Assembly (NCBI GenBank): GCA_003693705.1
Contig: RBZT01000574.1
Coordinates: 1-60,999 of the forward strand
Direction: 5' to 3'
Source of the DNA: Polymyxa betae A26-41
Lineage: Eukaryota > Protista > Endomyxa: Phytomyxea
DNA: 60,999 nt
Notes under the pieces: generated by a model
Databases searched by the model: none
Seen by the model: the letters and a program-made list of their open reading frames with translations, nothing else
What the model was told of the DNA's origin: nothing
Shown here: positions 1 to 60,999 of the stretch, one piece after another
Layout of the letters: each line of letters opens with the position of its first letter
Position numbering within the stretch: position 1 is the first letter of the stretch
Made by a program: the position numbers and the translations under genes

Positions 1-152
1 TTCCCAGGCTTTTCCTCTGCCCACTAGTGGGGCGGCGGAGGTTTTTACTGCCGGGAACCGCGGTGTGAGCCCCCCGATCCGACCCCCTGCCAGGTAGCCC
101 CGCCTGGACAGGGCCGGCCTGTCTCCGACGGCCGTAGTTAAATAATAAATTA
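1..152 (+). mobile_element. Possible 3' end of a non-LTR retrotransposon (LINE/SINE-like)
   Basis: GC-rich, hairpin-prone tract (GGCCG...CGGCC) ending in TAGTTAAATAATAAAT, recalling 3' UTR/tails of Tad1/I-type LINEs; no coding part in the window. Confidence 0.35.
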
Positions 153-1878
153 TTTTATAAGCTCCTAACCCTAACAATGTGAAAGACTGGTATACTGACC
201 CCTGTACTATATCGGAAGATTTGCTGATAATATACTGATTTGCGTATACAGGTAGGATACGCTGTAGCGACGACGAGCGATTCCATCAGCTTTTGCAGGT
301 AAAAGACATAACGGGTCGTTAATGAGAAATATTCAAGCAAAACTAGCTCACAGTCTGACATAAAAATCAGTTTCAAACTGCGTACAAATCGAGGCCTGCA
401 GAATAGCGCATTCAGAGATTCCAAGCTTAATTCAGGAGCTATGACAGTTATGCCAATGATGGGCCTACGCAACAATCAAACCAGCAAGAGGCGGAGCCGA
501 ACGGTAGGTTGATACAACTAGTTGGTCCGTGGACCAATCTCTAAACTCCGTCTCATTAATTTCTGAAAAGATTGAAATGTAAAAGCACATTTTAGTATTC
601 AAATGACTGGTTTGCAGCGGTATGGCCTGGCTTTGGCGACAAGTTCGTGCTTGGCGACCCTCTGCGATCTCCAATCCTGAGCGCTCTCTCCGCGAAGAGC
701 TTCTTGGAAAACTGATCCATGAGGCCTTCATCTGACATTAGCAGCTCCCGGGTCTCGAGAGTCCCTTCTTATAAAGGATGTTGACTCCTTCTTCTACTAT
801 AGGTTGTCGAAGCGGAGGTAGTGAGCTGTACTTTGGCGATAAATCTGCCACGCACGACTTCATTCGCTATTGGATTAGGAAGAGAGATTGAAAGTTTCAC
901 AATGATGAAAGCCATCGATTGTTACAGCAGAATTAGAGTCCAGTCGCTCCCTTATTCGATGGGAGCAGGCTATCCTCTTTGTCGCTGTGTAAATGCCCTG
1001 AACATTGCTCGTCGCTCGTAGATAAATGTCGTGCTGTTTCGAATTCTTTGAACGCTGTTCGTAAGTTTGCTTTTCTGCAGTCGCGCACTTTTGAATCATA
1101 GTTCTTTTCACAATCGCGCTTTATCTGAGCGAACGTCTGAATCGAAGAGTGATGTGTCAAGATGACGGTTCGGGTTTGACTGCAGGCGTCTATGGCGACA
1201 TTGAAGACGTAAATACAAAAGGATTGTTTGATATAGACTCGTTGGAAGTTGTACTGTTATTGATGAGGTCATACAAAAAATGTGAGTGAATGTAACATTA
1301 CAATAATCGTCTTAAAAGAGGCCTGATATGTACAAATATTCATCTTAGGGAATTGTAACAGATCTCCGAATCCAACACAAGTTACCTGAATGGAAGTGAT
1401 CTGTTTGTAGCATTTATGTAGAGTCCCACCAGATGAACAGATTTCAGAGAATAATGAACATGATAGATGCGCGATACATTCTTGTGAAGGTGATATTTCA
1501 CGGTCTCTGCAAATTCCTAACATGGCGAACCCTGACCCTAACAGGTTTCTTGATTTCTTAGTAGAATGTGATTCAATGCCAGTTTGTATGAGAACAAAAA
1601 TGCGATTTTGTGTCTAAGACCAGCACGAATGACTGGCAATCAGGTAATACTGGAATCACATCGAGACCATCAACGTGATTCCTCCATAATCAGCCAATCT
1701 GATAGCGGAAAGAACTATTTATTGCAAATTGACGTTCATGGAGTTTTGATGGCGGTTTTGGTTGTTATCTGAGACGATTATCAAACTTAAGCAGGCTGTA
1801 CTATGCTTGTGTAACGATTTCTAAAGCGAACAAGAAACAGAGCTAGGGTTTAGGGTTTGTGATAAACAATATGATTTA

Positions 1879-4584
1879 TTAAACGCGGGTCTTCTGTAGG
1901 ACATAATCGACAACGAACGTCTTTCGGAGAAGTTTATCGACGCGTTCATAATGCCTCTGCGAGTACGACAGCAGCGCATCGACAAGAACGTTCGCATTGC
2001 GCAGGCCGCGCCACCGCTCCGCATCGCACCTTTCCAAAATCGTCTTCAACAGAATCTGCGCGACGGGGGCGCGGCGTCCCGCCGTGTTCCATTCCTGCAG
2101 CCATCCGAGGACGCGATTCAGCCTCTCATCATCATCGACAAAGTCCGTGACGATCTTCTCGAAGTCCGAGCGGTCTTCGACGGACTCCAGAACCGAAAAG
2201 AGACGCCGCGGGTTTTCGAGTTCGATGGCGATCGCCGCGGCCGCAACCGGATCGCGGCGCCGTACTGCATCACGGAGTTTCTGTTCGCTCTGGACGCGTT
2301 GTTGGTCTTGTTCACGCGCGGCCTCGGCGTCGTCGGCGGTCGTGTCGCGCCAGACACGGATCAGCGAGTCCGCCGCGCCGGTTACCAGCTGCGTGCCGTC
2401 TGGGGAGACGTCCAGGGCCCAGATCCGGTCGTCATGCTGGTCCTCGAACGTGGCCACGCACTCGTTCGTGGGAATGGTCCAGAGCTTTACCAAGGCATCC
2501 GCACCGGATGTTAACTACACAGGGTTGGGTTGCGGTTAGTTTTTAGGAATAAAACTTTTTTTTTTGAAAAAAAAAAATAAAAAAGTGATAAACATTGAGA
2601 AAGAACTTTATAAAAAAATGAATTGAAAAAATTGCCCAAGATGTGAAGCCGATAAAAATGAAAAAAAAAAGTTTTTGATTAGTTGGACTTACGATCTGCA
2701 TACCATGCGGTAAGAAAGCGACCCGCAATACGGATGACGTATGACCCTCGAAAGTGCGCAAGCAGCTGAAATCCGACAGCGACCACAGACGCACAGTGCG
2801 ATCGGCACCAGCCGAGGCCAACACGCGGTCCGTGGGCGAAAACGCCACCGACCAGACACTGCGGCGGTGTCCGCGCAACGTCGCCACCGCCTCCAGGTCC
2901 GTACTGGTCCAGAGCTTCACGCTGCGATCCAGCGACGCCGTCGCAATCCACTTATCGTTCGGCGACACCGCCACGGCGTTGATGTCGGCGTCGTGAGCCA
3001 GTACGGTGCGGGGGGCGACGTGATGGAGGTCGCGCCCGTCCCACGTCCAACGTTTCAGAGTGCGATCGGCGGAGGCTGAACAGACGAACGTGGATGACTT
3101 GACGGGCCATGCGCACGCCGTCACGGACGCCGTGTGTCCCTCCGCGACGGTCATGCAGGCCCGCGTCTGTAAGTCCCAGATACGGAGAGTGTTGTCTTTG
3201 GATGCCGAAGCCAGGTAAAGGCCGCACGGACTGACGGCCAACGCCACCACGATGTCCCTATGTCCGGCGAGTAACGTGGCGTCAAAGGTGGTGACGTCCA
3301 TGACGCGGATCAGTTCGGAGTTGGTGGCGATCGCGACACGGCGTCCGTCACGCAGGAATCGCGCATCGAAGATGTCGTCGTTATACCCGATGATGCAACG
3401 TTGCACTTCGCCCGTTGCTAATGTTACCAGGTGGAAGTTGTGGTCCGCACAGGTGACGATGAAGTCCGTGGCGCTGACGATCAGGTTGGTGATCGGCGCG
3501 GGTAATGCTGGCCCCGTGTGCAGGCAGCGCAGATGCGGCAGAGACCAGAAGCGCGGTGTGCGATTCGCACCGACTGACATGAAGATGCGGGCGGCGTCCG
3601 TGGGCGGCGTGAAGGGTAACGTGGCCGAGTCTGGAACCCAGTCCATGGCCTCGATCTCTTCCATCACTGGTAATGTCTGTTTCGTGACACCGGATGCGAT
3701 TCCGGTCACATTGAGAATCTGCAGAACATTCTCAGTATGAGAAATCCTAATGAATCCAAATACGAATTGTAAAATTGTGGAAAAATAAAATTTAGGAATT
3801 GAACAAATAAAGATAAAAAAGCGTCAGTGAGGCTACCCTAAACCCTAGACCCAAAACATCGATTGGAACATGGGATAAAGTATTCACAAAAGTAGAAATA
3901 GTTTCCTGGAAATGGTAACGTAAAAACTGTGACAGGTTATTACGTTACCTGGTCACGTCCAGCGGAGAAGAGAAGGTCGCGCTCGGCATCGATCAGTAAC
4001 GCCGTCACATGGGACGTATGCGCGGTCATCTGGGCGCATTGCTGCGTGCGCAGATCATACGCGATCACGGATCCGTCACGGGCTCCGGACACGAGCAGTA
4101 ACGCCGACGAGTCCGGATGAAACATCGCCGTCGTTACCATATCGCCGTGTTCATGATGAACATGCGTAGTGAACCCCTTCTCAGCGTTCCAAACCCGGAC
4201 GGCGCGGTCCACGCCGCCCGTCACGATCAACGTCCCGCTGGGGCTGTACGACACGCACGTCACCGGCAGCCGAGCGCCCTTCCACTCGCGCAGCCTCTGT
4301 CCCGTTTCCAGACACCAGACGCGCATCATCCCGCTGCGCTGGACCGTGACGCATTCGGCCCGGGACGGATGACAGTCGTGGGCCAGTACGGCGTCGTGCG
4401 GGTCGCCGATCGTGTGTAACGTTACGCCGGTATCGAGATCGACGACTTTGATGGACTCCGAGCACCAGGAGGCGATGACGCGACGGGTCGTGCCGGCCCC
4501 GGGGCGGATGCGGCCCCCCGTATGTGTGTCGGAGTGGGTGCGCTGGACGCGCCACGTCTTGGAGAGCGTCAGCGACGTGGTCAT
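1879..4584 (-). CDS. UTP13: U3 snoRNP WD40 protein Utp13/TBL3 (3 exons: 4584-3949, 3718-2693, 2514-1879)
   Basis: Many WD40 repeats (GHRDIV...LASASKDNTLRIWD; AHDADINAVAVSPNDKWIATASLDRSVKLW); C-terminal Utp13 domain (LLSYSQRHYERVDKLLRKTFVVDYVL); GT-AG introns restore frame. Confidence 0.9.
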
Positions 4585-4908
4585 GGCTCGGATGACGACG
4601 AAGAGGGAGCTCAGAAAATGTGAGAGAGAAATTGATCGGAGTGCGCCACGGACTTTTGGCAAGAAAGTTTTCAGAAATCAATCTGTAAAATTCGCACAAA
4701 ATCCGCAAAACTTTCGCAGACTTTTGACAAAATCGCAAAAATATTCCGAAAAAATTTTCCGCAAAAAATTCAAAATTTACAAAAAAAATTGTCTCTAATT
4801 CGAAGGTTGTTGCGTACCCTGAAGTTCGATCCTGAACTGACCCTGTCTCGCTGTTTGGCTTGTTGTCGTGCTGGTCCTTTCGCCCGCTCCTGTGATTAAG
4901 CGGGATCG

Positions 4909-7900
4909 ATGGAGGCGGCGCGAGCCGTAGCAGCCCGCGCCATCCAGAAGGCGAACGATTCGGATCGCGAAACGCCGTCCCGGCTGATCTTCGAGGCGGT
5001 CAGCAAAGGCGACCTGCAGCGCGTCCGCGAACTCGTCGTCAAGTTCGCCAATGCCAACTACCAGGAGGTAACGTGATCTGTAACGGAACGAAGCGGGCGT
5101 TAAAGTTTCCCAGCGCCATCGGCTGACGTTGCGGACCCCGATTCATCAGGCCGCGGAGCTCGGGTATCTGGACATCTGTCGGATTCTGTGCGAGGAGGCG
5201 CAGGCCAGTATTACCGTCGCCGATAAGGACGGCAACACGCCCTTTCACCTGGCCTGTGCCCGCGGACATTTCGACATCGTCAAATACTTCCAGCAGCGAT
5301 ACGATCCCGATCCCAATCAGCGCAACGCGGTACGTGAACCCAGCTCGCTACCAGGGGCGTACTGGACCCCTGCTGCCTTTCGTCTAACTGCTTCCCATTA
5401 CTTGATTATCGACATTTGCAACGTTGCATTTCGCATTAATTTTCGGTGTTGGGAATGTCTTACAAATGAGAGTAGTAAAAATGTTTTCAAAAATCAAAAA
5501 TTCATGAAAAGTTTCTACTCTTTCAAGTTTGTGTATCGCAACATTTCAATTTTAAGCGATCTTGCGCAATTTTTTCCAGTCTCTTTAAAAGTTATCTAAA
5601 AATCGTTTTTTGGAATCTGTTTTACAAGTCGAATTTTTCACGAAGTTCAAACCTTTAATTTTGTATTTTTCTTCTCTGTCGTTCTCGCATTTCTTTGTTT
5701 GTTCGATGTTAATGGAGGACGAGCAATGATCGACTCCGAACTTCAAGCCAGCAGAGTATTGATTACGTTTCGGTAGAGCAGTTACACAGCGTGGCATCTG
5801 GCGGCATTCAATGGGCATCTGGACGTGATCCAGTTCCTGGACGAGGACGCCGGTGTGGATCCGCACTCCGAGGATCAGTTCTGGAACACAGCCGCGCATC
5901 ACGCCGCCTCGCACGGACATCTCAACGTGTTACGTTACCTGTGCGATGTGGCCAAACTCAACCCGGCGTCCGTGAATCGATGGAAACGGACCCCGTTACA
6001 TCAGGCCTGTGCGCAGGGTCATACGATCATCGCACGTTACCTGATCAAACACTGTAACGTGGACGCCAACCAACAGTCGCTGGACGGCTGTACACCGTTA
6101 CATCTGGCGGTCAGTAACGGGCACCTGGACGTGACCGAGTTTCTGGTCGAATCGATTGGGGTTCGAGGGTTTAGGGTTCTAGGGTTTAGGGTTGACAGTC
6201 GCTCCAGGTCCATTGCGGTCTGCGGAACGTGAACGGCGACACGCCAATGCATTGCGCCGCCTTCTCCGGTCAGGCCGATATATGCCGCTACCTGTTCACC
6301 ACGGCCCGATGCGATGTGAACGCCAGGTCCGTGACAGTTCCGCGGGTCCGGGGTCGTACTGAACCTCGTATCAGGAACAAGAACGGCGATACGCCGACGA
6401 TCGTAGCGGCCATCTGGAACCAGCAGGACGTGTTACGTTTCCTGGTTGAGGAGGCCCATGCGGACGCCTGCCTCCGTAACGAAGTCCGTGCCACTGTGCC
6501 TGCGACGCCGTACTGGACCCCTGACTGCCACGTTTCTTGCGCAGATGGGTTTCACGGCCATGCACATGGCCGCTCGCGAATGGAACCAGGACGTTTGCGA
6601 GTACATCTGCAAGGTGGCGCCGGAGTGTGCCCGCATCCGCGACAATGTCGGTGGGCCGTCGTACTGGCTCTTGGGCGGTTTACTAAATGTTCTTGTGTGC
6701 GCACAGAAAGGACTGACGCCGCTGATGGTGGTGTTGAACAAATGGGGGCAGTCGAAGGTCAATCGGATGTTCTTGCATAAGGTGGGGTGGTGGGGTCTGT
6801 GTAGGACGACCCCACGGGGTATTTGGCGGTGATTGAGCGGTGTTTGTAGGAGGGGTATTCGCCATTTCACGTGTCGTGTGAGAAGGGGTTCGAGGATATG
6901 GTCCGATATCTGTTGATCTGCGCCAAGGACTACACGGACTTGATCCATACACCCGGCGCTGTATGTGGCCTCCGAGACCTTTTGCCGTCATTTCTTATTT
7001 TTGTTGAAATTGTTTGAACCGTTTCAGTATCTCAATAACGTTTCTTGCAATTTTTCGTAACTCGAAGTTGAGAGACTCTTAATAGGCGATAAAAACTGAT
7101 TTTCTTGAACTTTTTTTCATCATGTTTTCTCATGATTTTCATCATTCTTGGACTCTCTTTCATTTTACAACAATTCGCGGCAAATTCCATCAATTTCCAT
7201 CGATTTTCATCCGGAGCCTGTGGTTTACGTTTCTGAACCTTTGACTGACGATGGCGTTTCGTGTAGAACGGCGATACACCGCTGATCGCTTGTGTGGAGC
7301 ACAACCATATTCGCCTGATCGAGCTCCTGCTTCAGAAAGGCGCCGATGTCAATTTCCGCTCCGCGAACGGTAACACGCCGCTGCTGACCGCGATCCGGAC
7401 CCAGAATATGACGCTGGCTCGAATGCTGATCGCTAACGATGCCAAAGTCAATTATCCCACTGATGGAGATCATACACCGCTAACGTTAGCATGCTCGATC
7501 GGTAACATGGACTTCGTCAATATGTTACTCAAACAAGGCGCCGAACTCGAACTGCGCACCGCCGTACTATCATTCAGTTCTCAGATTCGCGACTTCCTTC
7601 AACTTGTTTTCATCTTTGACAACTTTTTCTATTATTTCACAACACTATTTTTTCGAAACTTTTTTCTCGCTTAAATTAATTGTTTATTGAGACACCTCTT
7701 ATTGTTCCAACTTTTCCATTCGTAATATTTATACTTGTCCCTAATGTAACATTGTTATCGTTTATATTGAAGCTTGCCGATTTTGCCAAACAGTTTGCAG
7801 TTTTCGTTAATTCTTCGGGGTTAAGGGTTAGGGTTTTCATATTGATTGTTGTGGTAGAATGGCGAGACTCCGCTGGTTATGGCCTGTAAAATGTGTAACA

Positions 7901-10900
7901 TGAACCTGATCCGGAAGCTGCTCGAATTCGGGTCGCAGATCAATTACCCGTCCGATGTGAGTGCGCGGAGCTAGTGCGTGGCGGACTCGATCGATCTCAC
8001 GTCCCCTTTTAGGCGAAGTACACGCCCCTGATCGCCGCCTGTATGTTCGGTGAAGTCGACATGGTCTCGTTACTGCTCTCGAAAGGCGCCATCATCGACA
8101 TGCCTAACGTCGTACGTTCCCCTTTTTGATTTCTTTAAGAAAACACTGAAAGAAAATTCTGCTTTTGAAAAAAATATGTTTTTTTATCGATTTTTTTTTT
8201 TAATTGTTTATCAATTCTGTAAAAAAAAGTTTACCGAGATCAAGTTTCGGTTCGAGAAAGGATGTTTTGTAGAAGCTGCGAGCCGCGCTTACGTTACTGA
8301 TTCATGTTACGTGACAGAAACGTGGCACGCCGTTGGCGGCGGCCTCGAAACGTGGTCAGGCCGATATCGTGGAGCTGCTGCTGGAGCATATGATGGCCCG
8401 GAACTTACCCGTCGATGTGAGCGGAGTCTCGGGGGCCACCGCCGTCCATAAAGCCGCCGCTCACGGCCACGTCCCCGTGGTCCAGTACGTTTCCGCAAGC
8501 CCGAATGTGACCGACGCGACTGATAACGTTTCGCCAGGTTGCTGGTGGATCAGGGCGCCTCCATCTACCTGGCCGACGTACGCGGCGATACGGCCGTCGT
8601 GGAGGCCGCACGACGGCATCATGCCGACGTCCTGCGATTCCTCGTTGAACAGGGCGCCGATGTCGACTACGCCGGTCACGATGGTCATACCGCACGGTAT
8701 CGAAGCACGTTTCAGCACAACAGTTTTGTTACATTTTTACGTTACGCTTTCATCACACTGATCACAGTGCATTTACGATTCAGTGCTCATTGTGACATTT
8801 ATGTTGCAATGTTCACCTCTGTCTTTACGTTACATTGTTCACGTTGCATTTGCGTTACAATAGCTACGTTACGTTTATGTTTCACTTCACGTTGCATTGC
8901 TATGTTACGCTTGGCAATTACGATTTACTGCTCATATGTTACATTTATGCTGCCACCGTTGTCCTTACGTTACAATACTCACGTTGCATTTGCGTTAAAA
9001 TATGAACGCTACGTTTATGTTTTCACTTCGCGTTGCATTGTTATGTTAAGCTTGGCATTATTCCGCTCGGAATTGACGTGATCAACAGGCAATTCGCTCA
9101 AGGAGACGAGATGCTGGCGACGGCGTTGCGGACCGGTATGCAGATGTTCGAGGCGACGGTGCGCGGCCCGATCCTGGGCCTGGAGCGGTACGGCCACGTG
9201 AACGACCCCGAGCCGGTCCAGGACGGGTTCTACTTCGGGTCGGAGTCGATGCCAGTGCATGATGGAGGAGGAGGCCGCGTTCGATGGGGTCACCTGCTCG
9301 ACCCACGACTTTACCCGATCGGGACACTGGACGGCGTCGTGGTTGCGCTCGATTCGCGCAGAGATCGCCGCTTGAAGTACGCTCCGCTCACAAGCAATCC
9401 GCCACGGAATCCGCTGAATCGCGAACGCACAGGACCGCTACGGATCGCGCACTGGCGCTGCTGCAGATGTTTCCGGATGGACGTTCGCGCATTTCGGCCT
9501 TGGCCATGATCGTCTGTAACGAATGCGGTGGGTCGGCGATCGGCGACAAGGTCGTGCTGGCCCAGCGCGCGCTGGGCCGAGTCCGTGAGCAATGCGGCTC
9601 CGACATCGTGGCGATTGGAGAGTTACTGCCTGGGATCAGTATGGACCGGACGCGGGCTGTGTTCTTCAAATACCTGTTCGGAAAGGTGCTTGGGTTTTAG
9701 GGTTTAGGGTTTCCTCCACTGACTGCTGTGTAGATGTCGGAGCTGTCGATCCACTGCCGGGTTGTGTCGCGCCCCAGTTCGGGGTCCGGGTGGGATCAAA
9801 GGGCCACCCCATGGCCCCGATCCTTCACCTGGGTCGAGGTCGCCTTCGACCGTGCTGGCCCGTACTACATCGTCGATCAGATGTCGGCCCCGGGCGCCCT
9901 TCTTCTTGAGACCGGCCCCGAAGCAGCTCGGTATCGCTCCGGCGACGTTTATCATGGTGTCTCAACGACATTGACGACGACGACGACGCCCATCGAGAAG
10001 GTTTCAAATTTGAGTCTGCGATCCGCTCAGGTTCGTTAACGGACCAGTACGGCTCAGGTATCGGCTCGTGAGGAAATTGCGCGCGTGGTTCGGCGCGAAT
10101 CCGTAACGCAATCGGCGCAGAAGAAGCGGCATCATCATGGGAAGAGAGTGCGGAAGCGTCGTGGCGGCTCGACCTCTTCGCAGAAATCCGACGACACCGA
10201 TGTCGAAGGTCAATCGCCGCCGACCACGACCGCGCAACTGCCGGATGTCGCTGAAGGCGGCACCGAGATGCAGCCGATCGCCGCCCGCGCTAATAACAGC
10301 ACCGGTACCGGTTACCGCTCTTTCAAATGAAATTTACGTTTCAGTTCACGATTCTTTTCCATTTACGTTTCGTCCGAGTCACATTTTGACGTTACATTAA
10401 CACTACGATCGCGCTGGATTTACGTTACCGCTGACCTTGTATTACGTTACCGTTGGCGTTACATTACGTTACCGTGCGACTGGTGGGCGACTGATTCGCT
10501 TGTTTCAGATGATGAGAAGCCGGATGGGGACGACGCCGAGTCGGTTGTTGCGGCAATGATGACGCCGGCCATGGCTCAGGAGCGTGAAGCCGAGGAGGAC
10601 GCGCTGGCTACCAATGGTCGTGTGCCGTGGGAAGGGATCTGGCGACACCGCGCCGTCATCGTCGTGCGGTTCCCCGTCCCGGCCTTCTTCAATGACGATC
10701 AACGAGATCAAGCCCGGATACGTTTCGACCAAGATATTCAGGTTGGATGTTTCCAACTGGCCGAAAACGTTACCGTTTTAACATGAGGGCCGTGGCTTTC
10801 TGAAATTTTAGAAAAGTTCGGTGTTTTTTTTTGTTCTTGGAAGTGTCCGTGCCAATTGTCAGCTCCGTGATGATTGCTGCTGGCCCTCTAAACCCCTAAC

Positions 10901-11632
10901 AGATCTACGAATCTCTTCGTCATCGTTGTATCGAGCGGCCCGTGGGAGTCGATTTCGCGACTCGATCGCTGATCTGGACGTCACCGACCCACTCTTTCAT
11001 CAGACTGGATGAATACATTCGCGACCATGACCTCGGTACGACCAAGCCCTAAAAACCCTAAAACCCTAACCCCTTCCCATCCAGATGCGGCCGTACGCCT
11101 GTCGCTGGCCCTGCAGCTGGCCGAAACCCTGGAATATCTGCATACACGGCCCGAGCCGGTCATCCACGGACGCCTCCGCCTTAAGCAGGTCTACGTGGAC
11201 GACGCCGACGGACACGCGGCGCCGGTCGTACGCCTCCTGGACGTCGGCCTGCCACGGCGTCTCGAACCGCTCCTCAAGCAGAACCCGTTCGACGGCGCCG
11301 CCGTCTACTACGCGCCAGAACGGCTGCAGCTGGCGCAGCCCGAGGGCGAGTACGGCCTGGAGACGACGGCCGGCGACGTCTACGCATTCGGGGTGATCGC
11401 CGTGTTCATGGTCACGGGCGAGCTGCCCTGGAGCGACTTCCAGACCGACGATATCCGACAGTTTCATGCGCAGGGGAAGCGGCCGGGCCTGTACGACGGC
11501 GCCGATCTCGGGCGGTGTTCGGCATGGCGCCCCGTGCTGGAGCAGATTCTGACGCCGAACCCCGAACAGAGGCCGACCTTCACGCAGGTCATTCGCTTGT
11601 ATCAGCAGCTGGTGCCAAACCCTAAACCCTAA
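4909..11632 (+). CDS. Multi-exon (~20 exons) ankyrin-repeat + EDR1/CTR1-type domain + TKL-like pseudokinase protein
   Basis: Repeated GxTPLHxA ankyrin motifs 4.9-8.7 kb; EDR1-like motifs DGFYF, AIGELLPG, RTRAVFFKYL, CRVV, YIVDQMSAPGAL 9.2-9.96 kb; kinase-like LRHRCI, LEYLH, YYAPE, GDVYAFGV, TGELPW, RPTF 10.6-11.6 kb; all joinable in frame with GT-AG introns. Confidence 0.75.
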
Positions 11633-11713
11633 GCAAGGCCACGCTTGGTGTGAATATCAACCAATTATATCATCTAATCTATAAACAACGTTGTTTGTCG
11701 GGTTGGACCGATT

Positions 11714-12689
11714 CTAGTACGGCGCTGGGCGGACGAAGGGGATTCCGGTACGCCGGACCCGGGTCCGATATCGTTCATATCCATCACCGAAGAACCGGAC
11801 CAGGAGATGCTCCTCATAAACGACGCGCTGCGCGAAATACTTCCACAGACACACAACGAACGCCGCCGCGCAGATCGGGTTCGCCAGCAGGATCTGAGCG
11901 CCAACCGCCCATAGAAAGAACCCGAGATACGACGGATGCCGAACCAACCTTTACACAACAACAGTTCAATGCGAGCGGGCGGGCGAGTACGACACCGCGA
12001 CTACGTACGCGTAGACGCCACTCGTGACGAGGACGTGTTTGTCGTCCTTGACGGTGGCGATGACGTGCGTGAAATTACGGCCGGCTTCCCACATGGCCAG
12101 CGTTCGGAACGCCTGCCCGACCAGGCAGACGCCGAGACCCGCGAGGGCCAGTACGCCCCGGATCGGGGCGCGGCGCCACGGCACCTCGACCAGGCAGGTC
12201 TCGATCAGGAATTCGACGACCGCACAGATATGGGCCAGCAGATATTCCCGACTATGATTTAGCAGGCTGGCTGCAAAGAAGTCAGAAGAAAAAAGATTTT
12301 TTTTCCAAAAAAGTTAAATGAAAAAGGTTTCGAAAAATGCAAATTTGGCAAGAAAAATGAAAAAAGAATCAAGACGTTTTAAGACAACAAGGCGTTGATA
12401 ACAGAAGCAAAACGCCATAAAAAACCCTAAATAACAACCCTAACGACATACAATCGAAGCTGAGCGAGTTCGGATGGAACACAGCGGTCATGGCGAACTC
12501 CAGCGTATGGAAGGCGGCCAGCACGACGCCGAACCCGAACAGCGGCCGGAGAGCGGGGCCGCCGACGCCGCCCACCAGCAGGCCCAGGCTCAGGCCGAGC
12601 CCGGCGCCGATCACCCAGCCGGCCATGGCCAGGTCGCGGGGCTCGGTCGACCCGTCCAGGCGGTCCAGCACGGCCCGCAGCCTCGCCAT
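11714..12689 (-). CDS. ICMT: Protein-S-isoprenylcysteine O-methyltransferase (3 exons)
   Basis: FHTLEF, LLNHSREY, AMWEAGRNFTHVI, LVTSGVY, RHPSYLGFFLW, EEHLLVRFFG motifs typical of STE14/ICMT. Confidence 0.92.
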
Positions 12690-12709
12690 GACGCAGTGCG
12701 CCAGGCGCG

Positions 12710-14525
12710 ATGGTCGGGCTCGGCGTCGACTGGCTGGCCGTGGGCGGCGTCACCGACGACGAGATCGAACGGCTGCGGGCGTTCGGGCTGCAGACGGCCG
12801 CCGACGTCCTGCAGTTCCGCGTCGCCGATCTCGCCGACAAGCTGCAGATGCCGCTGGAACGCGCCCTGGCTGTCGTCAAGGCCGCTCGAGGCCATCCTCG
12901 GACTGCCTGTAAGGCCAACAAGCTCTTCAGTCTAGGGTTTTAGGGTTTCCTCAATCAGCATTGTCGATGAATGCGCCTAAAACGTCTTGATTTGATTTCG
13001 TTTTTCAAGAAGTTTTTCTTTTGCTAAAATGGTTTCCTTGATCACGTTTTTTGGATGTTTTTCTTCTGCTAAAATGGTTTCCTTGAACAAGTTTTTGTGT
13101 TTTCTCTTTGAAGAGGGTTTGGTCTTTGCTGATGCTGTTTATTTCTCGCGTTTAAGCTGCAAATCGCTGAATGCTGTGATAGACAGTGATAACGAAGCGG
13201 CTGGCCCCATCTCAACCTCAACATTGCTGCTGCCAAGCGATCTGCAAGGAATCCTGGCCTCCGATCTGATCCGCCAACGCCGATCGTCGCCTTTCAAGCC
13301 GATCGTATCCATGTGCCCCGATTTAGATCGAATCTTGGGCGGCGGTTTTGCTATTGGACTGCTCACTGAAATTTGTGGGCTGCCAGGCCTTGGGAAAACA
13401 CAGCTCTGGTATTACTATAATTTCAAACCTTACCTATATCTACTGCAAACTTTTTCTCACATCAAAGTTGTATTTCGTATTTTTTCTCCCATCATTTAAA
13501 AAGATATCTTCAAGCATGAATCTTTGCATTTCTTTCATCATTTTTAGAGAAATCTTCAAGCGTGAATTTTTTCATTTCTCTCATCATTTTAGACGAAATC
13601 TTCAAGCATGAATCTTTGCATATCTCTCATGCTTTTAGAGGAAATTTTCATGCATGAAACTTTGCGAATTGTTTCTTGTTCTTTCACGTTTAACTGTAAA
13701 CATTCTTCATATGCGATGTTTGTTAAGTGTATCATTGGCAGTATGCAGTTAGCCTGTACTGTCCAGATTCCTCAGACCATGCAAGGCAACCAAGGCGAAG
13801 CGATCTATATCGGTGCGTGCTGTTCATTTCCTGATTACGATGTCGCTTAATTCTGGGTTAGATTGTGAAGGATCGCTGGTCGCACAACGACAATTGCAGG
13901 TCGGTTTCCTCAGAATCGTGGCAATGTCGATTCTGACCTCTCTCAGATCGCTGAAGCGCTCTGCGCCATTTTGCAAAAATCGGGCAACGCCATCTCCGCC
14001 GAGACGATGCTTTCGAGAATCCACGTCTATCGCGTCTTCAACGCCGTTCAGCAGCAAAGCGTCATTCGCGTCCTTCCTGCATTTCTCGCAGAGCACCCCA
14101 ACGTTCGCCTTCTGAGTACGCCCCATCAGCCCAGGGGCTAGCACCACCCTAACGTCGTGCTGTGTTTAGTTATCGATTCCGTCGCTTTCCACATGCGTCA
14201 TGGCGTTCCTGATTTGTCGCAGCGAACGCGGCTGCTGGCGTCGATGGCGCAGCAGCTGACGTTCCTGGCGCAGAAATTCCACCTGGCCGTGATCATGACG
14301 AATCAGATGGCGATCGCTGCCGACCGGGCGTCGTTGGTGCCCGCCCTGGGACCCAGCTGGGCCCATCATTCGAATCACAGAATCGTCTTAGAGCCGGCTG
14401 AAGCTGGAGCGTCGACGATGGCGAAATTGGTGAAGAGCCCATCGCATCCACCAGGTCAGGCTGAATTCGCCATTACAAAGGCTGGCATCAGGACGCCTGC
14501 CAGGAGTCCTCTCTCAGCTGGCTGA
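12710..14525 (+). CDS. RAD51C: DNA repair protein RAD51 paralog C (about 6 exons)
   Basis: N-terminal HhH-like region, LDRILGGG, Walker A GLPGLGKT, MQLACTVQIP...GEAIYIDCEGS, IDSVAFH, AVIMTNQM, PALGPSWAH, LVKSPS. Confidence 0.88.
13490..13665. repeat. Intronic tandem repeat, ~45 bp x ~4
   Basis: Recurring ATCTTCAAGCATGAATCTTTGCATTTCT.TCATCATTTT unit in RAD51C intron 2. Confidence 0.8.
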
Positions 14526-15024
14526 TCATTTGATGCTCGCTTTTGCTAATCCACAATGCGATTCTCTGCATCCGTTCAAATGCAAAAAGTTGTCAATACA
14601 CTTGATGTATGCTGGATGAGTTGTCAAGCTTCAGCGTATAACGACTAATATAATGGTGCTTTGCTAACTGGTTGATGGCAGTTTGAATATCAAGAGCATT
14701 ATATGTGACATTGTTAAAGTGAAGGGTTCAAAACAATATGCAGCTTATTGGTGTGGATTGGATCAGCATATAATACTTTGTTGATATATATCAACAGGCG
14801 GTGCTGTGTCCCTTGCACAAACCCTAAAGTACGACGGCTTATCGCGTTAACGATTCTCAGGAGCTCATACTTCCGTTTAAAAATTTTCAGCCATATTCTT
14901 ATCTGAAAATACGCAGAAACAACAGAAGTTGATAAAAGTCATTCATATATTAACAAGAAATCCACGATATCAGTTCGAGAATCGATAAATGCAGAGAAGC
15001 GATAATTAAGAGCGAGCACGACAA

Positions 15025-15888
15025 CTATGATTTCATATGCAGCTGCTGGTAGCAGTTCAACGAGCAGAGCGGCTTTGAGGTTTTCGAGCACGAATACAGC
15101 CTGGGCTTACCGCAACCGCATCGAGCCTTCTTTTCCGGCCTCGACAGCACCGGCTGCAGATTCAAGCTGTACCCATCAGGCAGAGTAACAGTGGCGATAT
15201 CATGCTCGTCATGAATGAAATTTCTGTAGCGGATGACGCCCGGGTGCGGCACCTTGATCTCCTCCAAGCGACGTTCAGCGGCCGACTTTCTTACATCATC
15301 GCCATTCCGCTGTCGCTTTTTGTCGGATTTCGCTTTGCGAACGCTGGTCTTCTTCAGCAGCCTTTCAATCGTCTCCTGTTTCGCTTGCTCTTCGATCTTA
15401 TCAAGCGCCAGCCTTCTTCTTCGTCTCATTTCGCTTTTTCTCAGAGCCGCTTCTTCTTTAGAAATTGGGCCTAAATCTTGCTCTTCTTCATCGTCTTCTT
15501 CGTCCTCATCTTCTTCGTCCTCCTCATCTTCAGCCTCTTGTGCCTGCTTTAAAGATCGTTGGCGACTCGTCAGCCGATCCTCGGATGGTGCAACCTTCTC
15601 GTCTTCCGATGACACATCCTTGGCATGGATTGCCTCTGGCTCTTCCTCAGGCTCTGGTTCCATTTCTTCAACATAATCGATCTCCGGTTCTAATACAGCA
15701 GGCTCTTCAATTATAGGGGGCTCCTCTTTAGGTTTCTTTTTATCCTCCTTTTTCACCTGCTGCAAGCGTCGCACATAGATCTTAATGGGCGGCCCGCGAA
15801 CGACCTGGATCAGCTCATACGGGTCGGTCTTGATTTCGAATTCGGTCGCCGATGATCGGCGAAGCCGAACCCGAATGCCGGTTGACAT
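15025..15888 (-). CDS. INO80B: INO80 complex subunit B / Ies2 (PAPA-1 domain + HIT zinc finger)
   Basis: LTSRQR, EEAALRKSEMRRRRR...ETIERLLKK PAPA-1 signature; C-terminal CGCGKPRLYSCSKTSKPLCSLNCY. Confidence 0.85.
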   Translation of the reverse strand: MSTGIRVRLRRSSATEFEIKTDPYELIQVVRGPPIKIYVRRLQQVKKEDKKKPKEEPPIIEEPAVLEPEIDYVEEMEPEPEEEPEAIHAKDVSSEDEKVAPSEDRLTSRQRSLKQAQEAEDEEDEEDEDEEDDEEEQDLGPISKEEAALRKSEMRRRRRLALDKIEEQAKQETIERLLKKTSVRKAKSDKKRQRNGDDVRKSAAERRLEEIKVPHPGVIRYRNFIHDEHDIATVTLPDGYSLNLQPVLSRPEKKARCGCGKPRLYSCSKTSKPLCSLNCYQQLHMKS

Positions 15889-16182
15889 TCTGGGCGGTAT
15901 GGTTACCGGTTACCGAGTAGACAGCTAAAGCAGTTGGCTGCGACTAGTGATGTCGCGACTCGAGCGATTCTCGCCTAGACAGACGGCGACGTGAAGGTGA
16001 TGAGCACTATATAGTTATGGGGTGATGGGGTCGTAATGCCGGGTCGAATGGAGAACCCCAACACAGGTCTGGGGTGGACTAATATAGAGACCGTCGGCCT
16101 TTAACGACCACTACCCGCGATCTCTTATAGTCCGAGATCATCTCTCTAAACCACCCAGTCCTGTGTCGTCCTGTAAGCCGCT

Positions 16183-16319
16183 CTGCATTCTGGAAGCGAA
16201 TCTGCATTCCAGAACGCGAATCTACATTCCAGAAAGCTAATCGGCATTCCAGAAGCGAATCTGCATTCCAGAAAGCGAATCGCCATTCCAAAAGCGAATC
16301 TGCATTTTTGAAGGGAATC
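16183..16319. repeat. Tandem minisatellite, 19-20 bp x 7 (CTGCATTCCAGAAGCGAAT)
   Basis: Directly visible head-to-tail units with no spacers; most units contain TTCnnGAA. Confidence 0.9.
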
Positions 16320-16356
16320 GGGTTGGAGAGTTTATCGCTGATACGAAGACAGCGTA

Positions 16357-17846
16357 TTAATTATAGTAGAGCTCGAGACTCATGCCGTCCAAGACCTCGT
16401 AAGCATCCAGGGTGATGTGGTCTTTGAAGACAGTGTACCATTTCTGAAGGCGAATCTTCTCGGGGCGAACGCCGACCTGGACGGCGATCAGTTGCTTGAG
16501 CTGCCCGACCGTATCGGTCTTGAGACATTTGACGCGCGTTTTCGTCCCGAGACGATCGTTCAGCACGACTGCAATGAAAGTCAGAATCAATCTGCTACTA
16601 AACAGCACAGATACAAACCTTCGATGGCGCCGGCAGACGACGTCCCGGCTCCTTGCAAACCTTTTTTCTCAGCAGCGAGAATCTCCATTGCTTGCTCTTC
16701 GAGTTTCGAAACTTTCCGCTTTTCGGGTTGATTTTTCAGCTTCATCTTGAGACGCAAAGCAGGTTTCTTCTCGATCCCAGTTTCAGCCGCGACTGGACCA
16801 GCACTGCAGCAAAAAATCAGTCGAGATCAATAACAGAGCTAACACATTTACCTGTTAGTCTCGGGTTTCTCTTCGTCGATCTTCTTAACATCATCTCCTT
16901 GATCAGCAGTAGTATCAGGTCTGTGCAGAAGGTTTGCCTCAGAAACGGAATGCAAAATAAGCAAAGCGAAAGCTGCCACAAAATCGTTCTAAAATAGAAT
17001 TACAAAAACAAGACTGAGGCCTGCTATGGAAAATAACACGAAAACCAGAAGCCAGATTAATGTCAAAAACCAAAAGCAAAGTTATGCTATTATTAAGACA
17101 TTGGAACCCGAATAGCAGCAAAATAAGGTCGAAAAGCAGATTGGAAGAAGCTCAAACTCGTTCAGTAACAATTAACAGCTTATAGCTAACCGCTGCTGAA
17201 GCGAAGGTGATTGATCCAGCTCTTTGTCCTGGGCGTGCTGGCTCATACCGGAATCGCGCTGTTCGTCACGATGATGCCTCTTCTCGTCGCGCTCTTTATC
17301 GTCATCGCGATCGTCCTTTCTATCGTGACCTCGACTGTCACGACGATCTCGATGGTCTCGATCGCGATGCCGATCGTGATCTGACGAGCGACGATGCGGG
17401 CGATCGTCGTGTCGTCGATCACTACGATTATGACGCCGATCACTATCGTAACGATCTTCATGACCATCGCGTCGTCGGCGATCATAACTGCTCCTACGAC
17501 GATCGTGATGTCGCTTTGGAGACCGAGAGCGATCCCGATCGTGACGTCTTGGAGATCTATCTCTGTCATGGCGTCGTGGCGACCTGTGTTTATCGTGATA
17601 TCGTCTCGAACGGTCTCCATCTCGGTGATGACGAGAACGATGGCGATCGCCTTCGTCGGATTTATCATCATCTCGGCTCTCACTCGGCGAACGCCTTGAC
17701 GCCTTCTTCGTATCGGCAGGATCCTTTCGCTCTCCATCGATCGCTGGCCAGACATTGACAGCTCTGGGTCTCATCTCTCCACTGCCGCTGGAGTTCGCAT
17801 CGTCGTCAGGCTTAACAGCAGCCGCCGACGCCGAAGGTGACGACAT
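16357..17846 (-). CDS. UBL5: Hub1/UBL5 ubiquitin-like domain with long N-terminal RS/RD/RH-rich extension (exons 17846-17191, 16920-16852, 16803-16619, 16568-16357; ~373 aa)
   Basis: C-terminal [17 protein letters not shown]...[30 protein letters not shown] is Hub1; Met1 position is Ala; upstream exons join in frame; exon 1 is [15 protein letters not shown]-rich. Hub1 domain is very secure, joining to exon 1 less so. Confidence 0.75.
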
Positions 17847-18342
17847 GAAATCACCAACAGAATCGATTTACGCATCAAACGACGTTCACGCATCATCTAA
17901 TTTGATGAAGTTGATTTCTCAGCCTTCAGCCCGTATAGAAATGTTGTAAGAAAACGAATTCAAACGCTGATGCTATTTGTAGCACTAAGAAACGACTTTC
18001 TGTCAAGGATAATTGTTGTAAAGTTTTAATCTTTTCGAACGGAATCTTCAGCCTAGGAAAGCGAGTTCAAACGCGCATGCAAAACAGCCTTCCCATGCAA
18101 GAATAGTTTGAGATGTTTTTGTATTTTTCAAGATTCAATCCTCAGCGACTAAAATGCAGATGTCCGAGAGCATGGTTTCGATAAACTATCAGCAGACAGA
18201 ATGCGATTGTTAGCTGAAGAGAGATCCGATCGACAGTTGCGATATGATTCATGTGAAAGTTGAGTCACATCGATCCAGGGTTGACTCGAGCTCAGAGGCA
18301 CCAGATCATAACCTTATTGATCCCGACATCCCCATCGAACCA

Positions 18343-19281
18343 ATGATATTTTTATTTATTGCACTCGTAACCTTACCCATGGCCAGAGCCGTCCTGTCGG
18401 TCAACGACATGATCGCGGCTCACAATTCGGCACGAGCCGAGATCGGCCTGGGCGCCGTCACCTGGATGGCGTCATTAGAAGCCAGCGCTCAAGCGGCGGT
18501 CGCCAACTGCCCTACCACCCATGATCCGAAGGCGAATTCGATCGAGAACTTGTCCTGGGGTTGGCCGACCATGACCACGGCCGAAGCCTTCAAGAACTGG
18601 TACGATGAGAAGCCCGCCTATCTGCCCCAATCGCAATCGTGTGCCGCCGGTCAAGTCTGCGGCCATTACATGAACATTGTCGGGCTAACCTCCATCGTTA
18701 TCACAGCACGTCTGCTGACTTTCCTGCCACAGGTCCAGTACGCCGGCATCGGCTGCGCCGTGAACAACTGTGCGAATCTGTTCGGCCAACCCAAGGTCGA
18801 CACGTACGCCTGTCATTACGCACCGATGTCGTCGGCGTCGACGACAGCACCAACAACGGCGCCAACAACGCCGCCCGTGACAGCGCCAGCGGCAATGCGG
18901 TCAAGTCCAGCGACGGCAACAGCAGCTCCAACGATGGCGGCGGATGCATCACAAAACACAACGAAACCGTCGGCGGCGGTCCCGAGCGTGGCGTCTGACA
19001 TCGTTTTGCCGCTGATGACCGCGATTGCCAACAGCAGCAGCGTATCAGGGCAGGATTGTTCGGGCGGAAACCGAACCGCTTCCGTGATGTTCGCTTTCAA
19101 GAACCGAGTTCCGGCCACACCCGACTTCGCCCAACCCGCCCCGAAATCGCGATGGTCGTCGTTCGACCAAACTAGATCGATGCCGACACCATCAAGCCGA
19201 CATAATCGTCGACCAAGTCGCTATGACCTGCAACCGCCACGGCAGCAACCCTGGGCGAGAACTGCCACCATCGTCGTTTAA
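18343..19281 (+). CDS. Secreted CAP/SCP/PR-1-like protein with Thr/Ala/Pro-rich tail (in-frame intron 18679-18732)
   Basis: Signal peptide MIFLFIALVTLPMARA; AHNSARA, ENLSWG, WYDEK, CGHY, IGCA, ACHYAP. Confidence 0.88.
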   Translation: MIFLFIALVTLPMARAVLSVNDMIAAHNSARAEIGLGAVTWMASLEASAQAAVANCPTTHDPKANSIENLSWGWPTMTTAEAFKNWYDEKPAYLPQSQSCAAGQVCGHYMNIVGLTSIVITARLLTFLPQVQYAGIGCAVNNCANLFGQPKVDTYACHYAPMSSASTTAPTTAPTTPPVTAPAAMRSSPATATAAPTMAADASQNTTKPSAAVPSVASDIVLPLMTAIANSSSVSGQDCSGGNRTASVMFAFKNRVPATPDFAQPAPKSRWSSFDQTRSMPTPSSRHNRRPSRYDLQPPRQQPWARTATIVV

Positions 19282-19911
19282 TAAATTATATTCTGAATCC
19301 AGGCGCTGTTTCCCTTTACCTGAATACTCGAGGCGTGGGTTACAAAAATGATTATTTTTAATCAGTGACTTTGTTATTCGTAATATAAAGTTTGTTTAAG
19401 AAAAAACAATGTTTCACCCTCGTCTTGGCTACCGGATAACTCAAACGTGGCGATCCAACGTTCAGTTCTGGCGATCATGACTATTATATGGTCGAAATAC
19501 GATCTTCACATTGGTCTTTCTTGTCAAATTCGAAGGCATCCGTTCTGATTTATTGTATCCACTAAAAGGTCGAAGATGGAGGATTCCGTATCCGATGCTG
19601 CTCTATCATTTTCACAGATGTAGATGTGCTGGCACTCGCATGAAAGTCACAATCTCTCTATGATCGATGGCTTCAAATTCAAATAAAGACGATCTAGATG
19701 GCGTTTCAATCTACGTACCAATGTCCCATATCTGACTGCTCTAACGTCTTCTTGTTTGCAGGCCCTCTATCGGAACAATATTTTCTCGCAAACTATCTGA
19801 ACAATATGTTCTCGCTAACGATTCTGCGTCCTATCAGCGGAATGATCAGCAGATGCCTTGCCGCAGGGACGGCTTCAAATCTTCTCCATTTAACGCGGAA
19901 AACATCTGAAT

Positions 19912-21120
19912 TTAGTGGAAATGAATAATGCCATTTGCCGTTGTGGCGAAGGAAATAATCCGGTAGTTATTCCCAGGATCCTGCGGTGCCGGCCCGCCCA
20001 GATTTCCGGCAGCGTTTCGAAAATGTGTTCGTGTGATGTTCCCCATTGAGCGTGCACTCTCGACATTCCCGGCCAACTGGACCATGCCTGGTACCGGCGC
20101 CCCATCGGCTGGATCCACTGGTGGTGAGATCATTCGCCGCGCATCGACGCTGTTAAGAATGGCTTGGAAGCCAGGAGCCTGGCCATCGACACGGATTAGC
20201 ATCATATAGGGCGGATCAAGGAAATTGTCGATCCACGGCCGGGACGCCACCCATTCGCCAAGCTTGACTTCGAGCTCGTTCGCCAGTTGGCGCTCCTCGG
20301 CTGTCGCCCCGCAGCTGAGCGTCGCATCGACGGCTGATGACGATTTCTGAGCTATCAGCAACGGCAGCATCTCGCTGATAGCCGGATTGTCAGATTCCGC
20401 CAGCGGCTGTAGCAGCTGAGCATACTTCTGGATGGGAATGGGCGGTTTGCGTTCAGCGTCCGATAACTCACAGAGACGCTCCTCTTCCCGTTGCAGGTAA
20501 AGCAGGTCGGCGCCGAGCTCTGGATAGCCTGCGATTGACGGGATGGATTCGACAAGTTGATGGGCGTCGTCGACAGGAGATATTTGAGGCTCCTCCAGGC
20601 GCTCAAATAGTAGGTCACGATCTTCAAGGCGTGTTGCTCTAAGCGCCTGCCATAAATGATAGGTCAGGGCAGCGATCGCGATCTTTCTGGCATCTCCGAA
20701 CGAGTCGGTTTCCAGCAGGCCAATAACGCGTCGCAACTCGGAGATGGTGACGGCTTTGATGTTCTCTATTGACGCAACGAAAGCGTCGATATTATCGGTA
20801 TCGATGACGACCTCGGCCGGCGGCGGTTCTTCTCCCAGCAGGCGACTGATCAAAACAGACTTCGTGCCGCTCGTGGCCATAGACCGCATCTGTAGCAGCT
20901 GGCGCAGTTGCTTTTCCGTCAGCAGTTCGACGTCGACTTCCAATATGCGACTGCTCGAAGGGTCAGACGACGCTGCATTTTGCCGACCATGTCGACCGAG
21001 AGCTTCACTGACAGTGAACGTCGGCGGCCAGAGACAAACAATGCGCCATATGTTTGAGAATTCTACTGCGCTTTCAACATGTCCTTCCTCAATCCGATGT
21101 ATTTGTCGACATTGTGGCAT
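19912..21120 (-). CDS. SAP-domain-containing hypothetical protein (start uncertain)
   Basis: 402-aa ORF; LTEKQLRQLLQMRSMATSGTKSVLISRLL fits the SAP motif. Confidence 0.6.
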   Translation of the reverse strand: MPQCRQIHRIEEGHVESAVEFSNIWRIVCLWPPTFTVSEALGRHGRQNAASSDPSSSRILEVDVELLTEKQLRQLLQMRSMATSGTKSVLISRLLGEEPPPAEVVIDTDNIDAFVASIENIKAVTISELRRVIGLLETDSFGDARKIAIAALTYHLWQALRATRLEDRDLLFERLEEPQISPVDDAHQLVESIPSIAGYPELGADLLYLQREEERLCELSDAERKPPIPIQKYAQLLQPLAESDNPAISEMLPLLIAQKSSSAVDATLSCGATAEERQLANELEVKLGEWVASRPWIDNFLDPPYMMLIRVDGQAPGFQAILNSVDARRMISPPVDPADGAPVPGMVQLAGNVESARSMGNITRTHFRNAAGNLGGPAPQDPGNNYRIISFATTANGIIHFH

Positions 21121-21329
21121 TCGTATGGCTTCTCTACACTCATAATCTAACTTGTTTATCTTTTGAAGATATTTTTTGTCCCAGGACCTAGTTCTAGGAT
21201 GAAATTTTCAACTTAATCATCAATTCTAAATCAATATGTTGTATTGAAGTTGAGCTTCAGCAAAATTTAAAAGAGCTTTTATGATACCAGGTAAAACCAG
21301 ATTTTGACCATTTCTCCCTCGAGTCTGGA

Positions 21330-21459
21330 AGCCGCACAGTCAGCTACATTATACACTCGCTCATACGTTTACATATCGGCACCAAGGCTAATCGCGACTC
21401 TGGCCGAGCTCAGTCGTCAAGCTGATGCATACGACGACTGGGCCGAACTTGCCGCCATT
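21330..21459 (+). pseudogene. Degenerate duplicate of TAP42 5' flank and first ~23 codons
   Basis: ATLAELSRQADAYDDWAELAAI vs MATLAELWRQAEESDDWADLVAI; ATG replaced by ATC. Confidence 0.75.
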
Positions 21460-22049
21460 TACCCAGTTGATTTTGTGAGTGCAGAGGCCAAGTCGTAGAG
21501 AGTTTCTTTCCACTTTCCAGCAAACGTAGCTACCCTTCGGCCAGCAAACCAAGACAGACGTCAAATGACACTAACGACAGTGCCAGCAAGGACGACAATA
21601 TCGTCATCGACAGCAAAAAATCTCCACCGACGACTGCGTCTGCAATCAACAGCTCAACGAAGGTATCGCCTGCTCAGATTGGCGTTAGCAGAATCTATGC
21701 ACGGCACTAAACTACTTTTGTAAATGCTGGATGAAAAAACAGAATCCAGGCCACCCCGACTTCCCTCAACCCGACCCAGAACTGCGGCGGTGCGTTAAAG
21801 TACCAAATTAGGTCGAGGCCGACTCCATCAAACCCGATACAATCGTCATCCACTGCATGCCACACCAGCAATCTTGGGCGAGAAAAGGTACCAACGTCGT
21901 TTGATAAAGTGCCTTAAATATAATCTGGCATCAATCAATAAAGCGAAAGAAGACGAGTCGGGAGGCCACGCAGTCGGCGTCATCGCCGGCTCATTTTAGA
22001 CTCTGAATAGGGCTAGACCCCAGTCTGGACCCCATCGTCCCATCACCTA

Positions 22050-22937
22050 ATGGCGACTTTGGCCGAGCTCTGGCGTCAAGCTGAGGAATCCGACGACTGG
22101 GCCGACCTAGTCGCCATCGTCGATCGGGAGCGATTGTTCTCACCCAATGAGGAGCTCGACGAGGTCCCGACTTCGGCCCTGCGCTACGCCCTGGCCCCAT
22201 ATCGTCATGCGCAGGCTTCGCTCAAAGAGCAGAACCCAGACTCACGGCGTCGTGTCATCGAAAGAGCCAGCTCTGAGCTACACCGCTTCTTGGAGCTTAC
22301 CAGGATCTGGGGAGTGTACGTCCCAGAGCCTGCTGAGGACCCCGATGCCCGACGTCGCGAGAAAATCTCCGACTTCAAGAGGCGGAAGGAGATCACGGAA
22401 CGAATTAAGACGATTGAAGCGATTCAGGAGCGACGTCGTCTTGATGCTGATTCCGGAGACGATCTTGAAGAAATACAGCGCGAATGTTGGCTGTTGCAAA
22501 TCGAGGCGGCCGCTCGTGATGCCCAGAACATGATAACGATGAATGAACGAGAATTAGAGATGTTGCAGTTCAGAGAGACGTTGCCGAATGAGGGCCGTAA
22601 GGTTGAGACGCCTCCGCCTCCACGTATGGAGACATTCCGAATCAATAAGGATTACTCTGTTGAGAAGGTGACCTTGGGCGGCACCCCGCTTAATCGTCGA
22701 CAGCAGCTGAGGTCCGAAGTGTTTCGTGATCGAAATCTGCCAACAATGACGTTGGACGAGTTCGCTGAGAAGCAGCTGGCCGAAGCCCTGGATCGTCAAC
22801 AGCGGCAACAAGTGCAGGAGGGCGCTCAGAAGGACAGTGACGAGAGCGAGAGCGATTCTGAAATCTACAAACAGAGGGCGTGGGATAACTGGAAAGACGA
22901 CCATGAAAAGGGAATTGGAAATAAAGGCTACATGTAA
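22050..22937 (+). CDS. TAP42: PP2A regulatory subunit TAP42/alpha4
   Basis: LFSPNEELDEVPTSALRY, RREKI, NLPTMTLDEF, RAWDNWKDDHEKGIGN. Confidence 0.92.
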   Translation: MATLAELWRQAEESDDWADLVAIVDRERLFSPNEELDEVPTSALRYALAPYRHAQASLKEQNPDSRRRVIERASSELHRFLELTRIWGVYVPEPAEDPDARRREKISDFKRRKEITERIKTIEAIQERRRLDADSGDDLEEIQRECWLLQIEAAARDAQNMITMNERELEMLQFRETLPNEGRKVETPPPPRMETFRINKDYSVEKVTLGGTPLNRRQQLRSEVFRDRNLPTMTLDEFAEKQLAEALDRQQRQQVQEGAQKDSDESESDSEIYKQRAWDNWKDDHEKGIGNKGYM

Positions 22938-23539
22938 AGAGTCCCAAGGTCATGCCGATCTCACTAAATTGTGCTTTAACAATTTGCTAATAATAATAAA
23001 CGTATAATGTTGAAAAGCAATTTCTTAACTCGGCTTTCGGTGAAAACAAAACCTGAATGCAGCTGCTAAATATGAGGAGATATGGCGCAATTGCCTCGGG
23101 GAAAGCACGAAGACAACAGAAATAACAGCAAAATGGTCAAGAACGCGAAGGGAATGGAAGAGGCCGCCAGCAATCTGTAATTGGCTGCTGGGTGGGCTGC
23201 GGGACGGCCTGATCCTACGTCCCAGCCCCCCTCAGTGGGCTAGGGTTTCCCACTACTGAAAGCGATCAGCAGTTACGCAATTTCACTGACAGGGATCGAT
23301 CCCGACGCCGACTACCCTGATTTCCCTCCACTTTGACCCGACTAGATTGCCCCATTTTGGCGATCAGTGCAACAATCCTGTCAGGCGGGCTGGGCAGTAC
23401 GGTCGACCTGAAATATCGGCCGCTATTTATCTCGCTTAAGACCTCCAGCGCTGGTCTAGAAGTGCCCAGGCCCCCGTCACACTACTCAGCACAGAGCAGT
23501 CCTTGCCAACTGCAGTCGTCATACATACCCTTGTGCTCG

Positions 23540-24946
23540 ATGAGCAGCAGCGAATCACGCCGCTCTGATAAGCGGCGGAAGTCGCGCACGAAACGAAAAG
23601 AGGATGGCGAGGCGCCTTCCGAGTCGTCGTCGTCGCCGCTCGTCGACGACGAAAGATTCGATACCACAATCGACGAAGGCCCGAAACTCGAACTCGACCT
23701 CGAGGAAGCCGCCGCCGACGTTATGAGCGAGATCGTCAGCAACATCTGTGCCAGCCCGGGGACCTTCCAGCAGCCTCCGGTGGCGGTCCAGTTCGATCCG
23801 ACTGCGTTCGTCGCGCGGTCCGCCGAACAGCCCGAGCACGAGCGCTACATGAACGAGTTCCGCGTCAATCTCTGCGCCGCTCACGCCGACAAATCCTGCC
23901 CGAACGATTCGTACATGTGCTTCGACAGTCATTCGAAGCACACGCGACGCCCGCCGATTCTCATCTCCAACGACGAGTACAACTACGCGCCGACTCGCTG
24001 CCGCTATGTGCAGACGATGCACGGGAAGCGTCGCTGCCCGCAGGGCGACGCTTGTCGGTACGCGCACAGCACCGAAGAGATGATCTATCACCCGCTGGTC
24101 TATAAGACGCAGCTCTGCCCGCATACGCTATCGCCGACCAGCGTCTGCACGGGATTCGGGCAGCATTGCGCGAAAGCTCACGGCCCCGGCGAGCTGCGAT
24201 ACCCGGCACCCTGCAACAGCTCGACGGATCGCATCTTTCTAGCGCGGCCGACGCCGTCGTTCTCAATCTCGTTGCCGACCGACATCGAGCTGGGAATCAC
24301 GCGCGAGAACCCGGCCTTTTACATGCTCTGCTATAAGACCGATCGGTGCCCGCAGAAAAGCTGCCCGCGCACCTGCGAACGCTATCATAACTTGAAGGAG
24401 CGGCGCCGATGCCCGAAATTCTTCTTCTACTCGGAGCAGCCGTGCCCGTTCGTGAAATCGGGCGGCGCCACCAAGAACTGGCGCGATCCGTCGCGGTGTC
24501 CGGACGGCGACGTTTGCCGGTATTCGCATACGCTGCTCGAGCAGATGTATCACCCGAACATCTACAAGACCAGCCCGTGTAATAATTTCACCGAGCAGGA
24601 CTTATCAAGATGCACCTGGGGCCCTCTCTGTACGCACGCTCATGGCGCCGCCGATATGCAGCGGCAAGGGCGCGCGCTGGCCGCCTTTGATCGCGATGTC
24701 ACGAGAGCAGCTGCGCAGGCAATCCTGCGTCCTGCGAAAACAACGTCCCCGACTGTTGAGTCGCTATCGGATGATTCGACGCGGGTTCGGCCGCGCTTCA
24801 GTCTGCCGCCGCCATTGAACGGCAGCCAGATCTGGCAGCCAACCACGCAGGACGATCACGCGTTGTTCACTCGAGGCATCTGGAACGACCCGATTGTACC
24901 GACGACGTCTTCGTGGAAATCCGAGCTTAGAGTATTTCACCCATAA
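23540..24946 (+). CDS. Unkempt-like multi-CCCH zinc-finger RNA-binding protein
   Basis: CPQGDACRYAHSTEEMIYHPLVYKTQLC and CPDGDVCRYSHTLLEQMYHPNIYKTSPC, two Unkempt-type ZnF clusters. Confidence 0.85.
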   Translation: MSSSESRRSDKRRKSRTKRKEDGEAPSESSSSPLVDDERFDTTIDEGPKLELDLEEAAADVMSEIVSNICASPGTFQQPPVAVQFDPTAFVARSAEQPEHERYMNEFRVNLCAAHADKSCPNDSYMCFDSHSKHTRRPPILISNDEYNYAPTRCRYVQTMHGKRRCPQGDACRYAHSTEEMIYHPLVYKTQLCPHTLSPTSVCTGFGQHCAKAHGPGELRYPAPCNSSTDRIFLARPTPSFSISLPTDIELGITRENPAFYMLCYKTDRCPQKSCPRTCERYHNLKERRRCPKFFFYSEQPCPFVKSGGATKNWRDPSRCPDGDVCRYSHTLLEQMYHPNIYKTSPCNNFTEQDLSRCTWGPLCTHAHGAADMQRQGRALAAFDRDVTRAAAQAILRPAKTTSPTVESLSDDSTRVRPRFSLPPPLNGSQIWQPTTQDDHALFTRGIWNDPIVPTTSSWKSELRVFHP

Positions 24947-25199
24947 TATTGTATGTAGCCAACCCGACCGGATTGGAATTATTAATCATAATTGTTATAT
25001 AAGTAGAATAAATGTTTATATGTACCGATCACATGAAGTTTCGGCTGTCTGAATATAACCGTAGAACAATTTGAATGGCATTGTTGCGAGAAACAGGACT
25101 TAAGCTGAGATAAGAACATAGCAATCTTTAAACATTACGCAAACATCGTGCTTTTGAACCAGAGATATTCATTAGAAAGTAAATTAGCGGCTAGTATAA

Positions 25200-25495
25200 A
25201 AGGGATTATGGAAGACCTGCTACAAAACTTCATCAAAGATGTTTTTCAAACCCATATTTAACCATCGATCAGATAAGGAGTCCAACGAGCGCGTGGCTAG
25301 AAGAGCTTAGATCAGCAGAAACATCCTGTGATCAATGACGTCTGATTTCGGGAAAGGGATCATTGAAGACTTGCTGCAAAACTTCATTAAAGATGTTATG
25401 CAAACCCATATTTAACCATTGATCAGATAACGAGTCCAACGAGCTCATGGCTAGATGAGCTTAGATCAGAACAACCATCCTGCGATCTATGACGG
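25200..25495. repeat. Diverged tandem duplication, ~155-bp period x 2, upstream of PheRS
   Basis: GAAGAC.TGCT.CAAAACTTCAT.AAAGATG...CAAACCCATATTTAACCAT.GATCAGATAA.GAGTCCAACGAGC occurs twice. Confidence 0.85.
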
Positions 25496-25654
25496 CTGTC
25501 TTCTGGCCATGACTAAAGAAGTTCATAGGCGAAAGCCACAGAGAATAGAAATGGGTGATAGACAGCGCACCTCGTTTGGAAGATTTTAGGGGTAACGTCA
25601 CCGTGACTGCGCTGGTGGCCACGCCCCCTTCAATCACTGTCTGTAATCGACAGG

Positions 25655-27292
25655 ATGACTGTCCTGTTGAGATTTAAATGGCGTCGCTCATTCAGCTCTT
25701 TGTCGTCTTCTCTCTCTCAGAGACACTCTGATCAGGTTTCTAATATTACGCCTGCCATCTCGGCGCTGATCGGGCGCGATCTCCACCGCCAGCAAAATCA
25801 TCCCATTTGCATCGTCAAAGATTTGGTGAAGGAGTCATTCCTTTCTACGCCGCTTCTCGACCAGGTTGATGTTTTGCATTTTCATTGGCTTTCTGCTTTC
25901 GTTAAGTCTTAATTTATTCACTTTGATTAACTCCACTTAGTTGCCGCCGATTGTGAAAGTGAAGAACAACTTCGACGATTTGTTGATTCCAACAAATCAT
26001 GTCAGTCGAAGCCCATCCGACACGTTCTATGTCGATTCTGAGACGGTTTTAAGAACTCATACATCCGCTCATCAAACGGACCTTATTAAAAGCGGCTACA
26101 AAGAGTTTCTTCTATGTGGCGATTGCTATCGTCGCGACGAAATTGACGCCAGCCATTATCCTGCATTCCATCAGGTACGCATTCGTTTGGTATATATTCT
26201 TAAACTGTTTCAATTTTTAAATGACGCCTCCTGTTCTGTTTTACTTGTCCTCTGGTATTGCTCATAAGCTTACGATCTGGATAGGATAACTTGAATCACT
26301 TATTTCCAATGATTTATTTATCTATTATCAGTTTGGAGCTTTCTTTTTAGCCCTTTGATTATTATCGGCAAACGTTGCTTTCTTTCGCTTTTTGCTCATT
26401 TTCGATAAACGCAATTTAAGTGACAGTGTCATACTAGATTGAAGGCGTTCGATTGTTTCCGCAATCATCTACCTCGGAGCAGGAAGTCATCCACGATTTG
26501 AAGACTTCACTTGAGACCACTGTAAAGCATGTTTTAAGCAATTCTGGACCTGAAGGTGAAGATCTTGACGTTCGCTGGATCGATGCATATTTCCCTTTCA
26601 CTCATCCTTCGTTCGAAATGGAGGTACAACATAAGACCTTTTCACACTACCAAAGTGGATTGCTAATTCGTATTCAAGGTCCTCTATCGAGGGAAATGGT
26701 TGGAGATTCTTGGATGCGGTGCCATCCATCCGGGAGTTTTCAAATCTGCCGGTGTTGAAGACCAAGGACTTACCGGATGGGCATTCGGTAATGAGCTTTT
26801 CACTTTCAGAAGCTCTCTCGTAATATCGGTTTAGGGATCGGTCTAGAAAGATTAGCCATGGCCATGTTCGATATCCCAGATATACGCCTGTTCTGGAGTC
26901 AGGATGATCGCTTCTTATCCCAATTCCGATCAGGAGATCGCTCAGTGAGATTTGAAGCGTATTCCAAGTATCCACCTTGTATCAAGGACATTAGTTTCTG
27001 GATACCACAAGGGTTTGTTGAAAACGACTTGTTTGCATATGTACGGGAGACAGCAGGTAGAGTGTGAGATCTGCTACGCTCAATAAAAATTTCATTGTTG
27101 CTTTCAGGTGATCTAGTGGAGAGTGTTGCGTTGGTCGATCAATTCAACTGCAAACAAACTTCGCGATCTAGCCGATGTTACCGAATAACTTATCGTTCAA
27201 TGGATAGGAATCTCACTAATAATGAAGTAGATGCAATTCAGGATCAATTACGGCAACATATCGAACAATATATCAACGTTCAATTAAGATAA
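25655..27292 (+). CDS. FARS2: Mitochondrial monomeric phenylalanyl-tRNA synthetase (6 exons)
   Basis: Targeting-like N-terminus; [87 protein letters not shown]. Confidence 0.93.
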
Positions 27293-28215
27293 ATCGTACT
27301 TGAACCTCCTTTAAGTCTCTAACAACTTCTCTGAAAAATGAAGCTACCGCATGCATGAATATTTTCATCAACAACTGCCATTATTTTTCAATGTTGGTTC
27401 TTTTCATTTTGTGGTAATTTGTAAATTTGATAAATGTAGTCTGGACCGAGCATACTAACTTAATCTTGCGAGTGAGTGCTGGCTAAGAGCGATCGACAAG
27501 ATTTGGATCGACTTTGACCTCTTTCTGTTCAATGAGCTGGCGATGAAACAGTTCTAAATCAATCTAACCAGGGTGAAATAATGCTTAAGCGAGATTAGCA
27601 TCTCTACCTGTTGCCTCCTAAACTGTTGAGCAGATTTGATCGCCTCGTTATTTTGACTTAACTTGATTACGCCTAGGCCGGTGACGGCACTGGTCAACAA
27701 ATAGATGGATCGATGAAGAGTCATGTTTTGCTCGAACCTCGAACAGCGTCAGAGATATAATATGTCTTGATCGAAGATTATCGGTGAAAATACGCTAATC
27801 GAAAGTTTATGGTGTCTAAATCGTTTCACAGGATCACAAGCAAAGTATCGTTCGGAGGGTATTAATTCATCGGTGTAAGCTTTTAAATCTCTATAGCTAT
27901 CACTTCAAAGTAGTAGATATTGATAAATTTGTGCCCGATTTTCGACAAGTCTTACTGCCGATGCGTAATCGTTTCCTAATTTCTTGTCACTGGCAGCAAG
28001 CACTCCATTAATCGCAACTGCTGGTCATCAAACACATTATTTGACATCAGACACAGCTCTGAGACGATTCGTGCTCAGCATAGACACGTGCCTCCTCTAG
28101 CTAAATTCCGACGCAGATCAGCTTAGCAGCCCGATGCTCCTTTGAAATCAAAGTCGTATGCGCCCATATTGTTCTGGAACTTTCTCAAAGTCGTTTCAGG
28201 ACTTTGATTCCATCA

Positions 28216-28791
28216 ATGTCTCGTCATCAGCAGATGCCTTTCGATCTATCTGTTCCAACATTAATATCATGCGGTGGCGTATTGCTTAATGATGATCGAC
28301 GTCGAGTCTGCATACTGCATAAAGTCAAGACGAATGAATATATCCTACCGAAAGGAAAGCAGGAGCAGTGCGAAAGCTTACTGGAAGCTGCGACCAGGGA
28401 AATCTTCGAAGAAACCGGATTCCGATGCTTCATACCAGACAACTCCAATCCTATCGCTTTGTCAATTCGTAAACTGCCAACATCTGGTTTCAAGTTAATC
28501 TATTGGTTCCTGGCAGAATTGGCTCCGGGAACTACGGAAAAAGACCAGGTCGAAAACACGCAAATGCCCTATGAAAATTTCCAGCAGTACTGGCTCGATT
28601 ATGATTCCGCAATGGAGAGACTAACTGCTGATCGGGCTGTCGTTGGCTTCGCTTTTCATAGAATTGCTTCAGATTTATATGAGCAGCCTGCCAATATAAA
28701 ACCCGTCAATTTCAGTGAGTTTTCAAAAGAAACGCACACTGATGCAAATTGCCTCGATCCTATCATTTTCTTCAATGATGACTCTTTGTAG
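28216..28791 (+). CDS. Nudix hydrolase
   Basis: Nudix box LPKGKQEQCESLLEAATREIFEETG. Confidence 0.88.
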   Translation: MSRHQQMPFDLSVPTLISCGGVLLNDDRRRVCILHKVKTNEYILPKGKQEQCESLLEAATREIFEETGFRCFIPDNSNPIALSIRKLPTSGFKLIYWFLAELAPGTTEKDQVENTQMPYENFQQYWLDYDSAMERLTADRAVVGFAFHRIASDLYEQPANIKPVNFSEFSKETHTDANCLDPIIFFNDDSL

Positions 28792-28906
28792 GAAGGTGTA
28801 TCACTGTCCACAAATACAACTGGTTTCTGTTCAGGTATGATGTATGGGAAAATATATTCTGTATTATGTGTGATTACATAGATCGAGTTTACTTAGCAGA
28901 ATCAGT

Positions 28907-31900
28907 TTAGTTCCGAGAGGCATAGCGGCTTAGCGCTGGCGATCTTCGTACTGCATCGTTTGAAGGTACAACGTTGTCCAGATATGACCCGGGAACGACC
29001 TTGCCATTATCGGATTCTGTGCTGGTTGTGAATCGGTTTTTTGTCAAAGAGGAACTGGGCCCTTCAACATCGGAGTCGGTGTCATAAAATCCGTCGAGGA
29101 ATGGAGTCAGGAAAGCATCGTCGTCGCTTTGTCCAACCGGAAATTCGTAGACAATTTCCTCCAAAGTCGTCAATGGAGAATCCTGATTCGATGCGCCATT
29201 GCTCAAGTCGTCCGACAAGTAGTCGTCGATCGGCGTCATGACCATATTTTCGGCGGCGACGGATGCGAATAATGGTCCATTGACGTTGCTGATAGCAGAA
29301 GCAACGCTCATCCCAGTCGATGTGATCGAACCATCAGAATAGAGTTCACCACGAATGATGGTCGATTCGGTCAGCTCGACGACCTCGACGGGAACTTTGG
29401 GGAACATAATATAGACGAATCCGTCCTTGTTCATTTCGCTCTTCTTGACGGCTGGCATAGCGGGACGCTGGCCAATCTGATGACAGTATTCCGGGCCGGA
29501 AATCGGTCTTGGATAGTTGGCAATGTAGCTAGCGATCTGCTCACAAGTCGCCATCGACATGATCGGGATACCGCTCTCGTCCGCAGAGCGGATGTAATCG
29601 TTTATCTGCCTAGCCGAGACGTCACCATATGACTCGTTGCAAGCGCGGATGGGCAAGAAGGGGGAAGTCACCAGACGCTGTTTCGTCATATCGTTGGGCA
29701 GAGTCGAATTCAGCAAAGAGCCGGTCGGGATCACGCCGAATGCCGTATTGTTGTTGGTTGGAACGACGCCGCTTACAGGAACGGAACCATTCATGTTAGC
29801 CGGCGACGCTCGGAAAGCGACGTTCACGATCGATCCAGGGCTCATAACGGTGACGCTCGACGGGAGGTCATTGAGACCGGAAACGTTGGAGCCCCCGGTG
29901 ATCGGCATTGAAGGCATTCGCGAGAATCGGCCGTTACCGCCGGTTGAGCTCGTCAGACCAGCACCAGGTCGGAATGGCGTCCGCGACCCCATTGATGGAA
30001 TGCAATCACGGCAAGCAGCTGAAGGATAATTGCCTGTGTTCGACACCGTGTTGAAGGAAGGCGAAGGCGATCCGTTGGAAGTCGAAGATGTCGTGAAACC
30101 ATTGGAAGGCGTCGTCGATCCGATTGTAATTTGGCCATTGGAAGACAAAGGCGTCGAAGGTCCATTTGATGACGAAAGCGTCATTGATCCATTAACAGGT
30201 GACGGCATCACCGAGTTGTTAGCAGATAAAGACGTCAGGGAACCAATTGGTTTCATTGATCCGTTTTGTGTCATGGAACCATTTGAAGATGAAGGGGTCG
30301 CCGATCCATTCGCGAAAGGTGTCGTCGATCCATTCACAAGCGACGGCGTCATGGATCCATTCACGGGAAGCGTCGTCGATCCGTTTATGGTCGAAGGCGA
30401 CATAGAACCATTCACAGGGAACGTCATGGACACATTGGGAGAAGGCGCGGTCCAATTGTTCGATGCCGAAGGCGTTGAAAGGCCATTCGAAAAGGGAGGA
30501 ATGACAACTCCAATGGCAGAAGAAGGCGTCAACACTCCAATGAAAGATGAAGTTCCAGAAGAGGATGAGGGCGTCATTAATCCATTAGCAGTCGCTGGCT
30601 TCATCGAATGGTTAGAGGATAAGGGAGTCACCGGTCCATTAGGAGGCGACGGCGCCATCAAGTTATTAGAAGAAGAGGGCGTTACCGATCCAGTAACAGA
30701 CGAAGGCGTCGCCGATCCATTAGAAGTCGAAGGCGTGTTTGCTCCGTTAGCAGATGAGGGCGTTAATGGTGCATTTGCAGACGAAGGTGTTAACGAGCCT
30801 TGAGAAGACGCTGGTGTCGTCAATCCAGTGGACGGCGACGAATTCATAACACCACTCGAGGATGATGGCGAGCCATTCGAGGATGTCATCGGCGAGCCGT
30901 TAAAAGACGAAGAGCTGCTCGAAGGTGTGTTCGAGCCATTTGAAGATGAGGGTGTGAAGGCTCCATTCAAAGACGAAGGCGTCGCCGATCCAGTGGACGA
31001 AAGCGTCTGCGTGTTAGCAGCTGGTCCATTAGCAGGAGAAGGTGTGGCGTTGTTCGACGCCTGGCCATTAGAAGACGAGGTCGCCGGTCCATTTGGTGTG
31101 TTGTTGGATGTCAACTGGGCTCCGTTTGATGGATATCCCGAGAGCTTGTTAAGCGGCGACGCTGGCAACGAGCATCCCGGGCAGAGCGCGCCTGTGAGGT
31201 CCATCGTGTTCGGCGGCGTCGGCACAGGGGACGGCACTGGGGCCCGCTGGTTCATGGCGGCGTTCAGGTCGTCGAACACGGACTGTCCTTTCTTATTACG
31301 ATTTGATTTCGAATCCGAGCTGGGAGCTTTGTTAGAATCTGAGGTGGCAGCGCTTTTCGAATTCGAGCTGGAGGCGCCATTGCCGCTTGGATTCGAGTTG
31401 GTGCCTGTAAAGATCTCCGTCAGATTCGGAAGACGATGATCTCCATCACGCTTACCGATAGACTGGTTGACCTTCTGGGCAACGGCCTGCGCTTCAGGTG
31501 ATAGAACGCTGGCTTTACCGAGTTCGTTAGCAAGCAGCTGAAGGTCGACAATCGACGTGTCGGGCGTGAATTCAGCCGATGTCTTGCTTTTCGAGTTATA
31601 CGCCGAAACAACAGGCTGGTTGTTCGACATCGTCAGGGTGACCGTGGCGTTCTCATTGACTTTGCCTTCGGCGACCAATCCATCGGCCAAATCGGCAAGG
31701 ACGTTCTCGACGGCCGCGCTCTTGACCGGAGCACTGGCCTTCGAATCGATCGTGAAGTCGGTGGCGTTTTTGGCGTTCAGTTGAGCCGAAACACCACCAG
31801 GCATGGAGATATCGAACGTCTTCATTTCTTCAATGCGATCCAACTGGTAGATGTCTTCTCCAGACTTTCCGTACGAGGTGATGACAGTTGCCGTCGGCAC

Positions 31901-32230
31901 CAGAGTGTCCTGGTCGATGGCGACGATTCCGGTTTCAGCATCGTATTCGATGGGGACGATGTTGAGCACAGCGGGCGCCGATTCTTTCGTCTCGCTGCTC
32001 GTGGTGACTTTTTTCGTGGTCGTCGTAATATTAACTTTAGTGCCAGGAACGACCTCGGACGTTACTGCTGGCGGCTGGACCACGGTGACGTTGTCACGGG
32101 AGACAGTGGGCGCCGGCGTCGAGGTCGAGATAGCGACCTGAGATGGGGCGTAGCCGTACGAGTTGGTATTACCATACGAGGCATTAACACCCAATACGAA
32201 CAGCGTTATAATACATATGAGTGGCGACAT
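28907..32230 (-). CDS. Secreted Ser/Thr/Pro/Asn-rich repetitive (mucin/wall-like) protein, 1107 aa, intronless
   Basis: Signal peptide MSPLICIITLFVLGVNA; central NG(S/P)xTPSS repeats; small Cys-containing C-terminal region. Confidence 0.8.
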   Translation of the reverse strand: MSPLICIITLFVLGVNASYGNTNSYGYAPSQVAISTSTPAPTVSRDNVTVVQPPAVTSEVVPGTKVNITTTTKKVTTSSETKESAPAVLNIVPIEYDAETGIVAIDQDTLVPTATVITSYGKSGEDIYQLDRIEEMKTFDISMPGGVSAQLNAKNATDFTIDSKASAPVKSAAVENVLADLADGLVAEGKVNENATVTLTMSNNQPVVSAYNSKSKTSAEFTPDTSIVDLQLLANELGKASVLSPEAQAVAQKVNQSIGKRDGDHRLPNLTEIFTGTNSNPSGNGASSSNSKSAATSDSNKAPSSDSKSNRNKKGQSVFDDLNAAMNQRAPVPSPVPTPPNTMDLTGALCPGCSLPASPLNKLSGYPSNGAQLTSNNTPNGPATSSSNGQASNNATPSPANGPAANTQTLSSTGSATPSSLNGAFTPSSSNGSNTPSSSSSSFNGSPMTSSNGSPSSSSGVMNSSPSTGLTTPASSQGSLTPSSANAPLTPSSANGANTPSTSNGSATPSSVTGSVTPSSSNNLMAPSPPNGPVTPLSSNHSMKPATANGLMTPSSSSGTSSFIGVLTPSSAIGVVIPPFSNGLSTPSASNNWTAPSPNVSMTFPVNGSMSPSTINGSTTLPVNGSMTPSLVNGSTTPFANGSATPSSSNGSMTQNGSMKPIGSLTSLSANNSVMPSPVNGSMTLSSSNGPSTPLSSNGQITIGSTTPSNGFTTSSTSNGSPSPSFNTVSNTGNYPSAACRDCIPSMGSRTPFRPGAGLTSSTGGNGRFSRMPSMPITGGSNVSGLNDLPSSVTVMSPGSIVNVAFRASPANMNGSVPVSGVVPTNNNTAFGVIPTGSLLNSTLPNDMTKQRLVTSPFLPIRACNESYGDVSARQINDYIRSADESGIPIMSMATCEQIASYIANYPRPISGPEYCHQIGQRPAMPAVKKSEMNKDGFVYIMFPKVPVEVVELTESTIIRGELYSDGSITSTGMSVASAISNVNGPLFASVAAENMVMTPIDDYLSDDLSNGASNQDSPLTTLEEIVYEFPVGQSDDDAFLTPFLDGFYDTDSDVEGPSSSLTKNRFTTSTESDNGKVVPGSYLDNVVPSNDAVRRSPALSRYASRN

Positions 32231-32633
32231 TATTAGACGCGTTACGAAATAAAATTAACAGTTCGGTATTGGGCGAAGATAAAATAAATGATGACGCCTG
32301 TAGCAACAGTGAGCCAATTTCGACCAGCAGAGTTGACTCGTTGGACGTGACTCACAACGCGAATCAGGAATGATTCATTAGCTAGATGATAGGTTGCCTG
32401 CCTGAGATCTAATCTGGTTGGCATCAGCTGACACGGCTGGATTTGAAGACGAAAACGAAAGCAGTTTTCTTGTCTAACGAGGCATAATCAATTCCTATAT
32501 AAAAAATCAAGATTATAACAAAATATTTGTTTGCTGCCAACCATGGTTATAGAGAGAATGGTTGACAGCGATATGTAGAGAAGCCGTCCAGTGGATCGAT
32601 GTCTGCGGATTTGCAGCGGATCGCTAGTCGCCC

Positions 32634-34069
32634 ATGGCCTGCAACATCAAGCTGACCTTCCTGGGGACGTCGTCGGCCCAGCCGACCCTGAGTCGGAACC
32701 ATTCGTCGCTCGGCGTCCAGATCGACGCCGCCCTCTGGCTCTTCGTACGTTCACTTGTTTGACACTATACGAGAATGCTTAAGAAAAAACGGATATTTTT
32801 AATCGGTGTTGTTTAGGGTGGGTTTTCTCTATAACATGACGCCGCCCTCTGGCTCTTCGTTCTTCACTTGTTTGACATTACACGAGAATGTTTCAAAAAC
32901 GGATATTTTTAGTCAGTGTTGTTTAGGGTGGTTTATTTCTATAACAGGATTGTGGTGAGGCGACCCAGATCCAATTGCTACGAGCAAAGTCGTGTCGAAT
33001 CTCGCGTCTGCAGCGCCTGTTCATCACCCATCTCCATGGGGATCACGTCTTTGGCATCCCGGGGCTCATGTGCACCCTGGCTAGCTCCATCAATCAGCCC
33101 GAATTCACCCTGCATCTCTACGGTCCAGCAGGTTTTTCTTTCATCTCGAATCTTTGTTTTCGTATTGATCAAATCGCCGATTGCAGGACTTCGCAAATTC
33201 GTACGAAATGCCTTGAAGCTTTCACATTCCAGGCTGACGTACAAGTTCTCGGTAGCTGAGCTTCTCTTCGATGCGAATGACGTCGACTCGGAAGACGATT
33301 ATCACCCCGATGAGATTTGCGGCGGCGATATTCTGCCCGATTCGAATGGCATTTGGAATGTGGTGCATTCTGATCACATCTCGGTCTCAGCTGCTTTCAT
33401 AAAGCACAGAATCCCTTCTTTAGGATACGTCTTGCAAGAAGATCACGTCCCTGGTCGGCTATTGGTCGACAAGATCCAGCCTATCCTACAACAGCATGCG
33501 AAAGCGTTCGCAGAGAAGCTCGGCATTCGCAATCCGATGGCGTTGCTGGCGGGTTTCAAATCGGGTTCGCCGATTACTTTACCAGATGGATCGATCTTAA
33601 CACCGGAGTCGTTTCTTGGGCCGCCAAGGATTGCTAGAAAGATTGTTATTCTGGGTATGTTAACGATCGTGCTTGTCTATCAACGCTTTACACGTTTGTA
33701 GGCGATACCAGCGATCCATCGAATATTGCTTCCATAGCCGCCGATGCTGATGTTCTTGTGCATGAAGCTACCAACGCCTGGTTGAAGCAGGATTATGAGA
33801 CGACGACGTCAGAGGCTGTTCGGGAGCTCTGCGTTTCTCATGGACACTCGACGCCCGAGATGGCCGGGCAATTCGCTCGCCGAATCAACGCCAGGTCACT
33901 AATATTGAACCATTTCAGCTCACGATATCGCGGCGACGACTGCCCAGAAGCTCGTAGCATCATGGATGAGATTCGGCAGCTGTCTGTCGAAGCGTTCGGT
34001 TGTGATCGTGTTCTGACAGCCTATGACCTGCAAACGATCGATATTCATCGCCAAGATCATTCAGCATAA
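32634..34069 (+). CDS. ELAC1: Ribonuclease Z, short form (ELAC1-like), 4 exons
   Basis: LTFLGTSSAQPT, WLF|DCGEATQ, ITHLHGDH, HRIPSLGY, KIVILGDT, HEAT, HGHSTPEMAG, LILNHFSSRY. Confidence 0.9.
32724..32947 (+). repeat. Tandem duplication of exon end + intron (32724-32837 and 32838-32947)
   Basis: GACGCCGCCCTCTGGCTCTTCGT...ATAACA(T/G) present twice. Confidence 0.9.
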
Positions 34070-36179
34070 TATCTCTCCAGTCTATACAGGCCTTATTGAT
34101 CGGGTCAATCAATGTAGCCATCGCCCGTTCTAGTTCGTCATCAATGCCATTTACTGAAATTTGCGAAGCGCCTTCGACTGATCACAGAATATTGGTCTCA
34201 ATATGCTTTTCGAATAAGCTTTCGTGTGTTGATATGTTTGCTGTCCGTGTTGTAGATGTGCTAATCGGGGGTGGCTGGTGACGATTTAATGAGCATGGTC
34301 GGAGATGTTTCTATTTGCTCGAATTTTCCCACTTTGTGGCTGTCATGTTCAACCGAGCCGTTAATGATGTCTCTGTGAATAGAGCTTGCTCTGTTATCAG
34401 TCATGGCAATTTATTGTACTACATTGACTTTGTTATCGTCATGTCTCGAGCTCCCATTTACTGCTTAGATGCAGAACTCATGGAACATATAGTACAAATG
34501 CTGATGATTCAGTTCACGAACTCACCTACGTTTTTGACCTTTAATCTTCTGGGTTAGGCAGCCAAGCTTTATATTGAACGACATTGTTTTTGTGAACTAT
34601 TATCTTTGTAAACCGTTGATTGCCGAAAACAAATAGCATCGCAAACATACCTCAGATGCATTGCCAAACTTCGCTGCGCATGCGACCTCGAATTACGATT
34701 TAGCCTGCAGAAGTCTCTCTTCTAATGATTCAAGATATTGGGTTGACAAAATTAGGAACGATTGCGGAATTCTTCAGCAATGGCGCTTGCATTGAGGTTC
34801 CTACTATCGTCTCTGGTGTGTTGATCGCTCCAGTTCAGCAACTGTCTGCTGAAATTCAGTGGTCGAAGGGAATGAAGCAATCGAGCCATGATATTGCTAA
34901 GTCGGGTCAAATCATGATCCTATTGTCGGGGTTTCCAGAAGACCTACGTCTCTGTATATTCCTGTTCTGGTGTGTCTAAAGCTCATTTTTAAACAATCGG
35001 CAATTCTACTGAGGCCGTTCGTCACGTGTTTGGATGAAGTCCAGCACCTGTTATTTTACCTGTTGGTAACAAGCTTGGTGTAGAACGTGCTTCTTTCATT
35101 TAGTGGATCTATTCCGGACAGTTAAAATTTTATACTACAAGATAAACTTAACTTCTGTTCGAGTCGCAGTAGCAATTGATTAGATGTCAAAATCCGAATT
35201 TTTGCTCAGGACTTGGAATGACTCAATAAACTAACCGATTGTATCTCGTTGAATAAGTTGCAACTCCTGCAAGATCAATTGCTAACTGAGCTTTAAGAAG
35301 TCGGCGGAAAGTGTGATTATAGAACGTTTGAGCTTAAAGCGACTACAGTTGCAACCGTCGAGTTAAACATTGACCATCCCGCACACGACCAAATCGAAAC
35401 AACATCTGCATGGCGTGCAATCCTGTGGTGAGAGAAACATGAGATAGGACGACCAGGTCACCGAGCGACTAAATTACACAAGGACTCCAGAATCGAATTG
35501 TTAGAACATTTTTTATCACGTAACCGGTGCGGAAGCGACGCGAACCCAGAGACCCTGCGAGAAGAAAGAGAAACCCTTCAATGGCGGATTGTAAAAGTCT
35601 GTTGGTATGTAGCTTTCTTTCTATCTCTCTCTTTTTTTGCCCATCTGGGTTCCCCAACCTCTGTTAGGAATTGAACAGGCATCGGGATCTGGACAATTTT
35701 TCCATTAGTAGATCATCTTCTTCTAACCTGTCCATAGCCTGGTGTAAGAATCAGCCCAAGTCCTCTTCTAACAACGTTTATTCTTGCAAGTCAGATCCAG
35801 ATGCTGGAATTAGCATTTTGCCCAGATCTCTCGAATTTATTAAGTCCGTCCGCCAAACAGCTCATCCCGATTTGACGACCAACACTTTTTTGCTATAAAA
35901 AGCGCACTTCAAACATCAAACCGGGATGAGTGTTTTTCCATCACACGAGGTATTGAACAGGCAGTCCTGTAACGACAACACTATGTGAACGTCTCTTTTC
36001 AGAACAAAGCTCATCCGCTTCAGTATCCTCTCGCAGCTTGTATTTTTAATTGCTCTCAACTGTAGAGTCTTTGTTCAACTAGGAGACCAACGACACAAAC
36101 ACCAAGAACAAACCATGAATAGCAAGGTCTCGATTCTTCGGCCGTGTTTGGAGGTCGGTCGTGTACTCCATTATACCAA

Positions 36180-36458
36180 ATGTATACTGATCTGATACCC
36201 TTGTATATTTTAGTGGTCGCCATCTTGCTGTTTCTCGTCAAGTGGTGCTGTGACTGTAAAAAGGAAGCCCGGCGAGAAGCTCTAGAAAGCCGGCGGGAAG
36301 CTCAAGAAAGCCGGCGAGAAGCTCAAGAAAACCGTCGGCTGGAGCGCCTGATCCAAGCGTTGTGGGAGCTGCGGAATCAGGAGCTGACATCATGGCCTCA
36401 GTTGCAAACCAGATTAGGTCCTGATGTGATACTTCGTTTGTTCATTGCCGAAAATTAA
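36180..36458 (+). CDS. Small single-TM protein with charged repeat, copy 1
   Basis: Hydrophobic LIPLYILVVAILLFLV, KWCCDC, (RREAxES)n 21-bp repeats; paralog at 37066. Confidence 0.5.
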   Translation: MYTDLIPLYILVVAILLFLVKWCCDCKKEARREALESRREAQESRREAQENRRLERLIQALWELRNQELTSWPQLQTRLGPDVILRLFIAEN

Positions 36459-37065
36459 ATGAAGTGAATCAGGTCTTGTAATACCCGAGGCTCCAGCTCA
36501 GGCTTCCAGCATGGAGTCTAGCAGCAACGGTACGCAGAGACCCCTCAGTTCGAACTATTAATAAAATGGCGTAAAATTACTGGACTAAGGAGGTGAATAT
36601 CGTAGTTGTGACAAAATTTGAATTCAGGTTCCTCCTTCCAGGAAAAATGCTGTCATTTTTGGAAATTTTCAAAAAACGGCATGTATTTGCTTGACATATC
36701 TGGCGAAAGTACCAATACTGAGTTAATTGATTGCCGCTCCCGGATCGCCTGGCGTGACAACTAAACTAACTAAACTCATCATTTAAAGTTACTATTCTTA
36801 CTCTCCTTACTAACTTGCGTCAAGTAAGTTATTATTGTTTACCTATTCATGCGAGCTAGCTTATTGGAAATCATTAGATCGAAATTTGCGTAAAATCTTG
36901 ATGATCATACGTAACGTAGCATTTTTAATTCAAATGTGCTCTCAATTGTCGAGTCTTTGTTCAAGTAGGAGACCAACGACACACATACCAAGAACGAATC
37001 ATGAAAAGCAAGGTCTCGATAATTCGGCCGTTTTCGGAGGTCGGTCGTGCTCTCCATTATACCAA

Positions 37066-37384
37066 ATGTATACTGATATGATACCTTTGTATATTTTAGT
37101 GGTCGCCATCTTCCTGTTTCTCGTCAAATGGTGCTACGACTGTAAAAAGGAAGCCCGGCGGGAAGTTCTAGAAAGCCGGCGGGAAGATCTAGAAAACCGT
37201 CGACAGGAGCGCCTGATCCGAGCGCTGTGGGCGCTGCGGAATCAGGATGTTATGATTCTCGAGAACTCTACAAAGGGAGACGGCTCAATATATCAAAACC
37301 TGTGTTGATCCAAGGAATCAGGAGGCGATGTCATGGTCTCAGTTGCGCGCCAGCTTAGGTCCTGATGTGATACTTCGTTTGTAG
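37066..37384 (+). CDS. Small single-TM protein, copy 2, with putative intron 37249-37321
   Basis: Near-identical to copy 1; removing the GT..AG insert restores the homologous C-terminus (SWSQLRASLGPDVILRL). Confidence 0.45.
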
Positions 37385-38954
37385 TCGAAAATGAAATGAG
37401 GTGAATCAGGTTTCGAAAGACCCGGATCAGGCTTCCAGCATGGAGTCTAGCGGCGACGGTACACACAGTACCAGACCTCTTATCGCAGGCCCACCGTCAC
37501 CAGCGCAAATCCAGATGGAGAACGTTATATCACCAATCCGTTCGAATAATTAATAAAAAAGCGTAAATTTACTGGATTAAGCTACAGTAGGAGGTGAATA
37601 TCGCGTTGTCACGTAATTTTAAAGCAGGTTGCTCTTGTTAAGACCTTTCTGGCGATGCAATTTTTACCCGTACTGACCGACGGTTTCTGCTTATATGCAT
37701 CGCCTTCCATTCCAATTCATATCCAGTCCTTTATGTACATTATAAACGCAGGACACCCTACACCATCGTATCACAATACAACTATCGAAAGCGAGAGGAC
37801 AGCCAAAATACGAACAGCAAAGACGTTGTCGAGCTAGGTACTGTAGTCTATTGGACATCATTACCGGTAGGACGAAACTTGCGTACGTAGCATTTTTAAC
37901 TCAAATGAATTGCTCTACGATTTCCGATCATCTGTAATTTGCTTCGAGTTTCGATCAGCAGTGTCGGAACATGGACTAGAGACAGACAAAGCGAAAGGTG
38001 AGCGGATTCAAAAACGCACACTGTATTGCAACAATTTTTATAATGAAAAAATCAATTCAAAAAGGCAAGCGGCTTCGCGCTAGGGTTTTAGGGTTTGTTG
38101 TGCTTGGCACGACAAGCAGTAATTTGCTTACTTCAAAAAAATCTTCGGGTTTATCTAAAACATAGAGATTACATAGTGTGCTGCATAACTGGCAGAGAGA
38201 AGCTTCAAAATTCTACGGTAGCCAGTTGACATCGCCTTTCGGAGAACTTTGAATAAACGAGGAAAATGAAAGAGAAATGGCAATTAGACGGGGCTCGCTA
38301 CATATGATTTGGTGTTGCCAGATCATTGTAGCGAAATGGAGCTGATATCCTCAACATTAGCGCTAAAGCAAAGTGATACAGCATATACAGGAGGGTCGTC
38401 AAGTTAAGATAGACGAATGCATGACGGGATTGAAGACATAACTGGTCGATTCACAAACCGAATTCAGGTGCCGCCGTCGGAAGGCGCACGATCAATGCTT
38501 CCGCCGCCAAGAGCCATCCCCGTCGCCCCATCTCGATTCTTCCAAATACTACGGAATACAAATGGTGTCTGCTTCATTTTGAAGGCGGCCTCTGCCCTTA
38601 TCTCTTTGCATGTTAGTTCCCATCTTGGTATCTCCTGCTGAATGCTCATTGTATAGCGCCTTTATAGTGTATGCGTTTTTGCAGCTATAGCCTGACGGCC
38701 ATTTGTTACTAGGGCTAAATCGTTTTACCAGATATAATTTGTTCAGCGACCGATCGCGTTCATCTCAGATGACTTGTTCTCGAACAAACGGGTTGATTGG
38801 TACAGTCATAGATGACCCCTATTTCATTTTCGAGATGAGCAATTTCGGCACGGCGATTGAGTGAGCCCCGATCTGAATCGGTGTTGTCACAGTATGGGCT
38901 GAATCGATTCAAACGACCCGCCAGTATGACCTCTCAGCGTGTGACGGGTCGGCT

Positions 38955-39590
38955 ATGCCATCGCGATCGAGATCGTCCAGATGCCGTCCGGCAGAACGAA
39001 TTTCGCGCCATCGCTTGAAAATTGAAATGAGCCTCTGGTACAGGCAAGCCGAACCAAATACGCCACCGTTGCCGATGCCAGGAGCTGCTCACGCGACCTC
39101 GATCGGATATATGATGTCGTTAAGCCCGCAAGTGGAAGGCTGTCAAAGCAGGAATTGGCATCAAAGCTTTCGGTTCCCAGCCGTAACGATGGCAACGGTC
39201 TATAACGGCGAAGACAATTTACAAGTAATTTCGTTTCTGGTATTGCTTTTGGGATTCAAATTGAAATGTTTTCAGGTTTTTCCTGCCGAGGTCTGGAGAG
39301 AAGGATTCTCATCTTGTATCCCAGACGCAGTCACGGCTCGTTTCTTGAAATCGTTCGATCTATCACAAGTTACGGCCATCGCCAACGCGTTCTCGGTTTT
39401 GATGTCTCGGCCCGATTGTCGCGTCGATGATGTCATTGAGTTCATGAATCAGCAATGCCATACCGCAGCAGAGCTAGCTGCTGTGAATACATTATTCGGA
39501 GGCGAGAGATGGAGACAGTATCTGCCTGTGGCTTCTTACATCGCAGCTGGCGTAAATCACTGGGCTAGAGTTCGAAACCAATTTGGCTAA
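38955..39590 (+). CDS. Hypothetical protein (probable intron 39225-39275)
   Basis: 211-aa ORF with an in-frame GTAATT...TTTCAG segment; no family recognised. Confidence 0.4.
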   Translation: MPSRSRSSRCRPAERISRHRLKIEMSLWYRQAEPNTPPLPMPGAAHATSIGYMMSLSPQVEGCQSRNWHQSFRFPAVTMATVYNGEDNLQVISFLVLLLGFKLKCFQVFPAEVWREGFSSCIPDAVTARFLKSFDLSQVTAIANAFSVLMSRPDCRVDDVIEFMNQQCHTAAELAAVNTLFGGERWRQYLPVASYIAAGVNHWARVRNQFG

Positions 39591-40655
39591 ACTCTAGATT
39601 TAAGCAAGATATAAATAATACATTTTGAGTTACAGAAGCAGGGTTCTTACCAGGGCCTCGTCGTTGTGGGAAAGGCATTGCAAAAGTTAGAGGCTTAAAT
39701 GCAGACAGATGCAATCAAAGAACCCATGAAGTTTGCTTAAAAGCGTTCGACTGACTTGCCATCATTTCCGATGAATCAGTATGAATAAATAAGTTCCGAC
39801 ATGGCTATCGGGGAGCAGCTGATCAGATTGAATTTGCTCGCAAGCTATTTTAGTTGCTAATTGGCCATCACTGGTCAATTCAATGTCAAAAGATTATTAT
39901 AGATATACCTTACTTTCACAAGCCATAATCGTGTTCACATTGATTTCGCAAAAAGCAACTCGTTTAACAACGTATTTTCTCACAAATCAGTAATTGCTGA
40001 AAACGATATTTTCTAACCAGTACAGAAGCGCTTGTATCGCATCGCGATGTTACGATGATCGCCGACTACATCAAGCAGTGAACAATTAAGCTGCGATCGA
40101 TAGGTACAGTATAAATAGTTAAATTTCATTATTAATTACCAGGCCTTGCATTTTTTTCGATTCATGAATGTTAAAAGACAGTAAACTTGGCTTTTATCTG
40201 TATTCGACTGCAATAATATGATGCAGTGTTATGACTCTGCATCGCTGAGCGATTCTCATTTCAAGACTTAAGCCGAAATGAGCAGCTCCTGCCTGGTCTA
40301 GGGTTCATTCGTAACTTCATTGTGAGATGGAGAAGATGTGTGAGAAGAGAACCTTGGAATGGGAAAGACACAAGAGGCCGAACGCCATGGCTACGTATGG
40401 TGATTGACTGATTGGTAACTACTATCTACCAGTTACTTCAATCATATGCAGGTAAGGGATTGTATGTAGTTGATGAGTTGCCTTACGCCATTTGGATCCA
40501 ACGAAATGTCGATATGGATCACCTATGTCACTGATGCTGCTGATCTAGTTTTCGTATCGGGGAAGCCTGAAAAATTGAGCTGTGTTGGTTTATGTTTGAT
40601 TAGTTGATGCAATCAGCGAGCACCATGGACATCAGTTGCAATCAGTGTTCGATGA

Positions 40656-41481
40656 TCACAGCCTGGCCGTTGTTTTGTCGAGTACTTTTGTTAGCATCAC
40701 ATTGAAAATGGTATCGACGTTTTCGCCCGTTTTTGAAGATGCGGTCCAATGCGGCAAATTCCAACGATTCGCCTGAGGCTTTCCTTAGCGAATATCTACA
40801 GATGCCAAAGCAAAATATTTTTTGCTGTTATGGACTTTTTCGAGACGCCGGACGTACCTGTTCCTCAGCTTCCTGGATTGGAACGGCAACCGAGTCCTTC
40901 AAATCCGATTTCAACCCAGCAATGATAGCAGTGCAAGATGGAAAACATCTTAGCATTTCATTCCTCCAATAAGATACCTAAGCGTCAAGTCGATCAATCC
41001 ATCCAATTCAGGCGAAACCTTGCCGACCTCTTTGAACGATGCTTCGCTTGTTCGATCATAAGTCAGAATTGTCACCTAGAGATCTATCAAATGACCATAA
41101 GATTCAGAGAAAGGTAATTACATTGAGGTTATCATAGAGATTCTGAATGAGTGGACGAAATCGTTCATGACCGCCACACGACCAGAAGTTAATTGTAATG
41201 AAATCGCTATAAGCAATGTCAAAACCCGAATTTCTCGTCTGGCAACAATGGCTTTACTCCTGCGCCTGGGTTTCTTTGATGTACAGCTCAGCGCCGAGCG
41301 TCGCGATATGATTCACAGGAAATTCCTCGTTCAAGATTCTACATCCGGGTCTTACAAGGGCTCTTTGATGACGCTTCTTTCATTACCGGCTGATTAAAGC
41401 TGATTTCCCAGAGCCATACGACCCGACCACTAGGACCTGGATCTGTTTTGAGCCGCTTTTCCCAGGTCGTGTCTTCAACAT
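40656..41481 (-). CDS. Atypical Rab-like small GTPase, multi-exon, absent from ORF track
   Basis: Manual splicing gives VLVVGSYGSGKS (G1), IATLGAELY (G2), INFWSCGGHERFRPL (G3), LTYDRTSEASF, AGLKSDL (G4), SSKTGENVDTIF (G5). Confidence 0.8.
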
Positions 41482-41688
41482 TCTATGACGACTACAATCG
41501 TACAGTTGGCGACCCGACCAGTTTTCTCCTCAAAAACTCATGTTGGTAATGTCAGCAATTCGTGAAATCGAAATGGTGATTTCAGCAACGTATGCTTCCA
41601 AGTCATGGTCAGTTAGGAAAGATTAGGCAATAAATATATTGATGTGGAAGGATTAGGCAATAAATATATTGATGTGAGATTAACGAAT

Positions 41689-44018
41689 TTAGATATATAG
41701 ATTGCGTCCAAGAATATCGTTTTTGATGATATCAACGAGAGCGGCTGGGTTCTCTTGCTGAGGAATGTGACCACATTCTCGAAGTCGAAGGATTCGGTAA
41801 CGCCCTTGTAGCGATCTCGAGAGTCGCTGTAATTCCGCTATCGAGGATAACTATAGGGAGTGTCATGGCAATTTTGAGACAACCGAACGCGAGCACCAAA
41901 CCTTGTCGTCACAGCCTTGAACAATCACCACTGGAATGTCGACAGCTGTTGCGTGCGAATCGATACATTGTAGCGGCTCCGCAACGTTTACCATCTCCGC
42001 TGAAATATCATGTGAATGCTCCGATATTCTGGGGGTTCAACGACATACAAAGGGCTTCGGTCCAGTTTGGTAGGGCAATACTTAGGCGATAGTCGTCGAT
42101 AATGTGTTTCGGGATACGCTGCGGATTATACCACGACCTCCTCAACGACACCTTGGAATTCAGTCAGCAACACACATATTTCCATTTGTCAGCAACCTGG
42201 CCGAGTTCTGATCGAACTAATTGCACGATCACCGATTTGCCCAATCTGGTCATGAACATCGACCTAAGCCGATTCTGAAAAAAGCACCTTGCATCAAATA
42301 TTAGCTCGAAACCTGACAAAAGACGGCAATGTTGTCATCTCCGTGTAAGATATCAGACAAAGCGAAGAGATGCGACGAGGGGCTTCTTTCGCCACCATCA
42401 TTGCTAGGGACGCTCCTAACCATCTTTTAGAATAACGACGATATGTGAAAAATAACGACGATTTGTGAAAAATAACGACGATATGTCAAAGAGAAAAAGC
42501 GGACCTGTGGAATGTCCAACAATAACACAGTTCTCTAACTGGAAATGCTCCTGTATAATGTTATTGACAGAGGTCGAGCTGTACGAAACACATACCAGCA
42601 TATGGAGTGTCAGATCAATTGAGGACCTGGGTGAATATGGATTCGTTGCCTTAGAAGAAATTTCAGCACCATAAGGGCGCGAACTCAGCCCAAATCTACA
42701 GCTAGCATCAATATCGCAACAGCGGAAACAATGAGAATGGCTACCCAGGACGATCGAAAGCCAAAACCGTAGCTGACTGCGACAGATCGTCCCAGACCTG
42801 ACGCCACGAGAAAACGCCTCCGGCAAATCCATGCAGCTACAGAAATGACTCAGCAAGGACGATTAGATAAGAGTGAGGAGGCTACAAGGCATATTGTATA
42901 AGGGCTAGTTGGATGGCGTCGAAGGCGATAATGGATTGACAATCCTTCATACTACCACCATTCGGAGTCAATCTATAAGCAACAACAACATACAGCCGAC
43001 TCACTTCCAAAAATCTGCTATCAGTCTCAAGCAGCGTTCGTGACCCTAGATTGGGGTATTCTTCCCCGCCCAAAGCCGAATAATAGTCGTCAGCAACTGT
43101 TCACCTCAGTCAGTGCAAGCGGATGACGCTACAGTTGCCACACTTACAACCGATGCTTGGTCTCGGCGCCTGAATTCGTCTTCGTCGAACCTGCAGTGAT
43201 GCTTAACGCATGAATAAAAAGGTCGTTGAATTTGTTTCACCAATGTGAAGGCGAAAAACTGGAATACGATCAGAACAATGTTCGTGATTGTCAACGGGTG
43301 GATCCTAGGCGAGCTAAAGCCAAGCTTGATAGCGAGCAGCGTTAACGACAGAACAAATACAGTTCTAGACACCTAAAACTTGGTCAACGATGAAAGCAAT
43401 CAACCAATGCGAAACGAGCAACCATTAGAGAGCGGTTTCTAGTTTGGTTCCGATAGGCGAAACATCTGAACAGAATCAAGCTACGAACTAGAGATAGGAG
43501 AAGCAGATCACAGCCCGATTCCTTAGAGACAGCTCAGAAATGTTTGCAAATGTCCAGGAGCGATCTTACTCGAATATTATAGTGCAATATATCCGATTCA
43601 AAATGCTCAAGGACAGACGTTGCAGAACGTCGTATCGGAAAAATAAAAAGCATCAGCGACAATGGGAAATCTGAATCCAAATTCAGATCGGATATGGCTG
43701 TTGACATTGTATTGAAATACCGATCAACGCCATCATTCGAGGTATGGACGACACAAACAGATACGAGGAACAGAGCATAAAAAACCTGCCAGCAGCAATT
43801 AAATCAGTTCTAGTCGAAAACCGTCCTTTAAGCATACGCGCAATGAGTCAGGCATCGACGAAGGAAAACCGACCAGCAATTGGGTCGCATCATCTGAACA
43901 GGAACCTCGCCGACGTGTTTGCCGCTATCCGCATCGCCCGAGATCGGTTGATACGACACTTCTATGCGATTATTAGCGGCACTGGTTAACCACGATTAGC
44001 TGCCATACGATGCATCAT
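41689..44018 (-). CDS. Membrane-anchored alpha/beta hydrolase with N-terminal TM domain (multi-exon; start uncertain)
   Basis: IAFDRPPFGLT-like segment, nucleophile VIVGHSTG|A, IPVVIVQGCDDK, ECGHIPQQENP; N-terminal HYNIRESGCDLLLLSLVRSLIL. Confidence 0.75.
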
Positions 44019-44243
44019 GGATTTTGACAGCAGGCGAGACTTTCGGGCGCGCCGACACCGAAACCAACTCAGAATCGCTCACGCAATGACGACAGACGAC
44101 AACGAGTGACGCATTTTTTACCTTCTGATGTCATGAGCGAAAACAACAAATTTCGGATGCTGTCGAATGGTGACGTACCTTAGATGAGCGAAGTGAAATT
44201 GGGTCCAGATACTGTCTGTAGATATTAATGTCACAAAGATATC

Positions 44244-44546
44244 ATGCAGCAGGGCGATGTCATTCGACAGACGCTGGCTAGATTATGTGCTCTAGAAGTG
44301 CTGCAGGCCTCAGTGCCATCCGAGCTGCAAGCTGACGATCGTCGTCGGCTAGCGATGGCGTTCCAGTCGGTGTCTCCAGTCCCCATGCAGCTGTCTCCGG
44401 TCGTCAGTGAAATCAAACAAAAGAAGACGGTCCGATTCCGTCTGCCAGAAGCTGAATTCGAAACTATCGACGCTGAGAAGGATCCTTTCAGACCAGGCAA
44501 GATGGCATCACAATTGCCACTTCATGGTCGTACAGCAAGAATCTGA
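44244..44546 (+). CDS. Small hypothetical protein with RVxF-like motif
   Basis: 100-aa ORF; KKTVRF resembles a PP1-docking motif; weak support. Confidence 0.35.
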   Translation: MQQGDVIRQTLARLCALEVLQASVPSELQADDRRRLAMAFQSVSPVPMQLSPVVSEIKQKKTVRFRLPEAEFETIDAEKDPFRPGKMASQLPLHGRTARI

Positions 44547-44635
44547 CCAATTATATTACATTGTTCGTCCTGACGTTGATTACATAAATATGAGCGAGAT
44601 CGTTCTTGACGATAACAGGCTTCTATACAGGTCAC

Positions 44636-45280
44636 TCATGACATCTTCCAGACGCAGCTTGATATAGCAATAACCAACATGACATCGACGAATGGAGCAA
44701 CAACAATCTGGAACCCGCTCCTATCAGGTTTTGGGATAGCCATTGCCACTGTCCTTCCAGCGAGATGGCTGTCGCCTCGATGAAAATTAAAGCATGGGCC
44801 GCCGCAATTGCAATGGGTCTGTATGGACAGAACCTCTTTGCTGCCATGCAGCAGGACGGTATACCCGCTTGGATTCGCGATCAGGTCGCAAATAGGAGCG
44901 CCACTTGGAAGATAGAGACACCAATGTTTACTCCAACGCTTGCGACAAGCGAACGCGATACGACGTTTACCATCCTGCGACCAAACTTCGCGAATCTCAG
45001 GACACAATAAATCATTGCGAATTCGAAGCTCGACAAATGCATGTCGATTGCTGTCAGAGATGAGATAGGATCCCGGCGCTTTTGTCCTGGCTTGAACCTC
45101 AAACGTAATTTGATAGGGGGCGAGGTATTCGCCAGCAAACACAAGCAGGGGTAAGTCTTGGATTTGTAGCGGACTCTGGCAGAGCGGGGTCGCAAACGAC
45201 TCGCTATCAGACACCGCCCTCCTTCGCGAGTCGAACAGCCTTCGGCGGAGACGGTGTGCGATATGGATCAGTTTCCCCAT
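44636..45280 (-). CDS. LURP-one/Tubby-C-like (scramblase-fold) protein, paralog A
   Basis: YLAPYQITFEV at the N-terminus, FQIVVAPFVDVMLVIAI at the C-terminus; clear paralog of 45972-46592. Confidence 0.6.
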   Translation of the reverse strand: MGKLIHIAHRLRRRLFDSRRRAVSDSESFATPLCQSPLQIQDLPLLVFAGEYLAPYQITFEVQARTKAPGSYLISDSNRHAFVELRIRNDLLCPEIREVWSQDGKRRIAFACRKRWSKHWCLYLPSGAPICDLIANPSGYTVLLHGSKEVLSIQTHCNCGGPCFNFHRGDSHLAGRTVAMAIPKPDRSGFQIVVAPFVDVMLVIAISSCVWKMS

Positions 45281-45971
45281 TGTAGGGCATCAGGAGCGAC
45301 GAAGATGGCGATAGAGCAACACGACTGCCGGGTCGCCCCCGTACTTCCGGACATTAGGCCGTCCGACACATCAACCTGCAACGATTATGGGCACAGCTGG
45401 AGGCCGGTTCACCAACTCCAGGCTCTGTCACAAACAGCCTACTGTTTATATAAGATCGTAACGTTAGCGAGCAGTCTAGGAATACTAAGAAGCCAGGACG
45501 GCCCCGTTTGACTCTTGAGGCCTTGGTTGGACCATGTGGATGTGGCCTCCCGCTTGACTGGCTTGCTTCTGATTTCATCACTATAGGGTGTGGTCTTCGT
45601 GCTTATTTAGTAATGTGTTAATGAGGCCTTCCGTTTCTGTTTGCCTGTTGGATCTGTCTTCTCAGGTGTTTACCATCTCTGATCCTATCAGCTCTGCTGT
45701 TGTTTGTTCACCCGTTTAGATGCCAGCTAATGCTAGCACACAATAGAGATAATGTACAGAGCAGCAATTTATGGGATACCCACATTTTAAGCACTGGTTC
45801 TAACAGATATATTTGTTTACGTTCGAACTACCAATACACTAAACGTGATTAAGAAAGTAATTTGATTTGTTCCATCCAATTTATTTTCTTATAAATAATT
45901 AGTATCTTGTTGTAAACCAGGGTTTTCTTTAAAGATAAACAATATGTGAGCAAAGAAGGGTATGTCATAAG

Positions 45972-46592
45972 TCATAACCCTTTCCAAATGCAGCTCGAAA
46001 TAACAATGATCGATAACATATCAATGAACGGGGCGATGGCCATCACGAAACCGTTTTTATCGGGCCTTGGAACGACGAGTGCTATCGTGCTGCCTGCTTT
46101 ATGGAAGCTGAAGCATGGGCCACCACACCTGCAATGGGTCTGTATGGACACCACCTCCTTATTGCCGTTAGGCAGGGCGATGTATCCAGTTGCTGTAGGG
46201 AATAACTGACAAACGACAGCACCGTTGGGTAGATGCAAGGTCCAGACTTTACTCCAACGTTTACGACAAGCGAAAGCAATGCGTCGCTTCCCATCCAGGG
46301 ACCAAATCTCTCTTATTTCAGGAGACATCATCCCATTCCTGAAACGTAGCTCGACGAACCCAGCTCGGTTGGATTCGGAGATAACGTATGACGTCCTCTT
46401 GGGCACAATCTCGAATGTAACCTGATACGGGACGATATATTCCCAGGAGAATACGATGAGTGGGTAGTCTTGGATTTCCAGGAGGCTTTGGCATAACAAG
46501 CGTATGGTCGACTCGCTTTTATGCAGCGAGAGAGTTTTCGAATTGGACAGACGCCGCCGAAGGCCATCTGCAATGTGAATTAGTCTAGCCAT
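45972..46592 (-). CDS. LURP-one/Tubby-C-like protein, paralog B
   Basis: Shares EIREIWSxDGKRRIAFACRKRWSK and SIQTHCxCGGPCF with paralog A. Confidence 0.6.
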   Translation of the reverse strand: MARLIHIADGLRRRLSNSKTLSLHKSESTIRLLCQSLLEIQDYPLIVFSWEYIVPYQVTFEIVPKRTSYVISESNRAGFVELRFRNGMMSPEIREIWSLDGKRRIAFACRKRWSKVWTLHLPNGAVVCQLFPTATGYIALPNGNKEVVSIQTHCRCGGPCFSFHKAGSTIALVVPRPDKNGFVMAIAPFIDMLSIIVISSCIWKGL

Positions 46593-47144
46593 TATAGGAA
46601 AGGCGTTTGGAGGAGAGGGCATTAAGGCAACAGCTGGCCCTATTCCGGACATGGCTGTTGGTAAGAGGCATTCCTGATTCATTCACGAATAGAACAAGTG
46701 CCGGAAGCCGTGCCGAAACACTTGTCTTGACCTTCTCGTCCAAACTATGCCATATGGACTCGCCTAACTTGGAATGTTGTATAGTGGGACTCCAAGAGTG
46801 GTCTCATCCTCGTAGCGCGCCAGTGCTCATCACCCGTACCAAACAATACCTGACCTGTCCACAAAGACGATTTGCGCCCTTTCATGCTATTCGTGGTTTA
46901 GTCAAATCATTATATGTTTCACATGGGACGATCCCTGATGGTTTTCGCTGATTATTTGCCTGAAAAGCCTGGGCTTAGATGTCGAATGCAATTACCACAT
47001 GCTTTTATCTCAACATTCTATGGCAACAGCTATGATCTGTCTGAGAGCCCTTGACAGCAGATCCTCTTCTTGTTCATGCAAGCATTTGCTCTCCTGATAT
47101 GATTGACACCATCGCCATGAAACTTCGAGGAGCCTCTCAGTAAG

Positions 47145-47318
47145 ATTATCTACAACAATCACATTCCTGAAGCGGTTGTCTGTCTATTGACACTCTCGTT
47201 TATCGTAATGAATGAACGATGAGAGGGCATGTAACATTATCTACAACAGTCACATTTCGAAAACGGTTGTCTGTCTAATGACACTCATTTATCATAATGT
47301 ATGAACGATGAGAGAGCA
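47145..47318. repeat. ~90-bp tandem duplication including the last codons and 3' flank of the 2OG oxygenase
   Basis: ATTATCTACAACA.TCACATT...GGTTGTCTGTCTA.TGACACTC...GAACGATGAGAG twice. Confidence 0.85.
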
Positions 47319-48097
47319 GATCTGGTCGTATGTACAGGTAGAACTTCATGAACGAGCCACTTCGATGCAAACAGCACTAGCCGATTCGTTATCGGGCTGA
47401 TGTCCCGAGTTGCATCGGCCAGGTGGAGGCGAAGGCAGCCGCCATCGGACGACTTCCAATCATTATCTGAAAGGTAAAGAACCGCTGTGATTACCCGGCC
47501 TGGGGCGTTAGATACAGTAGAGTCGATATGAGGTTCATATTTCGATCCTTGCATAGAATAGCATGCTAGCTGGATTTCAGCATGCTTCTTTTTAAGACCA
47601 ATGCTTCTTCCAAGATCGTCGCCGAGTTTTTGCAGTTGTTTAACCACAGCGTCGGTCGCTGGACACAACATTTGGTCGTCGGTTAGAAATCTATTTTTTC
47701 CAGAATGTAAAGTTTTAGTGTGATCATAAGCTAAAACTAATCACCTGACTTCATCACCGCGAATGGCACGATCGGACCAGGTTGCCGACGAGGTGTTCAT
47801 CTTCGCAGGCCTCAAATCCATACATTTGCTGTTTAAAGCATACAGGCATTCTGATAGCATGGCTGATGGAAGGAAATCATCGACAATAGCAATTCCTTCG
47901 GTTAACAGCTGCTCGATTGCAGATTCGGGAACGAGCTCCGATCTGAAATCGGTCTGTTCAACAGTGGAAAATATTTTGTCATCCTTCCGCCATTTAGCGA
48001 ACGGCAGCGACGTCTGCAGCGGCAGGTCTTGCTGAAGTTGGTTTGCAATTAGGAGCTTCAGCTCAGGCGGTAAATTTGATAGTAGATCCATGGCCAT
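47285..48097 (-). CDS. 2OG-Fe(II) oxygenase, EGLN/PHD prolyl-hydroxylase-like (2 exons)
   Basis: IVDDFL, IRGD, QLACY, HID (HxD), GRVITAVLYL, GGCLRL, NRLVLF, HEVLP, RSAL. Confidence 0.85.
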
Positions 48098-48293
48098 TCT
48101 GCGCAATCGGTGAAATTGATAAATCACCACATCGCTCCATCTTCCAGATTTCGGCAAAACGCATACAGCCGCATCGGAGGTAGAGTACAACCGTCGTCAT
48201 CGAACTTGATCTCGGTTGAGATATCCCATCTTAGAGATTGAATGAAGAATTCTTTCGACTACCTGAATTTTGTTTCTTGCGCTTAACGCCCAA

Positions 48294-50546
48294 ATGAAAC
48301 GGAGAAGACTCGATTCTCAAGAGCAATTGAAGGAATCGGAACCAGAAATATTTATCAATGCAACTGTGCAAGCACTAAGCGATTCGGAGGTGATCGTGGC
48401 AAAGGCTTGGGCTGCCGGCAGAGGCACGCGTCACATTATGAAACAGGTTGATGACTGGAACGATGTCGAAATCTGTGATGATTATGAGAGTATACTCCAT
48501 CCGGCTGTAAAGCATTCGCCTTCGTTCCGCGTTTTTACCAAATTCGACATCGTGAGGCGTCGTCATAATACCATTGAAAGAATCGCTGATTCAATATCGA
48601 CTGATTGCGACCATGCCGAGTCACTTTTATGCCAATTTCGATGGCGTCCTGCACAGTTGCTGAACGAATATCTTGAGAACGATGAGACGTTTCAATGTTC
48701 TAGCTGCAGTCATGTTGCTGATGATAATAATGTTGAATGTGGCACTGCCTATTGTGGACAATACTCCAGATCGAAAACCATATCTCTATCATGCGGGCAT
48801 ACTTTCTGTCTGGATTGCTGGAAATCGTACGCCCGATACGTCAAATGTCTTGCGCGATAATCAATGGCTGGATAGAATGATTCGCGCTGCGATGTCGTCA
48901 GGTCGAAGTGCGATCCATACAAGATGTCCAGGTCTTGATTGTGATTCTGGTTCCACAAAGAAATGCCAAGTGAAGGTCAGGCAATGTTCCGAATCAGCTG
49001 CAACTCGTCTGACATGTTCTGTAAAGATTCCTTCCCGAGTCTTTATGCAGTTTCTGAACAGATCGCTGAGCGCCAAATATCAACGGTGGCTTATTGACGA
49101 ATTCGTGGATGGTACTGCGGATATTGAAGTCGTCCAGCGCATTCTGAAAGCGTCGCTGCAGGCTCAGATAACCTGAAATGGTGTATCATGCCGTCCTGTG
49201 AACGTATCATATCGTGCACGAATCCGAACGAAGTCGTCACGTGTCACTGCAAGACGACCTTCTGTTTCGGTGATCGTACTGACTTTCTTCCCAACCTTTT
49301 GCTTAATTGCTTTACAAGACAGGCTGTTCTGTATCAGATCACCGACCAGCTCCATGTGATCTAGCCAGGAAATGGATAGGTCGTGCCACAAGCGATTCAG
49401 AAACCGAAAAATGGATCAAATCCAGGACCAAGCAATGCCCAAAATGCAGTGTAAGCTTTTACACATCTTGATGGAATTTGTTTCCAAGACTTTGAATTTA
49501 TTGGTTTCACTGGTTTAGTTTCTAACAATGTGTTTGTTAACAGATTCCTATCGAGAAGAATCGTGCATGCAATCACATGATCTGTTCGAACTGCTCTCAT
49601 CATTTCTGCTGGCTTTGGTAAATGCAAATTTGATCCGTAAGTAGGAAGGAAAGGCGAATTATTTTATCGTATAGTAAGCAGTCATGGTCGAATCATGATG
49701 TGGAGCAATTTGGGTTCTATCGTTGCAACGTCTATGAAGCGAAGGAGATGGAATTCGAAAACGATCTGGAAAACATTCAAGCTGCTATGGCGACACAGCA
49801 AATGCAAAAGTACGTTCAGCATTTCATCCATACTGCAATTCTGATTTCGAACCAGGTACACTTTCTATCACAATCGGCATGTGCATCAGATCCAAGCAGC
49901 AAAGGAGATCATTAGTCTGAAAGCACGAATCGAAGGTGGATAATCTGTTTGTGTGATTGCTAATTCTTATACTTTTTGCCTAGCTGAAGATATGCCATGG
50001 AATTTCAGCGTCGAACGTATCCTACCGGTTCTTTCCTATTTGGTCCAAGCTCGACGCTTTCTAGCTTGGTCGTATTGTTTGGGCTACTACCTCAGAGCAA
50101 GTCCATACAAACAGCTCGTAGAGCATCAGCAAGGCGTATTAGAGTCGATTGCTGAGAAACTGCAAAGCGCACTGACGATATCGAAGCCGTCTAATCAGAA
50201 AGCACGTCCCAAAGGTGTTTCGAAAACGCAAGAAAATCAGCCATCCGAGGTTGATATCGTGCGCCTCGGCGCAGCTGTACATCGCTTTTCTACCCGACTC
50301 CTTCACCAGCTATCTGCTGACAATATCAACGCTTTATCAGAAGCTGACGAATACACGGATCGCTGGGCCTGTACGGTTTGCACATCGGAACTCAGCGACC
50401 ATGACGGATATTGCACCGTTTGTGGCGCTTGCCGGAAACATTCCGAACAGGAATGTCGCGTTCCAAACTGCAAGAATCCAAGGACGCCGGAAATCTTAAC
50501 CCCAGGCCAGGCAATTGCAGCTGTTGCACATCCTGGTCAGGAGTAA
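48294..50546 (+). CDS. Ariadne-family RBR E3 ubiquitin ligase with C-terminal Zn ribbon
   Basis: RING1 CGHTFCLDCW, IBR LKWCIMPSC, RING2 TKQCPKC...[46 protein letters not shown]...CTVC. Confidence 0.9.
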
Positions 50547-50565
50547 ACATCATATCCATCAAGTT

Positions 50566-51294
50566 CTAATCACGAAAGTGCTCGACACGATCTGAATGGT
50601 ATCAGTTTGCTAAAAAGGCAGAAATACAGCATTCCTACGATGTTGGGAGATGTCAGCGTCGTCGAAGTAGTTCAGATGGAGATTGCTTGCGATTTTCTGC
50701 CCATCTTGCCTCATTTCGACCCGTTTTGTAGAAGTTCCTGACAGCATCTGCCGATCGATATGCAGACCGAATAGAATCAGGTAGTAGTAAGGGCGACCCG
50801 CGACGATTCGCTTTCGTAGCCGAATGCAGATGTTGTGCAGCTTCGATTGTTGAATCAGTTCTTGTCCGTATTTGAACTGATAAATGGCACGTTTATGATC
50901 AATTATGTAAACGCAAGGCCTTCTGTCAACTATACAGATGAAGGTTGACAGAATGCAGACCAGACAAGCATATAGCATTTCTCCCTGCAATCTCTACTAA
51001 GCTCAGCCAAATGTTATGAAGGATTTCATACCCCATTCCAGTTTCCGGTCACGATTAAAGCTATCAGCACTGCTGCTGATCCAAAAAGGCCGATGATGCC
51101 AAACCAAAACAGCGGTTTTCGTCGACGAAGAATTAGGACTGAGCAACGGTCAGCTATAGTGATTCACCATTGACAGCAGTAATCTTACGCCCTGATGTTG
51201 GATCGAAAGTGAAAGGATAGAATGGATTACGAAGGAGTTTTTGCTCCAAAGCTTCTGCGGCTGTGAGTCGATTTCTTCGAAATACCGACGACAT
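50566..51294 (-). CDS. TMEM249: TMEM249 (CatSper-theta)-like two-TM protein (4 exons)
   Basis: Spliced product EALEQKLLRNPFYPF...2 TM...DHKRAIYQF...LHNICIRL...YYLILFG...GQKIASNLHLNYFD...SQHHRVEHF follows the TMEM249 pattern as recalled (NNSFYPF, IARKLNINYFD, RHVVRHW). Confidence 0.75.
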
Positions 51295-51346
51295 TTAGAG
51301 CAGGAGAAGATAAAGGTACATAATGTGATCTACCGCTATCTCGCGA

Positions 51347-54300
51347 ATGGTAATTAGTAACACTGACAGGAAACGATTATCAAGTCTGTTATTGACAAAA
51401 GACCTGGTACGACTAGCGCCCGAGGGAGGCGTCCAGAAACAGATCGCGGTTTATGGCGCTCAAGAAGGCGAAAGACGACTCGAGATAGAAGTTGCCGAGA
51501 AATGGATCGATGAACTGGTAAAGAAGAAAAAGTCGGAATCTGGACCAGGCGAAGATTTCGATTTTAATCGAGGAATACTCTCCAAGCAATATAAGCTGTC
51601 GGCAGCAACAATTGACAGATTATTCCGAGCTCTGCTGGTGTATTCATTTGGAATCTACGACATGCTGAGATCAATGTTCAAACATCATGTGGATAGTTCC
51701 GAGATGATTCGCGACTATTGGAGCCTGTACATGAGTTTGATTGAGGCGGCAGACTCAATGCAATACAATGAAGCGATTCAAGCAATAGGCGAACAAGACA
51801 TCCAGTCCCGAGATGGTCAACAGCAAGTTTTAACCGATCGTGAGAATAAACTCAAAAAGCAAGAAACCAATCTAGAAATGCAAGCGAGGCAATTGGAGGA
51901 GCGAATTGAAACCCTAAAGGAACATAACGAGGTGACAAGGCAAATTGTTGATGAAGTGGAGCAAGCCGATGCCCTGTTTTCCAGTAATGGGAAATTGGCT
52001 GAAAAAAAGCTTCAGATGGAAGGTGAAAGGGTAGAATGGATGAAAACCATTCAACATCACGAAGCACAGAGCAGTGAACTATCGAAAACGTCGATGCATA
52101 ACATAGGTTCAAGGTCAACTCATGGCGACACTTTCGGTGCACTAAGCCTTCTTAGGGCAAATCGACATGTTGCTTGGGAAAAAATCGGAGCTCGAGCAGG
52201 AAACAGAAAAAGTCATAGCGCTGCGTTCATCACTTCAAAAAGCTATCGGCGACCTGAACCTAAGAATCGTCGCAACCGGATCCGTTTTGGATGCTGATCG
52301 CAGAAAATTAGCTGAACTGAAAGCTCGAGCTGAATCCGAAGCGCAATCTAAACATGTTCTGGCTGAAATCGTAAAAAGCCAAGAAAATCTGCTCTCGCAA
52401 CTCATCGCTAGTGAGGTACCATAACTTCTGGCTGGAAATTTAGCTCCTGAAATCTATGCAGATTCGTGATAGTCGATCAGCAAACGACGTCGACGTATTA
52501 CTGAATGGGCAGCGATTGCATAACACAGCACTGGAGCAGTCCATTAGACTGCAACAGTTAGCATACCTCGAAACTGAAGAGACATTGAAGAAAACCCGAC
52601 TTGAGCGAAATTGCCTGTTGGAAGAAGCTCTTAAACAAGAGGACATATTGACGACGTCGTGGACGGTATTTACTGACTTAGAGCAAAAAATCAAGTTGCT
52701 TGAAATCGATGCGCTGGAAAGCAATGTAATAACATACAACGACGCATGTCGCGCTCAGAAAATGATCGACGAGATCGACGACAGCGTAGAAAAATCCACC
52801 GAGACTAATTGCGAAATCAAGCAGCTGAGGTAATTATCGAGATATTCTGAACCAAAGTTCAGCTTAAATGTTGTCAGATTGGAACTTGCGAACCTGCAGA
52901 GGGATCGTAACCAGCATCAGTCAGAACTGGGGATTCTAACCGATGAGCAGAAGCGACTCAGCCAATGTATTAGCATAGCGCAGCAGAATCTTAAGCAAAC
53001 GACCGCGGAATTAGAAACAGCAACAGATGAATACGAGAGACAAAACGAAAAATTTAACCAATTCATGACAAGCTCGAAACACTTGCAGCAGCTTTTTGAG
53101 CAAGACCTTCTGGATTCGGGAGCGAAAATTTCAGACGAAGCTGAAGATATCATCCAATTAGCTGCAGAGGCCGAAGAACTGTCGTTGGCCCGAACCGATT
53201 GGGAAAGGACTATTGATGTCAGAATGGCGTCTTTGAAGGCAATTCGAGATGAGATCTCCGAGATTCAGTCCATTTCCAAAGCTGTCGTGGCAAGGGATGA
53301 GGAGCAAGAGCGATTGGGAAGAAAGATTTTGGCGGAATGCACCAACACTGAAAAGAACCTGATACCGACTCTAGCGAAGTTGGATCGCTTGAAGCGAGAA
53401 CTGCTAGAAACTGAGACCTCCTACGAAAAAGCCATTATTGATCTAGAAATTGCCATAACAGATGCTCGAGACCAGAGACAACAGGTAATGCTGAGTATCG
53501 TTAGGAGCGCTTGATTGCTGTTAATAATCACCTGTTTAGACATTATCGATGCTTGATGAAGAGAAGAACTGTTTCCTGAATGAACAAAATCAATGGACGT
53601 TAACGCTGGATTCAGCCAAACACAGATTGAAGATCAAGGAGCGTCGCGAATTAGATAGTTGCAACAATATCAACCAATCTATCGAAACATCGGAAGCTTA
53701 CTTAAGAAACTGCAATGAAGCCGTCCAAGAACTACGACTATGTCAAACCTGGGCCGAAGCAGAATTGAAAGAGCTAAGAGCACTGCACGCTTTTGAATGC
53801 AATTTACGAGATAACTCATTGCTTGATCTTTGCAATTGGAGCGACATCGCCCAGCATTGTTCTGACCACGAACGAAGCTTGGTTATGAAACTGGACAAAC
53901 TAATCAAAAGAATTGCAGCTAATGACGAACATCGCGTGGCGATGGAAAGGGAAAGCAGCTTCTGTGAAATTCAGCTAATCCGGAGGAAAAAGTTCGTACA
54001 GCAAAGAGAGTTGCAACTTGAGCTGCTCGAGAATAATGAATGGCGACGGTTGGGAAGGCTTACGGCCAAAGGAACACAGATTTTCATTGAAAAAATGGAC
54101 GTTAGTACCATGACTGAGGCCGCACGAACTCGAGGAGCTCGAGAAACGTTGGCTGTAAGGCAGTAAGGTAGTTCCATTAGCGCTCTGAGCGTGGTTCTAG
54201 GCTGCACCTGTTCTGGTCGGACTTGAGCGAACATTCAATGCGGTTAATGTTGTAATTCAAGAGAATCCCATTACACGAGGTAAGTTGCAGTTTTCCGAAA

Positions 54301-55077
54301 GATCCGGTTCTGACATTATCGTAGTCCCTCGCTCAATACGCCTTAATCTGACAGAGAAGGATAACTTTCCCTTTGATGATTTCAAATCTCTCAGCACGGG
54401 AACAGCTGTGGACGAGGATCATGAATTTGATTCGGGAAAGCATAAACAACGACTGTCGGCGTCAAGCCTCATGTTTAATAATCGCCTTCCAGCTTCAGTG
54501 GCTTCATTACGTCATACCAGGGTATGATATCAGAAACCTGCATAGCTTTTGCTCACTGAACCTGTAGCGGCGAAATACTGGCTCAGTCAGTCTATCAGAC
54601 GATGCTAGTCAGCTTTCCCAAGGCGATTTCAGTTTGGCTTGGCCGGCTTTGCGGCCAAGAGCAACAATAGACCGCAGAAGCTTTAGTGGAATGAGCAGCA
54701 TTGAGAGTTGGAGAAGGGAAAGTAACATGATTGTGGACGGCCACATCGATCCGGTCGAGTTGGAGACCATTTACGACGTGGAGACGCAGCCACCCAGATT
54801 CAGCCGTCAGGCAACACTATCAGAACCCAACTCGATGCCGTACCTAAGGAGGGCGTCATTGAACGAGACCGCTCCATCTTTACCAAGGAGGAAGGCTTCA
54901 AGCATCGCACAGCCTAATTGTGGTGATGGTTCTAATCCAGTTATCCCGCCTACAATAGGTTCCGGTTGGTCACCGAGACCGCCTTCGGAATCAAATGAGC
55001 GATTTATGCCAAGCTATGTACGGAGACGTCTGAGACAGATTAGAGCAACGTCGATTTCCGATTTACTGGAAAATTAA
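51347..55077 (+). CDS. Large multi-exon coiled-coil protein (start uncertain)
   Basis: Successive E/Q/K/L-rich ORFs separated by ~50-bp GT-AG introns. Confidence 0.65.
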
Positions 55078-55097
55078 ATACAATACTGCAGCCGTAA

Positions 55098-57615
55098 TTA
55101 TCTGCTGAATTTAACATAACAAGAAGCACATACTCGAACAGGAGCTGTTAGACCTTTTCGCAAAATTGGAGCTCTGTTTTCACTGCAAGCAGCACAAAAG
55201 ATGCCGCCGCAAGCCCGACAATGATGGCGTCGACGAAACCTTGTGAAGGAGGATTTGCATGCCATGCAGGACATGCAATCTGAATCATCAACCCAGCTTT
55301 CGCTGAGGATCATGCAACAATGCGAAGCGCCTGAAGAAACCTGACTGATTACGCCTTTCGAGGACACCCGACAAGGACGTAACTCGATAACCGGGTCTTT
55401 GTCTAAGGAGTCAATTCCAAGCTGGCCACAGACGTTGCTTCCGGCACTGAACAGCCCATGCTGCGTTGTTTGCAACAGCGTATGATGAGCGCCGCATGAT
55501 ACAGATTGCATGGATGTCTCACTAATGGGCACGTTGACACGCTTTGGTGATATTATAAAGGGCGAATTTCCATCGGACGGCGAAGCACATTGACCACAAC
55601 TGCATGATGTCAATACAAGAAGCTCCTCCCAAAAAAACGCTTGAAAACGTAATCGAACGTGTTTGATTAAGCCCGCAAGAACACATCTTACCTGTTCATC
55701 CCCCAAGTATATAAACGATATATGTCGGCGCTCGTGTTGTGCAAAATCATCGCCGAATGGGCATCACCACAGCTTAGATCAACAACAGCTATCGTAGTTG
55801 CAGCGCCTGAAGGTTCCTCGTGGTCGGCGCTAGCCAACGACAGGAGCGAAGTGACCTTTGCTGGGACCCAAACATCGTTTGTGTGTCCTTGCCCGAGCTA
55901 GATATCGTTCATAAACCTATCCTCAAATCGATAGAAAGTACCTGGCCACAGGCATTCCATCCCCAAGAATAAATGCTGTCATTCGTCACTGCAATCATAT
56001 GGTTAGCTCCGCCTGAAAGCATTTTAGAAGAAATTGAAAAGGGAAGCACACCATACATGCAATATCGACAGCAGGGTTGGAATGTCCAAACACAGACAAG
56101 GCGGTGGGCACGAACAAATCCCGATCATGACCATGTCCCGTGAACCCACAATCGCCCTGCCCAAAGGTATATACCGTCCCGTCCTTGTCTATCAAAGCAG
56201 AAGCATTCGAGCCACAAGCAATTGCAATAACATCGACCACGCTCTCTATCAAAGTCGGTGAGCTTCGGTCTGCAGTACACCCCAGGCCGAGCTGGCCGTA
56301 ATTTGAAGTGCCCCAGCTTAATACAGTATTGCTGGATGAACGCTGGCCGACGGTCAGCAACAATGACAAGAAAGAAAGATCCTATACCGCTAAGCAATGA
56401 TACGACCCGCAAACGATCTGAACAATGTTAACTTTTGAAGGCACTGAAAGCTATACACAGCTTAGAACAGAAAGGATATTTTCTCCCATTCGAATACCTT
56501 GACAAGGCTGCACGAGTCGTTGGCAGCGCCGGTACCTAGAGAATGCCCTGACGCCCACAAATCCCCAGATTCCATCAAGAAGAAGGTATGGGCCCAGCCA
56601 CAACTGACAGCAATGACGCCCTTTCCGACGGCTGCTTTGACGATTTCCGGTTTCGTTCTTGTGCACAAATCACCTTAACATACCTTTCAGCAAAAAGCAC
56701 CACCAAGACAGATTCTTAATGAAAAGCCCCATCAATAATGGCTGGGTTTTTAAATTACCATGAGCCGTAGCACCCCAGGAGCCGTCACCCCATGAATATA
56801 CTTGACTGACATTATCATGGATTTTAGACAGCATGGAGCTGGAACCGCCGCTTTGCTTCATTTGGCTGAGTTCGCGTGCTTTCTCCAGAACTGATTTACA
56901 GATTGTCTGGCTCTGAATACCTCCAAGACCAGCCATCCACATTACCCAATCGTTGTCGTCTATAAACGCTTCTATCAGAGGCGAGTGCTTTAAAACTTCC
57001 AAAAGCAAAAGTTTCAAAACATGGTGAGCAACATTGATCCGAATTGCAGTTGTATAGCACTACCTCTGCAAGCGAATTCGAGAGAATGTAAACTCCCAGG
57101 GATACATAATTCTGAAACCGCCGAATATGTGGCAGTTGAATAGGAGACCGACATCCTGGATGGCGATACAGACCGAGTGGTGATAGCCGAAGTCGCAGCA
57201 GCATCTATATTACGTGAATCACAGCATCGAGAGTTGCGAAAATGGATCATTGTTACATTGCAGTTTAAACGAAAACTGACTGACGTCTGCCGATCGGCAA
57301 CCATCAGAGCCGTCCCTAGACTCGAAACTGATAATATCGACTATGTTCACTAAAAACAACACTTAGCGGAGCGAGTGCGACATTTTTTCGCCAACCTTCG
57401 GTTTGCCTCCACCTCGAAGACCAGCGTAGTTTCTGGAAATCGTCGCTGAGCCAAGCCTTGATCTGTTTGGGCTACTGCCAGCTCAGTCGGTTAACCATTC
57501 GACGACGGACGCCACTAACTTTGCCGGAATCCGACAGCTTCAGCAGCTGCATGGGCGATTGCAAAGCGACTAGGGCATGGGCCAGCTCGATATCGGTCAA
57601 CTGAACCGACTCCAT
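55098..57615 (-). CDS. PH + RCC1 repeats + FYVE protein (PRAF/RLD-like)
   Basis: PH-like DIELAHALVALQ...LLKLSDSGKPK...LSDDFQKLRW; RCC1 repeats (YSWGDGSWGATAHG, WGTSNYGQLGLG, SCGAHHT); FYVE WVDDSDCMSCMAC...RRRHHCRACGGIFCAACS...RVCASC. Confidence 0.85.
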
Positions 57616-57851
57616 TGGCTTACCTGACTCCTCGAAGAGTACGACGGGGTTCCCCACTTATCGCAGCTCTGAAGCAAGCAGGGCACTCCTCCGACGTATC
57701 GTAGTCAGAGGAAAAAATAGATATTGAAAAAGAAACGACACTATTAGCCTGCGAGTTTACAGCCAAAATTAACACAATCATGTTTAAATAAATTAATCCG
57801 TTACTTTGATATATACAATTCGACTTGTTTGCAACAGATTTGAAATAGATT

Positions 57852-59198
57852 TTAGCAGGAATCGACAGAGACGATGTTGCTGCTCCATGCCCCAATATCA
57901 TCAGATCTATGATCTTGAAACTTGAGGTTTCGGCGGCGCCTGTGCAGGAAGTTTGTTAGGATGCAACAGGATTTCAAAATTGTGTTAAATTTGTCGCGTC
58001 TCGCTGTGAACGGCTTGCTTAAAATGCCCCATTGCGAATGTAAACCCGAAATCCCCCAATCTGCAACTACCCGGTGACCAAATTGCTTGGCTTTAACTGC
58101 GTCTAGGACGGCTCCAGGCTTGTCAACATCGCTTCCTAACGACCTCATAATACTGCTTTCTCCGAATCCTTTATCTACGAAGAAGATCAAAATCGGAAAC
58201 ATTCCAAGAACAGCCCCAAGTGATCGAAACCAAGACTTGAAAAAACACTTACAATCGCCGACCAAATACTCCACTGGCTTGTCCTCAGTAAAAGCAAACT
58301 TGTCGGATAAATCAGATACCAAGAACGTTGGCGCCAAACGCTCCATTGAGCCAGGCCGAGCTGCATCGGCAAAGATTATGAAGCCCTCGTTGTCGACAGC
58401 AATAGCACTTAGCATGACATATCCATTGTAGAGTGTCGAATGGAATTCCTCGGGCCCAATCAGAGGTCGAGGAATATGGACAATGACATCGTCAGCGAAT
58501 CCGATACATCCTGGAAGCGTCGATCGTTGCGATAGCGATGAACGGCGATTGGAATCTGGCCACGAAAGTTCGTCGTCTAGTCTCTGACAGATAAGGTCGC
58601 AGATGTAGATGCAGTCTTCAGCTGCCGAAGCCTTTGACATAGATTCATCCTATGACCAAGATTCAGCGGTCAAGTTATGGATAAAATCGCAATTATTAAA
58701 CAATGAATTAATGAAAGTTGAAGTCACCTTCTTTAGAAAGAGTATACAGTTTAAAAGACGAGTAGCGGCAGACAATTTTGGAGGTCGCCCTCGTTTCCTT
58801 TTTTGGGCACCTGTTGATTTGCTTGTGCCGTCAATAACCGGCACCATAATATCACAAAGGGCTTGCCATTCATCGCCACTCAAGCCTGTCTTCAGAAGCG
58901 GATTGGGAGACGGGAGAGATAGAGCAGCAACCGTGGCAACTTCACGCTTGCGATTCGATGTAAAATCAAGGTCCTCTTCGTCCTCTTCCTCATCTGAAAA
59001 CCAAGCCATCGATGCGATACTTGCGATGGACGAAACGGCCGACGCCATGATCATTAGGTAATGCATTACAGTCATGATCGAATCTTCAGAATCGGAATCG
59101 GAAACGGCAGCCCTGTTACGAATCGGCTGGGTCATCGGAGCTTGTGTCGAATTGAAGGCGACTTCAGCATCACAGGAGGCTACCGTTTGATTCTGCAT
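57852..59198 (-). mobile_element. PIF/Harbinger-type DDE transposase-like gene with 2 predicted introns (possibly domesticated)
   Basis: LSWPD, GCIGFAD..VHIPRP, AVDNEGFIIF, PGS, YLVGD..GF, HRVVADWGISGL, CCILTNFLHRRR; AT-hook KRGRPPK. Confidence 0.7.
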
Positions 59199-59871
59199 AG
59201 GAAGGTGACGTTACCATATACCGATTCAAATATTTCGCAAAACTGCGCTGTACAAAACATGAGAGTGCTGAAATACCGATTTATTAGAAAGCATTGAAAC
59301 AGTAATATATTCATACAGTGCGAAGTGGAAATTATCCTTTCCGAGCGAGGTCAATACGGCGAGCGTCTTTTGTGATCAGCAAAACCAAGCTGTACCGCTG
59401 GGCTGATTTCCAATTGGCATTTTATTATGATGAAATGATGACGGTCATTGAGTTTCATACATATAATAACAATTGGCTTCACAAGGAAGGTAAATTCGGC
59501 GGAACGCCCCTTTTATTCCCGAGTGAAATTTATTCCAAAAGCATGTTTCGATTCTACAACCCAAAAAAACGTGGCCAGGCAGAAGAAGCTCTCCGCAGGC
59601 AGCGTAAACTAGCCCTAGAAATTTCAATCAAAACAAGGGCGGTCCGGAAAATGAAAACTACAGGAAGATTCGGTGCCAGGCAGGACATCTTAACCATCCC
59701 ACTGGAAGACCTCCAAAAATCGCGCAATCCTGATCGCAAAGTAGATTTGCGGTGGAATTTCGAGGGGCTGCGCAGCCGGAATATGCCGGATTTGCGCGCG
59801 GCGTTTTAAAAAGGGTACCACCAAAAATGACACAGATATCATAAATATGACACAGCGTTTTAAATGGGTTT

Positions 59872-60037
59872 TGTGAGGACTGGGACAGGGCGAGGAAGAA
59901 TAAGTGAAGGCTACGAAGAAGCAGGCGAACAAGAGTTATAAGAATCGAATAGAATCGANNNNNNNNNNNNNNNNNNNNNNNNNNNNNNNNNNNNNNNNNN
60001 NNNNNNNNNNNNNNNNNNNAAGTAGTGAATCATGACA
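59872..60037 (-). repeat. Putative 3' LTR (TGTCATG...CCTCACA on minus; interrupted by N gap)
   Basis: Immediately follows the polypurine tract AGAAGGGGGTAA; TG...CA termini. Confidence 0.6.
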
Positions 60038-60999
60038 TTACCCCCTTCTAGACGAGCGGGTACCAGACGCTCGAGAGGGTTGTGAGGCAGTGAAGGCTGA
60101 ACCGGGAAGATCGGGGTGGAGACGATGGAATTCGGCGACAAGGCCAGGAACGTCTGTGGCAATGACATCGGCAGGCTCCCATGAACGATCAGCAGGACCA
60201 TAACCTTGCCAATCAATAAGATACTGGAGCTTGGAACGAAAATATCGGGAGTCCAGAATAGAGTTGACCAGGTAGTGAGGTGTCAGGAATGGGTCGTTGT
60301 CGACGAAGACAGGGTGACGTGGACGTTGGACACGGTGAGGGATGGTGTTGGGAACGTGAGGGGTGAGGAGAGAGACGTGGAAGACTGGGTGGATTTCATA
60401 GATGGCGGGAGGTCGAGCTCAACAGTAACAGGACCTAAAACGCGTTTGATGGGGAAGGGACCAATCTTGCGGGACGAAAGTTTGGGGCAGGGACGGGCGG
60501 AGGGGATGTTAGAGGTTGACAACCAGACACGGTCACCAACGGAGTAGGTAGGGGCAGGAGCACGATGACGATCAGCATAGTCTTGATAGCGTTGCTGGGC
60601 GACGGAGATCTGGTCGCGGAGCCAGGAGTGGAGCTCGGTGAGGGACTTGGCGTAAGATTCGGCACGAGGAACTTGGGCAGTGGAGGGGATAGTAGGATCA
60701 AATTTAGGATGATAACCACGAAGCGCGAAGAGCGGGGACACACCAGTAGCGGCATGTTGAGAGTTGTTGTAGGAGAATTCGGCGAGAGGAAGGCGCTGCG
60801 ACCAGTCGGATTGGCGGTAGGAGGTGTAGCAGCGGAGGTACTGCTCGAGGACTTGGTTGAGGCGTTCGGTTTGACCGTTTGTTTGGCAGTGGCAAACCGG
60901 ATGTTAGAGAGACATCTGCTCCAAGAAGTTCGAAGAGGCGGTTCCAGAACTTCGAGATGAATTGAGGACCACGATCGCTGATGATCTGGTCGGGGACGC
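60038..60999 (-). mobile_element. Ty3/gypsy chromovirus pol 3' end: integrase + chromodomain, frameshifted
   Basis: [49 protein letters not shown], (I)HPVFHVSLL, QYLIDWQGYGPADRSWEP; PPT. Confidence 0.92.

Follow-up and report, generated by a model that had tools for sequence, protein, structure and literature searches.

An RS-like arginine-rich region in frame with the Hub1/UBL5 domain in Polymyxa betae and its relatives

A four-exon gene ending in a Hub1/UBL5 exon

The window analyzed here comprises positions 1 to 60,999 of contig RBZT01000574.1 of Polymyxa betae A26-41 (assembly GCA_003693705.1). On its minus strand, it contains a four-exon gene extending from position 17846 to position 16357, whose exons join in frame to a total of 1122 nt, i.e., 373 codons followed by TAA (Table 1). 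Read from the N to the C terminus, exon 1 encodes a region rich in R, D, S, and H, the short exons 2 and 3 follow, and exon 4 encodes Hub1/UBL5. The GC content is 0.43 to 0.56 in the exons (0.56 in exon 1) and 0.37 to 0.38 in the introns. All three introns terminate in CAG and carry a CTGAY/CTGAG branch-like motif upstream of the acceptor. Neither exon 2 nor the ORF of exon 4 contains an in-frame ATG, and the end of exon 3 (...GAIE) joins the start of exon 4 (VVLNDRLG) in such a way that Ala occupies Hub1 position 1. Exon 3 encodes two basic patches, an amphipathic helix, and a Gly/Ser/Ala stretch before the final AIE; the basic patches are a possible bipartite nuclear localization signal. Exon 2 loosely resembles an EKVENPADKS stretch in one of the relatives described below (L004). 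In the analysis that follows, single exons or orthologs were used as queries in sequence searches, and the fold was assessed on the predicted model of an ortholog (P0015).

Table 1. Exons, introns, and diagnostic codons of the gene, with positions in the window.
Feature	Position	Strand	Description
Exon 1	17846-17191	-	218 codons plus 2 nt; start at the first ATG of the ORF; Arg-rich mixed-charge, RS-like; collinear low-complexity match to the N termini of L004 and P0167; predicted disordered
Intron 1	17190-16921	-	270 nt, GTTAGC...CACAG, GC 0.37; required for the frame
Exon 2	16920-16852	-	69 nt; short acidic/lysine spacer without in-frame ATG
Intron 2	16851-16804	-	48 nt, GTAAAT...TGCAG
Exon 3	16803-16619	-	Conserved linker and AIE (Hub1 residues 1 to 3)
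Intron 3	16618-16569	-	50 nt, GTTTGT...TGCAG; phase 1, after IE
Exon 4	16568-16357	-	Hub1/UBL5 ubiquitin-like domain, V4 to N73, then TAA; ends YYN-TAA
Asp22 codon	16515-16513	-	GAT; HIND salt-bridge residue; D in 154/154 Hub1 representatives
Leu63 codon	16392-16390	-	TTG; aligned to His63 of UBL5

Exon 4 matched human UBL5 (6AHD and 4PYU) with an E value of about 2e-25 and yeast Hub1 (3PLU) with an E value of 5e-20. Its Pfam match was to the general ubiquitin family only, and its named homologs were labeled "ubiquitin-like protein 5." In the AlphaFold model of P0015, the Hub1 domain is predicted with pLDDT above 90, and its superposition on 4PYU, 3PLU, and 3PLV yielded TM scores of 0.91 to 0.98 (normalized by target) at an rmsd of 0.6 to 0.8 Å. 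The protein ends with LELYYN-stop, a di-tyrosine being kept in place of di-glycine. By sequence and fold, exon 4 is a genuine Hub1/UBL5 ortholog. Several of these features had been read from the letters of the locus in a first-pass annotation, and they hold. The annotated four-exon in-frame structure agrees with the intron phases, the 1122-nt total, and the GC contrast between exons and introns; Ala stands in place of Met1 at the exon 3/exon 4 junction; and the D22 codon and the terminal tyrosines are present where they were placed.

The annotation had also proposed a search for a second, canonical Hub1. When two different Hub1 queries were run against the 27.1-Mb assembly (1001 contigs, 27,085,814 bases), this locus was the only Hub1 found, other weak matches being ubiquitin repeats. 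The published draft assembly of Polymyxa betae has 45.1% GC and recovers 91.3% of CEGMA core genes. A second Hub1 may lie in unassembled sequence or be split into tiny exons.

The region encoded by exon 1 consists of 24% R, 20% D, 13% S, and 9% H. It contains 16 RS/SR dipeptides, 30 RD/DR, and 16 RH/HR (46 RD/DR and RH/HR taken together). Arg and Ser account for 37% of residues across the exon and for 46% in its core. The corresponding region of Plasmodiophora brassicae, with 53% R+S and 38% R, is closer to the definition of an RS domain. A strict SR protein has one or two N-terminal RRMs together with an RS domain that spans 50 residues or more, exceeds 40% R+S, and contains RS/SR repeats in succession. 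When exons 1 to 3 were compared with Pfam, no family was matched at E values up to 1, and no RRM was found. The "SR-like" label given to this protein initially is therefore overstated, given the lack of an RRM and the excess of RD and RH dipeptides over RS. On sequence grounds, the tail can be called RS-like, yet the protein does not qualify as an SR protein.

Conservation of the fusion and divergence of residue 63

To find relatives of the gene, the Hub1 exon was scanned against 1.84 billion representatives. The two closest relatives carry N-terminal extensions homologous to exon 3. One of them, a 1078-bp contig (L004), contains a single uninterrupted 310-codon ORF that runs from an RS-like region through the linker into Hub1 and that represents either cDNA or intron-free genomic DNA. 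The other is a genomic locus of P. brassicae (L003), where the reading frame of an RS-rich region continues into the linker and IE is followed by the only intron. The site and phase of this sole intron are identical to those of intron 3 in Polymyxa betae. The spliced product (P0167, 257 aa) is available in NCBI under three accessions, including CEO94584.1 and SPQ96928.1, where it is labeled "Ubiquitin-like domain-containing protein," and its tail, linker, and Hub1 domain follow one another as in Polymyxa betae. Compared to the Polymyxa betae protein, it has the same RS-rich N terminus, linker motifs, Hub1 domain, and intron site, but differs in having a shorter tail of stronger RS character, in encoding tail and linker in one exon, and in keeping both Met1 and His63.

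When both orthologs were compared with the window by tblastn, exons 1, 3, and 4 were matched in the same order. In neither relative does a stop codon separate the RS region from the linker. The linker has 18 columns that are invariant in all three plasmodiophorid sequences; these include an L-K-x-K-L-K patch, a helix with the pattern K-x-S-x-L-E...A..I-L-A, and the terminal I-E. The two in-frame Met codons of exon 3 correspond to Phe/Ile and Arg/Leu in the relatives and thus are not conserved starts. Of the three species, only P. brassicae keeps Met at Hub1 position 1; the other two have lost it, with Ala in Polymyxa betae and Thr in L004. The fusion noted initially, together with the suggestion that the same part order be sought in related taxa, thus finds its counterpart in P0167 and L004, and the comparison provides strong support for the view that the fusion is not an artefact of the gene model. 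The alignments further indicate that the architecture is inherited and common to Polymyxa betae, P. brassicae, and a third plasmodiophorid-like relative.

The alignment of exon 4 pairs Leu, encoded by TTG, with His63 of UBL5, as the annotation had reported. TTG and CAY disagree at each of their three positions, so that Leu63 cannot be the result of one miscalled base. Of 154 parsed Hub1 representatives, 136 have H at position 63; the other 18 have K (8), A (3), R, S, and G (2 each), and I (1), and none of the 154 has Leu. His63 is kept in both fused relatives and in the RS-bearing proteins P0107, P0168, and P0079 considered below, which argues that Leu63 is a later change in the Polymyxa betae lineage. 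Leu63 is therefore real, unusual, and lineage-specific, and it arose independently of the fusion. In the literature, D22 of Hub1 binds the HIND of Snu66/SART1 via a salt bridge to the HIND arginine, and hub1-H63L is a yeast mutant defective in Prp5 binding; both statements in the annotation agree with published work. Leu63 probably weakens or re-targets the Prp5-linked surface. The further idea that the RS domain has taken the place of the H63 surface found no support in the comparison, given that His63 is retained in the fused relatives and in P0107, P0168, and P0079.

Extended forms of Hub1 are also found outside these three sequences. In Streblomastix strix, an oxymonad, an RS-rich N-terminal region is in frame with Hub1 (KAA6388708.1, P0107, 246 aa). 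RS-rich N-terminal extensions of Hub1 were also present in the protist proteins P0168 (L023, 4295-4813), P0079 (L021, 3766-4212), and P0072. P0079 is encoded on a gene-dense genomic contig of 31.9 kb, and the nearest named match of RPL27e, encoded next to it, is from P. brassicae (66% identity); this similarity is suggestive of a rhizarian origin of the contig. Searches of the literature for RS-Hub1 fusions or for N-terminal extensions of Hub1 returned no description. Two other proteins, P0169 and P0025, have a Hub1 extension that is not of the RS type and contains a helix (KKPLTFAEAEANAKAKIAA).

Proposed tethering of Hub1 and competing readings

It is likely that the locus is one gene, the sole detectable Hub1 of this organism, encoding an inherited 373-residue RS-like fusion whose tail tethers Hub1, and that Leu63 was acquired later. 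The protein would consist of a ~200-residue disordered Arg-rich region with RS, RD, and RH dipeptides, a short spacer, the conserved linker, and a C-terminal Hub1 domain without a start of its own. The Hub1 domain would still use its D22 surface to act on the spliceosome. To judge by composition alone, the RS-like tail and the basic linker may ensure nuclear import followed by retention at speckles or spliceosomes; arginine-rich mixed-charge domains (e.g., that of U1-70K) and RS domains target nuclear speckles. By analogy with other splicing factors, retention could proceed via RS-RS and RS-RNA contacts. Permanent tethering would then take the place of the recruitment of Hub1 as a free modifier of 73 residues. 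Such self-tethering through the RS-like tail is a plausible reading. It fits two published observations: in human SART1, the RS domain (aa 41-108) is located directly before the HIND, and in yeast two-hybrid experiments, Hub1 with a partner fused to its N terminus retains Snu66 binding.

The putative partners of Hub1 were also inspected. The Snu66/SART1 ortholog of Polymyxa betae is located on another contig (C720, about 152985-155116; N-terminal ORF L008, 1104-1409) and seems to begin immediately ahead of the conserved SART-1 region. No RS-like ORF was found within 1.1 kb upstream of it and no Pfam HIND at its N terminus, which is a weak negative. In Polymyxa betae, Snu66/SART1 thus shows neither an RS domain nor a recognizable N-terminal HIND, and it is Hub1 itself that bears an RS-like tail. 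A six-frame search of the genome with the Pfam HIND profile (PF19252) yielded no candidates; this, too, is a weak negative, the profile having 25 positions, and the absence of HIND in partners rests on a brief inspection of two genes. The second of these encodes a PRP38-domain protein (contig C32, L017, 1507-2490), whose C-terminal tail did not match the Pfam HIND, again a weak negative.

Two side observations were made on these partners. The first residues of the Snu66 ortholog, IISADEVRAPR, faintly recall a HIND. The PRP38 paralog has an unusual architecture for its family: it contains a Tudor-like segment, for which the Pfam TUDOR match (E value of 3.9e-4) fell below the cut-off, and its C terminus forms a short RS-like tail.

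A more far-reaching reading is that the long RS-Hub1 form is a distinct, old lineage comprising Phytomyxea, other rhizarian-like protists, and an oxymonad, in which recruitment moved from the HIND of Snu66 or Prp38 to the tail of Hub1, the plasmodiophorid linker helix occupies the D22 surface of its own protein, and H63L marks the loss of the Prp5 surface. In a quick tree of the Hub1 domain (69 columns), all extended forms fell into one group (12 of 119 rows) with a weak SH-aLRT of 69; the plasmodiophorids and P0072 were grouped at an SH-aLRT of 92. RS-bearing Hub1 may have had either one origin or several. As a whole, this reading seems unlikely to us.

It is also conceivable, if quite unlikely, that the full-length protein is a precursor that is cut within the Gly/Ser/Ala stretch to release a free Hub1 of canonical size, the tail serving expression, import, or regulation. 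It is common for proteins of the ubiquitin family to be synthesized as fusions that undergo later processing. The stretch preceding Hub1 is flexible and poorly conserved (pLDDT of about 51 in the ortholog model), and P. brassicae retains Met at Hub1 position 1. However, known ubiquitin-like processing cuts after and not before the ubiquitin-like domain, no conserved protease site is present, and the loss of Met1 in two of three species implies that an independently started free Hub1 has not been maintained.

Very unlikely, in our estimate, is the existence of two transcription units, in which exon 1 alone would encode an RS-rich protein and a separate Hub1 mRNA would arise from intron 1 or exon 3 and use an exon 3 Met; in that case, the fusion would exist only as an artefact of the gene model, or else as a minor isoform. 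The exon 1 ORF runs six codons into intron 1 before reaching a stop at 17172, exon 3 contains two in-frame Met codons, and intron 1 is far longer (270 nt) than introns 2 and 3, has a weak donor (GTTAGC), and could hold an internal promoter. Against this, the RS region and the linker form one stop-free frame in both relatives, and the exon 3 Met codons are replaced there by Phe/Ile and Arg/Leu. In addition, exon 2 is in frame, lacks an ATG, and has a loose match in an ortholog, while the GC content of intron 1 (0.37) is intron-like when compared to that of exon 1 (0.56).

The least probable of the readings considered is that the linker helix is HIND-like and docks on the D22 surface of its own protein, so that Hub1 is self-occupied or autoinhibited and the RS-HIND of Snu66 has moved onto Hub1: the order of RS-like region, helix, flexible stretch, and Hub1 does parallel human SART1 RS-HIND bound to UBL5, Met1 of Hub1 sits in the HIND interface, which would bring an N-terminally attached helix close to the site, the helix is conserved in three species, and Snu66 here has neither an RS region nor a recognizable HIND at its N terminus, but no linker matched PF19252, a profile of the linker retrieved no SART1/Snu66 chain, the helix has no conserved Arg for D22 and is predicted with a pLDDT of only 62 to 70, and the RS-Hub1 proteins P0072 and P0079 are without such a helix. 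The individual results are as follows. PF19252 was compared with the linker and with five other N-terminally extended Hub1 proteins, and no match was obtained at E values up to 10. The linker profile produced only a chance match to ribosomal L1 (E value of 0.34) among PDB sequences, and a search of the ESM Atlas with the linker gave no usable match. In the AlphaFold model of P0015, the helix spans residues 28 to 41, and the three orthologs share no invariant Arg in it that could pair with D22. With no profile match, no conserved Arg, and moderate pLDDT, the idea that the helix is a same-protein HIND was rejected as unsupported.

Relation to known systems and surroundings of the gene

We return to the likely reading, that of a single inherited gene in which Hub1 is tethered by its tail, and compare it with known systems. 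The literature describes Hub1/UBL5 as a free-standing protein of 73 residues whose association with splicing factors is noncovalent, the HIND of Snu66 or Prp38 being bound in this way. Human UBL5 is about 65% identical to the Hub1 domain of Polymyxa betae. Yeast Hub1 and human UBL5 (3PLU, 3PLV, 4PYU, and 6AHD) share with it the length, the fold, D22, the di-tyrosine end, and the lack of di-glycine. Two features of the family, i.e., a free-standing protein of ~73 residues with its own Met and His63, are absent here: the domain is preceded by about 300 residues, has Ala for Met1, and carries Leu63.

The closest described arrangement is the noncovalent pair of SART1 (RS-HIND) and UBL5. In both cases, an RS-type region is brought beside Hub1 in the context of the tri-snRNP. 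In the human pair, the RS domain and Hub1 belong to separate proteins joined by the HIND-D22 salt bridge, whereas in Polymyxa betae they are parts of one polypeptide, and no HIND is recognizable in the linker or at the N terminus of Snu66. What the Polymyxa betae protein shares with SR and SR-related proteins and with U1-70K-type domains is an extended disordered region that is rich in Arg and contains RS, RD, and RH dipeptides. It differs from SR proteins in that it has no RRM, RS/SR dipeptides are in the minority (16 versus 46), and the folded partner is a ubiquitin-like modifier and not an RNA-binding domain. Splicing factors with a built-in ubiquitin-like domain also exist, namely, SF3A1, where this domain is C-terminal, and Sde2, where it is N-terminal and processing occurs after it. 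As here, a ubiquitin-fold domain is covalently included in a spliceosomal protein; however, the ubiquitin-like domains of SF3A1 and Sde2 are not Hub1 orthologs, while in Polymyxa betae a genuine Hub1 ortholog forms the C-terminal domain.

A lineage whose only detectable Hub1 bears a permanent RS-like tail offers a natural experiment on the delivery of Hub1 to the spliceosome. The natural H63L change, exactly the substitution that disables Prp5 binding in yeast, also opens a way to ask whether a tethered Hub1 can do without its second surface. The relevance lies in basic splicing biology and not in the pathogenicity of these organisms, which are obligate parasites of roots and have short introns.

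The surroundings of the gene have some features of their own. A minisatellite with ~20-nt units (TTCTGGAATGCAGATTCGCT-like) occupies positions 16183-16319, beginning about 40 nt past the Hub1 stop codon. It may lie both in the 3′ UTR of the Hub1 gene and upstream of a neighboring gene at 15025-15888 on the minus strand, which encodes a putative acidic protein ending in a Cys-rich, zf-HIT-like motif. On the other side, at 18244-19281 on the plus strand, is a divergently oriented gene, about 400 bp from the Hub1 start, whose product may be PR-1-like and has a Thr/Pro/Ala-rich tail.
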